Assembly: GCA_022797295.1 (NCBI GenBank) | Contig: JAAWKH010000007.1 | Coordinates: 1,338-65,337 of the forward strand | Length of the DNA stretch: 64,000 nucleotides | Origin: Peptococcaceae bacterium | GTDB lineage: Bacteria; Bacillota; Dehalobacteriia; UBA4068; UBA4997 | Direction of reading: 5' to 3' | In this document: positions 1-64,000 of the stretch, in pieces | How the letters are laid out: each line of letters opens with the position of its first letter | How positions within the stretch are numbered: the stretch's first letter is position 1 | The notes under the pieces: model-generated | What the model was told of the DNA's origin: nothing | The model's database searches: none | The model's input: the letters and a program-made list of their open reading frames with translations, nothing else | Made by a program: the position numbers and the translations under genes

Positions 1-380
1 CCTTTTTCAGCGTAAAAATATACCTTAGCCCGATAAGAATAACCTGATTTAGCACCAGAATATGACACGCTGGAACTGTGTACACTTGTATTATTTCTTA
101 ACATACTAGGATAACTGGAGAAATTATATGTGGCAACAGCTGTCCATTGACTAGAACCAGGAGCCTGCTCCTGCACAATGATTGTTTTAGCGCCCAGCAC
201 ATCCATAATATTTGTACCAATTATTCTAAAAGATACATTAACAGTCCCCTGCGAATTAACGGTTGTATATGCTCTGGCTTCTCGAATGTACTCGCTGGAC
301 AAAACCGCAGCATTAGCCACAGTTGCCATACTGAAAATAAATACTAAAAGTAATGCCGTCAAAGCAATGTTTTTGCGCAT
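1..380 (-). CDS. Secreted hypothetical protein; the 3' end lies beyond the window start (partial).
   Basis: ATG at 380 on the minus strand with an upstream GGAGAG RBS. The N-terminus MRKNIALTALLLVFIFSMATVANA is a typical signal peptide. The frame stays open to the window edge and the gene directly follows the anti-sigma gene on the same strand. Confidence 0.55.
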   Translation of the reverse strand, partial: MRKNIALTALLLVFIFSMATVANAAVLSSEYIREARAYTTVNSQGTVNVSFRIIGTNIMDVLGAKTIIVQEQAPGSSQWTAVATYNFSSYPSMLRNNTSVHSSSVSYSGAKSGYSYRAKVYFYAEK

Positions 381-385
381 TGTTT

Positions 386-1261
386 TCACTCTCCATCAAT
401 AGATTTTATTATCTTTTCCGCTTCTTCTATGGTAAATTTACCCATAATAGCCCCCTCAAAATTACCATTTTGCCAGGCTATTACTCTATCATCCAAATTA
501 GTCATAACATAGTAAACCCTGTCTTTTATCTCATATTTTGTAACACTATTATCATCTTTTTCATACAAAGCTTTCTTGTTACCACCAAGATATGTTGTAT
601 AACTAATAATTAGAGTGTCAGTTTCATCACCTGTTTGCTTTACAAAGGTGGCTACAACAGATTTAAAAGAACCTTCGTGTTCTCCCTCATCTATTGACTC
701 TAATGTATAACCATCAGGCAGCCATTGAGGTACAGTATTTTCGGGATAACCATATTCAGCTAATTTATCGGATAACTCTGATGTAACAGACGTATCATCA
801 AACCAAAAATGCTCCTCGTTCCACCTGCCAATAGCAGCAATCGGATTAAAACCCAAAGCATAGGCCGTAACAGTTCCGCTAAACATCAAAAGCACAAACA
901 CAGCCGCCGCACTGGCAAACCGCCGCCAATTCTTTAACCAAACGCTAACGTTAGCCTCACTGTCTTTAACAGCATTATTCCTTATTTTATCATCGTCAAA
1001 TTCATATAATGTATCCTCTTCACCAACCAAAGGATAGTAATGCTCAAAAAACTCAGCCTTAGCTATGGCAACATCTTTGGGTTTGGTTCCTTTGCGTTCT
1101 GCTATCAGATTAGAAATATAAAGGGCTTGTTCCATTTCCATCTGTTCAGCTTCTGGGGCGTCAAAGTCAGCTTGCAGAATCGCCTCCAAAACGGCAGTAT
1201 CATATTTGTCGAATCGACTATATTCAGAATTTGAACGCCCACTCTCTTCGACCATTGCCAT
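386..1261 (-). CDS. Anti-sigma-factor-like membrane protein with a cytoplasmic N-domain, one TM helix and an extracytoplasmic DUF4367-like domain.
   Basis: 291 aa ORF with an AGAGGAGG RBS. It has a single central hydrophobic helix (FASAAAVFVLLMFSGTVTAYAL) and sits directly downstream of a sigma factor gene on the same strand, which is the usual sigma/anti-sigma arrangement. Confidence 0.6.
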   Translation of the reverse strand: MAMVEESGRSNSEYSRFDKYDTAVLEAILQADFDAPEAEQMEMEQALYISNLIAERKGTKPKDVAIAKAEFFEHYYPLVGEEDTLYEFDDDKIRNNAVKDSEANVSVWLKNWRRFASAAAVFVLLMFSGTVTAYALGFNPIAAIGRWNEEHFWFDDTSVTSELSDKLAEYGYPENTVPQWLPDGYTLESIDEGEHEGSFKSVVATFVKQTGDETDTLIISYTTYLGGNKKALYEKDDNSVTKYEIKDRVYYVMTNLDDRVIAWQNGNFEGAIMGKFTIEEAEKIIKSIDGE

Positions 1262-1351
1262 ACCAAAACCTCCTCTCTATTATATACACACCATAACAAA
1301 TGTAAAAGGTGACGTAAATTTTAAGGTTTTTTTATGTTTTTAGAAAAACTT

Positions 1352-1951
1352 TTATTCCTTTTGTTTTGCCATCAATTCTCGCATTTTCTCTTTAGACCTG
1401 GATAAACGTTTTTTGCAAGCAGAAATGGAAATGTTATCTTCCTCAGCAATCATTTTTATTGATTTTCCATCAACAGCATATCTTTTTATTAGTTGAAATT
1501 CACTATATTTGGCCAAATCGCCGTATAAAAAATCTACGTTTTCATCAACCGGCCTATTATCAGGCAGATCTTCAATACCAATTTCCGCACCAAATTCCTC
1601 ATCTGCATCTGGTGGTAAATATTCTATCGATTTGGCAAACTGGCCTTTGCTTCTTCTGATTTTGGAAATAGAAAATTTTATTCCTTTACCAAGCCAGGCT
1701 TTTTGCTCTTTGAATTGCCCATTTTTTTCATATTTAATAAGTTTTTTTAATTGCTTTGGCTTACAAGCGTCAACAAAGAGATTTTGAACTGCTTCCTCCG
1801 CATCACTCGCAGATAAAAGGACAGCAGCATATCTGAATAAATCGTTATAATTTTCATCATATAATCTGCCAATCACAACCTCTTGTTCAGGCGTTAATTG
1901 TATAGTTTGTTTTTCTGGCTCCGATTTCTTCATTTCAGCTGATTTCATCAT
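1352..1951 (-). CDS. RNA polymerase sigma-70 family sigma factor of ECF-like size.
   Basis: About 199 aa from the internal Met that follows a GAGGGTGA RBS. The C-terminal region 4-like HTH (GKSIKMIAEEDNISISACKKRLSRSKEKMRELM) and region 2-like NDLFRYAAVLL fit a sigma factor. Confidence 0.65.
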   Translation of the reverse strand: MMKSAEMKKSEPEKQTIQLTPEQEVVIGRLYDENYNDLFRYAAVLLSASDAEEAVQNLFVDACKPKQLKKLIKYEKNGQFKEQKAWLGKGIKFSISKIRRSKGQFAKSIEYLPPDADEEFGAEIGIEDLPDNRPVDENVDFLYGDLAKYSEFQLIKRYAVDGKSIKMIAEEDNISISACKKRLSRSKEKMRELMAKQKE

Positions 1952-2204
1952 AATCACCCTCATTTTAGATTGAACCATTTTCTGCCTGATTATATTTTAG
2001 CATTACATCAATCAACTTGTCAACTTCTGCCAGCAAGCAAACCGTTAAAATTCGTCAAAATTTAAGCGCTTCGCCTGGTTTTTTTGCTGCTTTTATGACG
2101 TAAAAACAAAAAAAATAGCCCAAAAAAATTTGTATACTCTCCTTTGTCCCAGCATATGCTAATAATAAGGCACAATTTGCCAAAAAAGTGTACAGTTAAA
2201 GGAG

Positions 2205-2993
2205 ATGATAACATTGTCTAAATATACTGCTTCCACCCCACAGCTGCTTCTATCTCGCAAGCTCAGCCTGCTGCTTTTGCTGCTGCTAATCTTCACCTGC
2301 TGTTCGGCTTTCACCAACACGGCCCTGCCGGAGTTCAGCCCCGGCTACGCCGGCCGCCTCAGCACTGAACCGGAACAGCAGCAGACCCTCAAGTTGAGCC
2401 TGCCGCCTATCTATTCCGAGGCAGACATTCGCCCAACCTCGCCAATCACGCTGCCGGAGGCGCCGCCAACAAATGAGACCGCCCAGGCAACCGAACCGGC
2501 AGAGCCAACACCAGAGGCCACCGCGCCCGCTGAACCGGCTGAGGCCGCCCCAGCAGAACCTGCGGAGCCGGCAACCGCCGCGCTGGCCGTGCCCACGGCC
2601 TACAGCGCCAACACCGGCTTCAAATCCTATATGGATTATCGCGTGCTGACCAATCCCCGCACCGGCCAATACGCCCTCCAGCAAAAGGCCTACACGGATG
2701 AGCAGGGCTTCCGCATTTACGACGGCTGTTATATGGTGGCCCTTGGCACCTATTACGCCCAAAGCGTGGGCCAACGCTTCCGCATAACCCTGGAGGGCGG
2801 CCGCTCCTTTATGGCTATCACCGGCGACATCAAAAGCGACGCGCACACTGATTCTCTGCACCAACACCGCCAGGGCAACATTGTGGAGTTCATCGTGGAC
2901 CAACGCCGCATATCCAAAACCTGCCGCCGCATGGGGGATATGAGCTACGCCGGCTTTTCCGGCCGCATTATCTCCATTGAAAAAATTCTTTAA
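2205..2993 (+). CDS. Secreted Pro/Ala/Glu-rich protein with a C-terminal DPBB/3D-domain-like module, a possible cell-wall-acting protein.
   Basis: AAAGGAG RBS, then an N-terminal hydrophobic signal and an (A/E/P)-rich linker with PAEPAE repeats. The C-terminus (GFRIYDGCYMVALGTYYA...ITGDIKSDAHTD...GNIVEFIVD) resembles the 3D/RlpA-like double-psi beta-barrel pattern, but that assignment comes from memory only. Confidence 0.45.
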   Translation: MITLSKYTASTPQLLLSRKLSLLLLLLLIFTCCSAFTNTALPEFSPGYAGRLSTEPEQQQTLKLSLPPIYSEADIRPTSPITLPEAPPTNETAQATEPAEPTPEATAPAEPAEAAPAEPAEPATAALAVPTAYSANTGFKSYMDYRVLTNPRTGQYALQQKAYTDEQGFRIYDGCYMVALGTYYAQSVGQRFRITLEGGRSFMAITGDIKSDAHTDSLHQHRQGNIVEFIVDQRRISKTCRRMGDMSYAGFSGRIISIEKIL

Positions 2994-3202
2994 TTTTTTA
3001 TATCCTTGGCAATCGTAAGCCATAAACTGCAAATCCCCTTGGCTCTTCACCAGGGGGATTAATTTTAGAAAAATTTCTCCCCAAACTATTCACAAACCCC
3101 CTTTCTTGTGGTATAATTAGCTTGGTATCGTGTATAGGTTGCTGACTTGTGTCAAACCTAACATAAAAATAAATCTTCATAGTTTGAAAGGATGATTTTA
3201 TT

Positions 3203-6200
3203 ATGAAGAAACACAGCTTTTTGCGCCGTTTTTTAACGGCCCTGGCCTTGTTTGGCCTGCTGGCTGTGCCGCAATCTGCCTTTGCGGCCTCGGATTTGCC
3301 CAACAACCATTGGGCCGCCAGCACCATCAACGGCTACATCTCCCGCGGCATTATGTCTGGCTATCCAGACGGCACTTTCCGGCCGGAGGCCTCAGTCACC
3401 CGCGCTGAATTTGTCAAAATGGTGAACAGCGTGTTTGGCTACAACACACCGGCCAGCATTAGCTTTGGCGATGTTAAAAGCTCCTATTGGGGCTACAATG
3501 AAATTGCCAAAGGCGTAATGGCCGGCTATGTCAATGGCGACGAAAACGGCAACTTCAACCCGGACGCGCCCCTCACCAGAGAGGAAGCCGCATCCATCAT
3601 CTGCCGGATTAAAGGCCTGGCCCCCAATCAATCCGCCATCTCCAATTACATTGATAGCGGCCGGATTGCCACCTGGGCCAAGCCATATGTTGGCGCGGCC
3701 ACTCAGGCCGGCTATATGACGGGCAGCGGCGACGGCCGTTTCAACCCCCAAAAGGCCCTAACCCGTGCGGAGGCCGCCGCGGTGCTGGCCAAAGCGGAAT
3801 CCCGCCAAACCAGCAGCAATTCTGGCACATATGAACCAAACAACAACGTAATCCACAACACCACTAGCAGCAGCTCCAACAATTCCAGCAGCAGCTCCCG
3901 CGTGTCCGATTACACAATGAGCAACAATGAAAGCACTCTTTCCAACAAAACCATCACCGGCAATTTATATTTGCCGTCTGGTTTGGGCTCCAAAACAGTA
4001 AACCTGCGCAACCTGACCGTTGACGGCACTGTTTACGTGCGCGGCGGCGGCACCATCAACGTTGACGATTGCGATTTCAACAAAGTGGTGCTGGATAAAT
4101 CTGGCGTGCGCTTTGAAACCGACAGCCGTTGCAACGTTGACCGGCTGGAGTTTTGGCGCAACGGCACCATTGAGGGCCAGGGCTATGATAATGTTATCAT
4201 CTCGGATAACTCCGTCAGCTCCGCCACAGTGAACGCCAAGGTGGAAAACCTGCTGCTGGACACCGACGCAGACCTCTATCTGGGCCGCAACGCCCGCATA
4301 GATGAGCTTGAGGCCACTTCCAGCTCCGATGACGCGGTTATCCGCTTCAACAGCAACGCTGAGGTGGATGAAATGAACATCTACGATCATATCGAGATTA
4401 AAGGCTCCGGCGAAATCAACAAAATGAACTGCTATTCCTCTGGTATTTATTCCAGCATTCGCCCCGACCGGGTGACAACCTCTGGCTCCGGCAAACGCCC
4501 CACCTACACCGACGACGATGACGACGATGATGATAACAGCTGGGGCAGCGGCGGCAATAATAATAACAACAACAATAACAATAATAACAACAATACCACT
4601 ACCAACGTTAAGGACTTGGTTGTGTCCAGCAATGTTGACGGCAGCAGCAAAAAAGGCAACACATCATACGACACGGTGAAAGTTACCAATTCCGGCGTTA
4701 CCGTTAAAAATATTGTGGTTGACAAAAACCTGACCATTGAAGCATCCGTTGGCGATGGCACCGTGACGTTTGAACACGTGACGGTTAAAGGCCAGGTGTA
4801 TATCCACGGCGGCGGCCAAAACTCCGTCATCTTCTCCGATTGCACCCTGGAAAAGGACGTTTACATTGACAAAAAGCCCACCAATTCCATCAAACAACCG
4901 ATGGGCTTGAAGCTGAACAACGGCACCACATTGAAAGGAACAATTCACATCACCAACAACGCCCACATTTCCACCAGCCCCAAGGAATATCAGATTAATA
5001 ACGTGGTGATTGACGGCACCCTGACCGAGCCGGTGCTTATCAGCGCAAATATTAGTAAACTTTCGGTTGAATCCAGCTCAGAGGTAACTTTGGTTTTGGA
5101 CGACTGCACAATCAGCAGCCTTTCCGCAAGCTCCAACAAGAAAATCACCGCCAAAGGCAAGGGCAACATTGAAGATATTTCCGGGGTTTCCAATTTTGAA
5201 ATTCCCAAAAAAGAGGGTTCTGAAGAAAAAGAAGAGGTGAACCTGCCCAACCTGAAGCCGATTATTGACATTAGTGGTGTTCCCAGCACCATCGAAGCCA
5301 AAGCTGTTGTGGATTTGAACACCTGCCAGGTGAAATATGCCGATAACAGCACCGGAACCATAACCAACGCCACCTGGACGGTTTCCGACGATACGGCGAA
5401 TGTTACTTTAAGCAACAATTCGCTGACCGCCGCCCAACCAGGGAGCTTTAAGCTAACCGCCACAGTGGCCAACGGCAAAGGCATTGGCGAGGCCTACATT
5501 CAGGAATTTTCACCCACCAACGTTACCAAGGAGTTTGTCGAGGTTACGGATATTGTTGCCACAATCCCACCCACCTACACTTTGAGTGAAACTGCGAAAA
5601 ATGAAATTGCTCTTTCGGCAACAGTCAAGCCGGAAAATGCCAGCAACAGAACGGTAGTCTGGTCGGTAACCGGCGGCGACGGCGCTAAAGTTGAAGGCAG
5701 CAAACTTGTTTTAACCGGAAAAGGCAGTTACACAGTGACCGCCACCGTGAACAACGCCAAAGCCGACGGCAGCAGTGTTTCCAAAAAATTCAATATCAAG
5801 GTTGAGGCTCCTTATTGTCCAGTGGGAGATATTGAGTTAACCAGTTTGACGTATAACGAAACCGAAAAAGCATATACCGCATATGCAGGCAGTGATTTCA
5901 CATTAAGCGCCAAGGTTAACCCGCCAAAAGACAAACCGAACACCACACCCTCGCAATCCACCATTAAATGGGAAATTGTTAGATCGGATGACAAAACACT
6001 CGCCATCTCCGGCAACCGCATTTCCCCCAAAATCCCCGGCCAAATTGTTCTTAAAGCCACGGTGGCCGGCGGCAAAGACAACGGTGCGGCAAACTATGAA
6101 CAGGAAATAATCATCAACGTTAAGGCCTCTTTGATTGGCGATATTATTGTAGACCCGAAACAAAATAGTTACTATCCTGGGCAAACCATTGAGCTTGATT

Positions 6201-8497
6201 TGGATTCCAAAATTGCCTCACAATACAAAGAGCATTTGGAGTGGTCAATCAACAACCCTGAAGACCTGGGGCGTTTTATGAATGCAGAAGCTATAAAAGC
6301 CCTGCTTAGTGTTAATGAGCAAAGCAAGATTGCAACGCTGACAATTCCAAGCAACCTGCCTGAAAAAGTAACACAAATAGAGGTTAAAGTAGAAAACAAG
6401 ATAAATAACAACCCAAATCCTCCCAGTGCAGTTTTTTATGCTGTAATTGCAGATGAACCGTTTGTTCCTGTTAAAGAAATAAAAGAAAAAGAGGCTAACA
6501 AACAATATTCAATGACAGGCGGCATTCAGGAACTGTCCATTAACTTAAACGATAATGTCATTGTATCACCAAGCACTGCTACATTTAAGGATATAATCTG
6601 GAGTGAAACCATAGGCGAAGATGAGAATGGTAATCCTTTAGATAATGGCACCGCAAAATTGAATGGCAACACATTAACCGTTTATGAAGGTGGCACATAT
6701 TACGTAACCGCCACGGTGAAAGACGGCGACTTACTAAATGGAAAAGATAAATCACAGGATTTTATCATAAAGGTATCAGTGGCACCAATCAGTCCGATTG
6801 AAGTTACAACCACACCTCTTGCCAGTGATGGGTCTTTTTACACCGGACAACAAGTCAGCTGCACAATGGATAAATCAGTGTTGACGCAACATGGTAAAGA
6901 TATTAACTGGACTGTTTCTGATAGTATCACTGGAAACAGAAATACAGACAATACGTTTACTTTCACTATTCCAGCTAATTTTACTGGAGACTCCATAACC
7001 GTAACTGCCAAAAACACTCAAGTTACAGACAGCAAAGCAGAAACCAAAGAGATAAAGGTTACTAAGTTTACCGAAATTAAACCAGCGGATATTACAATTA
7101 CGAAGCCAACAACCGATCTCAAACACGGTGAAACATTTACTCTCAAAGCAACTACAACAGCGCCTCAACAGACAACGGTTATCTGGGAATTGAGCGGCAA
7201 TGATTCCTCAACAACACTTGACAGTACCTCTGGACTTTTGACGATTGGCCAAAGTGAAACCAATAAAACGATTTCTGTAACCGCTACCCTAGAGGGTGCG
7301 AAACTAAATGCTGATAAAAACGCTTTGGAAAGTGTATCAAAAACCGAAACTATTGGAATTGACTTAGGCACAGTTGGCAGAATTGAACTATCACCTAAAA
7401 TGCCTGATAATAAATATTATATTGGTCAAACAATCACATTTACTAAAGATGCAGGAACATCTAATAATCTCACCTGGAAAGTTTCATACGACTTGAGTAA
7501 AGTCGTTGATGGACACACGCCTCTAACAGTAACAAACAATAAATTAAGTTTAACTGGTATTACATTATTTTCCGATGTTACGGAACTTCCAATCACTTTA
7601 ACACCTGTATTAAATGGCCAAGAAGACACATCAAAGAAAAAAGATATAACGCTTCTTCCTTTCAATGGTGTAAAAACGCTTACTATTGCGGGAGTGGACG
7701 GAACAACCGTCGCACACGACAAAACATTGCAAATCAAAGCAACTATTACACCTGAAGATACAACCAAAGAAGCAACAAATAGCACTATTGAATGGACAAT
7801 AACTGGGCATGCAGATACAACTGGCACAAAGATTGAAAAAGACGGCGATAATTTCAAGCTAACAATCGGTAATGAATTTGCCAACGCATCCGCAACCACA
7901 CTCCAAAAGAAGATATACATCCAAGCTACTATTAAAAATGGTAAAATCTCCAATGGTTCGTTGACAGATGTACCCAGCTCTAAACTTACAATCACAATTA
8001 CAAGACCAAAACCGGAAGAACCTGATACCACTACTAAGGCGGCAACTTTAAGTTTGCGCAATCCTGGCGTTATGGATGAGCCTGGTGCAGATAATGCTAC
8101 AAACACGATTACAAGCACAGCAAAACCTGCAACCGCAATCAAGCTTTCAAGTGCAACCGGCACAAAAACTGTTGAAAAGGGCGACTCCGTGCAAATCAAA
8201 GCGACTGTTACCCCAACCAACGCAAGCAACAAAGACGATATTAAATGGACGATTAGCGGCAACAACAAATCTGGCACAACAATCAGCAGCGATGGACTTT
8301 TAACCGTTGCTGACAATGAAACTGCTAAAACGATTACCGTTAAGGCAACGATTGGCAAGGTATCTAACACCATTAAAATCACTGTTAAAACGCCAACCGT
8401 ACCCGAAAGGACAAATCGTGAACTGCCCAACGAGGCGAAAGACGCTATTAGCGGCGGCTCACGCTATCCCAACAAAACAGTGGTGCGTGCTGATTAA
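3203..8497 (+). CDS. Giant cell-surface protein (1764 aa) with a signal peptide, three N-terminal SLH domains, a beta-helix-like region and many Big_2-type Ig-like repeats.
   Basis: Signal peptide MKKHSFLRRFLTALALFGLLAVPQSAFA. Three SLH motifs follow (e.g. DGTFRPEASVTRAEFVKMV, NGNFNPDAPLTREEAASII, DGRFNPQKALTRAEAAAVL). The long T/S/N/V-rich repeated ~90 aa modules (e.g. ...VTATVANGKG..., ...TVTATVNNAKADGSS...) are typical of Big_2 domains. Confidence 0.85.
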   Translation: MKKHSFLRRFLTALALFGLLAVPQSAFAASDLPNNHWAASTINGYISRGIMSGYPDGTFRPEASVTRAEFVKMVNSVFGYNTPASISFGDVKSSYWGYNEIAKGVMAGYVNGDENGNFNPDAPLTREEAASIICRIKGLAPNQSAISNYIDSGRIATWAKPYVGAATQAGYMTGSGDGRFNPQKALTRAEAAAVLAKAESRQTSSNSGTYEPNNNVIHNTTSSSSNNSSSSSRVSDYTMSNNESTLSNKTITGNLYLPSGLGSKTVNLRNLTVDGTVYVRGGGTINVDDCDFNKVVLDKSGVRFETDSRCNVDRLEFWRNGTIEGQGYDNVIISDNSVSSATVNAKVENLLLDTDADLYLGRNARIDELEATSSSDDAVIRFNSNAEVDEMNIYDHIEIKGSGEINKMNCYSSGIYSSIRPDRVTTSGSGKRPTYTDDDDDDDDNSWGSGGNNNNNNNNNNNNNTTTNVKDLVVSSNVDGSSKKGNTSYDTVKVTNSGVTVKNIVVDKNLTIEASVGDGTVTFEHVTVKGQVYIHGGGQNSVIFSDCTLEKDVYIDKKPTNSIKQPMGLKLNNGTTLKGTIHITNNAHISTSPKEYQINNVVIDGTLTEPVLISANISKLSVESSSEVTLVLDDCTISSLSASSNKKITAKGKGNIEDISGVSNFEIPKKEGSEEKEEVNLPNLKPIIDISGVPSTIEAKAVVDLNTCQVKYADNSTGTITNATWTVSDDTANVTLSNNSLTAAQPGSFKLTATVANGKGIGEAYIQEFSPTNVTKEFVEVTDIVATIPPTYTLSETAKNEIALSATVKPENASNRTVVWSVTGGDGAKVEGSKLVLTGKGSYTVTATVNNAKADGSSVSKKFNIKVEAPYCPVGDIELTSLTYNETEKAYTAYAGSDFTLSAKVNPPKDKPNTTPSQSTIKWEIVRSDDKTLAISGNRISPKIPGQIVLKATVAGGKDNGAANYEQEIIINVKASLIGDIIVDPKQNSYYPGQTIELDLDSKIASQYKEHLEWSINNPEDLGRFMNAEAIKALLSVNEQSKIATLTIPSNLPEKVTQIEVKVENKINNNPNPPSAVFYAVIADEPFVPVKEIKEKEANKQYSMTGGIQELSINLNDNVIVSPSTATFKDIIWSETIGEDENGNPLDNGTAKLNGNTLTVYEGGTYYVTATVKDGDLLNGKDKSQDFIIKVSVAPISPIEVTTTPLASDGSFYTGQQVSCTMDKSVLTQHGKDINWTVSDSITGNRNTDNTFTFTIPANFTGDSITVTAKNTQVTDSKAETKEIKVTKFTEIKPADITITKPTTDLKHGETFTLKATTTAPQQTTVIWELSGNDSSTTLDSTSGLLTIGQSETNKTISVTATLEGAKLNADKNALESVSKTETIGIDLGTVGRIELSPKMPDNKYYIGQTITFTKDAGTSNNLTWKVSYDLSKVVDGHTPLTVTNNKLSLTGITLFSDVTELPITLTPVLNGQEDTSKKKDITLLPFNGVKTLTIAGVDGTTVAHDKTLQIKATITPEDTTKEATNSTIEWTITGHADTTGTKIEKDGDNFKLTIGNEFANASATTLQKKIYIQATIKNGKISNGSLTDVPSSKLTITITRPKPEEPDTTTKAATLSLRNPGVMDEPGADNATNTITSTAKPATAIKLSSATGTKTVEKGDSVQIKATVTPTNASNKDDIKWTISGNNKSGTTISSDGLLTVADNETAKTITVKATIGKVSNTIKITVKTPTVPERTNRELPNEAKDAISGGSRYPNKTVVRAD
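4511..4596 (+). repeat. Homopolymeric codon tract in the giant SLH protein encoding poly-Asp followed by poly-Asn (DDDDDDDDNSWGSGGNNNNNNNNNNNNN).
   Basis: Direct reading of the sequence: a GAC/GAT run followed by an AAT/AAC run. Confidence 0.9.
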
Positions 8498-8514
8498 AAA
8501 CTAAATAGTCATAT

Positions 8515-8549
8515 AAAACTAGCCCCTCCAGGAATGGAGGGGCTTTTAC
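8515..8549 (+). terminator. Rho-independent terminator after the giant SLH gene.
   Basis: The hairpin AGCCCCTCCAGGAATGGAGGGGCT is followed by TTT. Confidence 0.7.
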
Positions 8550-8588
8550 CAAAATATTTTATATTGATAATATGGATGATATTTTAAT

Positions 8589-9518
8589 ATGCGAAACCAA
8601 AAACCTATACTAAACACCAATGAACAAATTGCACATCTACAATCTAAAGGAGTTAAATTCAATTTAATATCTGTTGATGAAGCAAAAAAATATCTGGAAC
8701 TTAACAATAACTATTTTAAATTAAGAGCTTACAGAAAGAATTTTCCCAAACATCCTGACGGCCCATTAAAAGGTCAATATATCAACCTAGACTTTGCAAT
8801 GCTAAAGGACTTAGCCATAATTGATATGCACCTGCGCTATCTTCTTTTGCAAATGTCTTTGGATATTGAACATTTTGCCAAGGTTCGTCTACTAAAAGCT
8901 ATTGAAAACAACAACAACGACGGCTATTCAATCGTAATCGACTATATTGACTCCTTATCACCACAAAGAAAGCGAATTTTGCAAGAGGAGCTTGCACGTA
9001 ATCAAAATAATCCATATTGTGGTGGTATTATTTCCAAATACAACGGCTGTTATCCAATTTGGGCTTTTATCGAAATAATAACATTCGGTACGCTTATTCA
9101 TTTATATGATTTTTGTATAACAAAACTATGTCTAAAAAAAATGAAAAGTGATTATTACCTTTTAAGCACAATTCGTGAGCTTCGCAATGCAGCAGCTCAT
9201 AACAACTGCTTTATTTACGATATGAGTGCAAATGATGCCCAGCATAAGCCAGACCCTAAAATGTTAATGGCCCTAAAAAACATCCCTACAACAACAAAAC
9301 AAAAACGTTTTAAGAATGAGCGCACAAGACAAATTATAACCTTGCTATACACGCACAAAACATTTGTTAGTAGTCAGGGAGTTTTTAGCGCAAGAAAAGA
9401 AGCGCTTAACAAACTAATTGAACGGATTTTCCATCATATTGATTATTATGCTGATAATAAAATGATTCTTTCCAATTTTAACTTTTTGAAAAATGTTGTT
9501 GACATTTTATATCCTTAA
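8589..9518 (+). CDS. Abi family abortive-infection protein (Abi_2 / AbiD-AbiF-like).
   Basis: 309 aa in an AT-rich island. The N-terminus (KPILNTNEQIAHLQSKGVKF) and the overall architecture resemble the Abi_2 family, which typically begins KPFLTYEEQIELLKSRGL. The codon usage is atypical for this genome. Confidence 0.6.
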   Translation: MRNQKPILNTNEQIAHLQSKGVKFNLISVDEAKKYLELNNNYFKLRAYRKNFPKHPDGPLKGQYINLDFAMLKDLAIIDMHLRYLLLQMSLDIEHFAKVRLLKAIENNNNDGYSIVIDYIDSLSPQRKRILQEELARNQNNPYCGGIISKYNGCYPIWAFIEIITFGTLIHLYDFCITKLCLKKMKSDYYLLSTIRELRNAAAHNNCFIYDMSANDAQHKPDPKMLMALKNIPTTTKQKRFKNERTRQIITLLYTHKTFVSSQGVFSARKEALNKLIERIFHHIDYYADNKMILSNFNFLKNVVDILYP

Positions 9519-9885
9519 TAGTATAATATATATAGAGAAAAAAATATTATTATTTTTGCGGGGCAGAATTGTCTATTGTTAATAGATGATTTCGCCCTAT
9601 TTTTTTACTCAAATAATAGTAAATCTAAAAACTTTAATTAAAACGAAAAACCCCCGTTGCAGAGGGGGTTTTCGTTTTTCGTACTTGCTTAGTTGCATAG
9701 TCACCTTTTTAGTTCATTATTATTATACCACAACAACAAAGAAAATGCAACTGCTTTGAAGAAACATTTTACACTCCCGACTGGCCGCAAACACCGTTCG
9801 GCAAAATGTTTGCCTTTATCTTCAGGCTATGCTATAATTATATCGTTACCATCTCCAATTCTGGTGACAGGAGGGAGGTGTTTTG

Positions 9886-10014
9886 ATGCAGTTTTTGCTA
9901 ACTCTGTCTGCCGCTGTTATGGGCAATGTGATTTCGTATTACATAGTCAAATGGTTGAATAGCGGTAAAAAACATGGTAATCAGCCTAGAACAACGTCAA
10001 ATTGGAAGTTATAA
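9886..10014 (+). CDS. Fst/par-like type I toxin peptide (42 aa, C-terminally extended variant): MQFLLTLSAAVMGNVISYYIVKWLNSGKKHGNQPRTTSNWKL.
   Basis: A TGCTATAAT extended -10 at 9827-9835 and a GGAGGGAGGTG RBS precede the ORF. The hydrophobic helix plus YYI(V/I)KWL(N/D) motif is shared with the 8 other cassettes, and an intrinsic terminator lies at 10021-10055. Confidence 0.65.
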   Translation: MQFLLTLSAAVMGNVISYYIVKWLNSGKKHGNQPRTTSNWKL

Positions 10015-10020
10015 AACAGA

Positions 10021-10092
10021 AAGCCCCTTGGAATGGCACTCCAAGGGGCTTTTCTGCGTTTTGATACATGCTAACTCTGATTTTTTAACTCC
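10021..10092 (-). ncRNA. Putative antitoxin antisense sRNA (RNAII-like) for the toxin at 9886-10014.
   Basis: A minus-strand promoter TTGACA(10127-10122)-N17-TATAAT(10104-10099) lies just downstream of the toxin. The transcript would include GTTTTGATACATGCTAACTCTGA, which is complementary to the toxin TIR GTTTTGATGCAGTTTTTGCTAACTCTG, and would end at the shared bidirectional terminator 10021-10055. Confidence 0.5.
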
Positions 10093-10134
10093 GTCATTAT
10101 TATAGCATAGCCGCTGTTGTTTGTCAAGCCGCAA

Positions 10135-11583
10135 TCAAGCCCGCTTTTCAAGCACATCCTCCTGTGGCTGCAAATTCAACACACGCCGCCGCCCAGCAAC
10201 ATCTCCTGCCAGGGCTGCGTTGGCATTGGCCAGCAGCAGCTTAATCCGGTTTTCCTGATTGGTGCGGGAAGCGCCGGGGTCGTAATCAATCGCCACAATG
10301 TTGGCTTCCGGGTGCCGCTCCTTAACCGCCCTAATCATCCCCTTGGCCACAATATGATTAGGTAAGCAGCCAAAAGGCTGCGCGGAAACGATGTTGTTCA
10401 CGCCGCTTTCCAAAAGGTCCAGCATTTCACCGGTCAGCAGCCAGCCCTCGCCCATCTTCACGCCCTGGCTAATGCAACCTTTGGCCGCCCGCTGCACCTT
10501 AGTAAAAGTGGCCGGCGGCATAAAAGTGCCATCCAGACGAATAACGTTACGCATCGCTTGCTGGCCCAGCACCAACAGCTTAAACAGCGGCTTGCGCAGG
10601 CAAGTCCCCAGGGTAACGTGGCTATAAAGCTTAGCGTCCACAAAGCTATTGTTCAGGGAATAAAGCAGAAAATCCAGCACCCCGGTCACCACCGGCTGCG
10701 CCCCCTGTTCAATCAGATAATTTTCCAGGTCATTGTTGCCCAGCGGCGCATATTTCATATAAATTTCGCCCACAATGCCAACCTTAGGCTTCTGCACTGG
10801 CCGCCGTTTAATCTGCTTAAAAGCGTTTAAGATTTTCAGATAATTCGGGCCCAGCAGCAGATAACGCCCTGTGGCAAAGGCCTGCTCCAGCTGGTTGGTG
10901 ATAATCTCCACCACCTTGTCAGTATGGCCGGGCACCTCCTCATATGGTTTGCATTGATTTTTCAGCCACAAAATCATATCCCCATAGTAGCAAGCAAACA
11001 GGCAGCGCAGTAAAACCCGCTTGCTCAGGCTGAAACCGCCGCCAGCCTGCAAAGCGTCCAGGCGCAAAGGGATTACTGGAATATGCGAAAGGCCGTTTTT
11101 CTCCATCGCCTTGCGCAGCAGATAGATGTAATTGCTGGCCCGGCAGCCGCCGCCAGTTTGGGTCAGCAGCAACGCCGTGCGCTCCAAATCGTATTTGCCG
11201 CTTTTCAGAGCGTCAAGCAGTTGGCCAATCACCAGCAAGGCCGGATAACATGTGTCATTATGTACGTTTTGCAGACCTCGCTCCGTCACGCTGTAGCCGG
11301 AATTTTCCAAAAACTCCACATTGTAGCCCTGCCGCCGCAAAATGCCGCCAATCAGCTTAAAATGCACCGGCAGCATTTGCGGCACCAAAATGGTGTAGTC
11401 CCGCTTCATATCCGCCGTGAACTCCCGCAGAGGCATTTCATGCTCCCGCAAGGGCATTTCCATCTCCTCACGCTCCGCCTGATTGAACAGCCACTCCCAA
11501 AGATTGTTGAACGGCTCAATCAGGCGGTTCAAATGTGCTTGTAGATTTTGCTCATTTTCTGATTTTTTGCTTTTCTCCGACAT
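10135..11583 (-). CDS. DUF2229 / 2-hydroxyacyl-CoA dehydratase-related protein, the partner of the upstream double activase.
   Basis: 482 aa with an AGGAGG RBS, immediately downstream of the 981-aa BadF/BadG/BcrA/BcrD-type ATPase. In many Clostridia these two parts are fused into one ~1400 aa 'acyl-CoA dehydratase activase-related' protein. Confidence 0.6.
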   Translation of the reverse strand: MSEKSKKSENEQNLQAHLNRLIEPFNNLWEWLFNQAEREEMEMPLREHEMPLREFTADMKRDYTILVPQMLPVHFKLIGGILRRQGYNVEFLENSGYSVTERGLQNVHNDTCYPALLVIGQLLDALKSGKYDLERTALLLTQTGGGCRASNYIYLLRKAMEKNGLSHIPVIPLRLDALQAGGGFSLSKRVLLRCLFACYYGDMILWLKNQCKPYEEVPGHTDKVVEIITNQLEQAFATGRYLLLGPNYLKILNAFKQIKRRPVQKPKVGIVGEIYMKYAPLGNNDLENYLIEQGAQPVVTGVLDFLLYSLNNSFVDAKLYSHVTLGTCLRKPLFKLLVLGQQAMRNVIRLDGTFMPPATFTKVQRAAKGCISQGVKMGEGWLLTGEMLDLLESGVNNIVSAQPFGCLPNHIVAKGMIRAVKERHPEANIVAIDYDPGASRTNQENRIKLLLANANAALAGDVAGRRRVLNLQPQEDVLEKRA

Positions 11584-11594
11584 CTTTGTCCCTC

Positions 11595-14540
11595 CTATTT
11601 TTCCATTGCCGCCAGCAGGCTGCGCGCCCGGATTTTAACCGCGGCCAGATTATTAATTTCGTCAATTTTCAGCTGGGTATAAATCTTGCCATTGCGTTCC
11701 AAAATATCTTTCAGCTCATCGCTGGTGATTGCGTCCAATCCGCAACCAAAGCTCACCAGCTGCACAAGCTGCATATTATCGTGCCGGCACACGTAACGCG
11801 CCGCATTATACATTCGAGTGTGATAAGTCCACTGGTTCAGCACATTCACTTTCTGGCTGTAAACCAAATCGGTCAAAACCCTTTCCGCCAGCACCACAAA
11901 ACCCAGCGAATTGAAAAGCTTGTCAATACTGTGATTAATCTCCCGATCCACGTGGTAAGGCCGCCCAGCCAAAACCACCACCTTCCAGCCCTGCTCCTTC
12001 GCCTGGTGCAAAGCCCGAATCCCATAATCCTCCACATCCGCCCACCATTGGCGATATGCCGTCCAGGCTTTGTTGGCCGCCACAATACACTGGGCCAGCG
12101 AAAGATTAAGCTCCGGGAAAAGTTCGTGAAAATGCCCGCCCAAAACCGTGCGATCATTCAGGCTCAAATAGGGAAAGCGGAAATCCACCTCTTTCAGCAC
12201 CGGCACATTGGCATGCAACAGCTCTGGATAATAGGCCACCACCGGGCAGTTGTAATTCTTATCGCCGCGGCCCTCGTCGATATTGTAGCTGGAGCAGGGA
12301 TAAAAAATCCTGTCCACACCTCTTTCCAGCAACGCCTCAATATGCCCGTGCGCCAGCTTGGCCGGATAACACACCGTATCAGATGGAATAGTCAGCTGCC
12401 CCTTGGCGTAAAGCTGCCGTGAGGACTCGCCGGAAACAATCACATTACAACCCAACTGCCGGAAAAATTCATACCAAAACGGCAGGTTCTCATACATATT
12501 CAGCACCAGCGGAATGCCAAAAGTTGGCCGCTCCGGCTGAGCCGCGGCCTCCGCCTCGCTTTGCGCCATCAGCGCCTTGAGCTTTTCATTAATATATTCA
12601 TAAACATTCGGCCGATCCAACGGTTTGCCGCCTTGGCCACGTTCGCACTTGTTCCCGCTGATAAAACGCCGCCCATTTGGAAAAATATTCACCGTCAGCG
12701 AACAATGATTAGCGCAGCCTTGGCAAGTGGCCGGCCGTGGCTGGTGCCGAAACTCCGCCAACTCAGCCGCCGGCATAATGCTGGATTCCAGCAGCCCCAA
12801 CGTTTGGTGGCGCTGCTGGGCATAGAGAGCCGCGCCAAAGGCTCCCATCAGCCCGGAAATATTCGGCCGCACCACATCGTAGCCCAATTCACGCTCAAAA
12901 GCTCGCAACACTGCGTCATTCAAAAAGGTACCGCCCTGCACCACAATTCGCCGGCCCAGCTCTTGCGCGCTGTGCACGCGCAAAACCTTGTAAATCGCAT
13001 TTTTCACCACGCTAATAGCCAAACCGGCGCTGACGTCGCCAACCTCAGCGCCATCGCGCTGGGCCTGCTTCACGGAGGAATTCATAAACACCGTGCAGCG
13101 AGAACCCAAATCCACCGGCCGCTTAGCAAACAAAGCCAGCTTGGCAAATTCGGCCGCCGAATAGCCCAAGGCCTCCGCAAAAGCTTGGATGAACGAACCG
13201 CAGCCGGAGCTGCAAGCCTCATTCAGCGCAATGTTGTCAATCGTGCCGTTGCGGATAGTAAAGCATTTCATATCCTGCCCGCCGATGTCGATAATGTAAT
13301 CCACCTGCGGTTCAAAATAATGCGCCGCCGTAAAGTGGGCCACGGTTTCCACCAGCCCATAATCAATATTAAAAGCGTTTTTGATTAGCTCCTCGCCGTA
13401 ACCCGTCACCGCAGCCGCTCGCAGGCTGATATTTTCGCCCAGAATTTCATAAATATGCAACAGTTGCTGCTGAATAATCGGCAAGGGATTGCCCTTGTTG
13501 CTAGCATAATAGGTGTAAAGCAGATTGCCATTTTCGCTGATTAAAGCCAGCTTGCTGGTTGTGCTGCCCACATCGATACCCAAATAGGCCCCGCCTTGAT
13601 AGGTCTGCAAATCTGCCTGCGGCACGCTGTCGCGCTGATGGCGATCCTGAAACTGGGCATATTCCGCCTCATCCGCAAACAGAGGGGGCAAAAAACGGCT
13701 TTTCCCCTGTACCGATTTCCGCGCCAGCAACAGCTTTTGCCGCAACTGGTCGTAGCTGTAAGCTTCCGGCTGACCATCCGCATAAACCGCCGCGCCCAAG
13801 GCCACAAAATATGTGCCCAGCTCCGGGAAAACGGCATTTTCCGGCTCCAGATGCAAAGTTTCAATAAAACGCTGGCGCAGGCCCAGGTTAAAAGAAAGCG
13901 GGCCACCCAAAAACAGCACTTTGCCTTCAATACGCCGGCCCTGCGCCAAACCGGTCACAGTCTGCTCGGCCACCGCCTGATAAATGCTGGCTGCAATATC
14001 TTCCTTTGCCGCGCCCTGATTAATCAACGGTTGAATATCCGTTTTGGCAAAAACGCCGCAACGTGAAGCAATCGGGTAAATCTTCTTGTGGCGCAGGCTC
14101 AGCTCGTCTAGCTCCTCCACGCTGACGTTCAGCAGCATTGCCATCTGGTCGATAAAAGCGCCCGTGCCGCCGGCGCAGGTGCCATTCATTCGCTCCTCCA
14201 CGCCGCCGGTCAGAAACAGGATTTTCGCGTCTTCACCGCCCAGCTCAATCACCACATCCGTTTCCGGCTCCAACTCGGCCACCGCGCCGGAAAGGGCGTA
14301 AACCTCCTGCACAAATGGTATGCCGCCAGATTCCGCCAAGGACATCCCCGCCGAACCGCTGATAGCTACCTTAACCTGTCGGTTTTTCAACAGCAGCGGT
14401 AAGCTGCCAATAATTTCATCCAATTTTTCGGCAATCCTGGACCCATGCCGCTGATAAGTAGAATACAAAAGGCCGCCGGCATCGTCAATCAGCACCACCT
14501 TAATCGTGGTGGAGCCAATATCAATACCCAGTCTGTACAT
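11595..14540 (-). CDS. CoA-substrate-specific enzyme activase-like protein with two tandem BadF/BadG/BcrA/BcrD (HgdC-like) ATPase domains and a Cys-rich C-terminal region.
   Basis: Two acetate/sugar-kinase-fold phosphate-1 motifs (MYRLGIDIGSTTIKVVLIDD and YLGIDVGSTTSKLALISENG) and a Cys cluster (CQGCANHC...NKCERG). 981 aa with a good RBS. Confidence 0.7.
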   Translation of the reverse strand: MYRLGIDIGSTTIKVVLIDDAGGLLYSTYQRHGSRIAEKLDEIIGSLPLLLKNRQVKVAISGSAGMSLAESGGIPFVQEVYALSGAVAELEPETDVVIELGGEDAKILFLTGGVEERMNGTCAGGTGAFIDQMAMLLNVSVEELDELSLRHKKIYPIASRCGVFAKTDIQPLINQGAAKEDIAASIYQAVAEQTVTGLAQGRRIEGKVLFLGGPLSFNLGLRQRFIETLHLEPENAVFPELGTYFVALGAAVYADGQPEAYSYDQLRQKLLLARKSVQGKSRFLPPLFADEAEYAQFQDRHQRDSVPQADLQTYQGGAYLGIDVGSTTSKLALISENGNLLYTYYASNKGNPLPIIQQQLLHIYEILGENISLRAAAVTGYGEELIKNAFNIDYGLVETVAHFTAAHYFEPQVDYIIDIGGQDMKCFTIRNGTIDNIALNEACSSGCGSFIQAFAEALGYSAAEFAKLALFAKRPVDLGSRCTVFMNSSVKQAQRDGAEVGDVSAGLAISVVKNAIYKVLRVHSAQELGRRIVVQGGTFLNDAVLRAFERELGYDVVRPNISGLMGAFGAALYAQQRHQTLGLLESSIMPAAELAEFRHQPRPATCQGCANHCSLTVNIFPNGRRFISGNKCERGQGGKPLDRPNVYEYINEKLKALMAQSEAEAAAQPERPTFGIPLVLNMYENLPFWYEFFRQLGCNVIVSGESSRQLYAKGQLTIPSDTVCYPAKLAHGHIEALLERGVDRIFYPCSSYNIDEGRGDKNYNCPVVAYYPELLHANVPVLKEVDFRFPYLSLNDRTVLGGHFHELFPELNLSLAQCIVAANKAWTAYRQWWADVEDYGIRALHQAKEQGWKVVVLAGRPYHVDREINHSIDKLFNSLGFVVLAERVLTDLVYSQKVNVLNQWTYHTRMYNAARYVCRHDNMQLVQLVSFGCGLDAITSDELKDILERNGKIYTQLKIDEINNLAAVKIRARSLLAAMEK

Positions 14541-14723
14541 ACCAACACTCCTTTTGACTTTTTAACCTATTTGGTCTTTATGCGTCGCTTTTCTACCTAT
14601 TATAATAGATTTTTTTGAAAAAGTCCAGTGTTATTTTTTTACTTGTAAATTTTTCTTAACAGTAGTATAATATTTATATGTTACACTACTATGTAGAAAT
14701 ATTATAGCAAAGGAGTCAGCATT

Positions 14724-15101
14724 ATGCCGCCTTATGTAAATCTTATTCTTAATATCGCCATTTATGTGGTGGTTATCATCGCCATTGTGGCCATTGTGGT
14801 TAGCAAACTGCGTGAGAAGCCTATGGAGTGGCCGGATTTAGCTCAATATGGCCAACCGCGCGAGCTTTGGCTGGAGGGCATGGAGGATTTGGACGTTTTC
14901 CCGCAGTATGGTTATCATCGTTATCGCGATGTTTACCTGAATATGCGCCGCATTCCGGTAATCGTTCTGGAACCCCAAACCATCAACGACCAGCTTTCCT
15001 ACCACTTTATTGAGGTGAAAACCGGCGCAGAGGGGTATGACCTGCCCCAGTTCGTGATGTTGCTGGGCACGGAGACCCCAGCTAAAATTGTTAGCTTTTA
15101 A
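14724..15101 (+). CDS. Hypothetical membrane-anchored protein (125 aa, N-terminal TM helix).
   Basis: AAAGGAG RBS and N-terminus LILNIAIYVVVIIAIVAIVV. No recognisable family. Confidence 0.5.
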   Translation: MPPYVNLILNIAIYVVVIIAIVAIVVSKLREKPMEWPDLAQYGQPRELWLEGMEDLDVFPQYGYHRYRDVYLNMRRIPVIVLEPQTINDQLSYHFIEVKTGAEGYDLPQFVMLLGTETPAKIVSF

Positions 15102-15133
15102 TTCAAAATAGCAAAGGAGGTATATTTACTACT

Positions 15134-15460
15134 ATGAAAAAGTTTGACCCCAATTATCAAATGCTTGCTGAAATGTATCAGGACGACTATTATCCTGACT
15201 TTTTGGTAGATAAAATTTCGGCCCTGCTTCGCAAGGTAATTGCGCTGCTGGAAAACGACGAAACCGATTTGAAAGTTATTCAATCTGCACTTGATGAAGC
15301 CGTTGAGGGTATTAACGATTTACAAGCAGAATTTGATGAAAACGACAGCGAAATTGAAACCGTGGCCCGGGACACTATCGGTGAAACAGTCGCCTACATT
15401 CTTGAATGGTTCGACATTAATATTGACATTGAGGACGCTATCGGTGCGCGAGATTGGTAA
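15134..15460 (+). CDS. Hypothetical acidic cytoplasmic protein (108 aa).
   Basis: AAAGGAGG RBS and a clean ORF. No recognisable family. Confidence 0.5.
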   Translation: MKKFDPNYQMLAEMYQDDYYPDFLVDKISALLRKVIALLENDETDLKVIQSALDEAVEGINDLQAEFDENDSEIETVARDTIGETVAYILEWFDINIDIEDAIGARDW

Positions 15461-15498
15461 AAAACACTGCAAAAGTAGTGTTACCTATTTCCTACTAA

Positions 15499-15535
15499 AT
15501 AAAAAAACCACCCGTTAAACAGGTGGTTTTTTTAT
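15499..15535. terminator. Bidirectional intrinsic terminator between the 15134-15460 gene (+) and atpC (-).
   Basis: AAAAAAACCACCCGTTAAACAGGTGGTTTTTTTATT is a hairpin flanked by an A-run and a T-run. Confidence 0.8.
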
Positions 15536-15540
15536 TTACT

Positions 15541-15954
15541 TTATCTAAGCCCGCTGGCCTTGATTCGGTTAATTGCCCGATGCAATGATAGCTCAGCCCG
15601 CAGCATATCCAAATCCTTTTCCTCACTGCGATGATGCAGCCGATCCTCTGCACGAGCTTTGGCAGCCTGAGCCCGAGCCACGTTGATTTCCTCAGCCCGC
15701 TCAGCGGCCTCGGCCAGCACAATAACTGTGTTGTCCTTAACCTCAGCAAAGCCGCCGCTCACCGTCAGATAATGATCCTTATCAGCTTGATTGTATTTCA
15801 CAATGCCAATGTCCAGCGTTGTCATCAAAGGGGCGTGGTTTTTCAAAACGCCCATTGAGCCCAGCGTGGCCGGCAGGTTCACCGTTGCCACATTCTCTGA
15901 CATCAGCAAACCGGCAGGTGTAACAATATCCAAACGGATTACATCTTCAGCCAT
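15541..15954 (-). CDS. atpC: F0F1 ATP synthase subunit epsilon.
   Basis: 137 aa, last gene of the atp operon, with epsilon-like sequence (MAEDVIRLDIVTPAG...). Confidence 0.9.
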   Translation of the reverse strand: MAEDVIRLDIVTPAGLLMSENVATVNLPATLGSMGVLKNHAPLMTTLDIGIVKYNQADKDHYLTVSGGFAEVKDNTVIVLAEAAERAEEINVARAQAAKARAEDRLHHRSEEKDLDMLRAELSLHRAINRIKASGLR

Positions 15955-15957
15955 AGC

Positions 15958-17358
<1,401 letters not shown>

Positions 17359-17403
17359 TCAACCTCCTTAAAAGCAGGGTTCTTTTTTGTTATGATGCCC
17401 AGG

Positions 17404-18285
17404 CTATTCCAGCGCTGCGGCACCGCCGACAATCTCAGTAATTTCCGTCGTAATCTGAGCCTGACGCGCCCGGTTCAGGGACAAGGTCAGTTTATCGATC
17501 AATTCGGAGGCGTTGTCGGTCGCCGAATCCATCGCCGTCATCCGAGCGCCATGCTCGCCGGCTTTGGCTTCCAAAAGCAGACGGTAAATAGAAGAATCCA
17601 CATATTTTGGCAGAATAACGTCCAAAATCTCCTTGCCGCCCGGCTCAAATATATAATCAGTTTCAGCCTGCACTCCACCCTCATCCGCGGCTTCGTCCTG
17701 CTTGGCCGGAATGGGCAGCACCTGCTGGCAATCCGGCACCTGCGTCAACACCGAGATAAATTTGGAATACACCACATGAACCTCGTCAACCTCACCATCA
17801 AGGTACTTTTTGATTACATAATCACTCAGGGCCTTACCTTGGCTGACATTGGGCGTATCGCCAATATTGGTGAACACGTCCATCACACTGTAGCGCGGTC
17901 TGGTGCGGAAATGTTCCGCTGTTTTGTTACCAATCAACAGCATTTCGCCCTGCTTACCTTCCGGCACAGAGTTCAGCTGATTTTCCGCAAACCGCAACAG
18001 GTTGATATTGTAGCCGCCGCACAACCCGCGGTCGCCGGCCACCACAATATACAAAATATTTTTCACCTCATCACGAGGCTGCAAAAACGGACTATTATAA
18101 TCATCGCCGCCGCCAAGCAGGTGGTTCATAACCTCCTGAATCTTGTCTGAATAAGGGCGCACCGCCACCAGAGTGGACTGCGTTTTGCGCAGCTTGGCTG
18201 CCGAAACCATTTTCATGGCCTTGGTAATCTTCTGGGTGCTAACAACGCTCTTAATGCGGCGTCTGATATCTCGCATATTAGCCAA
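17404..18285 (-). CDS. atpG: F0F1 ATP synthase subunit gamma.
   Basis: 293 aa with the gamma N-terminus MANMRDIRRRIKSV and the C-terminal ITTEITEIVGGAAAL. Confidence 0.9.
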   Translation of the reverse strand: MANMRDIRRRIKSVVSTQKITKAMKMVSAAKLRKTQSTLVAVRPYSDKIQEVMNHLLGGGDDYNSPFLQPRDEVKNILYIVVAGDRGLCGGYNINLLRFAENQLNSVPEGKQGEMLLIGNKTAEHFRTRPRYSVMDVFTNIGDTPNVSQGKALSDYVIKKYLDGEVDEVHVVYSKFISVLTQVPDCQQVLPIPAKQDEAADEGGVQAETDYIFEPGGKEILDVILPKYVDSSIYRLLLEAKAGEHGARMTAMDSATDNASELIDKLTLSLNRARQAQITTEITEIVGGAAALE

Positions 18286-18338
18286 AGCAATCTCACCACC
18301 TTTACGCTGTAATCGAAATCAAATAATGAGGCTTCCCT

Positions 18339-19850
<1,512 letters not shown>

Positions 19851-19930
19851 TCACCCCTCTAAGTTCTAAAGTTCCTGTATAACAGTCTGTTGGCTTGCCA
19901 ACAGTTTTTTAACTTGCCTTACGCCTCAGC

Positions 19931-20470
19931 CTATTCCAACGTCAGCGATTCCTTTAAGGAACGCAGCTGTTGGCTAAGGCTTGCGTCGTACACAGTGTCG
20001 TCAATTTGCACCTTCAGGCCGCCGATAAGTTGCTTATCCAGCAGCGTTTTCAGGCGAATTTTGGCGTTCAGCTTGTCAGCCAGGGCCTTTTCCAAAGCCT
20101 GCTGCTCCTGCTCAGCCAACGGCACCGCCGTGTGCACCACAACCTGACGCACACCGGCAGCCTCGTCGCAAAGCTCCTCATAAGCTGCGGCAAATTCCGG
20201 CAAACTAGCTTCCCGGCCTTTGTCCAAAATTACAAAAATGAAGTTTTTCACCTCAACCGGCGTATCCTCTGCCAAAATCTTTTCAATCAACTGTTTTTTG
20301 GCGGAAGTGGACATCAGCTTGCCGTAAATCATCTGGGCCAATTCCTCATTTTGCTGCAACAAAGCCACAAAATCGTGCAAATTGCGGCCAAAGGCGGCCT
20401 CTTGCTGTTTGGCCTGGGCCAATTCCAGCAAAGCCTTGGCATAGCGTTTTGTCAAACCGGCCTTAATCAT
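19931..20470 (-). CDS. atpH: F0F1 ATP synthase subunit delta (OSCP).
   Basis: About 180 aa from the internal Met MIKAGLTKRYAKAL. Its position between atpF and atpA fits the operon order. Confidence 0.8.
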   Translation of the reverse strand: MIKAGLTKRYAKALLELAQAKQQEAAFGRNLHDFVALLQQNEELAQMIYGKLMSTSAKKQLIEKILAEDTPVEVKNFIFVILDKGREASLPEFAAAYEELCDEAAGVRQVVVHTAVPLAEQEQQALEKALADKLNAKIRLKTLLDKQLIGGLKVQIDDTVYDASLSQQLRSLKESLTLE

Positions 20471-20951
20471 TTTTTGCCGCCACCTCTGCAATATATTTAT
20501 CCACCAAAGCCATATGCTGTTTGTCGGTCATATCCTCAGCCAACAAACGGCCAGCCACGGAAACCACCATATCAGCCACTTCGCCTTTAATAGCCAAAAT
20601 GGCGTCGGCCTTTTCCTTGGCAATCTCAGCTTCAGCACGAGCCAAAATGCTATCCGCGGAAGTTCTGGCCTGGGCCAAAATATCTTCCTTGGTTTCCTCC
20701 GCCGTTTTTTGGGCGTCGTCAATAATAGCCTTGGCTTGGCGTCTGGCGTCGGCAATTTCCTCCGCCAGTTTAGCGCTCATCTGTTCTGCCTCACGGCGCG
20801 CCGCGTCAGCCTTGTTCAGGCTGTCGTCAATGGTTTGCTGCCGGGAGTCGATCATGCGGATAACAGGCCCCCACATGAATTTATATAAAATAGCCACGAG
20901 AACTAAAAAGTTCACCATGACAAATATTAAAGTCTGAACATCAATCTCCAT
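20463..20951 (-). CDS. atpF: F0F1 ATP synthase subunit b.
   Basis: About 163 aa from the Met MEIDVQTLIFV, with an N-terminal TM helix and a long charged coiled coil. Confidence 0.8.
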   Translation of the reverse strand: MEIDVQTLIFVMVNFLVLVAILYKFMWGPVIRMIDSRQQTIDDSLNKADAARREAEQMSAKLAEEIADARRQAKAIIDDAQKTAEETKEDILAQARTSADSILARAEAEIAKEKADAILAIKGEVADMVVSVAGRLLAEDMTDKQHMALVDKYIAEVAAKND

Positions 20952-21053
20952 TAGGCGATTGCCCTCCTCTCGGTCTTGGTTACGATTGGCTCCCCACCCC
21001 CAGCGCCCCAAAGGGGAGCGCCAGGGAGAAAGCCAAACATCTGTGGCCGCTTA

Positions 21054-21311
21054 TTAGCCGATATTGCCTACGATCATAAAAGCAATCAGCAGACCATAAA
21101 TGGTCAAAGCTTCCAACAAAGCCATAGCCAAAATCATAGCTGTACGAATGTCGCCGGCAGCCTCAGGCTGACGAGCAATACTCTCCATAGCAGCAGCGCC
21201 CACTTTGCCCTGGCCCAAAGCCGGGAAAATAGTAGAGATAGCGATAGCCAGAGCGGCTGCCAATGCAATAATTGCACTTTCCATATCCATATTCCTCCTT
21301 TCCAAATCCAA
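21054..21311 (-). CDS. atpE: F0F1 ATP synthase subunit c.
   Basis: 85 aa hairpin proteolipid (GQGKVGAAAMESIARQPEAAG...). Confidence 0.9.
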   Translation of the reverse strand: MDLERRNMDMESAIIALAAALAIAISTIFPALGQGKVGAAAMESIARQPEAAGDIRTAMILAMALLEALTIYGLLIAFMIVGNIG

Positions 21312-21389
21312 ACACGCGGACTTTAAAACTTTATACCATAATAATTAAACGAGAAAACACATTAAATTCGGGCTAAACTCAAAACCATC

Positions 21390-22061
21390 TTAATGCCCTG
21401 CGCTGGTGGCCGTGTCGATATAAATGGCCGAAAGCATGGTGAACACCAGGGCCTGAATAAAGCCAAACAACAGGGACAAACCCATAATAACGATTGGCGC
21501 CCCCAAGGGAATCAAACCGCTCACTTGATGCAAAACGGTTTCTTCACCGTAAATATTGCCAAATAGACGCAAAGAAAGAGATAACGGGTGAGTGACCTCT
21601 TCCAGCAGCATCAAAGGCAGCAGCGGCGCCACTGGCTTCACAAAATGCCCTAAATAATGCACGCCATGATATTTGAAACCGCCGTACTGGGTGGCTAAGA
21701 AAGTAACCAGCGCCAGCCCCACAGTGCAGCTAAGCGTGCCCGTGGGCGGCTGAAAGCCTGGCAGCTCTCCGGCAAGCGGCAGCAAGCCGCTGTAGTTTGA
21801 TATGATAATATACAAAAACAGAGTCCCCAGCACCGGCAAAAAAGCCGTTGCCTTTTCCTTGCCAATAATACTGCCATAAAAATCACGCAAGCCGCCAACC
21901 ACATATTCCAAAGCGCTTTGCAAACGCCCCGGCTGGCGTTCCTTCAAATTGCGTGTGCCGGCAATCGCCACCACGCTTACCACTGCCGTAATCGCCAATG
22001 AAGTGGTCATCACGCTGTTCACGTGAAATGCGCCGATTTCAAACAAAGTAGCGTTAGACAT
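21390..22061 (-). CDS. atpB: F0F1 ATP synthase subunit a.
   Basis: 223 aa polytopic membrane protein with a subunit-a-like C-terminus (LSLRLFGNIYGEE). Confidence 0.85.
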   Translation of the reverse strand: MSNATLFEIGAFHVNSVMTTSLAITAVVSVVAIAGTRNLKERQPGRLQSALEYVVGGLRDFYGSIIGKEKATAFLPVLGTLFLYIIISNYSGLLPLAGELPGFQPPTGTLSCTVGLALVTFLATQYGGFKYHGVHYLGHFVKPVAPLLPLMLLEEVTHPLSLSLRLFGNIYGEETVLHQVSGLIPLGAPIVIMGLSLLFGFIQALVFTMLSAIYIDTATSAGH

Positions 22062-22143
22062 ATTTACCTGCCTCCTTTCTTTGCAAACTTAATGTAAAAT
22101 ATTTAAAATTTTTTACACTCCTATTAAAAGAACCAAAAAAAAC

Positions 22144-22497
22144 CTATTTCCGAATCAGCCGCTTGTTCAGGCCTGTGCAGGCCAACAGCAACTGAAAAAA
22201 TACCGTTAACATTATGCCAACGCCCAGCAGGGTGAAATCCCAACGGAAAGGCAACCAGCCGCGGGCCAAAAACAAAGCCAGCAGCAAAAGCACATCCAAA
22301 ATATACTTGCTGACGTGAAATTTCAAAACAGCATTCAAGGCTTGGCGGTTCACAGCTTGTCCGTCCTCGCCAGCCTGCAAAGCGGCCGCCATCTTGGCAT
22401 CGCTCCTTTTCACAACTTGAAGAAGTAACGCCAGCGCCACTAAAACCCAAACTCCGCCAATCGCGGCGCCCATTAGCAGCGCATAAAAAATTTCCAT
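22144..22497 (-). CDS. atpI: ATP synthase protein I / AtpZ-like small membrane protein.
   Basis: 117 aa, two hydrophobic segments, immediately upstream of atpB at the head of the operon. Confidence 0.55.
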   Translation of the reverse strand: MEIFYALLMGAAIGGVWVLVALALLLQVVKRSDAKMAAALQAGEDGQAVNRQALNAVLKFHVSKYILDVLLLLALFLARGWLPFRWDFTLLGVGIMLTVFFQLLLACTGLNKRLIRK

Positions 22498-22708
22498 AAA
22501 ATCCCGGCCTCCTGTCGCAGCTTTTCACCAAAGCCGCTTTTCCATTTACTATTATACAAAAGACAATGCAAAAAGGCAATAGCAAAATACTATTTTAAGC
22601 AATTTTTTTGCAGAAAAAAATTTTACATTAAAAAATAATTGCAAATATCAACAAAAACCGCCGCCCAAAACCTGCGTTTAGCAGGCATTTAGCGACGGTT
22701 TAGCTTAT

Positions 22709-23095
22709 TTATTCCGGTATTTTGGCAATTAACTCCACTTCCAACAGGCTGCCCTTTGGCAAAGCGGCAATCTGCACACAGGAACGGGCCGGAAAAGGTT
22801 CCACAAAATATTCAGCATAAATGCTGTTTACTTCGGCAAAATTGGCCAAATCAGTTAAAAACACTGTGGTTTTCAACACATCCGCAAAGCCGCAGCCAGC
22901 AGCTGCCAAAACCTGCTTCAGGTTGGCAAAAACCTGCCGGGCCTGAGCCTCCACCGTTTCGCTGGCCAACTCGCCGGTGGCTGGGTCAATCGGCACCTGA
23001 CCGCTGGCAAAGAAGAAGCCGCCAGCCACAATCCCCTGAGAGTACGGCCCCAAAGCGGCCGGAGCAGCCGCCGTAGTAATCTGTTTTTTTGACAT
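22709..23095 (-). CDS. ridA: RidA family (YjgF/TdcF) reactive-intermediate/imine deaminase.
   Basis: About 128 aa from MSKKQ, with RidA-like motifs (PAALGPYSQG...ASGQVPIDPATGEL...RSCVQIAALPKG). Confidence 0.8.
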   Translation of the reverse strand: MSKKQITTAAAPAALGPYSQGIVAGGFFFASGQVPIDPATGELASETVEAQARQVFANLKQVLAAAGCGFADVLKTTVFLTDLANFAEVNSIYAEYFVEPFPARSCVQIAALPKGSLLEVELIAKIPE

Positions 23096-23167
23096 TACTA
23101 TAAAACACATCCTTTGTTAAGTTAGAAAAATTCAGTCTATTTTAAATAGGTAGAAAATGGTTCAAAT

Positions 23168-23842
23168 TTATTCAACCGGAGCCGATTCCACCGGTGCAGC
23201 AGCCGCAACATCGCCGCCGCCAGCCGCCGCGGGAGCTCCCTCAACCCCACCGGCCGCCTCCACGGAACCGCCCTCTTGCGCCTGCTCCTCATCCTCAAAC
23301 AAGGAGTCGTATTTCTCGTGCTCCTTAGCGGACATCGCCAACGTTTTAGCCATTGTGTAAAGCACTTGGCTATATTCCAGCAGCTTTTGTTCATCAGAGC
23401 CCGGCACCTGGCCGCCGGTGGAAATGCGGCGAGCAATTTCCATCATTTTCAGCATGTAGTCCATGGCCTCTTTGGCCGCTTCCGCCTCGTCCTTGGCCGC
23501 TTCTTTCTGCCGTTGCAAAGACTCCTGCATAGCCTTGGCCGCCTGCTCCGCCATTTTCTTTTCATTCTCCAGCTTGTTGTCAGTGCCGGTTAAAGCCTGA
23601 TAAACCGCATTGGCCGCCGCCAGGCGAGCCTCTGCCGAAAGCGCCACTCTGTCCTGCTTGCTCACAGCCGCAGTTTGCGCCGCGGCTTGACGCAATCCGG
23701 TTTGCGCGTTTTCCTGCACATTATCGGCCACACCAGCCACCACTGATTTGGCCTGCGCGCCCTGCCCGGCCGACGTATTCCGACGCTTGGGGCCGAAAAT
23801 ATTATTCCGGCCAAAAATGTTGTTTTGATTTGTGATCCTCAC
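23168..23842 (-). CDS. Hypothetical Ala/Glu/Lys-rich coiled-coil protein.
   Basis: 224 aa with no recognisable family. It is low-complexity with a central coiled-coil-like region. Confidence 0.4.
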   Translation of the reverse strand: MRITNQNNIFGRNNIFGPKRRNTSAGQGAQAKSVVAGVADNVQENAQTGLRQAAAQTAAVSKQDRVALSAEARLAAANAVYQALTGTDNKLENEKKMAEQAAKAMQESLQRQKEAAKDEAEAAKEAMDYMLKMMEIARRISTGGQVPGSDEQKLLEYSQVLYTMAKTLAMSAKEHEKYDSLFEDEEQAQEGGSVEAAGGVEGAPAAAGGGDVAAAAPVESAPVE

Positions 23843-23892
23843 TTTGTTAGCCTCCTTTGCTAAGCCACGGCTAAATGGCTAAAAATTCAATT

Positions 23893-25329
23893 TCAGCGGT
23901 GATGCCTGCCGTGATGACCGCCCACCGCCTGGCTGGCATAATGATGCGTATGGTTCAGGGAACAATTCTGCGCACAGTAACCGCTTTGATAATGATGAGT
24001 GTGGCTCAAAGTGCAGTTCTGCGGGCAGTAACCATCCGCAGTTTGATAACAATGCGTATGGTTCAGCGAGCAATTTTGCGGACAGTAATCAGTCTGATAG
24101 TAGTGTGTATGGTTCAGCACACAATTTTGGGCACAGTAAACCGTCTGACTGGATACGCTGACCGCTTGCTGAGCGACACGGTGAGCTTGATTGTAGAAGT
24201 AATCCTGCCGTTCCGCCTGCATATCCAACACCTGACCGGTGTAGGCGTCCAACTCCAATTCATATTTCACAAAATTGTAGTAAATTTCCACATCGTAAAC
24301 CCAGCGGTCATCATCATATTCCAACTTTAGCTTGGTGATATTGTTCAGGCTGGAACCCGGCACCGCCCGCAAAGCAGCCGCCCGCGCGTCATCATTGCTC
24401 ATCACCTGGCTCTGGTTGGGATTTTGGTTTGACTGGCCGGGCTGAACAATCTGCCCCGCTTTGTTTTCTGTTTCCATCTTGAGTGTGGCGCCGGTGTAAG
24501 CATCCAGCTCCAGCTCATATTCCACAAAGTTGTAAAGCAGCTCCACCTCATAAACCGGGCGGCCATCGTCATAATCCAGCTTTAGCTTGGTAATATCACT
24601 GGCCGAAGCGCCGGAAACTATGCGCAAAGCAACCGCTCTGGCCTCATCCAAAGTCAGCATTACGCCATTGTTGTTTGAGCCGGGATTGGTTGTTCCGGGA
24701 TTAACCGGCTTGTTTGAGGTGTTGGAATTAAAGCTGTCCGCATCCGTCACCGTATTGCCGGAGCCAGTACCGCCATAAATGCTGATGGTGGAAGTGCGTC
24801 CGTCCCAATCCACATTTTTACCCATCAGCTCGCCAATCGAACGCAAGGGCAAATAAACCGAACCGTTGTAAAGCAACGGATAAATGGCAGTGCCGTCGGA
24901 ATTGGTGAAGCTGCGGCGCACGCCATCCATCATAATTGTAAAATCCGGGCGCAGCTGAGCCGTCACATATTGCCGGGAAGCCGACGTTACCCGACCGCTA
25001 GAGGGTGCCGCGGTGCGCTTGCCCTCCAGGCTGGCCGTCAAATTGGCCTCATCCCAGTTGACATTTTTGTTCATCAACTCGCCCATCGCCCGCAAAGGCA
25101 GATAAGTGCTGTTGTTGTAAACCAACGGATAAACCGGCTGTCCTGTTGAGTTAAAAAGGTTCTGGTTTACACCATCCACAACGATTTTATAATCGGGGTT
25201 CAACTGAGCTGTCACATTGGTGACGGTGGGGGCGGCGCTTACCACGCCAGCCGCTCCCAGCAAGGCAACCAACAGCAACATCACCAGCAACAGCATACTC
25301 CTCCGGGATTTCAGAATACGCATAAGCAT
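23893..25329 (-). CDS. Secreted protein with 2x copper-amine-oxidase-N-like (Cu_amine_oxidN1) domains, 2x PepSY domains and a C-terminal 4x Cys/His-rich repeat.
   Basis: Signal peptide, then the Cu_amine_oxidN1-type YLPLRAMGELMNKNVNWD and YLPLRSIGELMGKNVDWD. Two PepSY-like blocks follow (ITKLKL(D/E)YDD..VYEVE..Y...YELELDAYTG). The tail repeats YC(A/P)QNC(S/T/V)L(N/S)HTH(H/Y/C)YQ four times. Confidence 0.7.
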   Translation of the reverse strand: MLMRILKSRRSMLLLVMLLLVALLGAAGVVSAAPTVTNVTAQLNPDYKIVVDGVNQNLFNSTGQPVYPLVYNNSTYLPLRAMGELMNKNVNWDEANLTASLEGKRTAAPSSGRVTSASRQYVTAQLRPDFTIMMDGVRRSFTNSDGTAIYPLLYNGSVYLPLRSIGELMGKNVDWDGRTSTISIYGGTGSGNTVTDADSFNSNTSNKPVNPGTTNPGSNNNGVMLTLDEARAVALRIVSGASASDITKLKLDYDDGRPVYEVELLYNFVEYELELDAYTGATLKMETENKAGQIVQPGQSNQNPNQSQVMSNDDARAAALRAVPGSSLNNITKLKLEYDDDRWVYDVEIYYNFVKYELELDAYTGQVLDMQAERQDYFYNQAHRVAQQAVSVSSQTVYCAQNCVLNHTHYYQTDYCPQNCSLNHTHCYQTADGYCPQNCTLSHTHHYQSGYCAQNCSLNHTHHYASQAVGGHHGRHHR

Positions 25330-25397
25330 CTCCTCCTTATTTCTTTTTCTACCTATATATTATAAGTAATTCTCCGCCATTAAGCAAGTGGTTTTAG

Positions 25398-27386
25398 CTA
25401 TTTTATCGCAGATTTTTTACTGGAACTTTTTGGCCCGGCTGCTGTTTTAGGCCGGCCAGCTGTGGAGCCTGCCGATTTGTAACGCCGCGGCTCCTCTGGA
25501 AAGCGCACAAAACGGTTCGATGTGCGGCAATCGTGCACCAGATACTGCACATAACGACGAATACTAGCCATAAAAACTTCATCCGTCATCCGGCCGCCCG
25601 CAATGGCGGAAAGCCCGCGTTCCCACTTGCCGGTGGTTTCCGGCGATTTCAGCTCCGGCGGCACCACCTCCATCAAGCGCTCCCCCTTTTCGGTGGGCAG
25701 CAAATTTTTGCCCTGCCGCCGGATATAGCCCACTTTCAGCAACCGTTCAATAATAGCCGCCCTGGTGGCCGGCGTGCCCAGGCCGTTCTCCTTTAGCTGC
25801 TCGCGCAGGGCTTCGTCCTCCACAAAACGCCCGGCGTTCTCCATTGCGGATAGCAGCCCCGCCTCCGTATACGGCTTGGGCGGTTGGGTTTTCTTACGGC
25901 TGCTTTTGACGGCCAAAACTTGCGCCGGCTGCCCCTCCTGCAAGCTGGGCAGCTGCTGGTCGTCCTCTTTGGCGCTTTTTTTGGCTGTGGCGGTCTTTTT
26001 CGGCGGCGTCTCCGCCGCCTCCCAGGCTTGCAGCTGTTGATAAACCGCCTGCCAACCGGCCTGCAAAACCTCCTGCCCGCGGGAAGCAAACAGCTCGCCC
26101 TGCGGATTGGCCTCCGTTTGCACCTGCGTCAGCACCTTTGTCACGGCATAACGATAGGGCGGATAAAACACTGCCAGGAAGCGCAGCGCCACCAAACGAA
26201 ACACCCGCAGCTCATCCGGGGTCAACCCCTCCAGGCGCAAATTGCCCTCCGTGGGGATAATAGCGTGATGATCGCTAATTTTGCTGTTATCAATAATCCG
26301 CTTGCTCAGCGGCAACGGTTGGCCCAACAGCGGCGCGGCCAAATCTGAAAACTGAGTCAGACCAGCCAAACGCTGCACCCGGCTGGCCAAATGCGGCGCC
26401 AAGTCGTCGCTGAGATAACGGCTATCCGTGCGTGGATAGGTCAGCAACTTGCGCCGCTCATACAAGCTTTGAGCAATATCCAGCGTTTTCTGGGCGGAAT
26501 AGCCATAGCGTCGATTACAATCGCGCTGTAGCTCCGTCAAATCGTAAAGCAGAGGCGGCGGCTGGCTTTTTTCCTCGCGCCCCACCTGCAAGACCTGCGC
26601 CGGCCGGCCCTTCACCGCCGCCTGCAAGGCCTTGGCCTGCTCGGCGGCCTGCGGGCCAACCAAGCGCGTTTTACCCTGCTTATCCTGCCAAACGCCCCAA
26701 TAGGTTTGGCCGTCCGCCAAAGCAAAATCGGCCCTAAGCTCCCAATATTCCTCCGGCACAAAAGCGGCAATCTCCTGCGCCCGCGCCACAATAATCGCCA
26801 AAGTTGGCGTTTGCACCCGGCCAATGGAAAGCAATGTGTTATATTTCAGGGTGTAGGCCCGGCTGGCGTTAATACCCACCAGCCAATCCGCCTCCGAACG
26901 GCAGCGAGCCGAAGCAAACAGATTATCGTAATCCGCACCGGGGCGCAGGCTGGCAAAGCCCTCCCGCAGGGCCTCGTCCGTCATACTGGAAACCCACAGC
27001 CGCCGAAAAGGCTTGCGGCAGCCGCACAGCTGATAAATATAGCGAAAAATCAGCTCGCCCTCCCGACCGGAATCGGTGGCGCAAATCAAACTTTCCACCT
27101 CCGGGCTGCGCAGCAGCTTTTTCAGCACCGCCAGCTGGGCCCGGCCGCTGACCACTGCTTGCAGCTGCATTTGCTCCGGCATAATCGGCAGCGTTTCCAT
27201 ACTCCACTTTTTCCAGGCCGGATTGTAGTCCTCCGGGTTGCAAAGGGCGGCCAGATGGCCCACCGCCCAGGATACGATATAATTGCCGCCAGCAAGCAGA
27301 CCGTCTCCTTTTTCCCGGCAGCCCAAAACGCGGGCGATGTCGCGCCCGACGGAGGGTTTTTCGGCTATTACTAAAACTTTTCCCAT
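25398..27386 (-). CDS. topB: DNA topoisomerase III.
   Basis: 662 aa. The N-terminus VLVIAEKPSVGRDIARVLGC and WAVGHL (Toprim plus type IA topoisomerase) closely match Bacillus TopB, with a Lys-rich C-terminal tail. Confidence 0.85.
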   Translation of the reverse strand: MGKVLVIAEKPSVGRDIARVLGCREKGDGLLAGGNYIVSWAVGHLAALCNPEDYNPAWKKWSMETLPIMPEQMQLQAVVSGRAQLAVLKKLLRSPEVESLICATDSGREGELIFRYIYQLCGCRKPFRRLWVSSMTDEALREGFASLRPGADYDNLFASARCRSEADWLVGINASRAYTLKYNTLLSIGRVQTPTLAIIVARAQEIAAFVPEEYWELRADFALADGQTYWGVWQDKQGKTRLVGPQAAEQAKALQAAVKGRPAQVLQVGREEKSQPPPLLYDLTELQRDCNRRYGYSAQKTLDIAQSLYERRKLLTYPRTDSRYLSDDLAPHLASRVQRLAGLTQFSDLAAPLLGQPLPLSKRIIDNSKISDHHAIIPTEGNLRLEGLTPDELRVFRLVALRFLAVFYPPYRYAVTKVLTQVQTEANPQGELFASRGQEVLQAGWQAVYQQLQAWEAAETPPKKTATAKKSAKEDDQQLPSLQEGQPAQVLAVKSSRKKTQPPKPYTEAGLLSAMENAGRFVEDEALREQLKENGLGTPATRAAIIERLLKVGYIRRQGKNLLPTEKGERLMEVVPPELKSPETTGKWERGLSAIAGGRMTDEVFMASIRRYVQYLVHDCRTSNRFVRFPEEPRRYKSAGSTAGRPKTAAGPKSSSKKSAIK

Positions 27387-28798
27387 TAATCTGCCTCAAT
27401 GAATGCCTTATACCCTTTATACGCTTCATATATATCCGCCTTGCTGGTAACCTCCCACGGCGCATGCATATTCAGCACGGCCACGCCGCTGTCAATAACC
27501 TCCATACCATAAAGCGCCAGGATATAAGCAATGGTGCCGCCGCCGCCCAAATCAACCTTGCCCAGCTCCGCCGTCTGATAATGCACGCCGGCCTCGTCCA
27601 TCACCCGGCGCAACCAGGCCAGATATTCGGCGTTAGCGTCGTTGGAGCCGGATTTGCCTCTGGCCCCGGTGAACTTGTTAAACACCAGTCCGCGGCCCAA
27701 ATAAGCCACATTCTTCTTCTCAAAAGCCGCAGCGTAAGCTGGGTCAAAAGCGGAGCTGACGTCGGATGAAAGCATGCGGCTCCTCTGCAACAGACGGCGC
27801 AAATTAAGCTCGCTGTAATCGCCGGTTAGGTTCAAAAGCTCCGCCACGCTGTTTTCAAAAAAGCGGGATTGCATGCCCGTGGCTCCCACGCTGCCAATCT
27901 CCTCCTTATCCACCAGCAAGCAGCAGGCGCAACGATCGCTTTGCTCCACGGCCAACATCGCCCGCAAAGAGGGGTAGGCACAAGCTGCGTCGTCCTGGCC
28001 GTAAGCCAAAATCATGCTGCGGTCCAAGCCCGCTTCTCTGGCCGGGCCGGCCGGCACCACTTCCAGCTCCGCAGAAATAAAATCTTCCTCTGTCAGGTCA
28101 TATTTTTCCGCCAGCAAGTGCAGCACATTGGCCTTCACCGCCTCCTTAGCCGCCCCCTGGGCGTCCTTATCCTCGCCGGCCAACGCTTTCGGCAGAGCGG
28201 CGTTGCCAATCAAAATATTCAGAGCCTCGCCCTCCACCACGCGCGCGCCTTTCTTTTCCAGCTGCTCCTGCGCCAAATGCACCAACAAATCGGTGACGCA
28301 GAAAACCGGGTCGGCAGGGTCCTCGCCAATCACAATTTCCACCGTGGAGCCGTCCTTTTTCACCACCACCCCGTGCAGGGCCAGCGGCAAAGTCACCCAC
28401 TGATATTTTTTTATACCGCCGTAATAGTGCGTATCCAAAAAGGCTAATTCGCCCTCCTCAAACAAAGGGTTTTGCTTAATATCCAGCCGGGGCGAATCAA
28501 TATGCGCCCCCAAAATATTCAAACCGGCGGTTAACGGCTGCCGCCCCAAACGAAACAGCGCCACCGCCTTGCCCATGCAAACGCTGTAAACCTTGGCCCC
28601 GGCAAGCAGCGGCCGCCCAGCCTGCGCCGCAGCCTCCAGGCTTATGTAACCGGCCGCCTCCGCCTGCTGCACAATCTCCCGCACACTTTCGCGCTCTGTT
28701 TTGCAAAGGCTCAAAAACTGGCGGTAATCCGCCGCCACCGCCTCCAGCTCTTGCCAATCAGCTTCATTATATAACTTAAAACAATTTTCCCGTTTCAA
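27386..28798 (-). CDS. M18-family (aspartyl) aminopeptidase.
   Basis: 470 aa with the GAHIDSP motif typical of M18 aminopeptidases. Confidence 0.6.
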   Translation of the reverse strand: MKRENCFKLYNEADWQELEAVAADYRQFLSLCKTERESVREIVQQAEAAGYISLEAAAQAGRPLLAGAKVYSVCMGKAVALFRLGRQPLTAGLNILGAHIDSPRLDIKQNPLFEEGELAFLDTHYYGGIKKYQWVTLPLALHGVVVKKDGSTVEIVIGEDPADPVFCVTDLLVHLAQEQLEKKGARVVEGEALNILIGNAALPKALAGEDKDAQGAAKEAVKANVLHLLAEKYDLTEEDFISAELEVVPAGPAREAGLDRSMILAYGQDDAACAYPSLRAMLAVEQSDRCACCLLVDKEEIGSVGATGMQSRFFENSVAELLNLTGDYSELNLRRLLQRSRMLSSDVSSAFDPAYAAAFEKKNVAYLGRGLVFNKFTGARGKSGSNDANAEYLAWLRRVMDEAGVHYQTAELGKVDLGGGGTIAYILALYGMEVIDSGVAVLNMHAPWEVTSKADIYEAYKGYKAFIEAD

Positions 28799-28941
28799 AA
28801 TTTTCGCCTCCGTTTTATCTTTTTTACCTAATTATAATGGATATGCGCCAATAAATCAACCGCAACTTTGCGTATTACCCCTTGAAAACCTAGTAAATAT
28901 ATGTTATTATAGGCTTTAGAAGTGCGAGGTGAAGCAAGAAA

Positions 28942-29382
28942 GTGAAGATTTCAACCAAAGGACGCTACGCCCTACGTATGCTGCTAGATTTGGCAGAGCA
29001 CCAGCAGCAGGGTTTCATCGCCCTGAAAGACATTGCCGCCAGGCAGGAAATCTCCAAAAAATATTTGGAGCAGATTGTGGCAATTCTGAACAAAACCGAC
29101 ATTTTGCAAACCAATCGGGGCTTTCAGGGCGGCTACAAGCTGGCCAAGCCGCCGGCGCATTACACAGTGGGCAGTATTCTGCGGCTGACGGAAGGCAGCC
29201 TTTCCCCCGTGGCCTGCCTGGATCATGACCCCGCCAGCTGCCCGCGCCACAGCGCCTGCGCCACCCTGCCTGTTTGGCAAGGGCTGGAAAAAGTTATCAA
29301 CGAATATCTGGACGCCATAACCTTGCAGGATATTCTCGATGAACAACGCCAGGCCCAAAATAAAAATGACTACGTAATTTAA
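28942..29382 (+). CDS. Rrf2 family transcriptional regulator, IscR/CymR-like with 3 Cys, possibly Fe-S-binding.
   Basis: MKISTKGRYALRMLLDLA is the Rrf2 wHTH N-terminus. Cys residues in VACLDHDPASCPRHSAC. Confidence 0.85.
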   Translation: MKISTKGRYALRMLLDLAEHQQQGFIALKDIAARQEISKKYLEQIVAILNKTDILQTNRGFQGGYKLAKPPAHYTVGSILRLTEGSLSPVACLDHDPASCPRHSACATLPVWQGLEKVINEYLDAITLQDILDEQRQAQNKNDYVI

Positions 29383-29471
29383 GCCTATTATTGCAAATTT
29401 CGGAAGATTATGCTAAAATAAGGGCTGTAACAGCGAAACATTCAGCTTAAACATTTTTAAAGAGGTGCCAT

Positions 29472-29861
29472 ATGCAGATTAGGGAATCCGCCGAGGATTA
29501 TCTGGAAGCCATATTGATTTTAAAAGGCGAAAACGGCAATGTGCGCGCTATTGACATCGCCCACCACCTGGGCTTCAGCCGCCCCAGCGTCAGCATTGCC
29601 ATGAAAAACCTGCGGGAAAACGGCTATATCACCGTTTCCCAAGACGCGCTAATCAGCCTGACGGCCAAAGGGCAGGAAATTGCCGAGCGGGTTTATGAAC
29701 GCCACCAAGTCCTCACCGATTGCCTGCTGCGCCTGGGCGTCAATCCGGCCAACGCCAAAGCCGACGCCTGCCGCCTGGAACACGATTTAAGCGATGACAG
29801 CTTTGCCAAGATTAAAGCCTACTATCTGCAATGCTTGGCAAACCAGCCCAAGGCAAACTAA
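29472..29861 (+). CDS. DtxR/MntR family metal-dependent transcriptional repressor.
   Basis: 129 aa. ESAEDYLEAILIL...VRAIDIAHHLGFSRPSVSIAMKNLRENGYI is the DtxR-type HTH. Confidence 0.8.
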   Translation: MQIRESAEDYLEAILILKGENGNVRAIDIAHHLGFSRPSVSIAMKNLRENGYITVSQDALISLTAKGQEIAERVYERHQVLTDCLLRLGVNPANAKADACRLEHDLSDDSFAKIKAYYLQCLANQPKAN

Positions 29862-29891
29862 AACAATCCCAGGAATATTGGAGGTTCTACA

Positions 29892-31589
29892 ATGGAAGAA
29901 AAAGCAAAGGAACAAAACCAAGCCACCACGGAAAACCCAACGGAAAACCGTTTGGCTGGTAATTTTATTCATGATGAAATTGAGGCCGATTTAGCCGCCG
30001 GCCACGCGCAGGCCGTGCACACCCGTTTCCCGCCGGAGCCCAACGGCTATCTGCACATTGGCCACGCCAAAAGCATTTGCCTAAACTTTGGCACAGCCAA
30101 AAAATATCAGGGCCTGTGCAACCTGCGCTTTGACGACACCAACCCGGCCAAGGAGGAGCAGGAGTTTATGGACGCTATCAAGGCCGACGTTCGCTGGCTG
30201 GGCTTTGATTGGCAGGATCGGCTTTTTTTTGCCTCGGATTACTTTGAGCAAATTTACCAATACGCAGTGGAGCTGATAAAGGCAGGCAAGGCCTACGTCT
30301 GCGAACTCAACGCCGACCAAATGCGAGAGCACCGCGGCAGCATTGGCGTGCCGGCCACCTCTCCCTGGCGCGACCGGCCGATTGAGGAAAGTCTGGACCT
30401 TTTTGCCCGCATGCGCTCCGGCGAATTTGCCGACGGTCAGTACACCCTGCGCGCCAAGATTGACCTGGCCTCGCCCAACTTTGTAATGCGCGACCCGGTC
30501 ATCTATCGTATTCAACATGGGGAACACAACCGCACCGGCAATGATTGGTGCATATACCCGATGTATGATTTTGCCCATCCCATTTCCGATTCCCTGGAGG
30601 GGATTACGCATTCCATCTGCACTATGGAGTTTGAAATCCACCGGCCGCTTTACGATTGGGTGATTGACAACACCAGTTGCCCCACCAAAAGCCGCCAGAT
30701 TGAATTTGCCCGCCTGAACCTGACCCACACCGTGATGAGCAAACGTTTCCTGCGCCGCCTGGTGGAGGAGGGCCATGTGCGCGGTTGGGACGATCCCCGC
30801 ATGCCCACCCTTTCCGGCCTGCGCCGCCGCGGCTACACCCCGGAGGCCATCCGCGATTTTTGCGAACGCATTGGCGTGGCCAAGGCGGAAAGTATGGTGG
30901 ATTCCGCCCTGCTGGAGCATTGCCTGCGGGAGGATTTGAACACTCAGGCCGACCGGGTGATGTGTGTGCTGCGGCCGCTGAAAGTGGTTATCACCAACTA
31001 TCCTGAGGACGGCCGGGAAATGCTGCCCATTGAGAATAACCCGGAAAAGCCGGAGCGCGGCAAACGTCTGTTGCCCTTTGGCCGGGAAATCTATATCGAG
31101 CAGGATGATTTTATGGAGGAGCCGCCGAAAAAATTCTTCCGCCTGAAGCCCGGCGGCGAAGTGCGCCTGAAAGCCGCCTACATCATCAAATGTGAGGAAG
31201 TTATCAAAGACGAGGCCGGCAACATTGTGGAGCTGCACTGCACTTACGACCCGGAAACCATCAGCGGCGGCCCCAGCACCAAAAAGGTGAAAGGCACCAT
31301 CCACTGGGTGAACGCCAAGGAGTGCAAAACTGCTGAAGTTCGCCTTTACGATTATCTGTTCACGGCGGACAATCCCTATGATTGCCCTGAGGGCACCGAC
31401 TTTATTGATAATCTGAACCCCAACAGCCTGGAAGTTTTGCCGGACGCTAAAATTGAACCAATTTATGTTATGCCTAACGAGCGTTTCCAATTCCTGCGCC
31501 ATGGCTACTTCTGCGTCGACCCGGACACTGAAAACGACCATATGGTTTTCAACCGTATTGTTTCGCTGAAATCCTCATTTAAGGCTTAA
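29892..31589 (+). CDS. glnS: Glutamine--tRNA ligase.
   Basis: [24 protein letters not shown] is near-identical to the E. coli GlnRS HIGH region. VMSKR is the KMSKS motif. 565 aa. Confidence 0.9.
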
Positions 31590-31604
31590 TATAAGACCGA
31601 AAAG

Positions 31605-31640
31605 CAATATCCCCTGCCCATACAAGGCGGGGGATATTTG
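31605..31640. terminator. Bidirectional intrinsic terminator between glnS (+) and sbcC (-).
   Basis: ATATCCCCTGCCCATACAAGGCGGGGGATAT is a hairpin with flanking T/A. Confidence 0.75.
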
Positions 31641-31643
31641 TAT

Positions 31644-34451
31644 CTAAAAGCCCGTATCAATTTCAATGCTGCTGCCATTTTTGGATTTCCGCACCCGGAT
31701 TTGCTGCGGAATATTCTCCACCAGCTCCTCCCGATGGCTGATAATCCCCACCAGCTTGTTCGCGCCGGACAGGCTGAGCAAAATATCCAGCGCATTTTCA
31801 ATCGACTTGCGGTCCAGCGTGCCAAAGCCCTCGTCCACAAAAAGCACGTCCATCTGCACGCCGCCCAAATCACCGGAAACCGTGTCGGAAAGGCCCAGGG
31901 CCAGGCTCAGAGAGGCCTTAAAGCTCTCCCCGCCGGACAGGTTGCCCACCGGCCGCCGTTGCCCGGTGAAGTTGTCCTGAACCTCCAAATCCAGGCTGGC
32001 CTTGCTCCGCTTGTTGCCCGCCTCCTGCACCCGGAAAAGCTCAAACTGGCCGTCGCTCATCGGCAACAGCCGCCGGTTAGCCGCCGCGATAATATTATCA
32101 AAACCGGCCGCTTGAATATATTGCTCAAAGGTGATTTTGTTTTTCTCACTGATATTACCGCTGATTAGATTATAAAGCTGGCTGCAAAGTTGACTTTCCT
32201 GGCAAGCTGCAGCCAGCGGCTCTTTTTGTGCTGCAATATTTTGCTGCAAGCGACCGTTTTGGGTCAACCGCGTTTGTAGCAAATTGCTCTCCGTCTGCAA
32301 ATCAGCCGCCAGCTGCGCCTGCGCTTGCACCTGCTGCTGCAAAGCCGCCTCGTCAACCAAAACGCGCCCCTTGGCGTCCTCCATCGACTGGGCCAGCTGC
32401 TCCTTATTAGTCTGCACCGCCTGGTGATACTGAGTAAGAGTTTCCTCCGTTTGGCCGATTTCTTCCTCCGTTGCCAGTAAACTCTTAAACTGCGCCTCGT
32501 CCGCAAAACCTTTTTCTTGCAAAACCGCCGTAAATTCCGCCTGACAAGCCTCCACGCCCGTCTGCTGCTCACGTAAGCTTTGGCGCAAGGTTTCCAAACT
32601 GCCCGCCGCCGTACTTTGCAAACGCTGCACCTCTGCCGCCGCCTGCTGGGCCAGCTCAATCGCCTGTTTGACGCTGCCGGGCCGCGCCGCATTTTGCGGC
32701 AGGGTCGCTTCAATATAAGCCAGGCACTTTTGGCCCAGTTCCCTCTGTTTTTGTTTCTCGTCCTGAATTTTAGTGTCGATGTTCCGGGCCGCCTGCTGCA
32801 ACTGAGCTGTGAGCACCTCCCCTTTGGCTGTCTCCTCAGTTTGGGGTTGTCCGGCCTCGGCCAATGCCTTTAACACCTGCTGTTTAAGCTGTTCACCCTG
32901 CTTCTGCAAAACCCCTTTGGCCTTTTCCACCTCCTTTAGCAGATCATACTTGGCCTGCCTGGCTCGCTCCAGCGCAGCCTTGCTCTGCTTCAAATCCGCC
33001 TCAGTCACCGCCTCCGCCGGCAACTGGGCGGGTCTGGGATGATTGGTGGAACCGCAAACCGGGCAGGGCTGCCCCTCTGCCAGCGTTTGGGCCAAAATGC
33101 CGGCCCGGCAGTTTTCCAAAATCTGCTCCTGCTGCTTATATTCCCCATCCAGCTGATTATATCTATCTCGCGCAGCTTCAAAATTTTGCTGTTTTTTTCG
33201 CCATTCTTCTACATCTTCGTTGTAAGCCTTAATAACCTGGTGCAACAGCCTATTTAGCTCCCCAGCAACATGTTCCCATTCTTTCTGCTGCTGTTGACTT
33301 TTCGCCAGCTGCACCGGCGCTTGCTGCAACTGCTCCGGCGTTAGAACCGCCGCCGCCCGCTGCAACGCCGCCTCCGCCTGGGCCAATGCCTGGCTCTGCC
33401 GCTCAATCGCCGCCGCCGTTTTGGCAGCCTGCGCCTGGGTCCCCTGCCAACGCTGAAAAACCGGCTGCACCTCCCGCCGGGCCGCCTTTTGCCGCTGCAA
33501 AAGCTGAGCCTGCCCGTCCATTGCCGGCCCTTGCTCGGCCAGCCACCGCTGCCGCTCCTGATGTTCGGCCAGTCGGTCCAGCAGCTTATTATTTGTCTTC
33601 GCGTCGTTCAAGGCTGTCTTATGCTCGTCCAAAAGCTGATTAGCCGCCTGCAAATCTGCCTGCACCAGCGCTTTTTCCGCATAGTCCTCATCAATCAGCT
33701 TTTGTAGCAAATCCAACATTGCCGCCAAATCCCAAGCGCCGCCGCTGGCCGCCGTCTGCTCCTGCAACTTTTGCAAATCCTCAGCCAGCTGGCTTTTCGG
33801 CCCTGCCGCCGCCTCGTTGAAATATTGCACCACGCTGTTTTCCAGCCGTTTCTTCTCATTCAAGCCAGCGTTACGCCGCTCCCGCAACTTTTGCTCCAAG
33901 CGTTGGTAACGCTCCGTCATAAAAATGGTGCGCAAAATCTCCGTCCGCTCCTGAGTGGAAGCGTTCAGCAACTCCCAAAATTCGCCCTGGGCAATCATGG
34001 CAATTTGCTTAAACTGCTCAAAACTAATACTCAACAGCTCTTTTATCCGCCTATCGACCTGAGTTTTTCCCTCCTGCGGCGTTTCCACGCCACAATAAAG
34101 CACCGCTTTTTCCTTTTCCTCAATCAGTCCCTCGCCCCGCTGTTTAGCCCGCAAATAACCCGGTTGGCGATAAATGCGATATTCCTCGCCCTGGTGTGTG
34201 AAATAAAAATCCACATAGCTTTTGGTGCCAGGCGCAGCATACTGACTGCGCAAATTTTTGGTATCCCGATAATGGCCGCTGGTTTCACCATAAAGCGCAA
34301 AGCAAATCGCGTCAAAAATGGTAGTTTTGCCAGCTCCCGTATCGCCGGAAATCAGAAACAAACCCTTGCCGGAAAATTGGCTGAAATCAATTTCCAGCGG
34401 CTCATCCGCGTAAGGGCCAATCGCGCTGATAATCAATTTAATCGGTTTCAT
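31644..34451 (-). CDS. sbcC: Exonuclease SbcC (SMC-like ATPase).
   Basis: About 935 aa from MKPIKL, with the Walker A GDTGAGKTTIFDAI, a long coiled coil containing the CPVCGS zinc hook, and the C-terminal signature/Walker B LFVDEGFGTLD. Confidence 0.9.
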   Translation of the reverse strand: MKPIKLIISAIGPYADEPLEIDFSQFSGKGLFLISGDTGAGKTTIFDAICFALYGETSGHYRDTKNLRSQYAAPGTKSYVDFYFTHQGEEYRIYRQPGYLRAKQRGEGLIEEKEKAVLYCGVETPQEGKTQVDRRIKELLSISFEQFKQIAMIAQGEFWELLNASTQERTEILRTIFMTERYQRLEQKLRERRNAGLNEKKRLENSVVQYFNEAAAGPKSQLAEDLQKLQEQTAASGGAWDLAAMLDLLQKLIDEDYAEKALVQADLQAANQLLDEHKTALNDAKTNNKLLDRLAEHQERQRWLAEQGPAMDGQAQLLQRQKAARREVQPVFQRWQGTQAQAAKTAAAIERQSQALAQAEAALQRAAAVLTPEQLQQAPVQLAKSQQQQKEWEHVAGELNRLLHQVIKAYNEDVEEWRKKQQNFEAARDRYNQLDGEYKQQEQILENCRAGILAQTLAEGQPCPVCGSTNHPRPAQLPAEAVTEADLKQSKAALERARQAKYDLLKEVEKAKGVLQKQGEQLKQQVLKALAEAGQPQTEETAKGEVLTAQLQQAARNIDTKIQDEKQKQRELGQKCLAYIEATLPQNAARPGSVKQAIELAQQAAAEVQRLQSTAAGSLETLRQSLREQQTGVEACQAEFTAVLQEKGFADEAQFKSLLATEEEIGQTEETLTQYHQAVQTNKEQLAQSMEDAKGRVLVDEAALQQQVQAQAQLAADLQTESNLLQTRLTQNGRLQQNIAAQKEPLAAACQESQLCSQLYNLISGNISEKNKITFEQYIQAAGFDNIIAAANRRLLPMSDGQFELFRVQEAGNKRSKASLDLEVQDNFTGQRRPVGNLSGGESFKASLSLALGLSDTVSGDLGGVQMDVLFVDEGFGTLDRKSIENALDILLSLSGANKLVGIISHREELVENIPQQIRVRKSKNGSSIEIDTGF

Positions 34452-35599
34452 TAAGCACACCCGCCTCCTTAGCTGCCTGCTGCATAATCTGCATTTCCGC
34501 CGCGCTGATTTCACAGCCGTACATCAACTGGTAAAAATCAGCCAACAGCTCAGCAAAACTTTTATCTTTGGTCACATTACCGCCAACCGCCACCTGCCCG
34601 GCCGCCCTGGTGTGGGCGTTGTCATAAGCGATTTTCAAAGTGTTCGGATAATATTGCCTGAATATATCCATCGCATTGTTGATAGGAACCTCATCCGTCA
34701 ATATCGCATAAATGTAATCATCAGGAGCCAAAATATTTTCCGGCTGCAACAACTGCTGCAACTGGCCTTTCAGCTGGCGCACCTCACGCCGGGGACGTAG
34801 CGGAAGCAATTCAATATCCAGTTGACCTTTTGGCCCCAGCGTGATTAGCGGCGCAGATTTGGCATTGTTAATCTCCGAAAGCGAATACTTGAGAGGCGAG
34901 CCCGCATAGCGCACAGTTTGTCGGCCCACCGGCTGCGGCGCGTGGATATGCCCCAAAGCCACATAATCAAAGCCGGCAAAACAATCCACCGCCACCTTTT
35001 CCACATTGCCCACCGTCAAGGCAGAAGCACCCTCCGAGCCGGCCAATTCCGGGTCGGCAGCGTGCCCAGCCACAAACTGATGCGCCAGTAAAATATTGCG
35101 CTCAGCCGGGTCAAAAACCGCCTGGCTTAATGCCAAGGCCACCGCCTCATTGTATGAAGCAATTTCCGCCTCCGGGAAAAAATGGCGCACCTGCGAAGCC
35201 TTAATAAAAGGCAACAGAAAAAAATTGACCGAACCGAATTCATCTTCACAGCGATGCTGAAAAATTTTCCCCTCATATTTAGCAGCAATATAAAGCCGGT
35301 TCTTCTGAAACAAAGCGCTGCCAAAATTAAGCCGCTCGTCTGAATCGTGGTTGCCGCTAATAAGATAAGTATTTACTCCGCTAGCTGCCAAACTGCACAA
35401 AAAGTAATCCAACAGCTTCACAGCTTCCTCACTGGGAATTGATTTATCATAAACATCACCAGCAATCAGCACTGCGTCAACCTGCCGCTCCTTTATCAAA
35501 GATAAAATTTGCTCCAAAATATAACGCTGATCCTCAAGCAAGCTATAATCATTCAGGCTTTTACCAATATGTAAATCCGCCAAATGTAGCAGCTTCATC
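34438..35599 (-). CDS. sbcD: Exonuclease SbcD (Mre11-type phosphoesterase).
   Basis: Start at MKLLHLADLHIGK after an AGGAGG RBS. Calcineurin-like motifs GDVYD and GNHD are present, and the gene overlaps the sbcC start. Confidence 0.9.
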
Positions 35600-35830
35600 A
35601 TTTTTCCTCCTTTAATAGCTGTTTTTTCTTGCCAAAATTGCAATTTGTTAGTTAAAACGCCATTTGCCGGCTGGTTTTCCACCGTTTTCCACACTTTTCC
35701 ACAGACTTATCCACATCCTTGTGAATTGCGACAGCCTTTTTCCTGAGCGGTTTCCCGTCGCCTGCCAAAATCTGCGGTTGAAAACCTGCACAACTTTATT
35801 ACACATTTTCCACGAGAAAGTTTATTATAA

Positions 35831-35860
35831 TAAAAATCCCTCGCTTAACGAGGGATTTTT
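35831..35860 (-). terminator. Intrinsic terminator downstream of the minus-strand tRNA cluster.
   Basis: AAAAATCCCTCGCTTAACGAGGGATTTTTA is a palindrome with T-runs on both strands. Confidence 0.7.
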
Positions 35861-35938
35861 ATTGTCTAATTTTAGCATTCTGTCTGTGCTTTGCAATGAC
35901 AGTTCCGGCTTGAGCTACCGGAACATAAACCGCAAAAG

Positions 35939-36015
35939 TGGCGTGCTACGAGGGATTCGAACCCCCGACCTTCTGGTCCGTAGCCAGACGCTCTATCCAG
36001 CTGAGCTAGTAGCAC
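35939..36015 (-). tRNA. tRNA-Arg (anticodon ACG).
   Basis: The reverse complement folds as a cloverleaf with anticodon loop CTACGGA, T-loop GGTTCGAATCC and a 3' CCA. Confidence 0.85.
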
Positions 36016-36031
36016 ATATATTTATTAAAAG

Positions 36032-36126
36032 TGGCGGAGAGCAGGGGATTCGAACCCCCGATACAGGTTTTTGCCCGTATACTCGCTTAGCAGGCGAGCG
36101 CCTTCGACCGACTCGGCCAACTCTCC
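36032..36126 (-). tRNA. tRNA-Ser (anticodon GCT), class II with a long variable arm.
   Basis: Reverse complement GGAGAGTTGGCCGAGTCGG...CTGCTAA...GGTTCGAATCC...CCA, with a long extra arm. Confidence 0.85.
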
Positions 36127-36142
36127 ATGTCAAGTGCGTAAA

Positions 36143-36231
36143 TGGCGGAGAGGGTGGGATTCGAACCCACGACACATTGCTGTGCGACGGTTTTCAAGAC
36201 CGCTCCGTTATGACCACTTCGGTACCTCTCC
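36143..36231 (-). tRNA. tRNA-Ser (anticodon TGA), class II.
   Basis: Reverse complement GGAGAGGTACCGAAGTGG...CTTGAAA...GGTTCGAATCC...CCA. Confidence 0.85.
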
Positions 36232-36377
36232 ACGGCAATGCACCCATCAATCACGCATAAAACATTATACAAAACTATGCGCCAAATGTCAATAGCTTGG
36301 GCCAATTTTTGTTAAATATTTTTCTGATATTTATTAAAGCCCCACGAATTTTATAATCCGCAGGGCTTTTTGCAAAA

Positions 36378-36914
36378 TTACAGACCGATTGCCGGGAACA
36401 GCAAAAACATAGAGATTATGCCAATAGCCAGATTGCAAACGCCAGCAGCCTTGGTCAGCGCCGGGCTGCCTGTGTACCAGGCCGGAACCAGCACAGCCAG
36501 CAGCACGTCAATCACAATCAAATCCACACCAAGCGGCCAAACCAGACCATCCTGAAATGCTTTAACAGTGAAGCCCAGGCACAGGATGAGGCCGCAAGCA
36601 AAAAAGTGTGCATAAACCTTCTTGTCGCCGCCTTTCAGGAAGAACAGCCCCACCAGCACCCAGAACAGGCCAAAAAAGCCAAAAACAGTGCCCAGATAAA
36701 TGCTATGGCCGCCGCCCACCGAGAAAAGGTACATGCACAGCGCTGTGAACAACTGCGCACAGCCGCCGAACAAAATGGCGATAAGCCCCAACGAGGTGGT
36801 CAGCTTGGCATGGTCAGCGCCTTTAACGCCCACGCCCACTTGCTCCAGGCCAAAACAGATTACAGTGGCAATCAGGCCAAACAAGCCGATCGCTTCGGGG
36901 TTTACAGGTAACAT
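36378..36914 (-). CDS. GPR1/FUN34/YaaH (SatP) family acetate/succinate transporter-like membrane protein.
   Basis: 178 aa with 6 TM segments. The N-terminal NPEAIGLFGL resembles the family signature NP(A/V)PLGL. Confidence 0.55.
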   Translation of the reverse strand: MLPVNPEAIGLFGLIATVICFGLEQVGVGVKGADHAKLTTSLGLIAILFGGCAQLFTALCMYLFSVGGGHSIYLGTVFGFFGLFWVLVGLFFLKGGDKKVYAHFFACGLILCLGFTVKAFQDGLVWPLGVDLIVIDVLLAVLVPAWYTGSPALTKAAGVCNLAIGIISMFLLFPAIGL

Positions 36915-37095
36915 CTTTCATCTCTCCTTTTATTTAATAGTTTAACTATAACTTATTCAAGCACTGTTTGTCAAGAAAAATCGTTTCAAATCCTCATTTT
37001 TTTTCTGCATGGCTCTTTTCAAGCTGGACATTCTGTCATTTCTGTGCTATAATTTGCGTATATATACCAAGCGTTTTTTCAGGAGGATTTTTTTA

Positions 37096-38427
37096 ATGGG
37101 AAAATATTTCGGCACTGACGGTTTCCGCGGCGAGGCCAATGTTGATTTAACCGCTATGCACGCCTACAAAATCGGCCGTTTTTTGGCCGGCTACTATCGC
37201 CAGCTCCGCGGCCGGCGTTGTAAATTTGTAATCGGCAAGGACACGCGCCGTTCCAGCTATATGTTGGAATATGCCCTGGTAGCCGGCCTAACCTCCAGCG
37301 GCGGCGACGCCTACCTGCTGCATGTAACCACCACGCCCAGTGTTTCCTATGTTGTGCGCACGGAGGATTTTGATGCGGGCCTGATGATTTCGGCCAGCCA
37401 TAACCCTTTTTACGACAATGGCATTAAGCTACTAAACGACCGCGGCGAGAAAATGGACGCCGACACCATTGCTCTGCTGGAGGATTATCTCGACACCAGC
37501 TCGCCGGAACCCAAACTGGCCGCCCGTGATGAAATTGGCCGCACAGTAGATTACACCGCTGGCCGCAACCGTTATATGGGCTATCTTATTTCGCTGGCAA
37601 TGCGCTCCTATCGCGGCATGCGCGTTGGCCTGGATTGTGCTAATGGTAGCGCCTGGATGTTGGCTAAAAGCATTTTCGACGCGTTGGGCGCTAAAACTTA
37701 TGCCATCAACAATGAACCGGACGGCACAAACATCAATATGAACTGCGGCTCCACCCACATTGAGGAACTGCAAAACTTGGTGCGCGAGCTGCACTTGGAT
37801 GTTGGCTTTGCTTTTGATGGCGACGCTGACCGTTGCCTGGCTGTTGATGAGCAGGCCCAAATCGTTGACGGTGATAAAATTCTTTATATTTATGGACGTT
37901 ATATGAAAGAGCGTGGCAAGCTGATAAACAATACTGTTGTCACCACTGTTATGTCCAATTTGGGCCTTTACAAAGCATTTGATGAGTTTGGCATAGATTA
38001 TGAGCAAACGGCCGTGGGCGACCGTTTTGTCTATGAGAATATGCTGCAAAACGGCCATCGTCTTGGCGGCGAGCAATCTGGCCATATCATTTTCAGCAAA
38101 TATGCTTCCACTGGCGACGGTATACTCACCGCCATTAAATTGATGGAAGTTATTCTGGAACGCAAAGTACCGCTTTCCAAATTGGCCGAACCGGTGCATA
38201 CCTATCCACAGCTGCTGCAAAATGTGCGAGTAGCGGACAAAGAAACTGCGCTACAAAACCCTGTTCTGCAACAGATGACCACACAAATTGAGCAGCAACT
38301 GGCCGGCGACGGACGTGTGCTAATCCGCCCCAGCGGCACAGAACCAGTAATTCGAGTAATGGTGGAAGCCGCCACCGATGAGCTTTGCAAGCAATATGTG
38401 GAACAGTTGGCTGCCGTTATCAAATAA
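37096..38427 (+). CDS. glmM: Phosphoglucosamine mutase.
   Basis: Start at MGKYFGTDGFRG after an AGGAGG RBS. Active-site motif SASHNP and the GlmM-like GEQSGH are present. Confidence 0.9.
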   Translation: MGKYFGTDGFRGEANVDLTAMHAYKIGRFLAGYYRQLRGRRCKFVIGKDTRRSSYMLEYALVAGLTSSGGDAYLLHVTTTPSVSYVVRTEDFDAGLMISASHNPFYDNGIKLLNDRGEKMDADTIALLEDYLDTSSPEPKLAARDEIGRTVDYTAGRNRYMGYLISLAMRSYRGMRVGLDCANGSAWMLAKSIFDALGAKTYAINNEPDGTNINMNCGSTHIEELQNLVRELHLDVGFAFDGDADRCLAVDEQAQIVDGDKILYIYGRYMKERGKLINNTVVTTVMSNLGLYKAFDEFGIDYEQTAVGDRFVYENMLQNGHRLGGEQSGHIIFSKYASTGDGILTAIKLMEVILERKVPLSKLAEPVHTYPQLLQNVRVADKETALQNPVLQQMTTQIEQQLAGDGRVLIRPSGTEPVIRVMVEAATDELCKQYVEQLAAVIK

Positions 38428-38444
38428 TTTTCAAAATACGCCAA

Positions 38445-38480
38445 AAAAGGCTGCATTTCGTTTTTGAAATGCGGCCTTTT
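38445..38480 (+). terminator. Intrinsic terminator after glmM.
   Basis: AAAAGGCTGCATTTCGTTTTTGAAATGCGGCCTTTT. Confidence 0.75.
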
Positions 38481-38498
38481 ATTGATGCCTTAGCAACT

Positions 38499-38933
38499 CT
38501 AAACAAGGCAACTGCTATCTGACGACAACATATCCTCAAGCTCTTTAGCTGCTGCCTCAACAATTTTATGACAAGGATTATCATATCCCTCAAAATTTTG
38601 ATTTTGCAAGGAACAACATTGCAGTGAACCAAAATTACTTATGTAAAAATCTGTAAAATCATTAACCATAGTGTAACCAATTATGTTATCGCAATCTGTC
38701 CTCCCCTCTTGGGCAGTAAAAAGACCAATCATTGCAATCGCAACTGTGTATGCACCGCAACATGAAAGCTCCGTTTGCATCCCAAGGCCCATTATTGAAA
38801 ACATTTTACGTGTTTCTTCGTTTAAATTCAAGTTATAATATTCATTACAGGCCTTAAACATTGCTTCAGCACAGCTTAATTCTGTATCAACATGATATTT
38901 GTTCACCAACTCATACAACTTCATAGCAAACAC
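38499..38933 (-). CDS. C_GCAxxG_C_C family small Cys-rich protein (putative redox-active).
   Basis: 144 aa with SCAEAMF...CGAYTVAIAMIG...C...CC spacing, like the C-GCAxxG-C-C family. It is AT-rich and sits at the edge of the TA array. Confidence 0.5.
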   Translation of the reverse strand: MFAMKLYELVNKYHVDTELSCAEAMFKACNEYYNLNLNEETRKMFSIMGLGMQTELSCCGAYTVAIAMIGLFTAQEGRTDCDNIIGYTMVNDFTDFYISNFGSLQCCSLQNQNFEGYDNPCHKIVEAAAKELEDMLSSDSSCLV

Positions 38934-39136
38934 CCCAAAATATATTTTTGCTTTTAGTTTAACACAATATTAATCTAATTGCAACAATTATATTGATTTT
39001 TCGTCATAAAATTACTGTTGTTTTTATATTAGAACCCTAAATTATATTTTGATTTTTCTCCCAAAATATTCCATTTTATTACAAGTTATGTTATAATATA
39101 TTTGATTATCGCCTCTGGCAGATTGGAGGTGTTAAG

Positions 39137-39226
39137 ATGACTGTACTTTGTTCGATTGCCACTGTTATATTGGGTAATATAATCTCCTATTATATTATCA
39201 AATGGTTGGATAGCAGAATGCGATAG
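39137..39226 (+). CDS. Fst/par-like type I toxin peptide, cassette 1: MTVLCSIATVILGNIISYYIIKWLDSRMR.
   Basis: TGCTATAAT extended -10 at about 39106-39114 and a GGAGGTG RBS 7 nt upstream. One TM helix plus a basic C-terminus, followed by intrinsic terminator 39271-39300. Confidence 0.7.
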   Translation: MTVLCSIATVILGNIISYYIIKWLDSRMR

Positions 39227-39267
39227 ACAGCCTAGGTTTCAGGTCGTACCTACATATAAACGGCACA

Positions 39268-39337
39268 GAAAAACCCCCGTTGCAGCGGGGGTTTTTCGTT
39301 GTACATTTTTGTGTTAAAATGACCGCACTTTTTGTTC
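39268..39337 (-). ncRNA. Putative antitoxin antisense sRNA, cassette 1.
   Basis: Minus-strand promoter TTGACA(39372-39367)-N17-TATAAT(39349-39344). The transcript contains GTGTTAAAATGACCGCAC, complementary to the toxin TIR GTGTTAAGATGACTGTAC, and ends at the shared bidirectional terminator AAAAACCCCCGTTGCAGCGGGGGTTTTT. Confidence 0.55.
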
Positions 39338-39343
39338 ATCATT

Positions 39344-39372
39344 ATTATACCACCCGCTCACCCTTTTGTCAA
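39344..39372 (-). promoter_or_regulatory. Consensus sigma-70 promoter (TTGACA-N17-TATAAT) for the cassette-1 antitoxin RNA. The same promoter recurs in every cassette.
   Basis: Direct reading of the minus strand: TTGACAAAAGGGTGAGCGGGTGGTATAAT. Confidence 0.6.
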
Positions 39373-39580
39373 TACAAAAATCATCCTCCCATTTCTGAGA
39401 GGATGACTTCTTTATCTTAGTGCTTTGCCGCAGGCAGCTAGCACAAGATTAATCTTCATTTTACTTGCTGTTCAGCCCACGAACACATCTTACAAAATTT
39501 CTCCCAAAATATTCCATTTTATTACAACTTATGCTATAATATAGCTAATCTATCGCCTCTGGCAGAAAGGAGGTGTTAGA

Positions 39581-39673
39581 ATGATTCTACTTAGCACAAT
39601 CGCCGCAACTATCGTGGGTAATGTAGCTTCCTACTACATTATCAAATGGCTGGATAGTCGCAACAGGCGATAG
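39581..39673 (+). CDS. Fst/par-like type I toxin peptide, cassette 2: MILLSTIAATIVGNVASYYIIKWLDSRNRR.
   Basis: Same promoter/RBS architecture, with terminator GAAGCCCGGACTCCTACCTCCGGGCTTC at about 39697-39730. Confidence 0.7.
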   Translation: MILLSTIAATIVGNVASYYIIKWLDSRNRR

Positions 39674-39694
39674 CAGCCTGGGCCGAAGCAGTGC

Positions 39695-39778
39695 CTAAAA
39701 ACTGAATAGAAGAAGCCCGGACTCCTACCTCCGGGCTTCTTCGTTGTGCATTTTGTGATAGAATGATCCTACTTATTA
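39695..39778 (-). ncRNA. Putative antitoxin antisense sRNA, cassette 2.
   Basis: Promoter TTGACA(39813-39808)-N17-TATAAT(39790-39785) on the minus strand. It contains GTGATAGAATGATCCTACTTA, complementary to the toxin TIR GTGTTAGAATGATTCTACTTA. Confidence 0.55.
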
Positions 39779-39987
39779 CTTTTTTATTATACCACCCGCT
39801 CACACTTTTGTCAATAAAAAATTAGTTGTGCTTACCGCAGCCACTGAGCAGAAGATTAATCTTCGTTTTACTTGCTGTTTAGCCCACGAACACATCTTAC
39901 AAAATTTCTCCCAAAATATTCCATTTTATTACAACTTATGCTATAATATATTTGATTATCGCCTCTGGCAGATTGGAGGTGATATAT

Positions 39988-40077
39988 ATGTATTTCTTGT
40001 TATCCATAGTTTCTGCCGTTATTGGTAATGTACTTTCCAACTACATTATCGACTGGCTGAACGGTAGATGGCGATAA
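39988..40077 (+). CDS. Fst/par-like type I toxin peptide, cassette 3: MYFLLSIVSAVIGNVLSNYIIDWLNGRWR.
   Basis: TGCTATAAT at about 39943-39951 and a GGAGGTG RBS. Terminator at about 40112-40145. Confidence 0.7.
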   Translation: MYFLLSIVSAVIGNVLSNYIIDWLNGRWR

Positions 40078-40109
40078 TTCAGCCTGGGCCTAAGCTGTGC
40101 CTACAAACA

Positions 40110-40186
40110 GAATAGAAGAACCCCCGCGGCAACGGGGGTTCTTCGCTGTGCATTTTGTGATACATATGCATTTCTTGTTTATATCC
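40110..40186 (-). ncRNA. Putative antitoxin antisense sRNA, cassette 3.
   Basis: Promoter TTGACA(40222-40217)-N18-TATAAT(40198-40193). It contains GTGATACATATGCATTTCTTGTT, complementary to the toxin TIR GTGATATATATGTATTTCTTGTT. Confidence 0.55.
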
Positions 40187-40444
40187 GCAAATATTATAGC
40201 ACAATTCCTAACTCTTTGTCAAGCACTTTATCCCGCAAAGAAGTCATCCTCCCATTTCTGAGAGGATGACTTCTTTATCTTAGTGCTTTGCCGCAGGCAA
40301 CGAGCACAAGATCAATCTTCGGTTTGCTTGCTGTTCAGCCCACAAACACATCTTACAAAATTTCTCCCAAAATATTCCATTTTATTACAACTTATGCTAT
40401 AATATAACCAATCTATCGCCTCTGGCAGAAAGGAGGTGTATACG

Positions 40445-40537
40445 ATGTCCCTTATCTTTACATTCGCCGCAACTATCGTGGGTAATGTAGCTTCCTATTA
40501 CATTATCAAATGGCTGGATAATTGCATCAGGCGATAG
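40445..40537 (+). CDS. Fst/par-like type I toxin peptide, cassette 4: MSLIFTFAATIVGNVASYYIIKWLDNCIRR.
   Basis: TGCTATAAT at about 40395-40403 and a GGAGGTG RBS. Terminator 40575-40603. Confidence 0.7.
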   Translation: MSLIFTFAATIVGNVASYYIIKWLDNCIRR

Positions 40538-40574
40538 CAGCCTGGGCCTAAGCTGTGCCTACAAACAGAATAGA

Positions 40575-40640
40575 AGAACCCCCGCGGCAACGGGGGTTCT
40601 TCGCTGTGCATTTTGTGATACGATGCCCTTTATCTTTTAC
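40575..40640 (-). ncRNA. Putative antitoxin antisense sRNA, cassette 4.
   Basis: Promoter TTGACA(40675-40670)-N17-TATAAT(40652-40647). It contains GTGATACGATGCCCTTTATCTTTTAC, complementary to the toxin TIR GTGTATACGATGTCCCTTATCTTTAC. Confidence 0.55.
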
Positions 40641-40775
40641 GGTTATATTATACCACCCGCTCACCCTTTTGTCAATACAAAAATCATCCTCCCATTTCTG
40701 AGAGGATGACTTCTTTATCTTAGTGCTTTGCCGCAGGCAGCGAGCACAAGATTAATCTTCGGTTTACTTGCTGTT

Positions 40776-40921
40776 AACCTCGCAAGTACAGGTTTGAGTA
40801 AAATTTTTAATCGTCGTTTTCAATTTTTACGCCTTGCGGCGGAGCCTGCCTATATTGGCCTCCCGGCATGCTCAAGGGGAGCTGCCCCTGATTTTGAAAC
40901 CGGGCCAGTTTGTTTTTTAAC
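40776..40921 (+). repeat. About 146-bp structured repeat element, copy 1, inserted in the 5' leader region of cassette 5.
   Basis: About 93% identical to 41816-41950. It contains several stem-loops (GAGCCTGCC...GGCATGCTC; AGGGGAGCTGCCCCT; AACCGGGCCAGTT). It is absent from the equivalent position in the other cassettes. Confidence 0.75.
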
Positions 40922-41060
40922 CCTGTGTCGTCAGCTAGTAGCAATGTTAGTTACTTTGCTAGCCAACATTTTTCTTCCAAAATATTCCATATTTGCCCAA
41001 GCTATGCTATAATATATTTGCCGCAGTTCACATATATGCGGAGGAGGGAGGTGGGCGTAT

Positions 41061-41150
41061 ATGCTGAAGCTTTTACTAACTCTGCTCGGCACCGTACTTA
41101 CAAACGTAATTTCATATTACATTTGCAAATGGCTAGACGGTGATAAATAA
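41061..41150 (+). CDS. Fst/par-like type I toxin peptide, cassette 5: MLKLLLTLLGTVLTNVISYYICKWLDGDK.
   Basis: TGCTATAAT at about 41008-41016 and a GGAGGGAGGTG RBS. Terminator 41183-41213. Confidence 0.7.
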   Translation: MLKLLLTLLGTVLTNVISYYICKWLDGDK

Positions 41151-41182
41151 ACTAGCCGTGTGTAGACTACCTTAAAAGTTAG

Positions 41183-41250
41183 AAAACCCCCGTTGCAGCG
41201 GGGGTTTTCGTTTCCGTACATGCTTAACTTTTCCTAACTCTTTTTTGTTC
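41183..41250 (-). ncRNA. Putative antitoxin antisense sRNA, cassette 5.
   Basis: Promoter TTGACA(41286-41281)-N18-TATAAT(41262-41257). It contains TACATGCTTAACTTTTCCTAACTCT, complementary to the toxin TIR TATATGCTGAAGCTTTTACTAACTCT. Confidence 0.55.
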
Positions 41251-41488
41251 ATCCTTATTATACCACCCATACCACCCTTTTGTCAATACAAAAATCATCC
41301 TCCCATTTCTGAGAGGATGACTTCTTTATCTTAGTGCTTTGCGCAAGCACAAGATTAATCTTCGTTTTACTTGCTGTTCAGCCCACGAACACATTTTACA
41401 AAATTTCTCCTCAAAATATTCTATTTTATTACAACTTATGCTATAATATATATAATTCTATCGCCTCTGGCAGAAGGGAGGTGATTTA

Positions 41489-41581
41489 ATGAACTTATTA
41501 ATTTCCATAACCACTGCCGTAGTGGCAAATGTAATTTCCTATTACATTTGTAAATGGCTGGACGGCAGAAAAAGGCGGTAG
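41489..41581 (+). CDS. Fst/par-like type I toxin peptide, cassette 6: MNLLISITTAVVANVISYYICKWLDGRKRR.
   Basis: TGCTATAAT at about 41439-41447 and a GGGAGGTG RBS. Terminator 41617-41648. Confidence 0.7.
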   Translation: MNLLISITTAVVANVISYYICKWLDGRKRR

Positions 41582-41616
41582 CAGCCTGGGCCTAAGCTGT
41601 GCCTTAAAACAGAATA

Positions 41617-41688
41617 GAAAAACCCCCGCTGCAACGGGGGTTTTTCGCTGTACATTTTGTGATTCAATGAACTTATTAATTTATTTCC
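41617..41688 (-). ncRNA. Putative antitoxin antisense sRNA, cassette 6.
   Basis: Promoter TTGACA(41723-41718)-N17-TATAAT(41700-41695). It contains GTGATTCAATGAACTTATTAATTTA, complementary to the toxin TIR GTGATTTAATGAACTTATTAATTTC. Confidence 0.55.
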
Positions 41689-41815
41689 ACCATTATTATA
41701 CCACCCGCTCACCCTTTTGTCAATACAAAAATCATCCTCCCATTTCTGAGAGGATGACTTCTTTATCTTAGTGCTTTGCGCGAGCACAAGATTAATCTTC
41801 GTTTTACTTGCTGTT

Positions 41816-41950
41816 AACCCCGCAAGTACAGGTTTGAGTAAAATTTTTAATCGTCGTTTTCAATTTTTACGCCTTGCGGCGGAGCTTGCCTATTTTTGCC
41901 CCCGGCAAGCTCAAGGGGAGCTGCCCCTAATTTTAAAACCGGGCCGGTTT
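41816..41950 (+). repeat. About 146-bp structured repeat element, copy 2, after cassette 6 at the 3' flank of the array.
   Basis: Same element as 40776-40921. Here the long stem is perfect (GAGCTTGCC...GGCAAGCTC). Confidence 0.75.
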
Positions 41951-42183
41951 ATGATTCAATTTTATTTCCGACTTCCAATATTTCCTCGCCTTACGCCCAC
42001 CAGCTGAGCAGGCCGGCAGACAGAGAGGCTAGTGTAAGGCCAGAAAATCTAGCGGGAAAGCCGGTTTTTCAACCTTTCCGTCAAGCCAATCTCTTTGGCT
42101 CCGTCAGAAGCCTTAGAGATAGCTTCTATTATCGTTGGCTGATAGTAACGGAAAGTTTTTGCCTTACGATAGGATTTAAATGC

Positions 42184-45100
42184 TTATTTCTCAGTAACCT
42201 GAACAGTAATTACCAATGTTGTAACATTCTTGGTCAAATTAACAGAACGACGGTTTGCACCAACCAAAGAAATGGTGGTTCCATCTGCCTCTGCATTAAT
42301 AGGAGTAATAGTTTGACCGTTAGCCAAGCCAGAGAAACTAAAAGTATAGGTATTGCCATCCTGTTTGCCAGGAGTAATTCTTAAACTACCTGCCTGTACC
42401 TCATCACCATCGGCATTAACAACCTTCAAATTCAGGTTGGTAACACTATATGTGGTAGGTGTAGTAGTACCGTTGTTATCAGAATCAGCTTTGTAGCTAT
42501 GATAATCATCAACCAGAACTACTTCAGCATAGCTATCCTTGTTGATAACAGGAACATATACATAGGAGTTGCGAGAGATGTCACTCAAAGCACCTTCAAC
42601 ATAATCACCGCTCTTAGCGTCAATTACAAATACCTGAGTATTAGCGTCTGTCATAATGCTGTTTCTATAAACATCATTCTGATGACCTTCAGAAGCAGAT
42701 TTGTCCTCAGCAACATAAATACCTTTATCAGCAAAGCTAATCAAGCCACTGTTGAAGCCAATAACCTGTTTTGCATAACTGGACAAACCATGATCATTTG
42801 CATAAGAGTACACAGGCTCAATCTTTTCACCGCTCAGAGTGTAAACAATGAAAGCGTCAGCCTTAGAAGGTTCACCTTTAGCACTATTTGTAGCAGTATT
42901 CCAAGCCAATTCATAGGTTTCCTCATCGCCTACCAACGTAATAGCATGATCATTATCATAATCACGGAAGTTGTAAGCTTTAACGATACCATAATGATAC
43001 TTGGTATTGCTAGCGTCAGTGTAAGCCAAAACTTTAATTGCACCATTGGTGTTCAAATCATAAACTGCATATGCAGGCAGATTCTTAGGAACATTAGTAC
43101 CATCCAAAGTAACGTTTTCAACCTCAACAGGAGTAAAGTCGCCACCACCCAACAAAGCGGAACGTGTTACCAAAGAGGGATCAATATCAGTTTTGTCATT
43201 ACCAACTTCAAAAATGATTACATTAGAAGCCAATGCAAAAGATTTACCTGCGGTATCAACCAAGTAAGCGTTGTTCTTAACTTCAATTTCGCCAGCTTTG
43301 CCTTCTTTAGCAGTAAAGTCAAGACTCTTTTCGCCTGTTTCTTTAATTACTTCAAAGTTCTTGATTTCACCATTAGCATTCAGCTTATACTTAGCCAAAC
43401 GACCCATAATGGTATAAGCATCATCATCAGTGGGTTTGCCGTCCATGTTCTTTTCAAAATCATAGGTTACGGTATTGCCTTCCTGAGTAAACAAAGTAAT
43501 GGAAGACATGTTCTTAGCCCAGCTACCGCCATTGCCGCCACCATCAACAATAATACCGTACAAGGTAGTACCAGTAGAGGTTTCGTCAACAATAATAGCA
43601 GCCACAGTGTTATCCTTGTTCAGGATGTAACGAATGTTGTTGTTGTAAACATCTTCAATGCTTACATCGGAGTCGTTCAAATCTTCTTCATAGAAGTTAA
43701 TGCTAATTACAGTAGTGTTATTTTCTGTATCTTCCTGAGCACTATTAGGAACAACATAAGATTTGCCGCCAACAGTAATCTTCTGAGTGGATTCGGTCCA
43801 TCTGGTCAAAGTACCATTAGCGTCAGCAACTTTAACATACAAGTCGCCTTCAGCGATTTCACGAACAGCGTCGCCTACCTTCAAATCAGAAGGAGAAATG
43901 AACTTATCGCCATCGTAAATCAAAGTATCAGCATCGCTCATATTTACAGTCTTGGTCTTAGTACCAACCAATCTTGCAGAGGAAGCACTTACGGATTTGA
44001 TATAATAAGTTTTCTCTTCAAAATCCTTATCAGATCTAACCATATAAACTTGGTCGTCATCATTAAAGTACAAGCTGTAGTTAGTATTCTTGCTAGATAC
44101 AGCACCGTTGTTTTTGTCTGTATTACCAGTAGAAGGAGCATTAGTTCCCCAATCAACGGTATTAGCAGCATTGTAATTGGTTTTGTTCACCTGTACTCTG
44201 CTACCACTTTCAGTAGCTTTAGGAGTATCGGTAACGGTCTGAACATAAGATTCAACCTCAATGAAACGAGCATACAGCTTGCCATCATTGCCTTTTACAT
44301 AGTAAACTTTGCCCTGATGATTTTCCAAATTAAACAAATCGGTAGCATTATAGGATACAGCGGTATCTTTATCAACAATCAAAGTACCCTTGAAATTAAC
44401 CGGTCTGTTATAAGTGGATGTAACACCATTAGTAGTAACCTGCTCTGCTTCCAAAACTTTGCCTACGTTCCAATTCAATGTCTGAGCAGAAACGTCACGC
44501 AGTTGGTCAATCTGGAAAAAGCTGTTTACTTCAATGTAGCTGCCCTCAAAGCTGTCAGCCAACAGCGTTACAGCCTGAGAATTGGTGATACCAATCTGTT
44601 TCTTTACGAACTCGTTGGTGTCCTTATCATAAGTAACCAAGTCAGAGTCCAGAGTTTCGCTCAGCATAACAACGATGTCGCCACGTTTAGCAGCAGCAGA
44701 AGCCACGATGTTTACATCGTCCAGAATGTTGATCTGGTTAGCTTTGGTAACATAGTTTACCGGCCAGCTGCCAGTCAGGTTGTCGTTGTAGCCCAGCAGA
44801 CGCAACATAACAGTGATTGCTTCCTGGTTGGAGATGGTATCGTTAGGACGGAAGTTGCCATTAGCGTCGCCCTTAAAGATGCCCAAGCTTTCACCTGCAT
44901 TAATCCAGCCAGTGTACCAGCTGTTAGCTTTAACGTCTTTGAAGCTGCTGGCATTAGCCTCCAGCATAGTTGCGGTGTCTTTAGCGCCCGCAGCGGTCAC
45001 AGCAATTTTAGCAAACTCAGCACGGGTAATTGTCTTATCCGGACCAAATGTGCCATCTTCGTAACCTTCAATAATGCCCAATGCAACGGCTTTCTTGATA

Positions 45101-45216
45101 GCATCCTGCTCCACAACCGGGCGCTCGGAGATGTCGCTGAAAGTAGCTGCGTAGGCACTGGCAGAGAATGCAAACATCATTACAACTGCCAAAAGAACTA
45201 CGAGTTTCTTTTTCAT
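42184..45216 (-). CDS. SLH-domain cell-surface protein (1010 aa); candidate S-layer protein.
   Basis: GGAGGAAACAGG RBS and signal peptide MKKKLVVLLAVVMMFAFSASAYA. Three SLH motifs follow (e.g. DGTFGPDKTITRAEFAKIAV; NGNFRPNDTISNQEAITVM), then a long T/N/S/G/D/V-rich beta-type region. Codon bias is extreme: no TTA, CTA or TCA codons in more than 900 codons. A long leader of about 680 nt with no ORF precedes it. Confidence 0.85.
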   Translation of the reverse strand: MKKKLVVLLAVVMMFAFSASAYAATFSDISERPVVEQDAIKKAVALGIIEGYEDGTFGPDKTITRAEFAKIAVTAAGAKDTATMLEANASSFKDVKANSWYTGWINAGESLGIFKGDANGNFRPNDTISNQEAITVMLRLLGYNDNLTGSWPVNYVTKANQINILDDVNIVASAAAKRGDIVVMLSETLDSDLVTYDKDTNEFVKKQIGITNSQAVTLLADSFEGSYIEVNSFFQIDQLRDVSAQTLNWNVGKVLEAEQVTTNGVTSTYNRPVNFKGTLIVDKDTAVSYNATDLFNLENHQGKVYYVKGNDGKLYARFIEVESYVQTVTDTPKATESGSRVQVNKTNYNAANTVDWGTNAPSTGNTDKNNGAVSSKNTNYSLYFNDDDQVYMVRSDKDFEEKTYYIKSVSASSARLVGTKTKTVNMSDADTLIYDGDKFISPSDLKVGDAVREIAEGDLYVKVADANGTLTRWTESTQKITVGGKSYVVPNSAQEDTENNTTVISINFYEEDLNDSDVSIEDVYNNNIRYILNKDNTVAAIIVDETSTGTTLYGIIVDGGGNGGSWAKNMSSITLFTQEGNTVTYDFEKNMDGKPTDDDAYTIMGRLAKYKLNANGEIKNFEVIKETGEKSLDFTAKEGKAGEIEVKNNAYLVDTAGKSFALASNVIIFEVGNDKTDIDPSLVTRSALLGGGDFTPVEVENVTLDGTNVPKNLPAYAVYDLNTNGAIKVLAYTDASNTKYHYGIVKAYNFRDYDNDHAITLVGDEETYELAWNTATNSAKGEPSKADAFIVYTLSGEKIEPVYSYANDHGLSSYAKQVIGFNSGLISFADKGIYVAEDKSASEGHQNDVYRNSIMTDANTQVFVIDAKSGDYVEGALSDISRNSYVYVPVINKDSYAEVVLVDDYHSYKADSDNNGTTTPTTYSVTNLNLKVVNADGDEVQAGSLRITPGKQDGNTYTFSFSGLANGQTITPINAEADGTTISLVGANRRSVNLTKNVTTLVITVQVTEK

Positions 45217-45892
45217 TTTCCTGTTTCCTCCTTATAAAGTTGGTGTAACGTTGACATCGGCTTCACGCAAGCCGATTTCTTCAAGCGCTCCCGCCAGCCC
45301 GTCGAATCTCCTTGTCCTTTTCAAAGGGCAACCCCTCATCAAGGCTTTTCAATTCCCGGCGAATTCGCTTTTCACCATAATTACATCCCTCGGTTCAAAA
45401 AACTTGCAGCTTTTTCAAAACTTTTTCAATTTTTTTTGAACAAGTTCTCCACAAGCTCCAAAACCAAGGCCCAACTTCACTTCCCGCAATTCCCCCGAGG
45501 CCGCCTAGCAACCTCCAGGCTGCCGCGCCAGCTTCGTTTTGCCGAATAACGAACCCCACGCAACCAACCCCCAGTCAACTTGGCGGTTTTGCAAAATCTG
45601 CGCAGCAAGCAAAGCCTGTCCTTATGTAGTGAAGAAAACGGTCAAACCTCCACCAATATCATATATATACTATCATATTACGCAAAAAAAAACAACCCTT
45701 TTTCCACAAAAAAATTAATTACACTCCTAGCAATTTACAATATATCTGCAAATTTTAATTTATCTGAAACACAAACCCAAGCAAACGTGATCATGTCAAC
45801 CGGCTTATTCCACAAACTTTCCACCACGCGCCCCACAAATCAACCCGCCAAACCCCTTGGCAAATCCGCCCCGCCAGTGCTATAATAACATC

Positions 45893-45968
45893 AGAATGAA
45901 AACAACGGGTTCATTTTATCACAAAAAAATGCGGAACGAAAAACCCCCGTGCCAGCGGGGGTTTTTAT
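45893..45968 (+). ncRNA. Putative antitoxin antisense sRNA for the minus-strand toxin at 46007-46096 (cassette 7).
   Basis: Plus-strand promoter TTGGCA(45857-62)-N18-TATAAT(45881-86) with a TGn extension. It contains TTCATTTTATCACAAAAAAATGCGGAACG, whose complement matches the toxin TIR, and ends at terminator AAAAACCCCCGTGCCAGCGGGGGTTTTT (45939-45968). Confidence 0.55.
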
Positions 45969-46006
45969 GTTGTTTATATGTAGGCACAACCTTAAGCCTA
46001 GGCTAA

Positions 46007-46096
46007 TTACCGCCGTCTGTCGTCCAGCCATTTGCAAATGCAATAGGAGATTACATTTACCAAGACACCAGTGACTATTGTAATTAACGGGTCCAT
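46007..46096 (-). CDS. Fst/par-like type I toxin peptide, cassette 7: MDPLITIVTGVLVNVISYCICKWLDDRRR.
   Basis: Minus strand, with RBS GAGGTGATAAG and a TGTTATATT extended -10-like box upstream at about 46120-46135 on the minus strand. Same peptide family. Confidence 0.65.
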   Translation of the reverse strand: MDPLITIVTGVLVNVISYCICKWLDDRRR

Positions 46097-46196
46097 CTTA
46101 TCACCTCAAATCTGCCTGAGGCGATAACTATATCTAATATAACACATTTTTCAACAAATTACAATTATAAATCTTATCTCGGACAATCCGAACATC

Positions 46197-46225
46197 TTGA
46201 CACAACCCCAAACCCGTGCTATAAT
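46197..46225 (+). promoter_or_regulatory. Consensus sigma-70 promoter (TTGACA-N17-TGcTATAAT) for the cassette-8 antitoxin RNA.
   Basis: TTGACACAACCCCAAACCCGTGCTATAAT read directly. Confidence 0.6.
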
Positions 46226-46231
46226 ATTAGC

Positions 46232-46313
46232 AGAGAATAATAGTAAGAGCATTTTTATCACAAAAAAATGCAAAACAAAGAACCCTGGCTGATTAGCGTC
46301 CCGGGGTTCTTTT
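46232..46313 (+). ncRNA. Putative antitoxin antisense sRNA, cassette 8.
   Basis: Downstream of the promoter above. It contains GCATTTTTATCACAAAAAAATGC, whose complement matches the cassette-8 toxin TIR GGTGATAAAAATGTTCT, and ends at terminator AGAACCCTGGCTGATTAGCGTCCCGGGGTTCTTTT. Confidence 0.5.
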
Positions 46314-46354
46314 ATGCTGTTTATATGTAGGCACAGCCTTAAGCCTAGGCTGAG

Positions 46355-46554
46355 TCATCGCCTTCTGCTATTCAGCCATTTTAAAGTGAAACTCAGTGAA
46401 ATCAAGCCGCAGGTGCAGATTGAACTGTAGTTGAACTAATGCCATAGTGCAACCAATTAAAATGAAATCCACTTTGTGATTTTCTATGGCAGATAATATA
46501 GTAGGAAGCCACATTACCCACAACTGCAGCGGCTATTGAGAAAAGTAAGAACAT
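46355..46554 (-). pseudogene. Fst/par-like toxin gene (cassette 8) disrupted by an insertion of about 110 bp.
   Basis: The N-terminus MFLLFSIAAAVVGNVASYYII is intact. After ATTATC a foreign segment of about 110 bp (46381-46491, containing the palindrome TGCCATAG...CTATGGCA) intervenes. The original C-terminus KWLNSRRR* (AAATGGCTGAATAGCAGAAGGCGATGA) lies out of frame at 46355-46381. Confidence 0.6.
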
Positions 46555-46677
46555 TTTTATCACCTCCAATCTGCCTGAGGCGATAACTATATCTAATATA
46601 ACACATTTTTCAACAAATTACAATTAAAAAGGAGCAAAAGGCAATTCCAAGCTTTTGCTCCTTTTTTTAATATTCTA

Positions 46678-47307
46678 TTATCTCTCCGCCGCCAGTTGCG
46701 CCTCATCATCACCAGACGCATATTTTGCCGCCAGATCCGTGTGCAAATCAAGCAGCTGATAATAAAGCTGCTCGTCCGGCATACTATAAGCGCGGCAATC
46801 TCTCACCAAGCGCGCGGGCCGGGCGTCAATGTAAATTTCGCTGCCATTCTTCAAGCTAACTAAAAAACGTACAGCCTCCGCCCGCGTCCGGCTCAAATAA
46901 TCTGAGCTTAACAAATCATCATAAGGATTGCAATAAGCCACTTGCTGAACCAGTTCCACAACACGCTTCGCGTCAGCTTCGTCAAGTAAACTATATTCGT
47001 CTATATGCCGGTCATCATAATACAATTTAACACTTTGCACCTGCGACAACTGCAAATCCGCATAAGATTCCACCACGCCGCCCTGCATAAACTGCCAACC
47101 GCAAACAACCAACACAAAGGATAAACCGAACAAGGCCAGTCCAGAGCGACAAATTACCTTATGAGCCCGCGGCTTACGCAGCCAATAACCAACCAACATC
47201 CAAGCAAAGGCCAATGGCGGTAGCCAAAAAAGCAATTTCGCTAAAATAGGGTGCGGAGTAAAGTCCGCAGAAATAATTGCGCTCCACCCTGCCACCACTA
47301 AAATCAC
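46678..47307 (-). CDS. Hypothetical membrane protein, paralog 3 of a tandem triplet (2 N-terminal TM helices plus a C-terminal domain ending DDEAQLAAER).
   Basis: 209 aa. Shares architecture and the C-terminal motif with the two upstream genes. Confidence 0.55.
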   Translation of the reverse strand: MILVVAGWSAIISADFTPHPILAKLLFWLPPLAFAWMLVGYWLRKPRAHKVICRSGLALFGLSFVLVVCGWQFMQGGVVESYADLQLSQVQSVKLYYDDRHIDEYSLLDEADAKRVVELVQQVAYCNPYDDLLSSDYLSRTRAEAVRFLVSLKNGSEIYIDARPARLVRDCRAYSMPDEQLYYQLLDLHTDLAAKYASGDDEAQLAAER

Positions 47308-47373
47308 ATCAAAAAAACAAAGCCCAGAAAACCAGCTTCTGCAACCTGGTCATCACAATCACACTCCTTTAGC

Positions 47374-48075
47374 CTATTCCGCCGCCAACTGCGCGCCGTC
47401 GTCTGCCGGAATATATTTCGGCAGCAGCTCATCATAAAGCGCTTTTAAATCCTGGCAAACCTGCTCATCTGCGGCAAGATAGGCCGTATCGTCGCTGAAA
47501 ATATAGTATGGTGGGCACATACCCACGCCACCTTTTCGCCAACCCTTTTCTGTGTGCACGCTAAAGTGAATATATGGCTCGCCGGCCGCCTCCAGCTCAT
47601 CCCTAACTTGCTGAAAGCTGAACTTTGGCCTGTTCATCTTAACCTGCTGCAACAGCTCCGACACCTGTTTCGCGTCCGCAAAGGAAAGCTGAGCGTGCTC
47701 AAAGCTTTGTTCTGGCTGGTCACTGTAATAATATATGTAAACCTCCAGTCCCTCAGCCTCCTGCACATCCAAGTAAGGCTGCCAATCCCTGGCATGCACA
47801 GGCCCCCAACTGCTAATCAAAGCTACTAATGCCAGACCGAATACAAACAAGCCAGAGCAGCAAATACCACTCTGTAAACAGGGCTTCTTCATCATACAGC
47901 CAATAAACAATAGCACGACCGCCAGCAAAGGACACCAAAACAGCACATCCAAAAGCAGCTTGTTCATACCCATATTTTCGGCAATAACCCAATTACCTAA
48001 ACAAAAGATAAAAAGAAACGGCGTAAACATAAACGCAAAAATCGCAAATCTTTTCGCAATCGTCATCACAACCAC
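47374..48075 (-). CDS. Hypothetical membrane protein, paralog 2 of the tandem triplet (ends DDGAQLAAE).
   Basis: 233 aa. The N-terminus MVVMTIAKRFAIFAFMF is similar to paralog 1. Confidence 0.55.
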   Translation of the reverse strand: MVVMTIAKRFAIFAFMFTPFLFIFCLGNWVIAENMGMNKLLLDVLFWCPLLAVVLLFIGCMMKKPCLQSGICCSGLFVFGLALVALISSWGPVHARDWQPYLDVQEAEGLEVYIYYYSDQPEQSFEHAQLSFADAKQVSELLQQVKMNRPKFSFQQVRDELEAAGEPYIHFSVHTEKGWRKGGVGMCPPYYIFSDDTAYLAADEQVCQDLKALYDELLPKYIPADDGAQLAAE

Positions 48076-48086
48076 ACTCCTTTAGC

Positions 48087-48755
48087 CTATTCCGCCGCCA
48101 ACTGCGCCTCATCACCCTCTGGTGTATATTTCACTATCAGCTCCGCGTAAAGGCTTTGCAAGGCCAAGCCCACCTCAGGGTTGGCCGCTTCATAACAACA
48201 CCCGCCGCAAAAATAGTAATTATCTATCACGCCCAAGGAATAAGCCTTGTCATCAGCCAAACGCACTAAAAATCTGCCACGCTCACCTAAGGCGTCCTCT
48301 GGATAGGGAACCCAATCCCCGTCAATCGCCGGATTGCGCAGCTTCACCTGCTGCATAAGCTCCAGCACCTGCTTCGCGTCCTCGTCCGCCAATGCTTGCC
48401 CTTTGTCATTATCCAGCTGCACGCTCAGCACCTGAACCGTTTGCAAATCAGCATAGGGCCGCCAAACTCCATTAAACTTGTAATTAAATCCCCAGGCCGT
48501 GCTAGCCATCGCCAGCGCAAACAACAACACACCGGCCACGCAAACCTTTTGCCCACGGCCGCCGTCTTTCATATTGTAACCTACCAGCATTACCAAAAAG
48601 GCAACAATTAACAAAGTTTGAATAAGCAGCCAGGCTGCAAACAAATTATCCAACGCACAGCCAAAGCCAATCCCAATAAAAGTCAAAAAACCAACAATCG
48701 GCGCCACAATTAACCCTAACGCACAAATCCTTTTCGCAATCGTCATCACTATCAC
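48087..48755 (-). CDS. Hypothetical membrane protein, paralog 1 of the tandem triplet (ends GDEAQLAAE).
   Basis: 222 aa. The N-terminus MIVMTIAKRICALGLIV, 2 TM helices, a conserved QQVK..NP block and the C-terminal motif. Confidence 0.55.
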   Translation of the reverse strand: MIVMTIAKRICALGLIVAPIVGFLTFIGIGFGCALDNLFAAWLLIQTLLIVAFLVMLVGYNMKDGGRGQKVCVAGVLLFALAMASTAWGFNYKFNGVWRPYADLQTVQVLSVQLDNDKGQALADEDAKQVLELMQQVKLRNPAIDGDWVPYPEDALGERGRFLVRLADDKAYSLGVIDNYYFCGGCCYEAANPEVGLALQSLYAELIVKYTPEGDEAQLAAE

Positions 48756-48836
48756 TCCTTTATACCATATTTGCCCCTATTATAGCAAAGAGGAGCGCAT
48801 TTGTCAACGAATGCGCTCCTCTGATAATATTTTGTT

Positions 48837-50414
48837 TTACTTGCCAGGCCCAGCCGCCAGAATATCCGCGTCCACGCCGTGATATGTCTTAAAGTTCTCC
48901 ACAAACAAAGCCGCCAGCTTTTTAGCGGATTCGTCGTAAGCGTCCTTGTCTGCCCAAGTGCTGCGAGGATTTAAAACCTCAGCCGGCACGTTGGGGCAGG
49001 TTTTCGGCACAGCCAAGCCAAAAATGGGGTCTTTCTCATATTCCACATTGGCCAGCTCACCGTTTAAGGCCGCCGTCACCATTGCACGGGTGTAAGCCAG
49101 TTTCATCCGGCTGCCCACTCCGTAGGGGCCGCCCGTCCAGCCGGTGTTCAGCATATAAACCTCAGTGCCGTATTTGGCAATGTTGGCGCGCAACAGCTTA
49201 GCATATTCACCAACCGCACGGGGCAGGAAAGGTGCGCCAAAGCCAGCAGAGAAAGTAGCCTGCGGCTCAGTAATGCCACGCTCGGTGCCGGCCAGCTTGC
49301 TAGTGTAGCCAGAAAGATAATAGTAACTAGCTTGGTTCTGGTCCAATTTAGCCACTGGCGGCAGAACGCCAAAAGCGTCAGCCGTCAGGAAGATAATCGC
49401 TTTGGGCTGGCCACCCTTGCCGGAAAGCACCGCGTCCGGAATATAATCCACCGGGTAACCGGTGCGGATATTCTCGGTCAAAGTATCGTCGTCATAATCA
49501 GCCAAACGTGTTGACGGATCCATAACCACGTTTTCAATCACCGCACCAAATTTAATCGCGTTCCAAATCTGCGGTTCGCCCTCACGGGAAAGCTTGATAG
49601 CCTTAGCATAGCAGCCACCCTCAAAGTTAAACACACCTTTTTCCGACCAGCCATGCTCGTCGTCGCCAATCAGCTGACGTTGCGGGTCAGCGGAAAGGGT
49701 AGTTTTGCCGGTGCCGGAAAGGCCAAAGAACAAAGCCGTGGTGCCATCTGCGCCAATGTTGGCAGAGCAGTGCATCGGGCAAACGCCTTGCTCAGGCATC
49801 ATATAATTCATGTAGCTGAAGCAGGATTTTTTCATCTCGCCGGCATAGGAAGCGCCGCCAATCAAAATCTCCTTGCTGGTGAAATTCAGGATGATAAAGG
49901 CCTCCGAGTTTGTTTTGTCCAGCTCCGGGATAGCTTTAAATCCAGGCGTGCAAACCAAAGTAACCTCCGGCTTAAAGCTAGCCAGCTCCTCCTCAGTTGG
50001 GCGGCGCAGCAGCTGGTGAATAAACAGATTTTGCCAAGCATATTCGTTAATCACCCGCACCGGAATCCGATAATCCTCGTCCGCGCCAATGTAACCGTCG
50101 AAAACGAAAACATCGCGGCCCTCCAGATAAGCCTTTTGACGGCTGCGCAAAGCAACAAAAGCTTCTGGGTCAAAGGGCTTGTTGATTTTGCCCCAATCCA
50201 CAGTGTCCTTGGTGGTAGCGTCCTCCACCACAAAACGATCCTCCGGTGAGCGACCGGTGTATTTGCCGGTTTCCACCGCCAAAGCCCCCGTGCTGGCCAT
50301 GCGGCCCTCGCCGCGGCTCAAAGCTTGTTCCACCAGCAAGGCCGGCGCCAGGTTTTCAAAAATTGCACCCAGATTAATGTAACCGGCAGCTGCCAGTTGT
50401 TCTCTCATACTCAT
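48837..50414 (-). CDS. pckA: Phosphoenolpyruvate carboxykinase (ATP).
   Basis: Start at MSMREQ after an AGGAGG RBS, with the kinase-1a motif GLSGTGKTTLS and PckA-specific blocks. Confidence 0.9.
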   Translation of the reverse strand: MSMREQLAAAGYINLGAIFENLAPALLVEQALSRGEGRMASTGALAVETGKYTGRSPEDRFVVEDATTKDTVDWGKINKPFDPEAFVALRSRQKAYLEGRDVFVFDGYIGADEDYRIPVRVINEYAWQNLFIHQLLRRPTEEELASFKPEVTLVCTPGFKAIPELDKTNSEAFIILNFTSKEILIGGASYAGEMKKSCFSYMNYMMPEQGVCPMHCSANIGADGTTALFFGLSGTGKTTLSADPQRQLIGDDEHGWSEKGVFNFEGGCYAKAIKLSREGEPQIWNAIKFGAVIENVVMDPSTRLADYDDDTLTENIRTGYPVDYIPDAVLSGKGGQPKAIIFLTADAFGVLPPVAKLDQNQASYYYLSGYTSKLAGTERGITEPQATFSAGFGAPFLPRAVGEYAKLLRANIAKYGTEVYMLNTGWTGGPYGVGSRMKLAYTRAMVTAALNGELANVEYEKDPIFGLAVPKTCPNVPAEVLNPRSTWADKDAYDESAKKLAALFVENFKTYHGVDADILAAGPGK

Positions 50415-50540
50415 AAGCCATTCCTCCTTTTTCAAGACTGCCTGAAAGGCGTCTTAATTTTCTATTTTTTTATCCTGCTTGCCATTTGGGCAATATTTTT
50501 TCCTGTTTCTTCCTTATTATATATATCCTGGAAAAACGGC

Positions 50541-50939
50541 TTAGCCGAAAAAGCGTTTAATTTCAATCTCGGCATTCTCCACGCTGTCGGAGCCGTGAAT
50601 CAGATTTTCAGTTGTGCAGAAAGCAAAATCGCCGCGGATGGTGCCGGGAACAGCCTCCTCAAATTTGGTAGCGCCCATCAAAATGCGCATACCCAAAACC
50701 ACGTCGGGGCCTTCCACAATCATTGCCAAAACCGGGCCGCTGGTCATATAATCCACCAGTTCCGGGAAAAACGGCTTGTCTGCAATGTGAGCATAATGCT
50801 CTTTCAGCACAGCCTCGCCCAGCTGCATTGTTTTAGCCTCCACAATTTTGTAACCTTTGCGTTCAATTCGAGAGATAATCTCCCCTGCCACGCCGCGCTT
50901 CAAAGCGTCCGGCTTCAGCATAATGTAAGTTCTTTCCAT
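50541..50939 (-). CDS. ndk: Nucleoside diphosphate kinase.
   Basis: 132 aa, MERTYIMLKPDA...NLIHGSDS, with the active-site His. Confidence 0.9.
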   Translation of the reverse strand: MERTYIMLKPDALKRGVAGEIISRIERKGYKIVEAKTMQLGEAVLKEHYAHIADKPFFPELVDYMTSGPVLAMIVEGPDVVLGMRILMGATKFEEAVPGTIRGDFAFCTTENLIHGSDSVENAEIEIKRFFG

Positions 50940-50968
50940 TTGATTACTCCTTTTTAATTATATTAATA

Positions 50969-51715
50969 TTACCATCCTAAATCGGCAAATATCCCATACC
51001 AATAGACTTGATTACGGCAACGCTCCGTTGCCTCCCGGAAAACATTTTCCCCATCCTGCCGGCGTTGATAAAACAGCCACATATCCTCCAGCTCACTGGG
51101 GCGCAAAAAACGCCGCTGCGATATTTTGCAGCTGTCATCCGGCGGCACATTGGGGCTTTTGTCCACGTAAAGGCTGTTCTTCTCCACGTAAACGTAAAAC
51201 CACTTGCTGGCCCGCCGGTTGGTGGGCATTGTTTTCACATCGTGCGGGTTGGCGGCAAATTCCTCAACAATCTTCTGCCAGCGCTCCAGGCCAACCTGGT
51301 GCTTAAACCCGTTAAAATTATGTTTAGATGGCCAAACCGCGGCAAAAACGCCAAACCAGTAAATCAACATTTTGGTTTGGGCTTCCTCCTCGGCCTTGTG
51401 GGCCATGTTACGTCCCCAAATTTTTTCGCCCTTGCTCCAGCGCTGATATAAATTAAATACGCGCTCAAATTCGCTACGCAACAGGTGACGTTGCCGTTTC
51501 AGCTTGCAGGCACGCTCCTGATGCTCCGGATCCACGGCGTGGCGCACATATAAATTACCATTTAGGGCCACCACATAAAACCAACGGCCTGGTCGGTTTA
51601 TTTTTGGTATGGTCTGCACATCCCGCGGATTTTTACCGAATTCTTTTAAAATTTTCTGCCATTTGGACTCCAGCTTCTGCGCAGGGTCCCTTGTAGTTTC
51701 TTTCGTCATAAGCAA
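50969..51715 (-). CDS. Hypothetical protein with an internal tandem duplication of a ~100 aa module.
   Basis: 248 aa. The two halves align (W.KI..EF..NP.DV.T.P...R..(R/K)WFYV....N.LYV....). Confidence 0.45.
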   Translation of the reverse strand: MLMTKETTRDPAQKLESKWQKILKEFGKNPRDVQTIPKINRPGRWFYVVALNGNLYVRHAVDPEHQERACKLKRQRHLLRSEFERVFNLYQRWSKGEKIWGRNMAHKAEEEAQTKMLIYWFGVFAAVWPSKHNFNGFKHQVGLERWQKIVEEFAANPHDVKTMPTNRRASKWFYVYVEKNSLYVDKSPNVPPDDSCKISQRRFLRPSELEDMWLFYQRRQDGENVFREATERCRNQVYWYGIFADLGW

Positions 51716-51778
51716 CCCCTTCTTTAATACTTAATTTTGTTATCAAACTGCTTTCCTTGCAGTGGGCCAAAAACCTGG

Positions 51779-53122
<1,344 letters not shown>

Positions 53123-53220
53123 CTATTACCTAAAATTATACTATTTTCCACCCGTACTGTCAACAAATTTTTGTTTATGTTATCGCTTTTTTGCCGTTAT
53201 TTATTCCGTTTTAAGCCTGC

Positions 53221-54390
53221 TCACTCCAAAATAAAGAGTGCCGGCAGCTCGGCAGGCGCTTCTCCCTGCCAAATTTCAATCCGCAACCGCCCTCCGCCAA
53301 TCCGGCAAAGCAGATAAACCGGCTGTTCCAAATTATTCTGCCAGCGTAAATCCTTTGAACCCCAAGCCACCGTGGCGTCGCCGCCCGCAGGGGCGTAATC
53401 CACCGCCAAGGAGTGCGGATGCCGCTCCAAAACGCTCAGCTTAGTTTGACGCAAGGCCAGATACAATGTGCTGCTAACCTGACAGATACCGCCGCCCAGC
53501 CCTTGCACCGGCTGCCGGTCCACAAAAATGATGGCCGATAAAAAACCTCGCTCCGCCGTGCGCGGCCCCACCGCTGCATTAAAGGAAAATTCCTCGCCGG
53601 GGGCCAACTGCAAACCATGCAAGGCCTCTGCCGCCAGATAAATATTTTGGCTACGGTTCCGCTGCGCCGCATTAAAAGATGTTTCCGCAGCTGCCAGCAG
53701 TTCCGCCTCCGCCTCAACAGCCCAAATTTCCGCCAGCTTAGGCTGCGCCAACTGCCAAGCCGCCGCCATATCCAGCCCATTTTCGCCGCCCGGCTCCACA
53801 GCCTCACCGCCAGACCATTCCGGCAACTCCGGCAGCCAAACCTCCACCAAACGCTGTTCACTTTGCAACTGCCAGCTCAACCCCAACGGCTCCAGCAAAG
53901 CTAAAGGTAGACACAAAGTGTCCTCCAACAGCAGTGGCGCGGCATATTCCTGTTGAATTATCGCTTGCCCGTCAACTCCCACCTTTATCAGCTGCTGCCG
54001 GCCTGGTAAAAGCAGCACAAAGCCCTGGGCCTCCGTCCAAATGGCCGCCCCGCTGTGCACCCTGCCCACCTGATATTCCTGCCAACCCAAGGGCGTTCCG
54101 CCAGCCTCCGCCAGCAAACGCAACGGCAAATAGGGCTGGCCCAAATTCCACTCGTAGCCTGTGGAATCCGCAAAAACCTCCGCCAACCAATATTCCTGCC
54201 GCTCGCCGTCAGGCCTGTGCAACACCAGCCGCCAACCCAAAGCCTCATCTTCCGTCGTCTGGCCCAGCTCCAACCCCTCCGGCTCAGGAATAGCCCAAGC
54301 CCTGGCGGCCGAAAGCCCCAAAAACAACACAATCATAAAACCCAAAAGCAACACATAGCCCCGAAGCCCAGAGCGCTTTTGCATAAGCAT
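53221..54390 (-). CDS. VanW family protein.
   Basis: 389 aa with an N-terminal TM helix. The C-terminal block GGGICQVSSTLYLALRQTKLSVLERHPHS is typical of the VanW domain. Confidence 0.7.
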   Translation of the reverse strand: MLMQKRSGLRGYVLLLGFMIVLFLGLSAARAWAIPEPEGLELGQTTEDEALGWRLVLHRPDGERQEYWLAEVFADSTGYEWNLGQPYLPLRLLAEAGGTPLGWQEYQVGRVHSGAAIWTEAQGFVLLLPGRQQLIKVGVDGQAIIQQEYAAPLLLEDTLCLPLALLEPLGLSWQLQSEQRLVEVWLPELPEWSGGEAVEPGGENGLDMAAAWQLAQPKLAEIWAVEAEAELLAAAETSFNAAQRNRSQNIYLAAEALHGLQLAPGEEFSFNAAVGPRTAERGFLSAIIFVDRQPVQGLGGGICQVSSTLYLALRQTKLSVLERHPHSLAVDYAPAGGDATVAWGSKDLRWQNNLEQPVYLLCRIGGGRLRIEIWQGEAPAELPALFILE

Positions 54391-54635
54391 CCCTCCTTTA
54401 GTTAGTTTAATTATATCACAGGGCTTGACGGCCCATGCGCTGCAATTTGCGTAAATTTAAGCGTTTATCCGCTTTTTTTGCCATATTCCGCCCAAAATAC
54501 GCCGCCCCTGTCTATTAAAAACATCAGGCTGGCAAAATTCGCTGGAAAATAACAGGTTTTTTTTGCAAAAAAGCTTGACATATCCGCTTGTCTAGTCTAT
54601 AATATTAAAGCGTGATGATTCACGCCGAACATTTT

Positions 54636-54711
54636 GGACCATTAACTCAGTTGGTAGAGTAGCTGACTCTTAATCAGAATGTCCACGGTTCGAGTCCGTG
54701 ATGGTCCACCA
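54636..54711 (+). tRNA. tRNA-Lys (anticodon CTT).
   Basis: Cloverleaf with anticodon loop CTCTTAA, T-loop GGTTCGAGTCC and CCA. It is close to the Bacillus tRNA-Lys backbone, with a G27-A43 mismatch. Confidence 0.8.
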
Positions 54712-54714
54712 TAT

Positions 54715-54790
54715 GATCCATTAGCTCAGCTGGCAGAGCACCTGACTTTTAATCAGGGTGTCCCGCGTTCGAATCGCGGATGGATCACCA
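54715..54790 (+). tRNA. tRNA-Lys (anticodon TTT).
   Basis: Anticodon arm CCTGA-CTTTTAA-TCAGG, T-loop GTTCGAATC and CCA. Confidence 0.85.
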
Positions 54791-54793
54791 TCT

Positions 54794-54870
54794 GGCACGT
54801 TGGAGAAGCGGCTTAACTCACCAGCCTTTCACGCTGGCATTCACGGGTTCGAATCCCGTACGTGTCACCA
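54794..54870 (+). tRNA. tRNA-Glu (anticodon TTC).
   Basis: GGCACGTTGG...GCCTTTCACGCTGG...ACGGGTTCGAATCCCGTACGTGTCACCA strongly resembles Bacillus tRNA-Glu. Confidence 0.8.
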
Positions 54871-54875
54871 AACCA

Positions 54876-54909
54876 AAACCTCTCAGATTTAATGCTGAGA
54901 GGTTTTTTT
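54876..54909 (+). terminator. Intrinsic terminator after the tRNA cluster.
   Basis: AAAACCTCTCAGATTTAATGCTGAGAGGTTTTTTT. Confidence 0.8.
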
Positions 54910-55063
54910 GATATGCTCACATCCAAAAAAGAATCGTAACCTTACAATAATGTAAGATTACGCCTTAAAATGCAAGGTAAAATCTCTGGTGGCCGCCTGC
55001 CGCTTATGTTAAAATATAGATAGTTCAAGTATAGTTGTCTGAAATGAGAAAGGAGAAAAACAA

Positions 55064-55900
55064 ATGTCAATTTTAGAAGTAAAAGACCTGCAAAAAATTT
55101 ATACCACCCGCTTTGGCGGCCAAAAGGTGCAAGCATTGCAAAGCGTCAGCTTCAGTGTGGAAAAAGGCGAATGGGTGGCCATTATGGGCGAATCCGGCAG
55201 CGGCAAAACCACCTTGCTAAATTTGGTGGCCGCGCTGGACCGCCCCACCAGCGGCCAAATCTTGCTGGAGGGGCAAAACCTGGCCCAAATCAAGGAAAGC
55301 CGCATCGCCGCTTTTCGGCGGGATAACCTGGGCTTTGTGTTTCAGGATTGCAACCTGCTAGACACCTTTTCCCTGGCAGACAACATCTATCTGCCGCTGG
55401 TGCTGGCCGCCCTGCCCTACAAAGAGATGGCCGCCCGCCTAAATCCGCTGGCTAACCAGTTGGGTATTAGCAGCCTGTTGGCGAAATATCCTTATGAGGT
55501 TTCCGGCGGGCAAAAGCAGCGCGCAGCCGTGGCCCGCGCTCTGATAACCAAACCCAGTCTGGTGCTGGCCGACGAGCCAACCGGCGCGCTGGATTCCCGC
55601 TCCGCCGACGAGCTTTTGGAGCTTTTCCGCCAGATTAATGAAAACGGCCAAACCATTCTGCTGGTAACCCATTCCGTCAAAGCCGCCAGCTACGCCGGAC
55701 GAGTGCTGTTCATCAAGGACGGGCGAGTATTCCACCAACTTTATCGGGCCGGGCAACCGCAGCAGCAATTCTATCAAAAAATTGCCGAGGCGCTCACCCT
55801 GCTTTCCACCAACACTGACCAGACGAACGCCAACCACACGGCCCCAACCCAATCAATGAGCGCGGCTATGCAATCGGCGATTACAGGAGGTGTTGATTGA
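55064..55900 (+). CDS. ABC transporter ATP-binding protein (MacB/BceA-like).
   Basis: Walker A GESGSGKTT, signature LSGGQKQR and Walker B LVLADEPTG. It overlaps the permease start (ATGA). Confidence 0.9.
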   Translation: MSILEVKDLQKIYTTRFGGQKVQALQSVSFSVEKGEWVAIMGESGSGKTTLLNLVAALDRPTSGQILLEGQNLAQIKESRIAAFRRDNLGFVFQDCNLLDTFSLADNIYLPLVLAALPYKEMAARLNPLANQLGISSLLAKYPYEVSGGQKQRAAVARALITKPSLVLADEPTGALDSRSADELLELFRQINENGQTILLVTHSVKAASYAGRVLFIKDGRVFHQLYRAGQPQQQFYQKIAEALTLLSTNTDQTNANHTAPTQSMSAAMQSAITGGVD

Positions 55901-58005
55901 TGCGCGGCTTTGGCTTTTACACACGGCTGGCCTGGCAGGGCATGTGCAAAAACGGCCGCGTTTATCTTCCTTATATATTAACCTGCATTGGTATGGTGAT
56001 GATGTATTACATTGTGTGCGCCCTGCAAAACAGCACCGCCGTGGAAACCATGCGCGGCGGCGGCACAGTGCAGGAAATCCTCTCCCTAGGACAGATTGTA
56101 ATCGGTTTTTTCTCGCTGCTGTTTTTGCTTTACACCAATTCATTTTTGTTGAAGCGGCGTAAAAAGGAGTTTGGCCTTTACAACATTCTGGGAATGAGCA
56201 AGCTGAACCTGGCCCGCGTGCTGCTGCTGGAAACGCTGCTAACCGCCGCACTGGCTTTGCTGAGCGGCCTGGGCCTGGGGCTGCTTTTCAGCAAGCTGGC
56301 CGAGCTTTCCCTCAGCCGGCTGCTCTCCTCCGGGCCCAGCCTGGTGTTTGAAATCTCCCCATTGGCCATCATTTCCACCCTAAAGCTTTTCAGTCTGATT
56401 TTTCTGTTGTTGTTGGCCAATTCCCTGCGCCAGGTGCATATGGCCCGGCCGGTGGAGCTGCTGCGAGCGCCCAATTTTGGCGAACGCCCGCCCAAAGCCA
56501 ACTGGCTGCTGGCTCTGCTGGGCTTGATACTGCTAGCCGGGGCCTACTTTTTGGCCGTCACCATTAAAGACCCCATCGTGGCCTTGGGTTTGTTCTTTGT
56601 GGCGGTAATTATGGTAATCATCGCCACTTATCTGCTGTTCATTGCCGGCTCGGTGGCTTTGTGCCGGCTGCTGCAAAAAAACCCGCGCTTCTATTACCAA
56701 ACCAAGCATTTTGTGTCCACCGGCAACATGCTGTTCCGCATGCGGCGCAACGGCGCGGGCCTGGCCAGCATTTGTATCCTCTCCACTATGGTGCTGGTAA
56801 TGCTTTCCACCACCGGCTGCCTGTTTTGGGGCAAGGAGGCCGCCTTGCAGCAGCGTTTTCCGCAGGATATTATTTTCAGCATTTATGATGTTTTCTATCC
56901 GGCAGACGAGGCCGCCGCGGACGAGCGGCCGGGACTGGCGGAGCGGCAGAACTATATTCCGGTTTATCGGGAGCTGATTGAAGCGGAGCTGGCCCGGCGC
57001 GGCTGGCAGAATCAACCGGTTTTGGATTTCCGGCATCTCACCACCGTGGCCGCGGTTGAGAACAGCCGCCTGACCTTTGACCAAGACAAAATGCAGCAAG
57101 CGGAAAGGCTGGTGCAATATAAAGGCTTTTACTACGCCCATTTCATCCCGTTAGATGATTACAACCGCAGCCAGGCAAGCGCACTGGAGCTGCAACCGGA
57201 CGAAGTGTTTATCTGCGAAAACCCGAACGCCCCTTACACCTGGAACACTCTGAGCCTGCCCCAAATTGAGCAACTGCCGGAATTTAAGGTGAAAAGCCTG
57301 CTACCGGAATTTCCGCATACGAGCGTTTCCAACTCGGAAATTTTGCCGGATTTGTGGGTGGTGGTGCCAGACGAGCAAATTATGCAGACCGTTTGCAACG
57401 TGCAGCAACAGGCATATGAGAGAGCTTCCTCGGTGGCGTGGTACTACGGTTTTGACCTGCCGGAAACGGCCAGCCCCAGCGAAAGCGATGAATTTGTGCG
57501 GGTGATTTGGAACCAGGTTGACGAACGCACCCAGCAGGCCAAAGCAAACGGCGAGTTTGAACCGCCGAACATTCATTATTCCGACATCAACGGAGAGCGT
57601 GATTGGTATTACAGCATGAACAGCGGCATGTTTTTCCTGGCCATTGTGCTGGCGTTGGTGTTTGTGGCCGGCGCGCTGCTGATTATGTACTACAAACAGC
57701 TGGTGGAGGGCTACGAGGACCAAGCGGGCTTTGGTATTCTGCGCAAGGTAGGCATGACCGATCGGGAAATCCGCAGCAGCGTCAACTGGCAAACATTGGT
57801 GTTGTTTTTCCTGCCGCTGGTAATCGCCGGCATACACCTGGCCTTTGCCTTTAATATGCTGCTAAAGCTGTTGCTAGCTTTCGGCCTTTCCAACCCGGCC
57901 TTGCTGGTTCAAATCAGCGTCATCTGCTATCTAATTTTCGCCCTGCTTTACATCGCCGCTTATCTGACGACCTCTCGCATTTACTACCGCATTGTGGCCA
58001 GTTAA
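55897..58005 (+). CDS. ABC transporter permease of FtsX-like fold, BceB-type (10 TM, large extracellular loop).
   Basis: 702 aa with 4 TM plus a ~200 aa loop plus more TMs, the typical BceB/VraG-type permease. It is translationally coupled to the ATPase gene. Confidence 0.8.
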   Translation: MMRGFGFYTRLAWQGMCKNGRVYLPYILTCIGMVMMYYIVCALQNSTAVETMRGGGTVQEILSLGQIVIGFFSLLFLLYTNSFLLKRRKKEFGLYNILGMSKLNLARVLLLETLLTAALALLSGLGLGLLFSKLAELSLSRLLSSGPSLVFEISPLAIISTLKLFSLIFLLLLANSLRQVHMARPVELLRAPNFGERPPKANWLLALLGLILLAGAYFLAVTIKDPIVALGLFFVAVIMVIIATYLLFIAGSVALCRLLQKNPRFYYQTKHFVSTGNMLFRMRRNGAGLASICILSTMVLVMLSTTGCLFWGKEAALQQRFPQDIIFSIYDVFYPADEAAADERPGLAERQNYIPVYRELIEAELARRGWQNQPVLDFRHLTTVAAVENSRLTFDQDKMQQAERLVQYKGFYYAHFIPLDDYNRSQASALELQPDEVFICENPNAPYTWNTLSLPQIEQLPEFKVKSLLPEFPHTSVSNSEILPDLWVVVPDEQIMQTVCNVQQQAYERASSVAWYYGFDLPETASPSESDEFVRVIWNQVDERTQQAKANGEFEPPNIHYSDINGERDWYYSMNSGMFFLAIVLALVFVAGALLIMYYKQLVEGYEDQAGFGILRKVGMTDREIRSSVNWQTLVLFFLPLVIAGIHLAFAFNMLLKLLLAFGLSNPALLVQISVICYLIFALLYIAAYLTTSRIYYRIVAS

Positions 58006-58232
58006 GGGCAGCAATTAATTGGGCGAACAAAATACAAATTTTTTCAAAAAAGCTGCAAGTTTTTTCGGTAAAAAACGGTATTTATGGTAGAGAATTAAAT
58101 ACCACATTAAAAAGTATAGTTAAATGAGCAAAAAAACAATTTGTTAATATTTTCTTAATAATTTAGATTATAATTAATGATAAGATTATAAAAAATGTGA
58201 TACCCATAGTTGTGAATTTGGAGGTGAACTTT

Positions 58233-58973
58233 ATGAAAAAGATTTGGCGAGCAATAAGAATTACGTTGGGAGCAGTTGTGTGCCTGGGTTTAATTTTGGC
58301 GGGCGGCCTCACCTGGCAGGGTTGGCAGCTTTACAAACAGGCGGTGGAGGCGCGGCCTCTGGAGCAGGTGCTGGCTGAAACCCGCGCTGCGGAAAATTAC
58401 ACCACCCTGGAGGAATTGCCCCAGTTTTATCTGGACGCGGTGGTGGCCGTGGAGGACAAACGCTTTTACAAGCACGGCGGCATAGATTTGATTTCCATCG
58501 CCCGGGCGGTGGCCGCCGATTTGCAGGCCGGCGCTCTGGTGGAGGGCGGCAGCACCATCACCCAACAGTTGGCCAAAAATCTATACTTCACGCAGGAAAA
58601 GAAATTTGAACGCAAAATCGCCGAGGTGTTTGTGGCCTGGGATATTGAAAAAATGTGTGATAAAGATGAAATTTTGGAACTTTATGTTAATGACATTTAC
58701 TTTGGCGCTGGTTATTACAACATCCACGACGCCGCCTGGGGCTACTTCGGCAAACATCCTGCGGATTTAACCGCGGCCGAAAGCGCTTTGCTGGCCGGGC
58801 TGCCAAATGCGCCCAGCGCCTACAATCCCAAAGCCAACCCGGAGTTGGCCGTGCAAAGACAACAGCAGGTTCTGCGCCGCATGGTGGATTGTGATATGCT
58901 CACCAGCGAGGAGGCCGGCGGCCTGGTTTTTATAGCGCAGGCCCTGACTTCGGAAATTGAACCTGTGACTTAG
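58233..58973 (+). CDS. Monofunctional peptidoglycan glycosyltransferase (GT51).
   Basis: Start at MKKIWRAI after a GGAGGTG RBS, with a TM anchor and GT51 motifs (VAVEDKRFYKHGGID; GGSTITQQLAKN; RKI.E). Confidence 0.85.
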   Translation: MKKIWRAIRITLGAVVCLGLILAGGLTWQGWQLYKQAVEARPLEQVLAETRAAENYTTLEELPQFYLDAVVAVEDKRFYKHGGIDLISIARAVAADLQAGALVEGGSTITQQLAKNLYFTQEKKFERKIAEVFVAWDIEKMCDKDEILELYVNDIYFGAGYYNIHDAAWGYFGKHPADLTAAESALLAGLPNAPSAYNPKANPELAVQRQQQVLRRMVDCDMLTSEEAGGLVFIAQALTSEIEPVT

Positions 58974-59200
58974 GAGCCTGCCAAAACTAAAGGAGATTTT
59001 ACCAGCTAACATAATCAACTAGCCGCGACCCTAAAAGGTGCGGCTAGTTGAAATGGTTCTCACTAAGCTCTGTCTGCGTCCACTAAAGTGGACTTGCCAA
59101 TCGCTAAGTGTTCACGCAATCAAAGCGGCGTTATCAAAAATGAACGCCGCTTTAATTTTTACTTTTAAGCTTTAATTTTTACTTTTAAATTAAGGAAAAA

Positions 59201-59575
59201 TTACATATCCGCACTGACATTACTGGTGCCGCCGTTGGTGCCCATATCCGTACTGGAAAGGTCCCCGGTGCCGGTCATTGTGCCAGCCCCGTTCAGATAA
59301 CCGGTGTTGGGAGTGGTTCTGGTGCCCCCATTGCTGCGATAGCTGCTGTTGGTGGCTCCGTTATACGTCCCGGAGCCATAGGAGACGCCATTGCCATAGC
59401 CGGCGCCGCCATAGTTATCCAAACCGTAGCCGGTGTAGCTGGTGGGAGTGCCGGTTGTGCCATTGGTACGGCCGGTGTTGCCGGTTTTGGTGTTGCTGCA
59501 ACCAGTCAGTGCAGCCAAAAGCAGCAAGCAGGCCGCCAAAAGATAAGCCAATCTTTTCATTTTAAGTTTAGCCAT
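59201..59575 (-). CDS. Gly/Thr/Asn/Tyr-rich lipoprotein.
   Basis: Lipobox LTGC after the signal peptide MKRLAYLLAACLLLLAA. The mature part is low-complexity (GYG/NGT repeats). Confidence 0.6.
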   Translation of the reverse strand: MAKLKMKRLAYLLAACLLLLAALTGCSNTKTGNTGRTNGTTGTPTSYTGYGLDNYGGAGYGNGVSYGSGTYNGATNSSYRSNGGTRTTPNTGYLNGAGTMTGTGDLSSTDMGTNGGTSNVSADM

Positions 59576-60532
59576 TTTAATTTCCTCCATACTATTTTTT
59601 TATAACTGCGTTTTTAGTATGTGGTTTTGTGGCTAAACTATTAGCTGAACTTTTTTCCAATTCTTTTAAGATATTAACAAGCCAAACCAAAGTTTGAAAG
59701 TGTAAATTGCTTGATTTTTCCAATTTTAAACAGACCATTGAGTTTTTCTTAAAATTGAACAAACAAAAATAGCCGCCCAGTTTCGCGATTGTACGGCTAT
59801 TTTTATTATAGTATTAATCGAGGACTGACCCACTTTAAGAGGTCGGCTCTTTGTATTTATATTATAGCATGGTGAAATTGTTTTGTCAATCTATTTCCCA
59901 AACTCCTATTAAATCACTAGGTTTGCTGGGTGGGTATTTTGAAGTTCCTGTGAAGAAAATGTGAAAAAAATTTAAAAATTTTCTGTATTTTAAACACAAA
60001 ACCCCTTTACGGATTACAAAAGATGTGATATAATCAGCTAAGATAAACTCTGTGTAAACTGATTTAGTTGTATCAGGTGATGAGGCGCAGAGTGAGGGCC
60101 GCAAAATATCGGCCTGGGAGGAGGTTATAACTAACGTTCCTTATGTGCTGAAAAGCGCTCCGCCATTGCTAGCCAGCTTTGGGCAGCTGTTACAGGGGCA
60201 GGCTTGCCAAAAGCGCCTTGCTAAACGCGGCCGCGCAATGCAGCATTACATATAGGAAAGCATTTGGAAAACGCGCCGTGCCAAAACGTCGGCTGAAGCT
60301 AGCAGCCGGCCCCTGGCCGATGAACGTTCATTCAGCCGCTGGCACGTGCAGCATTTGCAAAACAATCGAAAAAGTTACATTACATTTTGGCTAACGCAAA
60401 GCAAAAGAGGTCATTTAAAAAACAGCTATTATTTTTTTCCTCCTCATTTTGTATGTGTTGTTGAAAAAAGTGTGCTTGTTCCGTTTTAATTGCAGCCAAA
60501 TGCAAACGCAAGAAAAAAAGGAGGAACAAAAC

Positions 60533-61966
60533 ATGAAAGACAAAAAGTTAGTCAGAATCATTGGCTTAGTGCTTTTCATCGGCTTGATTGCTTGGACAGT
60601 TTCCACAATCATGAACGCTCCGGTAGCTCCGAATCCAGACGATTTCGGTGGCGCAGAAGCACAAACTTATTTGGACGCCAAAGCTGCTTATGACGCAGAA
60701 ATCAAACATGGTCATGCCCTGTTGACCTTGGGCGCATTAGTGGTGGTAGCTTTCTTCTTCATTACTGAAGCAATTCCGATCGCTTTTGCAGCTATGGTTC
60801 TGCCCCCGTACTTCGCCATCTCCGGTATTATGACTATGAAAGATGCATATTCCGGCTTGATGGATTCCAACGTAATCCTGTTCGGTGGTATGTTCGTTGT
60901 TGGTGGCGCTATGTTCCAGACTGGTCTGGCGCAGAAAATTGGTCTTTCCGCCGTTAAGATTGCCGGCGGTTCTGAGAGCAAACTGTTGATTGCCGTTATG
61001 ATTATGACCGGCGCGATGTCTGCTTTCCTGTCCAACACCGGTACTGTTGCTGTATTGATGCCCGTTTGCTTGGGTATTGCTGACAGCCAGGGCTGGAACC
61101 GTGCCAAGATTTTGATGCCTCTGGCTATCATGGCTTCTTCCGGCGGTATGTGTACTCTGGTTGGTACCCCGCCGAACATCACTGCCAACACCACTTTGGT
61201 AAATGCAGGTTACGAAATTGGTTTCTTTGACTATGCTCTGTTTGGTCTGCCGGTTGCTATCATCTCCATCGTTTACATGATGCTGATTGGCAATCGTCTG
61301 ATCCCGGTTCGTCACTCTGACGTTGAAGTTGCTGATGAAGAATCCGGCAAAGTATATGACACCAAGAAACAGATTATCGCTGGCGCTGTTTTGGTTGGCG
61401 TAATCGTTTGCATGGTTACCAAGATTTTGGACCTGCACGACGCAGCTGTTGTTGGCGCTATCCTTTGCGTAGTTACCGGTTGTATGACAGAGAAAGAAGC
61501 TTACCAGTCCTTTGACTGGCAGACCATCTTCCTGTTTGCAGGCGCTTTGGGTCTGGCTACTGCTATGAAATCCACCGGCGCTGGCAAAATTTTGGCTGAC
61601 CAAGTTGTAGACATGATGGGCGGATCCCCGAACCCGATCGTACTGACTGCAGTACTGTTCGTGATTACTGGTCTGCTGACCCAGTTCATGTCCAACACCG
61701 CCGCAGCCGCGCTGCTGTGCCCGATTGGTTTGTCCATTGCCGAGTCTTTGGGCGCCAGCCCGACGGCCGTTGTATTGGCTATCGGCTTCTCCGCATCCGC
61801 AGCATATATGACCCCTGTAGCAACCCCGCCGAACACAATGATTTACGGTCCTGGTGGTTTGCAGTTTATGGACTATGTAAAAGTAGGTACACCATTGTTC
61901 ATCATCGTAATGATTATGGCATTGGTATTGATGCCTATTATCTGGCCTTTCTTCCCCAATGCTTAA
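60533..61966 (+). CDS. SLC13/DASS-family (ArsB/NhaD superfamily) anion permease.
   Basis: Start at MKDKKLV after an AAAGGAGG RBS. About 478 aa and polytopic, with two-fold repeat architecture and a central hydrophilic loop. Confidence 0.6.
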   Translation: MKDKKLVRIIGLVLFIGLIAWTVSTIMNAPVAPNPDDFGGAEAQTYLDAKAAYDAEIKHGHALLTLGALVVVAFFFITEAIPIAFAAMVLPPYFAISGIMTMKDAYSGLMDSNVILFGGMFVVGGAMFQTGLAQKIGLSAVKIAGGSESKLLIAVMIMTGAMSAFLSNTGTVAVLMPVCLGIADSQGWNRAKILMPLAIMASSGGMCTLVGTPPNITANTTLVNAGYEIGFFDYALFGLPVAIISIVYMMLIGNRLIPVRHSDVEVADEESGKVYDTKKQIIAGAVLVGVIVCMVTKILDLHDAAVVGAILCVVTGCMTEKEAYQSFDWQTIFLFAGALGLATAMKSTGAGKILADQVVDMMGGSPNPIVLTAVLFVITGLLTQFMSNTAAAALLCPIGLSIAESLGASPTAVVLAIGFSASAAYMTPVATPPNTMIYGPGGLQFMDYVKVGTPLFIIVMIMALVLMPIIWPFFPNA

Positions 61967-62002
61967 TATATAGGGAAACGATTGGACTTAGTTCAGTTAT
62001 TA

Positions 62003-62040
62003 AAAAAAACAGAGTGGCTTTGAGCCGCTCTGTTTTTTTT
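62003..62040 (+). terminator. Intrinsic terminator after the permease gene.
   Basis: AAAAAAAACAGAGTGGCTTTGAGCCGCTCTGTTTTTTTT. Confidence 0.8.
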
Positions 62041-62317
62041 CGCAACGTTTTTTAATTGAATCTTTTATTTTTTCTTATATCATCATCCATTCTTCCCAAA
62101 TGCTTAATATATAGAGGAACAACGGCTTTCGTTTTACTAACTTTTTTACTTGCAAACAAGCAAAAAAAGTAGTATAATACAACTTACAAAGAGCTGAAAC
62201 CCATCTTATTTAGGCGGTTAGCCCTCGGAATATAAAAACACGCCTGTGAACAGGTGTGTAGTTGAATGAATGAGGGATTGGGGCCCTCCTCACACACAAA
62301 GCGAGGAGGTGATGCTG

Positions 62318-62401
62318 ATGAGTTTTATGGAAGTCGCAACGTTTTTATTAGTACTTATAACGTTGGCAGATGTGATATTAACCCATTGCAAAAAGAAATA
62401 G
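62318..62401 (+). CDS. Small hydrophobic peptide (27 aa): MSFMEVATFLLVLITLADVILTHCKKK. Possibly a holin-like/type I toxin-like peptide.
   Basis: A GAGGAGGTG RBS lies 7 nt upstream. One TM helix plus a KKK tail. It is followed by the hairpin AATAGCCGCCCAGTACCAGTGGAAAACGGCTATT, and a related hairpin plus a ~55-bp repeat also occur at 59770-59870. Confidence 0.4.
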   Translation: MSFMEVATFLLVLITLADVILTHCKKK

Positions 62402-62819
62402 CCGCCCAGTACCAGTGGAAAACGGCTATTCTTTTAGCTAAAATTTCCAAGGGCTGACCCAATTTAAGAGGTCGGCTCTTTGTGTTTATATTATACCATA
62501 GAAAAATAAAAGATGCAACTAATTTTACAAACTTCATTATGGTATTGCTTCACAAGCAAATCAGCCCGCACTTTCAGCTTGGCTTCTTTGTTTATATCAT
62601 CATCCATTCTTCCCGAATGCTTAATATATAGGGGAACAACGGCTTTAATTCCGGTTATTCATGGTGCTAATTGCTAGTTATTCGCAAAAAAAATATGGAC
62701 TTTTTTCCTCAGCAGGTGTACAATATAATTATATAAAAAGCTTTTAACAACTTTTGCAAACCAACTATGGCAGGGGCTATGGTGATTATATGTAATTTGC
62801 TTGATTGGAGGTATCAGCT

Positions 62820-64000
62820 GTGATTAAAGATTATATTGCTCCTGCTGCTGCCCTGCGCAAATTAAAAAGTGCGCACACTCAGAGGCAAAATGTTTACATC
62901 TATGGAGCCAGCGGCTACGGCAAAACGGAGCTTGTCCAACAATTTTTAGCCAACCGCCCACACAAATATTTTTCTTTCAGTGATTTGGCAGGCAACATTA
63001 ACAAGCTGCCAGCCAACGACGAGGAAATCACCCTGGTGTTGGACCATTTACAGTTGCTCACCAGCGATTTGTTGCGGGAAAAAATCTTAAATTTATGTTA
63101 TTACAGAAAGGTTTGGTTAATTTTAATCAGCCGCAGCGCTTTGCCGCATTGGCTGCGCCCCAGCTATGTAAACCAGGGCTTCACCATCATCCACGAGGAG
63201 GATTTGCACCTGCGCGGCACGGAAATGGCCGCTTATCTGCAAACTCAGCAGCTAACCCTTTCCGAGGCGGAGCTGGTGCACCTGGAGGGCGCAACCGACG
63301 GCAACGCCTATGCCCTGCGCTATGCCTCCCTGCTGTTGCAGCAAGGCCACAAAATTGGGCCGGAGTTTTACTTGCAGGTTTGGGACGCTTACGCGGATTA
63401 TCTGGAAACATTTGTGTTCCCCAGCTGGGACAGCACTCTGCTGGAATTTCTAATGCAGCTGAGCATAACCAACGATTTTGATTTGGAGCTGGCCAAAATG
63501 ATTTCCGGCAACAGCCGCGCTGCCGCGCTGCTGGAGCACGCTCTGGAAACTGATAACCTGCTGCGCCAAAAAGGCGGCGTCTATCGCTTATCCCCCATCG
63601 CTCAGCAAGCCCTGCGCAGTTTGGGTGAAAAAAGGTTAGGCTCGGAGCGAATGAAAACCTACGCCTCGCGCGCCGCCCTCTATTATGAAATGCATGAGCA
63701 ATTTTTGCCCGCCCTGCGTATTTTAGACCATTGCGGCAAGGATGAACAAATCCGCAGCCTGCTTATTCGCAACGCCCACCTAACGCCTGGCAACGGCTAT
63801 TATTTTGAAATGCGCCAGTTTTACCTGCGCCTGACTGACAAGGAAATCACCGGCAACGTGGTGCTAATGGCTGGTATGAGCATGCTTTACTCCCTACTAT
63901 TGCAGCCAGAGGAAAGCGAGCTTTGGTATAAACGCCTGCGCCACCTGGCCGACAGCGCCGTCAACGGCCAAAAGCGCGAGGCATTAAGCCGCCTGGCCTA
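62820..64000 (+). CDS. MalT/LuxR-type large ATP-dependent transcriptional regulator, N-terminal part only (continues beyond the window end).
   Basis: GTG start 7 nt after GGAGGT. P-loop YIYGASGYGKTELV, followed by a long helical TPR-like region. The frame stays open to the window edge. Confidence 0.55.
   Translation, partial: MIKDYIAPAAALRKLKSAHTQRQNVYIYGASGYGKTELVQQFLANRPHKYFSFSDLAGNINKLPANDEEITLVLDHLQLLTSDLLREKILNLCYYRKVWLILISRSALPHWLRPSYVNQGFTIIHEEDLHLRGTEMAAYLQTQQLTLSEAELVHLEGATDGNAYALRYASLLLQQGHKIGPEFYLQVWDAYADYLETFVFPSWDSTLLEFLMQLSITNDFDLELAKMISGNSRAAALLEHALETDNLLRQKGGVYRLSPIAQQALRSLGEKRLGSERMKTYASRAALYYEMHEQFLPALRILDHCGKDEQIRSLLIRNAHLTPGNGYYFEMRQFYLRLTDKEITGNVVLMAGMSMLYSLLLQPEESELWYKRLRHLADSAVNGQKREALSRLA

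Follow-up and report, generated by a model that had tools for sequence, protein, structure and literature searches.

A tandem Cys/His-rich repeat tail on a secreted PepSY protein of uncultured Firmicutes as a candidate extracellular metal-binding array

The window analyzed here is the whole 64,000-nucleotide stretch JAAWKH010000007.1:1338-65337 from a Peptococcaceae bacterium (GCA_022797295.1). It contains an open reading frame whose product begins with a predicted signal peptide, continues with two Cu_amine_oxidN1 and two PepSY domains, and ends in a tail of 84 residues built from a short repeated unit (Table 1). The second ATG, at position 25323, is probably the true start and gives a product of 476 amino acids, because the spacing of the ribosome-binding site favors it (AGGAGG stands 8 nt ahead) and because it agrees with the 476-residue relative P0001. 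This ribosome-binding site and a putative sigma-70-like promoter both lie inside the 68-bp gap that follows the topoisomerase III gene, and the orthologous loci L010, L004, and L001 retain the promoter hexamers. When the operator of a metal regulator was sought upstream of the gene, no palindrome was visible, and the sigma-70-like promoter was the only conserved element. An open reading frame on the plus strand (23875-24330, 151 aa) was rejected as a gene, being the antisense shadow of the repeat.

Table 1. Features of the repeat-tail gene, with positions counted from the first letter of the window
Feature	Position	Strand	Basis
Whole gene, 478 codons + stop	23893..25329	(-)	ORF list, Pfam matches, identical 476-aa P0001
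Putative own promoter TTGCTT-17 nt-TATAAT	25359..25387	(-)	Sequence reading; consensus match only
RBS AGGAGG	25332-25337	(-)	Sequence reading
Predicted Sec signal peptide, residues 1-32, cleavage between VSA and AP	25234..25329	(-)	Sequence, AlphaFold helix
Two Cu_amine_oxidN1 'stalk' domains, residues ~36-103 and ~119-186	24772..25224	(-)	Pfam PF07833, AlphaFold
Two PepSY domains, residues ~226-290 and ~311-375	24205..24654	(-)	Pfam PF03413, alignment A1, AlphaFold
Repeat unit 1, YCAQNCVLNHTHYY, residues 398-411	24097..24138	(-)	
Repeat unit 2, YCPQNCSLNHTHCY, residues 415-428	24046..24087	(-)	
Repeat unit 3, YCPQNCTLSHTHHY, residues 434-447	23989..24030	(-)	
Repeat unit 4, YCAQNCSLNHTHHY, residues 451-464	23938..23979	(-)	
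His-rich C-terminal end, ASQAVGGHHGRHHR, residues 465-478	23896..23937	(-)	

In Pfam searches, Cu_amine_oxidN1 (PF07833) scored 56.2 bits against a cutoff of 24.2 (E = 3.8e-15) and PepSY (PF03413) scored 79.1 bits against a cutoff of 24 (E = 3.1e-22), each over two stretches, bearing out the PepSY and Cu-amine-oxidase-N domains that an earlier note had read from the sequence. Pfam detected no domain beyond these two in the whole protein. The first PepSY domain is missing in the shorter orthologs P0005-P0014 (alignment A1). The N-terminus, consisting of KSRR, a hydrophobic helix, and the VSA/AP junction without a lipobox, reads as a Sec signal peptide, and AlphaFold predicted a helix at residues 3-23 that matches this region. 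C-terminal sorting signals of the LPXTG and -CTERM types were rejected, as the tail has no hydrophobic segment.

The 394-residue body contains no Cys and a single His; the other 14 of the 15 His, and all nine Cys, fall within the last 84 residues. Four copies of a 14-residue motif, Y-C-x-x-[ND]-C-x-L-[NS]-H-T-H-x-Y, stand there with linkers of 3-5 residues between them, and a His-rich end that contains GGHHGRHHR follows. Residues of the types C, H, Y, N, Q, T, and S make up 73% of the tail, and 12 of its 84 residues are hydrophobic. At the DNA level, Tandem Repeats Finder reported a period of 51 with 3.8 copies and 69% matches at 23944-24143 (score 150). The fourfold repeat described in the earlier note was thus confirmed; the end of the reading frame equals the sequence quoted there, and the note had placed it correctly to within 2 nt. 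The repeat goes well beyond chance: the pattern Cx3Cx3HxH was observed four times, and never more than twice in 200,000 composition-preserving shuffles of the tail. Even the looser pattern C-x(2-4)-C-x(2-5)-H-x-H, counted over open reading frames of at least 80 codons in all six frames, occurred only five times in the 64-kb window, four of them in the tail.

We compared the tail with libraries of named domains. The 83-residue query gave nothing significant in Pfam-A 2025 (best match Vanabin-2, E = 0.28, 11.8 bits, cutoff 25), no match in NCBIfam 20.0, and nothing significant among PDB sequences (best match a botulinum light chain, E = 1.4). The repeat is unnamed in the libraries searched, in agreement with the earlier impression that it belongs to no named domain. 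A classical C2H2 zinc finger was rejected on spacing (C-x2-4-C-x12-H-x3-5-H versus C-x3-C-x3-H-x-H here), and no zinc-finger profile matched even at E = 10. A c-type heme attachment site (CXXCH or CX3CH) was likewise rejected, as the His stands three residues past the second Cys and not adjacent to it. For a Rieske-type or other Fe-S site, the count of two Cys and two His fits, but the arrangement of the motif differs and the extracellular location makes such a site unlikely.

A whole-protein search against 5.8 billion clusters returned 376 matches, including P0001. We inspected the C-termini of the best 120 of these 376 matches and also aligned the best relatives. Among the best 120, P0001-P0010 and P0014 (coverage 59-100%, identity 62-100%) carry two, three, or four units followed by GHH..(R)HH(R), a terminal pattern kept in all repeat-bearing orthologs. 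P0011-P0013 have other Cys/His/Tyr tails, with endings such as ...HHANRHLRGYCGYCWN and ...GTHHNNHHSHANLHGYCGYCGYYVK, and the remaining 106 of the best 120 (36-46% identity) end after the last PepSY domain, essentially without Cys or His. Syntenic orthologs in sister lineages bear different Cys/His tails, such as HHNNHHSHANLHGYCGYCGYYVK. The downstream neighbor of P0012 is the same uncharacterized gene as in the window (63% identity), so P0012 is an ortholog with a different tail and not a paralog. Judging from these sequences, Cys/His chemistry, rather than one particular fold, appears to be what persists across the group. Ordinary Clostridia proteins of the PepSY/Cu_amine_oxidN1 type, such as P0064 of Feifania hominis, share the body architecture at 40-46% identity but end in ...ESIYD after the last PepSY domain, without Cys or His, and stand in other gene contexts; the tail-less Feifania hominis gene lies elsewhere, adjoining a two-component system and another PepSY gene.

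The repeat itself is restricted to one small clade of uncultured Firmicutes. It was present in 4 of 185,579 species genomes, all four carriers being MAGs of uncultured Bacillota or 'Peptococcaceae' and one coming from a mouse gut catalogue, and it was found in about a dozen 90%-identity clusters that form a single 50%-identity cluster. A homology search with the tail alone came back empty owing to the word index and not to real absence, since the whole-protein search did find an identical protein and 10 further clusters that bear the tail. A HMMER profile of the last two units and the C-terminal end (alignment A2), run against 1.84 billion 50%-identity representatives, recovered its own cluster, P0004 (E = 1.5e-23). 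The sole extra match, P0121, was rejected on inspection as an unrelated repeat, NCTIWITHHY. In the JGI metagenomes, a peptide-pattern scan for the repeat gave no match, and a degenerate DNA-pattern scan gave seven loci, six of which were chance matches in reading frames that were too short or unrelated.

We then analyzed conservation over 29 distinct units from 12 proteins, whose consensus is Y-C-[APQ]-x-[ND]-C-x-L-[NS]-H-T-H-x-Y. C2, C6, H10, H12, and Y14 were invariant in 29 of 29 units; Y1, L8, and T11 were each kept in 26-28 units and N9 in 26. Positions 3, 4, and 7 and the linkers vary freely among units, and position 13 is His in 15 of the 29, with N, C, Y, or S otherwise and never M. 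The conservation of an invariant Tyr on each side and of the near-invariant Leu, Asn, and Thr extends beyond ligand chemistry alone.

The four units of the window differ pairwise at 6-16 of 42 nt, and synonymous codon differences equaled or outnumbered non-synonymous ones in every pair. These synonymous differences show that the units are not a recent DNA duplication that merely appears conserved. Between orthologs, dN/dS was 0.066-0.097 for the tail versus 0.069-0.19 for the body; the tail is under purifying selection, with a constraint equal to or tighter than that on the folded body. Copy number ranges from two to four units across the clade, and the reading frame is always kept. One JGI metagenome contig (L012), 98-99% identical to positions 20171-26191 of the window, carries an exact in-frame 51-bp deletion across the junction of units 3 and 4, which are fused so that three units remain.

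In every locus read, the gene is flanked by topoisomerase III and by RidA, an AtpI-like gene, and the F-type ATP synthase operon, and in L001 and L004 an M18 aminopeptidase lies beyond topoisomerase III. A conserved gene for a 224-229-aa protein without a Pfam match stands directly downstream in some loci, but L009 and L011 lack it. In none of the loci read was a metal transporter, a metallochaperone, or a metal-responsive operator linked to the repeat-tail gene. In L004, genes for an Rrf2-family and a DtxR/MntR-family (Fe_dep_repress) regulator occur about 3-4.5 kb upstream with no tie to the gene, and an Rrf2-family gene is also found upstream in L001, again without connection to the repeat-tail gene. 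The window also encodes large SLH-domain, S-layer-type proteins and a BcrAD/BadFG-type CoA-enzyme activase. Activases of this type are typical of strict anaerobes. Since the SLH-domain proteins and the activase together fit such a lifestyle, we infer that the host is an S-layer-bearing strict anaerobe, in which exported Cys would remain reduced, a point in favor of the metal reading proposed below.

Structure prediction separated the body from the tail. With a 13-row family alignment, AlphaFold2 modeled the stalk and PepSY domains at pLDDT 70-88, versus only 27-39 for residues 376-478; for the tail alone, with a 10-row alignment, the mean pLDDT was 41 and no secondary structure was predicted. 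The models leave the Cys and His ligands apart. The tail is thus without a predicted autonomous fold, and the repeated metal-binding fold for which the earlier note had proposed to look was not found (pLDDT 27-41). With so few hydrophobic residues there would be no hydrophobic core, so that any ordering would have to come through metal or disulfide cross-links; low pLDDT is what would be expected of a segment ordered only in this way.

We propose, at slightly better than even odds (a probability of roughly 0.5), that the tail forms an array of metal-binding units which is extracellular and natively unstructured. From the pattern of conservation we infer that the Cys and His residues serve as metal ligands. 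The invariant Cx3Cx3HxH, the frequent third His, and the His-rich end make a metal-binding array a better fit than the alternatives, as do the absence of Cys and His from nearly all of the body, the varied Cys/His tails of the orthologs, and the lack of a fold. The metal binding suggested in the earlier note accordingly stands in part: the invariance of C, C, H, and H in 29 of 29 units and a tail dN/dS of 0.07-0.10 speak for it, while the structured form is not what AlphaFold returned. Each unit would supply a pair of thiolates and a pair of imidazoles, to which position 13 often adds a third His, and might close round one soft or borderline ion, for example Zn(II), Ni(II), Co(II), or Cu(I/II). 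With four units and the GHHxRHHR end, a molecule could carry roughly 4-5 sites, presented on the PepSY/stalk-domain scaffold outside the cell, where metal may be captured or buffered at the surface of an anaerobe. Candidate roles include scavenging, detoxification, and metal-dependent control of the PepSY part. Several points speak against metal binding: the units have CxxxC and not CxxC, the usual spacing of zinc knuckles; the loci read have no linked metal transporter, metallochaperone, or metal-responsive operator; the AlphaFold models keep the ligands apart; and ligand chemistry alone does not account for the flanking Tyr or the near-invariant Leu, Asn, and Thr.

Cys/His-rich metal-binding tails are a known kind of element, and it is the strictly periodic, exported 14-residue unit that is new. 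SlyD, HypB, Hpn, CooJ, and UreE carry terminal, disordered, low-complexity segments rich in His and Cys that serve in Ni or Zn storage or delivery. Those segments are cytoplasmic and irregular in sequence, unlike the exported and strictly periodic tail described here. Another parallel is offered by the fungal zincophores Aspf2 and Pra1 (PNCHTHEGGQLHCT and SHCHTHADGEVHC, respectively), which are likewise secreted, end in a short, unstructured, conserved Cys/His segment, and have an H-T-H triplet beside Cys. The unstructured C-terminus of Aspf2, PNCHTHEGGQLHCT, uses two Cys and two His to bind Zn(II) and, less tightly, Ni(II) (PMC9780748). The differences are nevertheless considerable: the body here is of the PepSY/Cu_amine_oxidN1 type with no homology to Pra1 or Aspf2, the host is bacterial and not fungal, the spacing is C-x3-C-x3-H-x-H instead of C-H-x-H-x5-H-C, the site is repeated two to four times, and no partner transporter gene is adjacent.

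A bolder version of this proposal seems to us quite doubtful. It would make the protein a bacterial, 'zincophore-like' protein metallophore, scavenging metal at the surface or after secretion for an uncultured gut anaerobe. In this version 17-codon units gained or lost, even between strains, would tune capacity, and a minimal, self-contained 14-residue module would have evolved de novo through tandem amplification of a simpler His/Cys tail. If the units do bind metal, they would represent a very small (14-residue), periodic, and genetically expandable Cys2His2 site unrelated to zinc fingers, and a compact model of how metal-binding modules arise through tandem duplication. The protein might then also illustrate how gut Firmicutes scavenge or buffer metal by means of a protein, and would give a first functional handle on one branch of the large, uncharacterized family of secreted PepSY/Cu_amine_oxidN1 proteins, although the narrow distribution of the repeat limits its general importance.

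A narrower form of the metal reading, in which Cx3Cx3H(xH) would bind copper specifically, in the manner of CuA or Sco, and would guard against Cu or deliver it, we regard as unlikely. Sco/SenC proteins have a thioredoxin fold and a conserved His about 85-100 residues from the CxxxC. The case for copper lies in spacing: Cx3Cx3H is the core of the canonical CuA motif, Hx34Cx3Cx3Hx2M (PMC6189053), and in 29 of 29 units it is identical to the CuA loop of cytochrome oxidase subunit II and N2O reductase; CxxxC with one His is also the copper ligand set of Sco (PMC5668878), which acts outside the cytoplasm as well. However, the upstream His about 34 residues off, the Met at H+3, and the cupredoxin domain of CuA are all lacking here, and, unlike that of Sco, the His here lies three residues past the second Cys, within a segment that has no fold. 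Neither a cupredoxin nor a thioredoxin scaffold is present, Pfam gave no COX2/cupredoxin or Sco/thioredoxin match, and no cop, cso, or cytochrome oxidase genes were found nearby. Moreover, the closest studied free peptide with two Cys and two His, that of Aspf2, prefers Zn (PMC9780748). For the broader metal proposal, the precedent of the free peptide lends some favor to Zn or Ni, and the spacing to Cu; the likeness to CuA, Sco, and Aspf2 is one of pattern and not of homology.

We consider it quite unlikely that the tail is a disulfide-stabilized structural repeat, with CxxxC loops or pairs between units forming a stiff stalk or a module adhering to the wall or S-layer, as the earlier note had partly anticipated with its disulfide-knotted wall anchor. 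The paired Cys in every unit, flanked by invariant Tyr, would suit such a structure, as would the SLH-domain, S-layer-type proteins, which imply a structured envelope, and a protein without any other retention signal. This explanation leaves the invariant H-x-H and the His-rich end unaccounted for, however, and it sits poorly with a host that looks strictly anaerobic. Extracytoplasmic disulfides are uncommon in anaerobes. AlphaFold also predicts no fold for the tail, and sister orthologs have His-rich stretches and CxxC in place of the repeat.

It is very unlikely, in our view, that the units are substrates of post-translational modification, whether as a RiPP-like multi-core precursor, through Cys/Tyr/His cross-linking in a spore or envelope layer, or by S- or N-glycosylation. 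Two to four tandem, near-identical 'cores' with variable linkers, the richness of the tail in Tyr, Cys, and His, and an N-H-T sequon in most units would be compatible with this idea. Yet the units sit on a folded protein of 390 residues and not on a leader peptide, and no radical-SAM enzyme, cyclodehydratase, MNIO, glycosyltransferase, peptidase, or exporter was found near the orthologous loci. In particular, no RiPP maturase, protease, or exporter was present within about 8 kb in L001 and L004 or within about 1.5 kb on each side in L009-L011, and no glycosyltransferase was linked in the loci read. The sole non-housekeeping neighbor, the gene for the 224-229-aa protein, is missing in L009 and L011. 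Glycosylation, to which the earlier note had pointed, finds no support because neither sequon is a conserved feature: the x of N-C-x is S or T in no more than 16 of the 29 units, with Q, P, F, V, or Y otherwise, and in three of 29 an S takes the place of the first residue of N-H-T.

Finally, a functionless low-complexity expansion, that is, a tandem repeat prone to slippage and tolerated at the C-terminus, would agree with the copy number of two to four, the exact one-unit deletion in one strain, and the narrow phylogenetic range, but it is scarcely credible and already largely refuted by the selection analysis, given a dN/dS of 0.07-0.10, residues that do not change although synonymous divergence is saturated, among units as well as among species, and a reading frame that is always kept.

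The number of repeat units at the C-terminus of the secreted PepSY/Cu_amine_oxidN1 protein is polymorphic within one species, with three units in a metagenome strain and four in the window. The metagenome contig (L012), which shares 98–99% identity with the window, was compared over positions 3700–3990 with window positions 23938–24030, and an exact, in-frame deletion of 51 bp (17 codons) was found in L012, corresponding to the loss of one repeat unit. Syntenic orthologues from sister lineages (C-termini of P0011, P0012, and P0013, together with L007:292–1311) carry different Cys/His/Tyr tails, in which either GYCGYC(W/G) comes after HH-rich stretches or the sequence is CQGC..GHCPGY..GHCSDYCWR. 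The Cys/His tail chemistry is judged from these sequences to predate the 14-residue repeat.

When the tail alone was searched against a word-indexed protein database, no matches were returned, even though the same database contains P0001, a 476-aa protein with an identical tail. A word index of this kind seems to miss queries that are repetitive and of skewed composition.

We also examined the start of the gene. Within window 25321–25337 (minus strand), the gap between the AGGAGG ribosome-binding site and the first ATG is just 2 nt, compared with 8 nt for the second ATG, so the true start is probably at 25323, which would give 476 aa as in P0001. The antisense ORF opposite the repeat was rejected as a gene, as it is a repetitive shadow of the tandem repeat on the other strand.

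The conserved gene directly downstream encodes a protein with neither a Pfam match nor an obvious signal peptide. This gene was found in four orthologous loci (L001, L004, L007, and L010) and was missing in L009 and L011, where the RidA gene directly follows the orthologue of the main gene. In L004 (positions 181–1118), regulators of the DtxR/MntR type (Fe_dep_repress) and the Rrf2 family are encoded approximately 3–4.5 kb upstream of the main-gene orthologue, and no link between either regulator and this orthologue was seen.

Features of the window
Feature	Position	Strand	Remarks
SLH-domain protein, 1764 aa	3203–8497	+	Very large; Big_2 domain
Abi_2 (abortive-infection-like) protein	8589–9518	+	Adjoins large SLH protein
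482-aa ORF	10135–11583	-	Directly downstream of CoA-enzyme activase gene; no Pfam match
CoA-enzyme activase, 981 aa	11595–14540		BcrAD_BadFG + DUF2229
Conserved gene, 224-aa protein	23168–23842	-	Directly downstream of main gene; MRITNQNNIFG..., Ala/Glu/Lys-rich
Antisense ORF, 151 codons	23875–24330	+	Opposite repeat; itself repetitive (MMRMVQ..ILRTV..)
tRNA cluster, three genes	35942–36231	-	
SLH-domain protein, 1010 aa	42184–45216	-	Very large; 912-aa ORF on opposite strand
tRNA cluster, three genes	54636–54867	+	

Elsewhere in the window, the product of the 482-aa ORF may be a partner of the activase. The presence of two very large SLH-domain proteins suggests an S-layer or an SLH-anchored envelope.

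Follow-up and report, generated by a model that had tools for sequence, protein, structure and literature searches.

We identified nine small cassettes within 64 kb of a gut Peptococcaceae chromosome (this whole stretch is called the window below), each of which is very probably a type I toxin-antitoxin (TA) module of the par/Fst type. Six form a head-to-tail array of units of about 440 bp on the plus strand, at 39.05–41.75 kb, and three lie outside it, at 9.8, 45.9, and 46.2–46.6 kb. In these cassettes the toxin promoter has an extended −10, a hairpin in the leader encloses the Shine-Dalgarno (SD) sequence, the encoded transmembrane (TM) peptide is 29–30 aa long, and a bidirectional terminator lies ahead of a near-perfect promoter that points back towards the toxin gene. 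An earlier sequence-only reading had described six such tandem units and nine in the whole window, and all of these elements and copies are present in the sequence, although units U8 and U9 (45.86–46.62 kb) lie on the minus strand, which corrects that description. TRF did not detect the array because its period is long and variable (407–619 nt from start to start); a repeat search of the window found 6-copy repeat families there. The six array peptides also occur, identical, in four other, independent MAG assemblies, and the array is therefore not an assembly artefact. It is an unusually large instance of a known element type, not a new mechanism. Type I TA loci are well known for tandem duplication (PMC2887945), and the unusually high local dosage claimed earlier is a fair description, with six tandem copies against 2–4 at the other family loci that we fetched and a reported maximum of four for zor/orz (PMC11264685).

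The first unit, U1 (39089–39372, plus strand), has its toxin −10 element TGTTATAAT at 39089–39097, a leader with the 5' stem-loop at 39104–39136, an ORF at 39137–39226 for the peptide MTVLCSIATVILGNIISYYIIKWLDSRMR, the bidirectional terminator at 39268–39297, a direct-repeat (DR) copy of the translation initiation region (TIR) at 39298–39337, and the convergent antisense promoter at 39344–39372 on the minus strand, from which an antisense RNA of about 39260–39337 (minus strand) is predicted. The other plus-strand array units follow the same order, each with a minus-strand antisense promoter. In U2 (39532–39814), the −10 lies at 39532–39540, the leader at 39547–39580, the ORF at 39581–39673 (MILLSTIAATIVGNVASYYIIKWLDSRNRR), the terminator at 39709–39742, the DR copy at 39743–39779, and the antisense promoter at 39786–39814. 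The corresponding positions in U3 (39939–40222) are 39939–39947, 39954–39987, 39988–40077 (MYFLLSIVSAVIGNVLSNYIIDWLNGRWR), 40115–40144, 40145–40186, and 40193–40222; one family from the repeat search is the TIR/DR repeat. For U4 (40395–40675) they are 40395–40403, 40410–40444, 40445–40537 (MSLIFTFAATIVGNVASYYIIKWLDNCIRR), 40573–40602, 40603–40640, and 40647–40675; for U5 (41005–41286), which has a divergent leader, 41005–41013, 41020–41060, 41061–41150 (MLKLLLTLLGTVLTNVISYYICKWLDGDK), 41182–41209, 41210–41250, and 41257–41286; and for U6 (41439–41723), 41439–41447, 41454–41488, 41489–41581 (MNLLISITTAVVANVISYYICKWLDGRKRR), 41617–41646, 41647–41688, and 41695–41723. Outside the array, the isolated U7 (9830–10127, plus strand) adjoins an Abi_2 gene and has its −10 at 9830–9838, leader at 9845–9885, an ORF at 9886–10014 encoding 42 aa and extended at the C-terminus, terminator at 10019–10054, DR copy at 10055–10092, and antisense promoter at 10099–10127 (minus strand). 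On the minus strand, U8 (45857–46144) has the −10 TGTTATATT at 46136–46144, leader at 46097–46129, ORF at 46007–46096 (MDPLITIVTGVLVNVISYCICKWLDDRRR), terminator at 45939–45966, DR copy at 45893–45938, and a plus-strand antisense promoter, TTGGCA-N18-TATAAT, at 45857–45886. The toxin ORF of U9 (46197–46603, minus strand) starts at 46554 and is interrupted; its −10 lies at 46595–46603, leader at 46555–46588, terminator at 46277–46312, DR copy at 46232–46276, and antisense promoter at 46197–46225 (plus strand).

Several of these elements vary more than was first described. The extended −10 promoter is present in each unit but occurs in three versions, TGCTATAAT in U2–U6 (five of the six array units) and U7, TGTTATAAT in U1, and TGTTATATT in U8 and U9. 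The conserved leader, ATCGCCTCTGGCAGA, holds for five of the six array units and not for U5; U8 and U9 have ATCGCCTCAGGCAGA, and U7 has another leader. The SD nevertheless lies within a 5' stem-loop in 8/9 leaders, that of U7 included despite its differing sequence. A bidirectional terminator is likewise found throughout, but the stem in U2 is unlike the others in sequence. All six antisense promoters on the minus strand of the array match TTGACA-N17/18-TGnTATAAT at 12/12; over the nine units the convergent promoters score 11–12 of 12, most with the TG extension, and the whole window has 14 exact TTGACA-N17/18-TATAAT sites, eight of which are antisense promoters of cassettes. Promoter-like sites number 22 in the array region, where shuffled sequence gives 7.3 ± 2.6. 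Between units, the hexamers of the antisense promoters are 97–98% identical and the spacers 32–45%, which indicates that selection acts on the promoter itself. The predicted antisense RNAs are 76–89 nt long, instead of the ~70 nt proposed earlier.

The par-like gene/antisense geometry inferred by the sequence-only reading is confirmed, and it is strengthened by a feature absent from that reading, the direct repeat of the TIR in each unit, which gives pairing its cognate specificity. The deciding observation is that the segment beyond each terminator is a direct repeat of the same unit's SD/start-codon region; because each unit's own TIR is repeated there, each ~80-nt antisense RNA is predicted to pair with its own toxin mRNA. 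In a 9 × 9 duplex matrix, cognate pairs reached −31.5 to −40.4 kcal/mol, against a non-cognate mean of −14.5 (sd 3.6), and the cognate pair came first in every row and column for 9/9 units (permutation p <= 1e-5), with duplexes spanning about −24/−9 to +11/+23 relative to the ATG. Since the repeats have diverged in step with the toxin 5' ends, little cross-talk is predicted among the nine toxin/antisense pairs. [quoted passage not shown] The direct repeats DRa and DRb are the defining feature of par, and their variation sets RNA II specificity (PMC7472228); the TIR repeat with its cognate pairing follows the same logic.

This coordinated change bears on the idea that the cassettes are decaying selfish or duplicated DNA without current function, or else that their small ORFs act as leader peptides or attenuators for an operon further downstream, an idea that is extremely unlikely. 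One interrupted ORF, one toxin-less copy, and a rearranged locus in a related species are in keeping with decay. However, promoter hexamers, SD hairpin, and peptide motif have been kept while the spacers and the interaction region diverged coordinately, the architecture is kept across many genera, and the idea as a whole is already largely refuted by the coordinated divergence of TIR and direct repeat. As for attenuation, each unit has its own strong terminator and a convergent promoter facing it, which leaves no operon downstream for it to act on.

All of the par hallmarks given in PMC7472228 were found in the cassettes. As in Enterococcus faecalis pAD1 par (Fst/RNA I-RNA II) and the chromosomal parEF0409, convergent promoters share a bidirectional intrinsic terminator, oppositely transcribed direct repeats make the antisense RNA complementary to the SD and start codon, the SD lies under a 5' stem-loop, the antisense RNA does not overlap the ORF, and the toxin, of about 30 aa, combines a TM helix, W-L-(D/E), and a charged tail. 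Unlike par, the cassettes have one long direct repeat of about 25–30 nt instead of separate DRa and DRb, stand six in tandem, encode peptides without the (A/V)PI(F/I)VG core of Fst, and mostly lack the YUNR U-turn (found in the terminator loops of only 2/9 units), which in par nucleates RNA I-RNA II kissing. Staphylococcus aureus SprA1/SprA1AS (PepA1) is also an Fst-family type I system whose antisense RNA overlaps the mRNA 3' end, with SprA1AS, present in large excess, targeting the TIR in trans at a site other than the overlap (PMC8594479, PMC7472228). SprA1 differs in occurring singly, on a pathogenicity island, and no sequence-level match to it was found. In ldr/rdl, ibs/sib, and zor/orz, as here, toxin/antisense cassettes are multiplied within one intergenic region and the cognate pairs have diverged, and zor/orz also includes orphan antitoxins (PMC2887945, PMC11264685); these enterobacterial loci differ in having antisense genes at or upstream of the 5' end and usually 2–4 copies per array.

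The array ORFs of 29–30 aa encode, as had been described, a TM helix and the motif …SYYI(I/C)KWLD followed by R/K, in which the W is invariant and the tail charged; TM helix, W, and charged tail are the signature of the Ldr/Fst superfamily (PMC2887945). A search with Fst/Ldr HMMs, proposed in the same reading, did not reach curated thresholds: the NCBIfam Fst model gave at most 12.8 bits (cut-off 26), Pfam Ldr, the best weak match among Pfam toxin families, at most 19.3 bits (cut-off 27; best E 0.0012), and the Clostridioides difficile toxin model NF047374 at most 17.8 bits (cut-off 60). Using hhalign, genuine FstEF0409 and FstpAD1 gave 8.7% and 2.5%, which is not significant, and PDB sequences gave no match to the peptides. 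The prophage- and CRISPR-associated type I toxins of C. difficile (NF047374), often prophage-borne, are also small, with a hydrophobic N-terminus and a charged C-terminus, and come from Clostridia, but their similarity is sub-threshold (E = 0.003–0.07; phrog_738, E about 1e-4), and they are about 47–56 aa long with lysine-rich tails and a different antisense overlap (PMC6563280). Because the curated thresholds were missed, family membership rests on the Fst/Ldr signature and on a strong link to the peptide that SpF66 encodes.

This link probably leads to the Streptococcus pneumoniae Fst-A/Fst-B locus (F66/srn502 and F67/srn503; RF02442, SpF66_sRNA). Although SpF66 is entered in Rfam as a non-coding sRNA, its consensus contains a peptide ORF, and the product, MSLILELVLTIIADVIAGIILYFVCKWLDGKE, is a member of the family that includes the window peptides (hhalign probability 97.7%, E = 1.4e-12 against the family profile). 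The Rfam model can be aligned with the toxin mRNA from one end to the other, over the full length in U6, at 24–26.5 bits, below the gathering threshold of 42. F66 and F67 are neighbouring RNAs in one intergenic region, and F67 carries the annotation of a type I toxin of the Fst family. The locus of the F66 peptide has been assigned to the Fst family and tested as such (PMC2887945, PMC12323649); agreement in intergenic context and in coordinate offsets suggests that F66 is the Fst-A of Fozo et al. As here, that locus is tandemly duplicated, with a 3' antisense RNA of 65–75 nt, and its Fst-B is toxic in Escherichia coli (PMC2887945). It has two copies rather than six, and the phylum-level lineage of its host is Bacilli, as opposed to Clostridia/Peptococcaceae.

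We also examined 77 non-redundant loci of the family from other genera. The cognate TIR/downstream duplex ranked first in 48/77 and among the top three in 65/77, a convergent promoter of at least 10/12 occurred in 49 (7 on the control strand), and a hairpin lay 3' of the stop codon in 74, falling between the stop codon and the antisense −10 in 48/49. Loci with the same architecture come from many Bacillota; 65 plasmids and at least 80 viral contigs also carry it, and the plasmid copies share this layout. This distribution is relevant to whether the TA label is correct at all, since the membrane peptides might be under par-like cis-antisense control and yet not inhibit growth even when induced; they might, for example, modulate a membrane process instead. 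We consider this unlikely. Overexpression of YhzE-2, a tandemly repeated candidate from Bacillus subtilis, was non-toxic (Fozo et al., PMC2887945), chromosomal Fst/Ldr loci have obscure physiological roles and antitoxins in vast excess (PMC7472228), and the window peptides reach no curated toxin HMM. On the other hand, plasmids (many of them small) and viral contigs are typical sites of addiction modules, and in E. faecalis pE035 a family copy lies between the mob/pre and rep genes. The toxicity of Fst-B, a paralog of the pneumococcal relative, also argues for a toxin, and tight double repression, by an SD hairpin and a consensus-strength antisense promoter, is what would be expected for a harmful product.

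Not every copy need be functional, with one ORF disrupted and one antitoxin-like copy toxin-less. The U9 coding sequence runs to ...ASYYII, after codon 21, and resumes out of frame as KWLNSRRR beyond a structured 109-nt insertion (46383–46491, minus strand) with two hairpins (−31 kcal/mol). A tenth, solo antitoxin-like copy without a toxin ORF lies at 9640–9744 on the minus strand, with a terminator (9640–9675), an antisense-like segment, and a promoter, TTGCAT-N17-TGgTATAAT, read by eye at approximately 9716–9750; its positions 9647–9731 are 82% identical to the terminator and antisense gene of U5. Between units, a hairpin, CATCCTCCCATTTCTGAGAGGATG, with T-rich flanks on both sides lies directly upstream of each antisense −35 (39382–39405, and also at 40245, 40685, 41296, and 41733; no strand assigned) and may be a bidirectional insulator or terminator separating the cassettes. 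A repeat of about 180 nt follows U4 (40775–40965, plus strand), accounting for the longer U4-to-U5 spacing, and a second copy with 93% identity follows U6 (41815–41950), which suggests that the array grew by segmental duplication taking in the right flank.

Solo copies such as that at 9640–9744, together with a U8-like one in L019, raise the alternative that the array is mainly an anti-addiction or immunity bank of chromosomal antisense RNAs, toxin-less copies included, that neutralise homologous toxin mRNAs arriving with plasmids or phages, or that the cassettes are abortive-infection triggers. The mechanism would be that of the preferred reading, with a different component under selection. 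The broken U9 ORF retains an intact antisense gene and direct repeat, U7 and the orphan copy adjoin the Abi_2 gene, plasmids and viral contigs often carry the family, and antitoxin-only loci are known for zor/orz (PMC11264685). This alternative is very unlikely, however, as 8/9 toxin ORFs are intact, the peptides are identical across strains, and each antisense RNA best matches its own neighbour, while the orphan antisense has no above-background target among the toxins of the window and no candidate incoming target was found.

Under the preferred reading of par/Fst-type cassettes, a weak toxin promoter (extended −10, poor −35) would yield an mRNA of roughly 195 nt for a 29–30-aa single-helix membrane peptide, with the SD of the nascent transcript sequestered by the 5' stem-loop. 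The consensus-strength convergent promoter would produce an antisense RNA of roughly 80 nt, complementary to the mRNA 3' end because the bidirectional terminator is common to both. Its 5' part would read the direct repeat of its own SD/start-codon/first-six-codon region, and because it is transcribed across this repeat it could pair with the cognate mRNA at about −10 to +18 and block ribosome binding. The basis in hand is the anatomy, the cognate-specific complementarity, the family-wide conservation of the architecture, and the homology to the SpF66-encoded peptide; we infer transcription of both RNAs, an excess of the antisense RNA, and toxicity of the peptide. The cassettes may serve to stabilise the locus or a mobile element, take part in a stress response, or provide protection against phages or addiction modules.

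[quoted passage not shown] Each of these units (U1–U6) comprises an extended −10 promoter, a leader of ~34 nt, an ORF of 29–30 amino acids, and a GC-rich hairpin with A/T-rich arms, as well as a promoter on the opposite strand. The toxin −10 is TGCTATAAT in U2–U6 and TGTTATAAT in U1, and the opposite-strand promoter, of the form TTGACA-N17/18-TGnTATAAT, matches at 12 of 12 positions in all six units. The four-part unit and its facing promoter agree with the sequence-only reading, with some corrections of detail. Promoter-like sites are abundant across the array region (22, vs 7.3 ± 2.6 in shuffles). A TRF run did not detect the array because its period is variable (407 to 619 nt) and its units are divergent. 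The six peptides are identical across four independent MAG assemblies, which rules out an assembly artefact. Its neighbors are housekeeping genes: purA, ndk, pckA, those for an SLH-domain protein and a C_GCAxxG protein, a phosphoglucomutase-family gene, and sbcCD.

Three further units lie outside the array: U7 on the plus strand at 9.83–10.13 kb, encoding a 42-aa peptide, and U8 (45.86–46.14 kb) and U9 (46.20–46.60 kb), with the U9 ORF split by a 109-nt insertion after …ASYYII. The earlier count of nine units in the window holds, but U8 and U9 are on the minus strand, the U9 ORF is interrupted, and there is a tenth copy at 9640–9744 that lacks a toxin ORF and keeps a promoter, terminator, and antisense-like segment. 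The cassette number, six in a single intergenic region and nine, plus the orphan, over the 64-kb window, is at the high end, in keeping with the earlier remark on unusually high local dosage. Tandem copies are frequent elsewhere in the peptide family, and the other loci that we fetched from it hold two to four copies (L007 has three, L069 has four, and pairs occur at several loci), while zor/orz reaches four copies at most (PMC11264685). Tandem duplication is itself a recognized hallmark of type I loci and served Fozo et al. as a search criterion (PMC2887945).

A repeat of ~180 nt (40775-40965 and 41815-41950, 93% identical), positioned after U4 and U6, matches no Rfam family, contains no credible ORF, and suggests that the array grew by duplication of a block taking in its right flank. 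Another short element, the inter-cassette hairpin CATCCTCCCATTTCTGAGAGGATG, occurs in five copies (39382-39405, 40245-40268, 40685-40708, 41296-41319, and 41733-41756), is T-rich on both sides, lies directly upstream of the antisense −35, and is missing at the U2/U3 junction. This hairpin is probably a bidirectional insulator. Elsewhere in the window, tRNA genes form two clusters of three, at 35942-36231 (minus strand) and 54636-54867 (plus strand), the second appearing in TRF as a 79-nt tandem-repeat signal, and a 51-nt tandem repeat at 23944-24143 (3.8 copies, 69% matches) within a long minus-strand ORF (23893-25329).

Between the terminator and the antisense −10, each unit carries 37–46 nt that directly repeat its own Shine-Dalgarno (SD)-proximal region, start codon, and first ~six codons. 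The antisense promoter transcribes this direct repeat (DR) from the other strand, so the antisense RNA has a 5′ portion that is complementary to the toxin translation-initiation region (TIR). When the 5′ regions of all nine toxins were paired with the 5′ parts of all nine antisense RNAs in RNAduplex (a 9×9 matrix), cognate duplexes ranged from −31.5 to −40.4 kcal/mol against a non-cognate mean of −14.5 (sd 3.6), and the cognate partner ranked first in all rows and all columns (permutation p ≤ 1e-5). Relative to the ATG, the cognate duplex extends from about −10 to +18. Identity between units is 52% in the interaction region vs 75% for codons 13–21, meaning that the toxin N-terminal codons and the distant repeat have diverged together, and this joint divergence is a signature of selection for cognate specificity. 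Among the antisense promoters, the hexamers are 97–98% identical between units vs only 32–45% for the spacers, which places the promoters themselves under constraint. Sequence covariation strongly supports the predicted mechanism.

The mechanism itself is not new. Par loci are characterized by convergent promoters, a bidirectional terminator, direct repeats (DRa/DRb) over the initiation site, a 5′ stem-loop (5′-SL) on the SD, and a 5′-UH, and the specificity of RNA II has been ascribed to variation in the direct repeats (PMC7472228). The gene/antisense geometry of par proposed earlier is borne out by the first four of these hallmarks and by the rank of the cognate DR pairing, which is first in 9/9 units. 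All nine units have convergent promoters, with TGnTATAAT/TATATT as the toxin −10 and an antisense promoter matching at 11-12 of 12 positions. In 9/9 units, the stop codon and the antisense promoter are separated by a bidirectional terminator, a GC-rich hairpin of 11-13 bp with A/T-rich arms; read along the plus strand, its T-tract forms part of the stem arm. The DR hallmark is likewise present in 9/9 units, where the antisense RNA is complementary to the SD and initiation codon outside the 3' overlap, and the resemblance to par extends to the 5′-SL, which places the SD inside a stem-loop (TATCGCCTC…GGAGGTGATA) in the MFE fold of 8/9 leaders. The U7 leader sequesters its SD through a different sequence, and that of U5 does not do so in a leader-only fold.

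The predicted lengths are ~195 nt for the toxin mRNA and 76–89 nt for the antisense RNA. The sequence-only reading had the antisense RNA end at the shared terminator, which agrees with an overlap confined to the terminator that leaves the ORF untouched, but its figure of ~70 nt fell short of the predicted length. [quoted passage not shown] Antitoxin excess has been reported for the chromosomal parEF0409 and SprA1 systems (PMC7472228), and a weak toxin promoter combined with an antisense promoter of consensus strength would fit such an excess. A YUNR U-turn in the terminator loop was found only in U8 and U9 (2/9); this motif is not universal in par loci, according to a review (PMC7472228).

The leaders may also engage in a longer-range interaction. 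The leader motif TATCGCC has two possible partners, the SD and the end of the ORF, where it would pair with the last codons and stop (GGCGATAG or GGCGATAA; -7.5 to -15.5 kcal/mol), as with leader 39108-39117 and ORF end 39216-39228. The choice of TAG or TAA as stop covaries with C/T in the leader, and in related genomes (L007 and L009), T→G in the leader covaries with a synonymous Arg change (CGA→CGC). We scored these helices sequence by sequence because a MAFFT alignment of the toxin mRNAs mis-registers the 3' element between 29- and 30-aa units. The leader–stop covariation suggests a conserved long-range 5'-3' helix or switch, which may be akin to the par 5′-UH or may act as a conformational switch. 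Pairing of the leader with the ORF end was also noted for L007, L009, and another fetched locus, L019.

The peptides themselves carry the features of the Ldr/Fst superfamily, namely a hydrophobic TM helix, a conserved tryptophan, and a cluster of charged residues (PMC2887945; PMC7472228). All three are present in the window peptides, which have a hydrophobic N-terminal TM helix, a W, and a charged tail; the GRAVY of the pre-W segment is 1.2-1.6, and 2-5 charged residues follow the W in the 8 intact peptides. N14, S17, I20, W23, and L24 are invariant among the nine, and W23 and L24 remain invariant across 38 family members. In a place equivalent to the TM-helix (P/D/S/T)xxxG(C) motif, 8/9 window peptides have a looser (S/T/A)xxx(G/A); the strict (S/T)xxxG is limited to U1, U3, and U8 among them, and SxxxG occurs in many members of the wider family.

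The sequence-only reading had proposed an HMM search against the Fst/Ldr family, and in that search, the peptides stayed below the cut-offs of the curated models. With NCBIfam NF033608 (type_I_tox_Fst), they scored at most 12.8 bits vs a cut-off of 26, and the controls FstEF0409 (36.3 bits) and FstpAD1 (34.7), whose sequences were taken from PMC8147318, passed. Pfam PF13955 (Fst_toxin) gave no match to the window peptides, a test that is uninformative because genuine FstpAD1 (22.8) and FstEF0409 (12.6) are also below its 36-bit cut-off. The best toxin-family match was Pfam PF13940 (Ldr_toxin; E = 0.0012, 19.3 bits vs 27), and the Clostridioides difficile type I toxin model NF047374 gave 13.6-17.8 bits vs a cut-off of 60. 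Among PHROGs, only phrog_738 was matched (E ≈ 1e-4), a group without an assigned function there, and a PDB sequence search with the window peptides returned nothing; no family assignment from Pfam, NCBIfam, PHROGs, or PDB was significant. With hhalign, the profile alignment of the peptide family (A3) reached a probability of 8.7% against FstEF0409, with W-L-D/E in register, and 2.5% against FstpAD1. A literature search on the peptide motif yielded nothing relevant. One relative, P0110, has a precomputed Pfam match to PF28423.1, and PF28423, a recent Pfam family, may already cover the peptide family.

A closer connection came from a Streptococcus pneumoniae RNA. At gathering thresholds, Rfam recovered only tRNAs in the window and no antitoxin family, and SpF66_sRNA (RF02442) was the only Rfam model that aligned end to end with the toxin mRNAs. 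Its scores for U4 (25.9 bits), U5 (24.3), and U6 (26.5) cover the full model (positions 1-239) and lie below the gathering threshold of 42 bits; in a 226-nt search, the match had E = 9e-5. Aligned with window positions 41457-41660, the SpF66 consensus contains an SD as well as a 32-codon ORF whose translation, MSLILELVLTIIADVIAGIILYFVCKWLDGKE, is a CKWLD-type peptide. When this peptide was compared with A3, hhalign gave a probability of 97.7% and E = 1.4e-12, with 43% identity over 28 columns, and its best NCBIfam match was Fst (18.9 bits, E = 9.6e-4), under the 26-bit cut-off. F66 is a 239-nt RNA of TIGR4 that was confirmed by Northern blot and maps between SP2168 and SP2169, with F67 adjoining it (PMC3395615), and F67, also known as srn503, has been annotated as a type I toxin of the Fst family (PMC12323649). 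Fozo et al. (PMC2887945) described two tandem Fst homologs of S. pneumoniae between fcsR and adcA, detected a 3′-end antisense RNA of 65–75 nt, and found Fst-B to be toxic in E. coli, which lends indirect support to the predicted toxin and antisense roles in the window. We infer that F66 corresponds to the Fst-A mRNA and F67 to that of Fst-B, an equation that would place the window toxins in a divergent "CKWLD" clade of the Fst/Ldr superfamily. The comparison indicates that the Rfam SpF66 'sRNA' is a type I toxin mRNA and not a non-coding RNA. Under the name SpF66, the literature search returned only malaria vaccine papers.

The family is distributed well beyond this genome. A profile search, with the 42-aa U7 peptide placed first in the query alignment, returned 173 clusters, nearly all unnamed, two of them labelled 'toxin [Caudoviricetes sp.]'; single peptide clusters occur on 735 and on at least 1000 contigs. 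Species-representative genomes contain 90 confirmed loci, in Lachnospiraceae, Veillonella, Gemella, Faecalibacterium, Anaerococcus, Ruminococcus, Selenomonadaceae, and others. In 77 non-redundant loci from such genomes, the cognate duplex between the TIR and the downstream region ranked first in 48/77 and among the top three in 65/77, with a few duplex values inflated where the next tandem copy enters the search window. A convergent promoter matching at 10 or more of 12 positions was found in 49/77 loci vs 7 on the control strand, and a hairpin follows the stop codon in 74/77. The peptide family is also present on at least 80 viral contigs and on 65 plasmids, where no annotated feature coincides with the match. 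In Enterococcus faecalis, the pE035 copy sits between mob/pre and rep genes; this copy and one on an Aerococcus plasmid have the full architecture, with DR duplexes of −39.9 and −42.4 kcal/mol.

The insertion in U9 is a two-hairpin element of 109 nt (46383-46491) that splits the minus-strand toxin ORF after ...YYII and is present in all four strain assemblies. Among the fetched loci, it occurs in the U9 locus and in L019 only, the latter belonging to a related species in which a copy that is 89% identical (3648-3757) interrupts a different paralog at the same codon junction, …YII^(K/E)WL…. Both interrupted units retain an intact cognate antisense gene. L019 also holds a toxin-less U8-like antitoxin and, in cassette remnants, related elements of ~85 nt (3300-3385 and 3995-4085) that share the termini GTTCAACTACAG...CTGAGTTTCAC. 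No Rfam match was found for the 109-nt element, even in a relaxed scan, and its termini had no match in a metagenome scan. This small element may be site-specific or MITE-like.

The tenth copy is an orphan antisense gene (9640-9744) that is 82% identical to the U5 antisense gene, has the promoter TTGCAT-N17-TGgTATAAT, and has no target above background among the window toxins. It faces a perfect TTGACA-N17-TATAAT promoter on the plus strand (9499–9527), from which a transcript of ~145 nt is predicted that folds at -44 kcal/mol and lacks a credible ORF. An abortive-infection-like Abi_2 gene (PF07751; 8589-9518) directly precedes the orphan and the U7 cassette. One could imagine the array, beyond mere redundancy of its copies, as a bank of mutually orthogonal toxin/antisense pairs kept as immunity against related toxins of plasmids and phages, in which toxin-less copies could be among the antisense RNAs that serve immunity, and, separately, the 109-nt element as one that targets the YYII^KW junction, where it may act as a site-specific mobile 'toxin breaker' or as a conditional intervening sequence. 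We consider these proposals unlikely.

The widespread and nearly unannotated …SYYICKWLD… family, which ranges across gut and oral Bacillota, small plasmids, and phage contigs, thus appears to consist of predicted par/Fst-type type I TA modules. Through SpF66, and given the proposed identity of F66 with Fst-A, the peptide family is now connected to the experimentally studied pneumococcal Fst-A/B locus. The six-plus-three divergent cassettes provide a natural collection of RNA–RNA pairs predicted to be orthogonal, in which the joint evolution of antisense specificity and the N-terminal codons of the toxin could be studied.

Follow-up and report, generated by a model that had tools for sequence, protein, structure and literature searches.

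The 64,000-nucleotide stretch of DNA analysed here (the window) contains nine putative toxin cassettes, each with a predicted short antisense RNA gene of its own downstream. By analogy with par of pAD1, the cassettes very probably form a type I toxin-antitoxin array, six of them in tandem, in which each antisense RNA would be specific for its cognate toxin.

Layout of the cassettes and their predicted transcripts

Six cassettes (C1 to C6) lie on the plus strand within the region of the preliminary description (39130-41700). Their toxin ORFs, given from the ATG, occupy positions 39137-39226 (C1; MTVLCSIATVILGNIISYYIIKWLDSRMR), 39581-39673 (C2), 39988-40077 (C3), 40445-40537 (C4), 41061-41150 (C5) and 41489-41581 (C6). 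Two further cassettes are encoded on the minus strand: M1 (46554-46355), which is broken by an insert of ~110 nt at 46491-46382, and M2 (46096-46007). The ninth, U9, is on the plus strand at 9886-10014. The peptides are 29-30 residues long (42 in U9), share the motif ..SYYI[IC]KWLD.. and an invariant Trp, and have a hydrophobic helix as well as a basic tail, a design that is read here as that of a membrane peptide. The toxin promoters are moderate, with an extended -10 and a weak -35 element, and would give an mRNA of ~190 nt. The cassettes clearly recombine, as strains differ in array order and copy number and M1 has a mosaic appearance. An orphan unit at 9621-9750 comprises a terminator, a repeat-like segment and an opposite-strand promoter without a toxin ORF; when it was paired with the nine toxin start regions no partner was found, none scoring better than -17.3 kcal/mol.

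Each cassette carries a terminator hairpin flanked by one A-rich and one T-rich run. These hairpins are located at 39268-39297 (C1), 39709-39742 (C2), 40115-40144 (C3), 40573-40602 (C4), 41182-41209 (C5), 41617-41646 (C6), 46277-46312 (M1), 45939-45966 (M2) and 10019-10053 (U9), and all except that of M1 are annotated as bidirectional. In a terminator scan most scored on the antisense strand, and the U9 hairpin scored on both. Approximately 45 nt past the shared terminator, on the opposite strand, is a near-perfect consensus sigma-70 promoter of the form TTGACA-17/18-TGnTATAAT. The match extends to all 12 positions plus the TG in eight units: on the minus strand at 39344-39372 (C1, 17-nt spacer), 39786-39814 (C2), 40193-40222 (C3), 40647-40675 (C4), 41257-41286 (C5), 41695-41723 (C6) and 10099-10127 (U9), and on the plus strand at 46197-46225 (M1). 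The M2 promoter (45857-45886, plus strand; TTGGCA-18-TGnTATAAT) matches at 11 of 12 positions plus the TG. From these consensus promoters alone we infer that antisense RNAs are transcribed, and all RNA ends given here are predicted ones.

The predicted antisense RNAs are ~78-85 nt long, that of C1 running from about 39337 to 39262. The 3' half consists of the terminator hairpin and is therefore complementary to the toxin mRNA at its 3' end. The 5' half, which is mostly open in minimum free energy (MFE) folds, complements a direct repeat of the toxin start region. In the MFE folds of the predicted toxin mRNAs the Shine-Dalgarno (SD) sequence is base-paired in eight of the nine cassettes, in six of the nine within a 5' hairpin; in C4 and M1 its pairing partner lies downstream, and the C5 SD is mostly free. 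The C1 stem-loop (39106-39133, plus strand; UAUCGCCUC...GGAGGUG(AUA)) is predicted to sequester the SD, and the element recurs in the other cassettes, the C3 copy lying at 39957-39984.

A direct repeat spanning the toxin start codon

In all nine cassettes, as the preliminary description had claimed, the ~25-30 nt around the toxin start codon recur imperfectly just past the terminator, usually at a distance of 178-182 nt. Local alignment places this downstream copy, the template for the antisense RNA 5' end, between the terminator and the opposite-strand promoter in every unit. The aligned start-region and downstream copies lie on the plus strand at 39129-39153 and 39311-39337 (C1), 39573-39597 and 39755-39779 (C2), 39979-40005 and 40157-40186 (C3, repeat family D18), 40436-40459 and 40615-40637 (C4), 41056-41083 and 41215-41241 (C5), 41481-41514 and 41659-41690 (C6, with a core identical at 19 of 20 positions), and 9878-9906 and 10056-10079 (U9), and on the minus strand at 46539-46563 and 46237-46261 (M1) and 46077-46110 and 45895-45928 (M2). 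The C1 pair originally put forward, 39129-39146 (GTGTTAAGATGACTGTAC) and 39311-39328 (GTGTTAAAATGACCGCAC), is correct; it is identical at 15 of 18 positions, and all three mismatches are compatible with G:U pairs in an RNA duplex.

When both strands of the 64-kb window were searched with each 20-nt start region, the best ungapped match was the cassette's own downstream copy in seven of the nine units. These matches share 15-19 of 20 positions at offsets of +178 to +182 nt, the exception being M1, where the offset is +302 because this cassette carries an insertion. The match requires a gap in C5 (a single nucleotide) and in U9 (two blocks separated by 5 nt). The repeat differs between cassettes and matches within each of them, the minus-strand units included, as had been proposed: alignment scores are 33-44 for cognate pairs and 10-26 across cassettes.

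The further claim of complementarity across both the ribosome-binding site and the start codon stands for the start codon and for part of the ribosome-binding site. Of the SD sequence GGAGGUG the repeat takes in just the last three bases, GUG; it then covers spacer, AUG and the initial 4-7 codons. In place of the SD core GGAGG, the downstream copy has UUUU (TTTT in the DNA) in eight cassettes and TTTC in C5. This replacement also bears on the idea that the downstream copy opens another small ORF, on the same strand as the toxin, so that the similarity is simply a coding duplication. The ATG is indeed kept in most downstream copies, often followed by toxin-like first codons, and the C1 copy can be read as an ORF of ~33 codons. 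However, besides the loss of GGAGG from all nine copies, the ATG is ATA in U9 and in the relatives L001 and L004, indels break the frame relative to the toxin, and the copy is located past a strong terminator, which together make a second ORF scarcely credible.

Predicted cognate pairing and probable selection on the RNA duplex

The preliminary description had envisaged an all-against-all duplex prediction, and in this 9x9 comparison the cognate partner ranked first in all nine rows and all nine columns, both by RNAduplex and by RNAcofold ddG. Cognate RNAduplex energies were -34.7 (C1), -31.5 (C2), -38.1 (C3), -31.9 (C4), -32.8 (C5), -32.7 (C6), -34.7 (M1), -34.1 (M2) and -34.1 kcal/mol (U9), compared with a non-cognate mean of -14.1 and a best non-cognate value of -22.6 kcal/mol; the gaps in favour of the cognate partner were 10-22 kcal/mol. 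Mean RNAcofold ddG values were -19.4 for cognate and -5.1 for non-cognate pairs. Moreover, none of 100,000 permutations of the cassette assignment matched the summed cognate duplex energy. These modelled energies support the proposed cassette-specific antitoxin pairing. Since the repeat varies between cassettes and co-varies within them, each antisense RNA should, on these predictions, repress only its own toxin. The suggestion that this explains how nine cassettes can coexist over-reaches, as cross-reacting antitoxins would not block coexistence.

The terminator regions of C3 and C4 are 100% identical, and that of C6 is 89% identical to both. Some cross-contact between C3 and C4 is therefore possible, and only the repeat can give specificity among these three. 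An antisense RNA acting mainly through its 3'-end or terminator overlap, leading to RNase III cleavage or decay in the manner of txpA/RatA or bsrG/SR4, would gain little from the start-region repeat and would leave C3, C4 and C6 to cross-regulate one another. The shared terminators fit this scheme, as does the first contact between the par RNAs at their terminator loops (PMC7472228), and decay-mediated antitoxins overlapping the toxin 3' end have been described (PMC3919570). Such a mode is nevertheless unlikely here: it leaves unexplained why distant lineages have retained the repeat, complete with its co-variation and its bias towards wobble pairs, and the par and Lpt antitoxins work through overlap and repeat together (PMC7472228, PMC5608710).

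The differences between the two copies of the repeat point to selection on RNA pairing. Within the window, transitions between the start-region and downstream copies run 15:2 in favour of changes that preserve G:U pairing, and across 24 cassettes the ratio is 40:5 (p = 8e-8); mutation bias is ruled out as the source of this skew because both copies are on the same strand. In the 24-cassette set 83.9% of cells are able to pair, compared with 56% after shuffling and 39-48% when the copies are slid against each other, and 22 of 24 inter-RNA pairs have changes on both sides. The covariation score of 0.726 compares with 0.21 and was reached in none of 500 shuffles. A single case is provided by M1 and its orthologue L005, where an A-to-T change in the start region is mirrored by an A-to-T change in the downstream copy. 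These data also weigh on the notion of the repeat as a DNA relic or recombination substrate (for instance a duplication scar or gene-conversion tract) that plays no part in RNA pairing. The evident recombination of the cassettes, with their strain-variable order and number and the mosaic look of M1, speaks for it, but relics decay, yet these copies co-vary over deep divergence; the 40:5 bias matters only for a sense-antisense RNA pair; and in every case the repeat immediately follows a consensus promoter that reads from the opposite strand. A relic is thus highly improbable.

The repeat is also present past the terminator in most of 45 relatives, among them Selenomonadaceae, Veillonella, Lachnospiraceae and Gemella, and E. 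faecium and M. gnavus plasmids carry it as well. A 52x52 duplex matrix built with unselected 160-nt downstream regions ranked the cognate region best for 39 of the 52 toxins. A convincing repeat was not found in the distant relatives L013, L014, L019 and L024, which could be explained by mis-called start codons. On a metagenome scaffold (L043) the C3 toxin is followed by the C4 repeat, and the C6 toxin by a repeat matching no known toxin; unless mis-assembled, this scaffold would mean that non-cognate arrangements are tolerated.

For the par-like, cognate-specific array favoured here, the analogy with par and Lpt suggests the following sequence of events. The 5' stem-loop of the mRNA would conceal the SD until the antisense RNA pairs; the antisense RNA would be produced in excess, would meet the toxin mRNA first at the terminator and would then zip over the last SD bases, spacer, AUG and initial 4-7 codons, so blocking ribosome binding.

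Relation to known toxin-antitoxin systems

Homology links the toxins to the ORF of Rfam RF02442 SpF66 (hhalign 97.8%; consensus MSLILELVLTIIADVIAGIILYFVCKWLDGKE), although at the RNA level the match is sub-threshold (24-26.5 bits against 42) and no Rfam family reached its gathering score. The peptides had no match to Pfam Fst_toxin, and only sub-threshold ones to NCBIfam Fst, to the C. difficile type I toxin model and to Pfam Ldr_toxin, those to the last occurring in eight of 41 members. Against reference toxins, hhalign gave only 2% for Fst of pAD1 and 84% for LdrD, the best of the three tried. SpF66 is pneumococcal F66/srn502, located between SP2168 and SP2169, and the adjoining F67 is annotated as a toxin of the Fst family (PMC3395615, PMC12323649); Fozo (2010) placed a tandem pair of pneumococcal Fst homologs, Fst-A and Fst-B, in the fcsR-adcA interval (PMC2887945). 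Fst-A/Fst-B (F66/srn502 and F67/srn503) of Streptococcus pneumoniae share the toxin subfamily and the tandem duplication, but number two copies rather than nine.

The likeness to par, originally offered as an analogy, goes further than that. As in the RNA I/RNA II loci of Enterococcus faecalis par(pAD1) and par(EF0409), promoters converge on a bidirectional terminator used by both genes, direct repeats make the RNA II 5' end complementary to the toxin initiation region, a 5' stem-loop hides the SD, and the toxins have a transmembrane helix and a charged tail; to these features is added the homology to the SpF66 ORF. The family's conserved Trp is present in the window toxins, whereas Val occupies its place in Fst of pAD1. 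The window repeat is one continuous stretch where par has DRa plus DRb; no conserved YUNR U-turn was seen in the window terminator loops, nor was there a clear 5' upstream helix; and the window has nine copies, six in tandem, of a peptide unrecognised by the Pfam and NCBIfam Fst models.

The architecture of the cassettes, which matches par(pAD1) Fst/RNA II, comes closest to that of Lpt/RNA II of Lactobacillus rhamnosus, with a 29-residue toxin, a single 24-nt repeat across the start codon, an antisense RNA of ~74 nt, convergent transcripts, an SD-sequestering stem-loop and a stronger RNA II promoter (PMC5608710). Lpt differs in being a single plasmid-borne copy and in having the conserved Pro11 of a PXXXG motif (PMC6811638), while the window peptides have no Pro.

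Discrimination between paralogous cassettes of one genome through a short variable pairing region is also found in zorO-orzO/zorP-orzP, Ibs/Sib and SprG/SprF. OrzP, with 15 of 18 nt complementary, fails to repress zorO (PMC3919570); discrimination among the Sib RNAs is credited there to Han et al. (2010), and SprF RNAs show some cross-regulation (PMC6393307). In these systems, however, the genes are divergent or fully overlapping and the toxin families unrelated, whereas the window genes are 3'-convergent with a direct repeat. E. coli ldr/rdl is likewise multi-copy with long direct repeats, but Rdl lies opposite the ldr 5' UTR (PMC2887945), in contrast to the 3'-convergent antisense gene here.

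Overall, the design is that known for the par/Fst family of RNA-controlled toxin-antitoxin systems, and the cassettes are new members of that family with no new mechanism. Mechanisms with direct-repeat elements are described for par and Lpt (PMC7472228, PMC5608710), and discrimination of co-resident par loci by such repeats is not a new idea: Weaver (2020) put the lack of cross-protection between par(pAD1) and par(EF0409) down to DRa/DRb variation (PMC7472228). The new part is incremental and consists of a large subfamily in anaerobic Bacillota that has almost no annotation, together with an unusually large, strain-variable array.

Organisation of the predicted toxin/antisense-RNA cassettes

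Six cassettes (C1-C6), ~410-610 nt each, lie head-to-tail on the + strand at 39055-41730, between a gene for a C_GCAxxG protein and an SLH-domain gene, neighbours that recur in several MAGs of the same species. A profile built from these six located two further cassettes on the - strand (M1 and M2, 45860-46630) and a ninth on the + strand (U9, 9797-10135). Each opens with a promoter comprising an extended -10 (TGnTATAAT or TGnTATATT in a consensus scan) and a weak -35, followed by a 5' UTR of ~30 nt containing UAUCGCCUC...GGAGGUGAUA, an ORF of 29-30 codons (42 in U9) encoding peptides such as MTVLCSIATVILGNIISYYIIKWLDSRMR, and a 3' UTR of ~40 nt. In all units a GC-rich hairpin, with an A-rich run on one side and a T-rich run on the other, then separates the ORF from ~40 nt that contain a copy of the start region, and an opposite-strand promoter, TTGACA-17/18-TGnTATAAT, completes the cassette (12/12 consensus positions in eight units, 11/12 in one).

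Weaver's review gives five features as defining a par-like locus: promoters that converge, a terminator acting in both directions, direct repeats (DRa/DRb) through which RNA II can sequester the initiation region, a 5' stem-loop in which the Shine-Dalgarno (SD) sequence is hidden, and a 5' upstream helix (PMC7472228). The promoters of the window cassettes are predicted, by consensus scan only, to be convergent and to drive a toxin mRNA and an antitoxin RNA. The hairpin is a candidate shared, bidirectional intrinsic terminator that would give the two RNAs complementary 3' ends; in a terminator scan most of the hairpins scored on the antisense strand, and that of U9 on both strands. The alternative geometry of ldr/rdl, in which the antitoxin is encoded opposite the toxin 5' UTR, was rejected, as the strongest opposite-strand promoter (11-12/12) instead lies 3' of the terminator and opposite-strand matches over the toxin 5' UTR are weak (9/12).

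Several further elements surround the cassettes. Most cassettes have, immediately upstream of the antisense -35, a conserved hairpin of the form TCATCCTC-N10-GAGGATGA between A and T runs (39381-39406, 40246-40271, 40684-40709, 41295-41320 and 41732-41757), which looks like a two-way insulating terminator separating adjacent cassettes. A segment of ~180 nt outside the cassette consensus is present in two copies that are 86-95% identical, one after C4 and before C5 (40740-40920) and one after C6 and before the SLH gene (41780-41959); this suggests that the C5-C6 block and its flank were duplicated or inserted as a unit. The wider region is flanked by two clusters of three tRNA genes (35942-36231 on the - strand and 54636-54867 on the + strand). 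Just upstream of U9, the profile also returned an orphan unit (9621-9750; a 3' fragment, 9621-9743, in the profile search) that comprises a terminator, a segment resembling the downstream repeat and an opposite-strand promoter with a weaker -35, and lacks a toxin ORF. The antisense RNA predicted from it finds a partner in none of the nine start regions (best -17.3 kcal/mol), and the unit is probably a remnant antitoxin after loss of its toxin.

Predicted cognate pairing between start regions and antisense RNAs from the downstream repeats

The preliminary description held that the region around each toxin start codon is repeated just beyond the terminator. Such a repeat was seen in 9/9 units, and the sequence example then given for C1 is exact. 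In seven of the nine the downstream repeat (DR) is the best ungapped match of the 20-nt start region in the whole window on either strand, being identical at 15-19 of 20 positions. The offset is a constant 178-182 nt apart from the 302 nt of M1, which carries an insertion. The repeat is a single block, except that a gap interrupts it in U9 and C5; ungapped matching misses those two because of these indels. Less exact was the statement that the repeat spans both the ribosome-binding site and the start codon: it covers the spacer, the AUG and 4-7 codons, and starts at the terminal GUG of the SD, leaving out the SD core. In all nine units these direct repeats would make the 5' end of the predicted antitoxin RNA complementary to the toxin initiation region. 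A coding role for the downstream copy was considered and rejected.

Pairing was computed for all 9x9 combinations. When start regions (-22 to +33) were paired with antisense 5' segments in RNAduplex, the nine cognate pairs gave -31.5 to -38.1 kcal/mol, and the 72 non-cognate pairs a mean of -14.1 (sd 3.6) and a best value of -22.6; the summed cognate energy was equalled in 0/100,000 permutations of cassette assignment. RNAcofold, applied to the 5' part of each toxin mRNA and the whole antisense RNA and so allowing for intramolecular structure, gave mean ddG values of -19.4 (cognate) and -5.1 (non-cognate). By both methods the cognate partner ranked top in 9/9 rows and 9/9 columns, as had been anticipated. 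The terminator overlaps of C3 and C4 are identical, so discrimination would have to come from the repeat. The cassette-specific match between start region and repeat is a real observation, and its interpretation as cognate antisense specificity holds in silico. The further idea that specificity explains how nine paralogous cassettes coexist is superfluous, since antitoxins that cross-react would be no bar to coexistence.

A direct repeat might be no more than repeated DNA, and three observations favour selection for RNA pairing instead, as judged from sequence comparison. Firstly, between the start-region copy (TIR) and the DR, transitions that preserve pairing in the sense-antisense duplex as U:G or G:U (TIR-T/DR-C and TIR-G/DR-A) outnumber the reverse by 15:2 in the window and by 40:5 across 24 cassettes, drawn from the window and from related genomes (p = 8e-8). 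A mutation bias cannot account for this skew, given that TIR and DR are 180 nt apart on one strand. Secondly, in an alignment of the same 24 cassettes, in which each row's downstream segment was located via alignment to its own TIR, 83.9% of inter-RNA cells form standard pairs (56% when shuffled, 39-48% when the partner was slid), 22/24 pairs have changes on both sides, and the covariation score is 0.726 versus 0.21, a value reached by 0/500 shuffles. Thirdly, between the orthologues M1 and L005, the latter from another genome, an A-to-T change in the TIR is accompanied by an A-to-T change in the DR.

As the alignment had located each DR via its own TIR, whole 160-nt downstream regions were used for an unbiased check in a 52x52 matrix, in which the cognate region was best for 39/52 toxins. 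Of the toxins that failed, about half have an orthologue among those compared (C1/L001, M1/L005, U9/L007 and the Veillonella group); the others have no convincing repeat, possibly from mis-called starts. In an alignment of six cassettes, conservation is among the lowest over the DR and over the TIR plus first codons, and the promoters, UTRs and terminators around them are well conserved.

RNA folds and relationship to known type I systems

Pairing of UAUCGCCUC with GGAGGUGAUA forms a 5' stem-loop that is predicted to sequester the SD. In MFE folds the SD is paired in 8/9 toxin mRNAs, within the 5' hairpin in 6/9; in C4 and M1 its partner lies downstream, and in C5 it is largely unpaired. The folds contain no consistent separate long-range helix corresponding to the mRNA-stabilising 5' upstream helix (5'-UH), the 5' end being paired inside the SD stem-loop. 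The predicted antisense RNAs begin with a mostly open 5' segment and end in the terminator hairpin. A YUNR U-turn, read from sequence, is not conserved in the toxin-RNA terminator loops (UUGCAG, CGGCAA, CUGCAA and similar), although the CUGG loop of M2 fits; the review also records homologues that lack the motif (PMC7472228).

Within the ORF, the codons for the best-conserved stretch of the peptide, G/A-N-V-I-S-Y-Y-I-I/C, form a perfect RNA hairpin of 9-11 bp (41525-41551 in C6, and the equivalent codons of every cassette). In 47 cassettes 90% of cells pair and 7/11 pairs have compensatory changes, and amino-acid changes are coupled (GGU..AUC, Gly..Ile, versus GCA..UGC, Ala..Cys); RNA structure and peptide sequence therefore constrain each other.

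A small size, a hydrophobic transmembrane (TM) helix, a conserved Trp and, after it, a charged C-terminus define the toxin signature (PMC7472228, PMC2887945), and the predicted toxins of this family fit it: all 41 peptides compared have W23 and L24, and K, R and D abound in their tails. Of the P/D/S/T-XXX-G(C) motif in the TM helix, C1 and C3 carry the form T/S-XXX-G; C2, C4 and U9 read A-XXX-G and C6 reads T-XXX-A, and C5 and M2 lack the motif. S-V-x-A-G is common among Lachnospiraceae members. Nothing in Pfam or NCBIfam scored above cut-offs: Fst_toxin (PF13955) did not match the peptides of this family, and Ldr_toxin (PF13940; 8/41 members, best E 0.015) and NF033608 (3/41, best E 0.025) matched below their curated cut-offs. 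An hhalign comparison with LdrD gave 84%. A search of PDB sequences with the peptide profile gave 0 matches, and a full-text literature search found no paper with YYICKWL or YYIIKWL. Exact look-up of 10 peptides in a protein collection found two, one unnamed and one a 'hypothetical protein'.

Rfam returned only tRNAs at the gathering threshold and mostly terminator look-alikes at an E-value threshold, SpF66 (RF02442) alone being informative. It covers three cassettes end to end (40404-40619, 41017-41216 and 41457-41660) at 24-26.5 bits, the gathering score being 42. The RF02442 consensus encodes MSLILELVLTIIADVIAGIILYFVCKWLDGKE, a 32-codon ORF ending in CKWLDGKE, and hhalign of the family profile against this ORF gave a probability of 97.8% (E 1e-12), which identifies the window toxins as homologues of an accepted family member. 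Although Rfam lists RF02442 as a Streptococcus 'sRNA', the RNA is actually the mRNA of a type I toxin. It corresponds to F66/srn502, located between SP2168 and SP2169; the neighbouring F67/srn503 carries the annotation of an Fst-family type I toxin (PMC3395615, PMC12323649). In the work of Fozo et al., two pneumococcal Fst homologs in tandem, Fst-A and Fst-B, were placed between fcsR and adcA, the antisense sRNA was detected and toxicity was shown (PMC2887945). The RF02442 homology and the F66/F67 annotation together place the window toxins in a known, poorly modelled branch of the Fst/Ldr superfamily.

Lpt of L. rhamnosus, with a 29-aa toxin, a 74-nt antitoxin and one 24-nt repeat across the start codon (PMC5608710), is closer to the window cassettes than par of pAD1, the repeat being a single block in both. 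The C. difficile CRISPR-associated type I TA systems, recognised by a match to the equivalog model NF047374 and a convergent overlap of at least 130 nt, were rejected as a class: 12/41 members match the model (best E 1e-5), far under its 60-bit cut-off, and the overlap is ~35-45 nt in the window cassettes, in contrast to 131-283 nt in the C. difficile systems (PMC5961336).

Distribution, variation and significance

A peptide-profile search of a large protein collection found at least 2,508 clusters, essentially all unnamed, and for some members of the family the contig count is about 800 to 1,000 or more. Relatives carrying the repeat belong to Selenomonadaceae, Veillonella, Lachnospiraceae, Gemella and Anaerococcus; they are likewise present in 186 records of Enterococcus plasmids, on small plasmids from M. 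gnavus, Aerococcus and S. suis, and on a few phage contigs. Gut and oral anaerobes, enterococcal megaplasmids, small plasmids and a few phage contigs are the settings in which the family is found.

The same locus in other MAGs (L041-L046), compared with 38933-42184 of the window, varies between strains in cassette number (4-7) and order, the differences including a duplicated C6 and loss of C1/C2. In one of these, the metagenome scaffold L043, the C3 toxin is followed by the C4 repeat, and the C6 toxin by a repeat matching no known toxin. These non-cognate combinations are either recombinants or assembly chimeras, and mis-assembly is plausible because of an 84-nt identical stretch. The arrangement, if real, weakens the idea that control is strictly cognate; a copy elsewhere could cover the mismatches, since an antisense RNA would reach the start region in trans.

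The insertion in M1 is a highly structured element of ~110 nt (46491-46382, - strand; RNA fold z = -4.1) that splits the toxin ORF between the YYII and KWL codons; a second copy occupies the identical codon position in a different paralogue, in another genome (L005 4640-4757). A ~82-nt relative, which has the right end GTTCAACTACAG...CTGAGTTTCAC in common with it, occurs in the 3' UTRs of three other cassettes (L043 1610-1691; L005 4301-4383 and 5003-5085). All five copies found are inside TA cassettes of this family; neither form matched Rfam, and a metagenome scan for the right-end motif gave 0 matches. The ~110-nt element may be a small site-specific mobile element.

The repeat architecture is the defining design of a known family, and the idea of specificity is already in the literature: pAD1 RNA II gives no protection against EF0409 RNA I, presumably from differing DR sequences (PMC7472228), and in zorO/orzO a few variable nucleotides were shown experimentally to discriminate paralogous type I systems (PMC3919570). 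The window set is a new, unusually large group of members of that family and involves no new mechanism. A bolder reading, which we regard as improbable, is that the matched hypervariable islands are under diversifying selection as RNA 'address codes' and are not products of neutral drift. Relatives are found on plasmids and phage contigs, and chromosomal copies could therefore be anti-addiction decoys, from which mobile copies would escape by changing their code through G:U-wobble intermediates; were this so, the cassettes would be a natural multi-allelic system for the evolution of RNA-RNA specificity. A related and similarly improbable reading takes the structured ~110-nt element, which occupies one and the same codon in two different toxin genes, for a site-specific mobile element or switch that targets this toxin family.

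Overall, a very abundant and nearly unannotated small-peptide family is very probably a par/Fst-type type I TA family with the predicted RNA architecture of such loci. Its nine paralogues here and many relatives elsewhere supply a natural collection of sense-antisense pairs, matched as well as mismatched, which can be used for working out the complementarity needed for antitoxin specificity.
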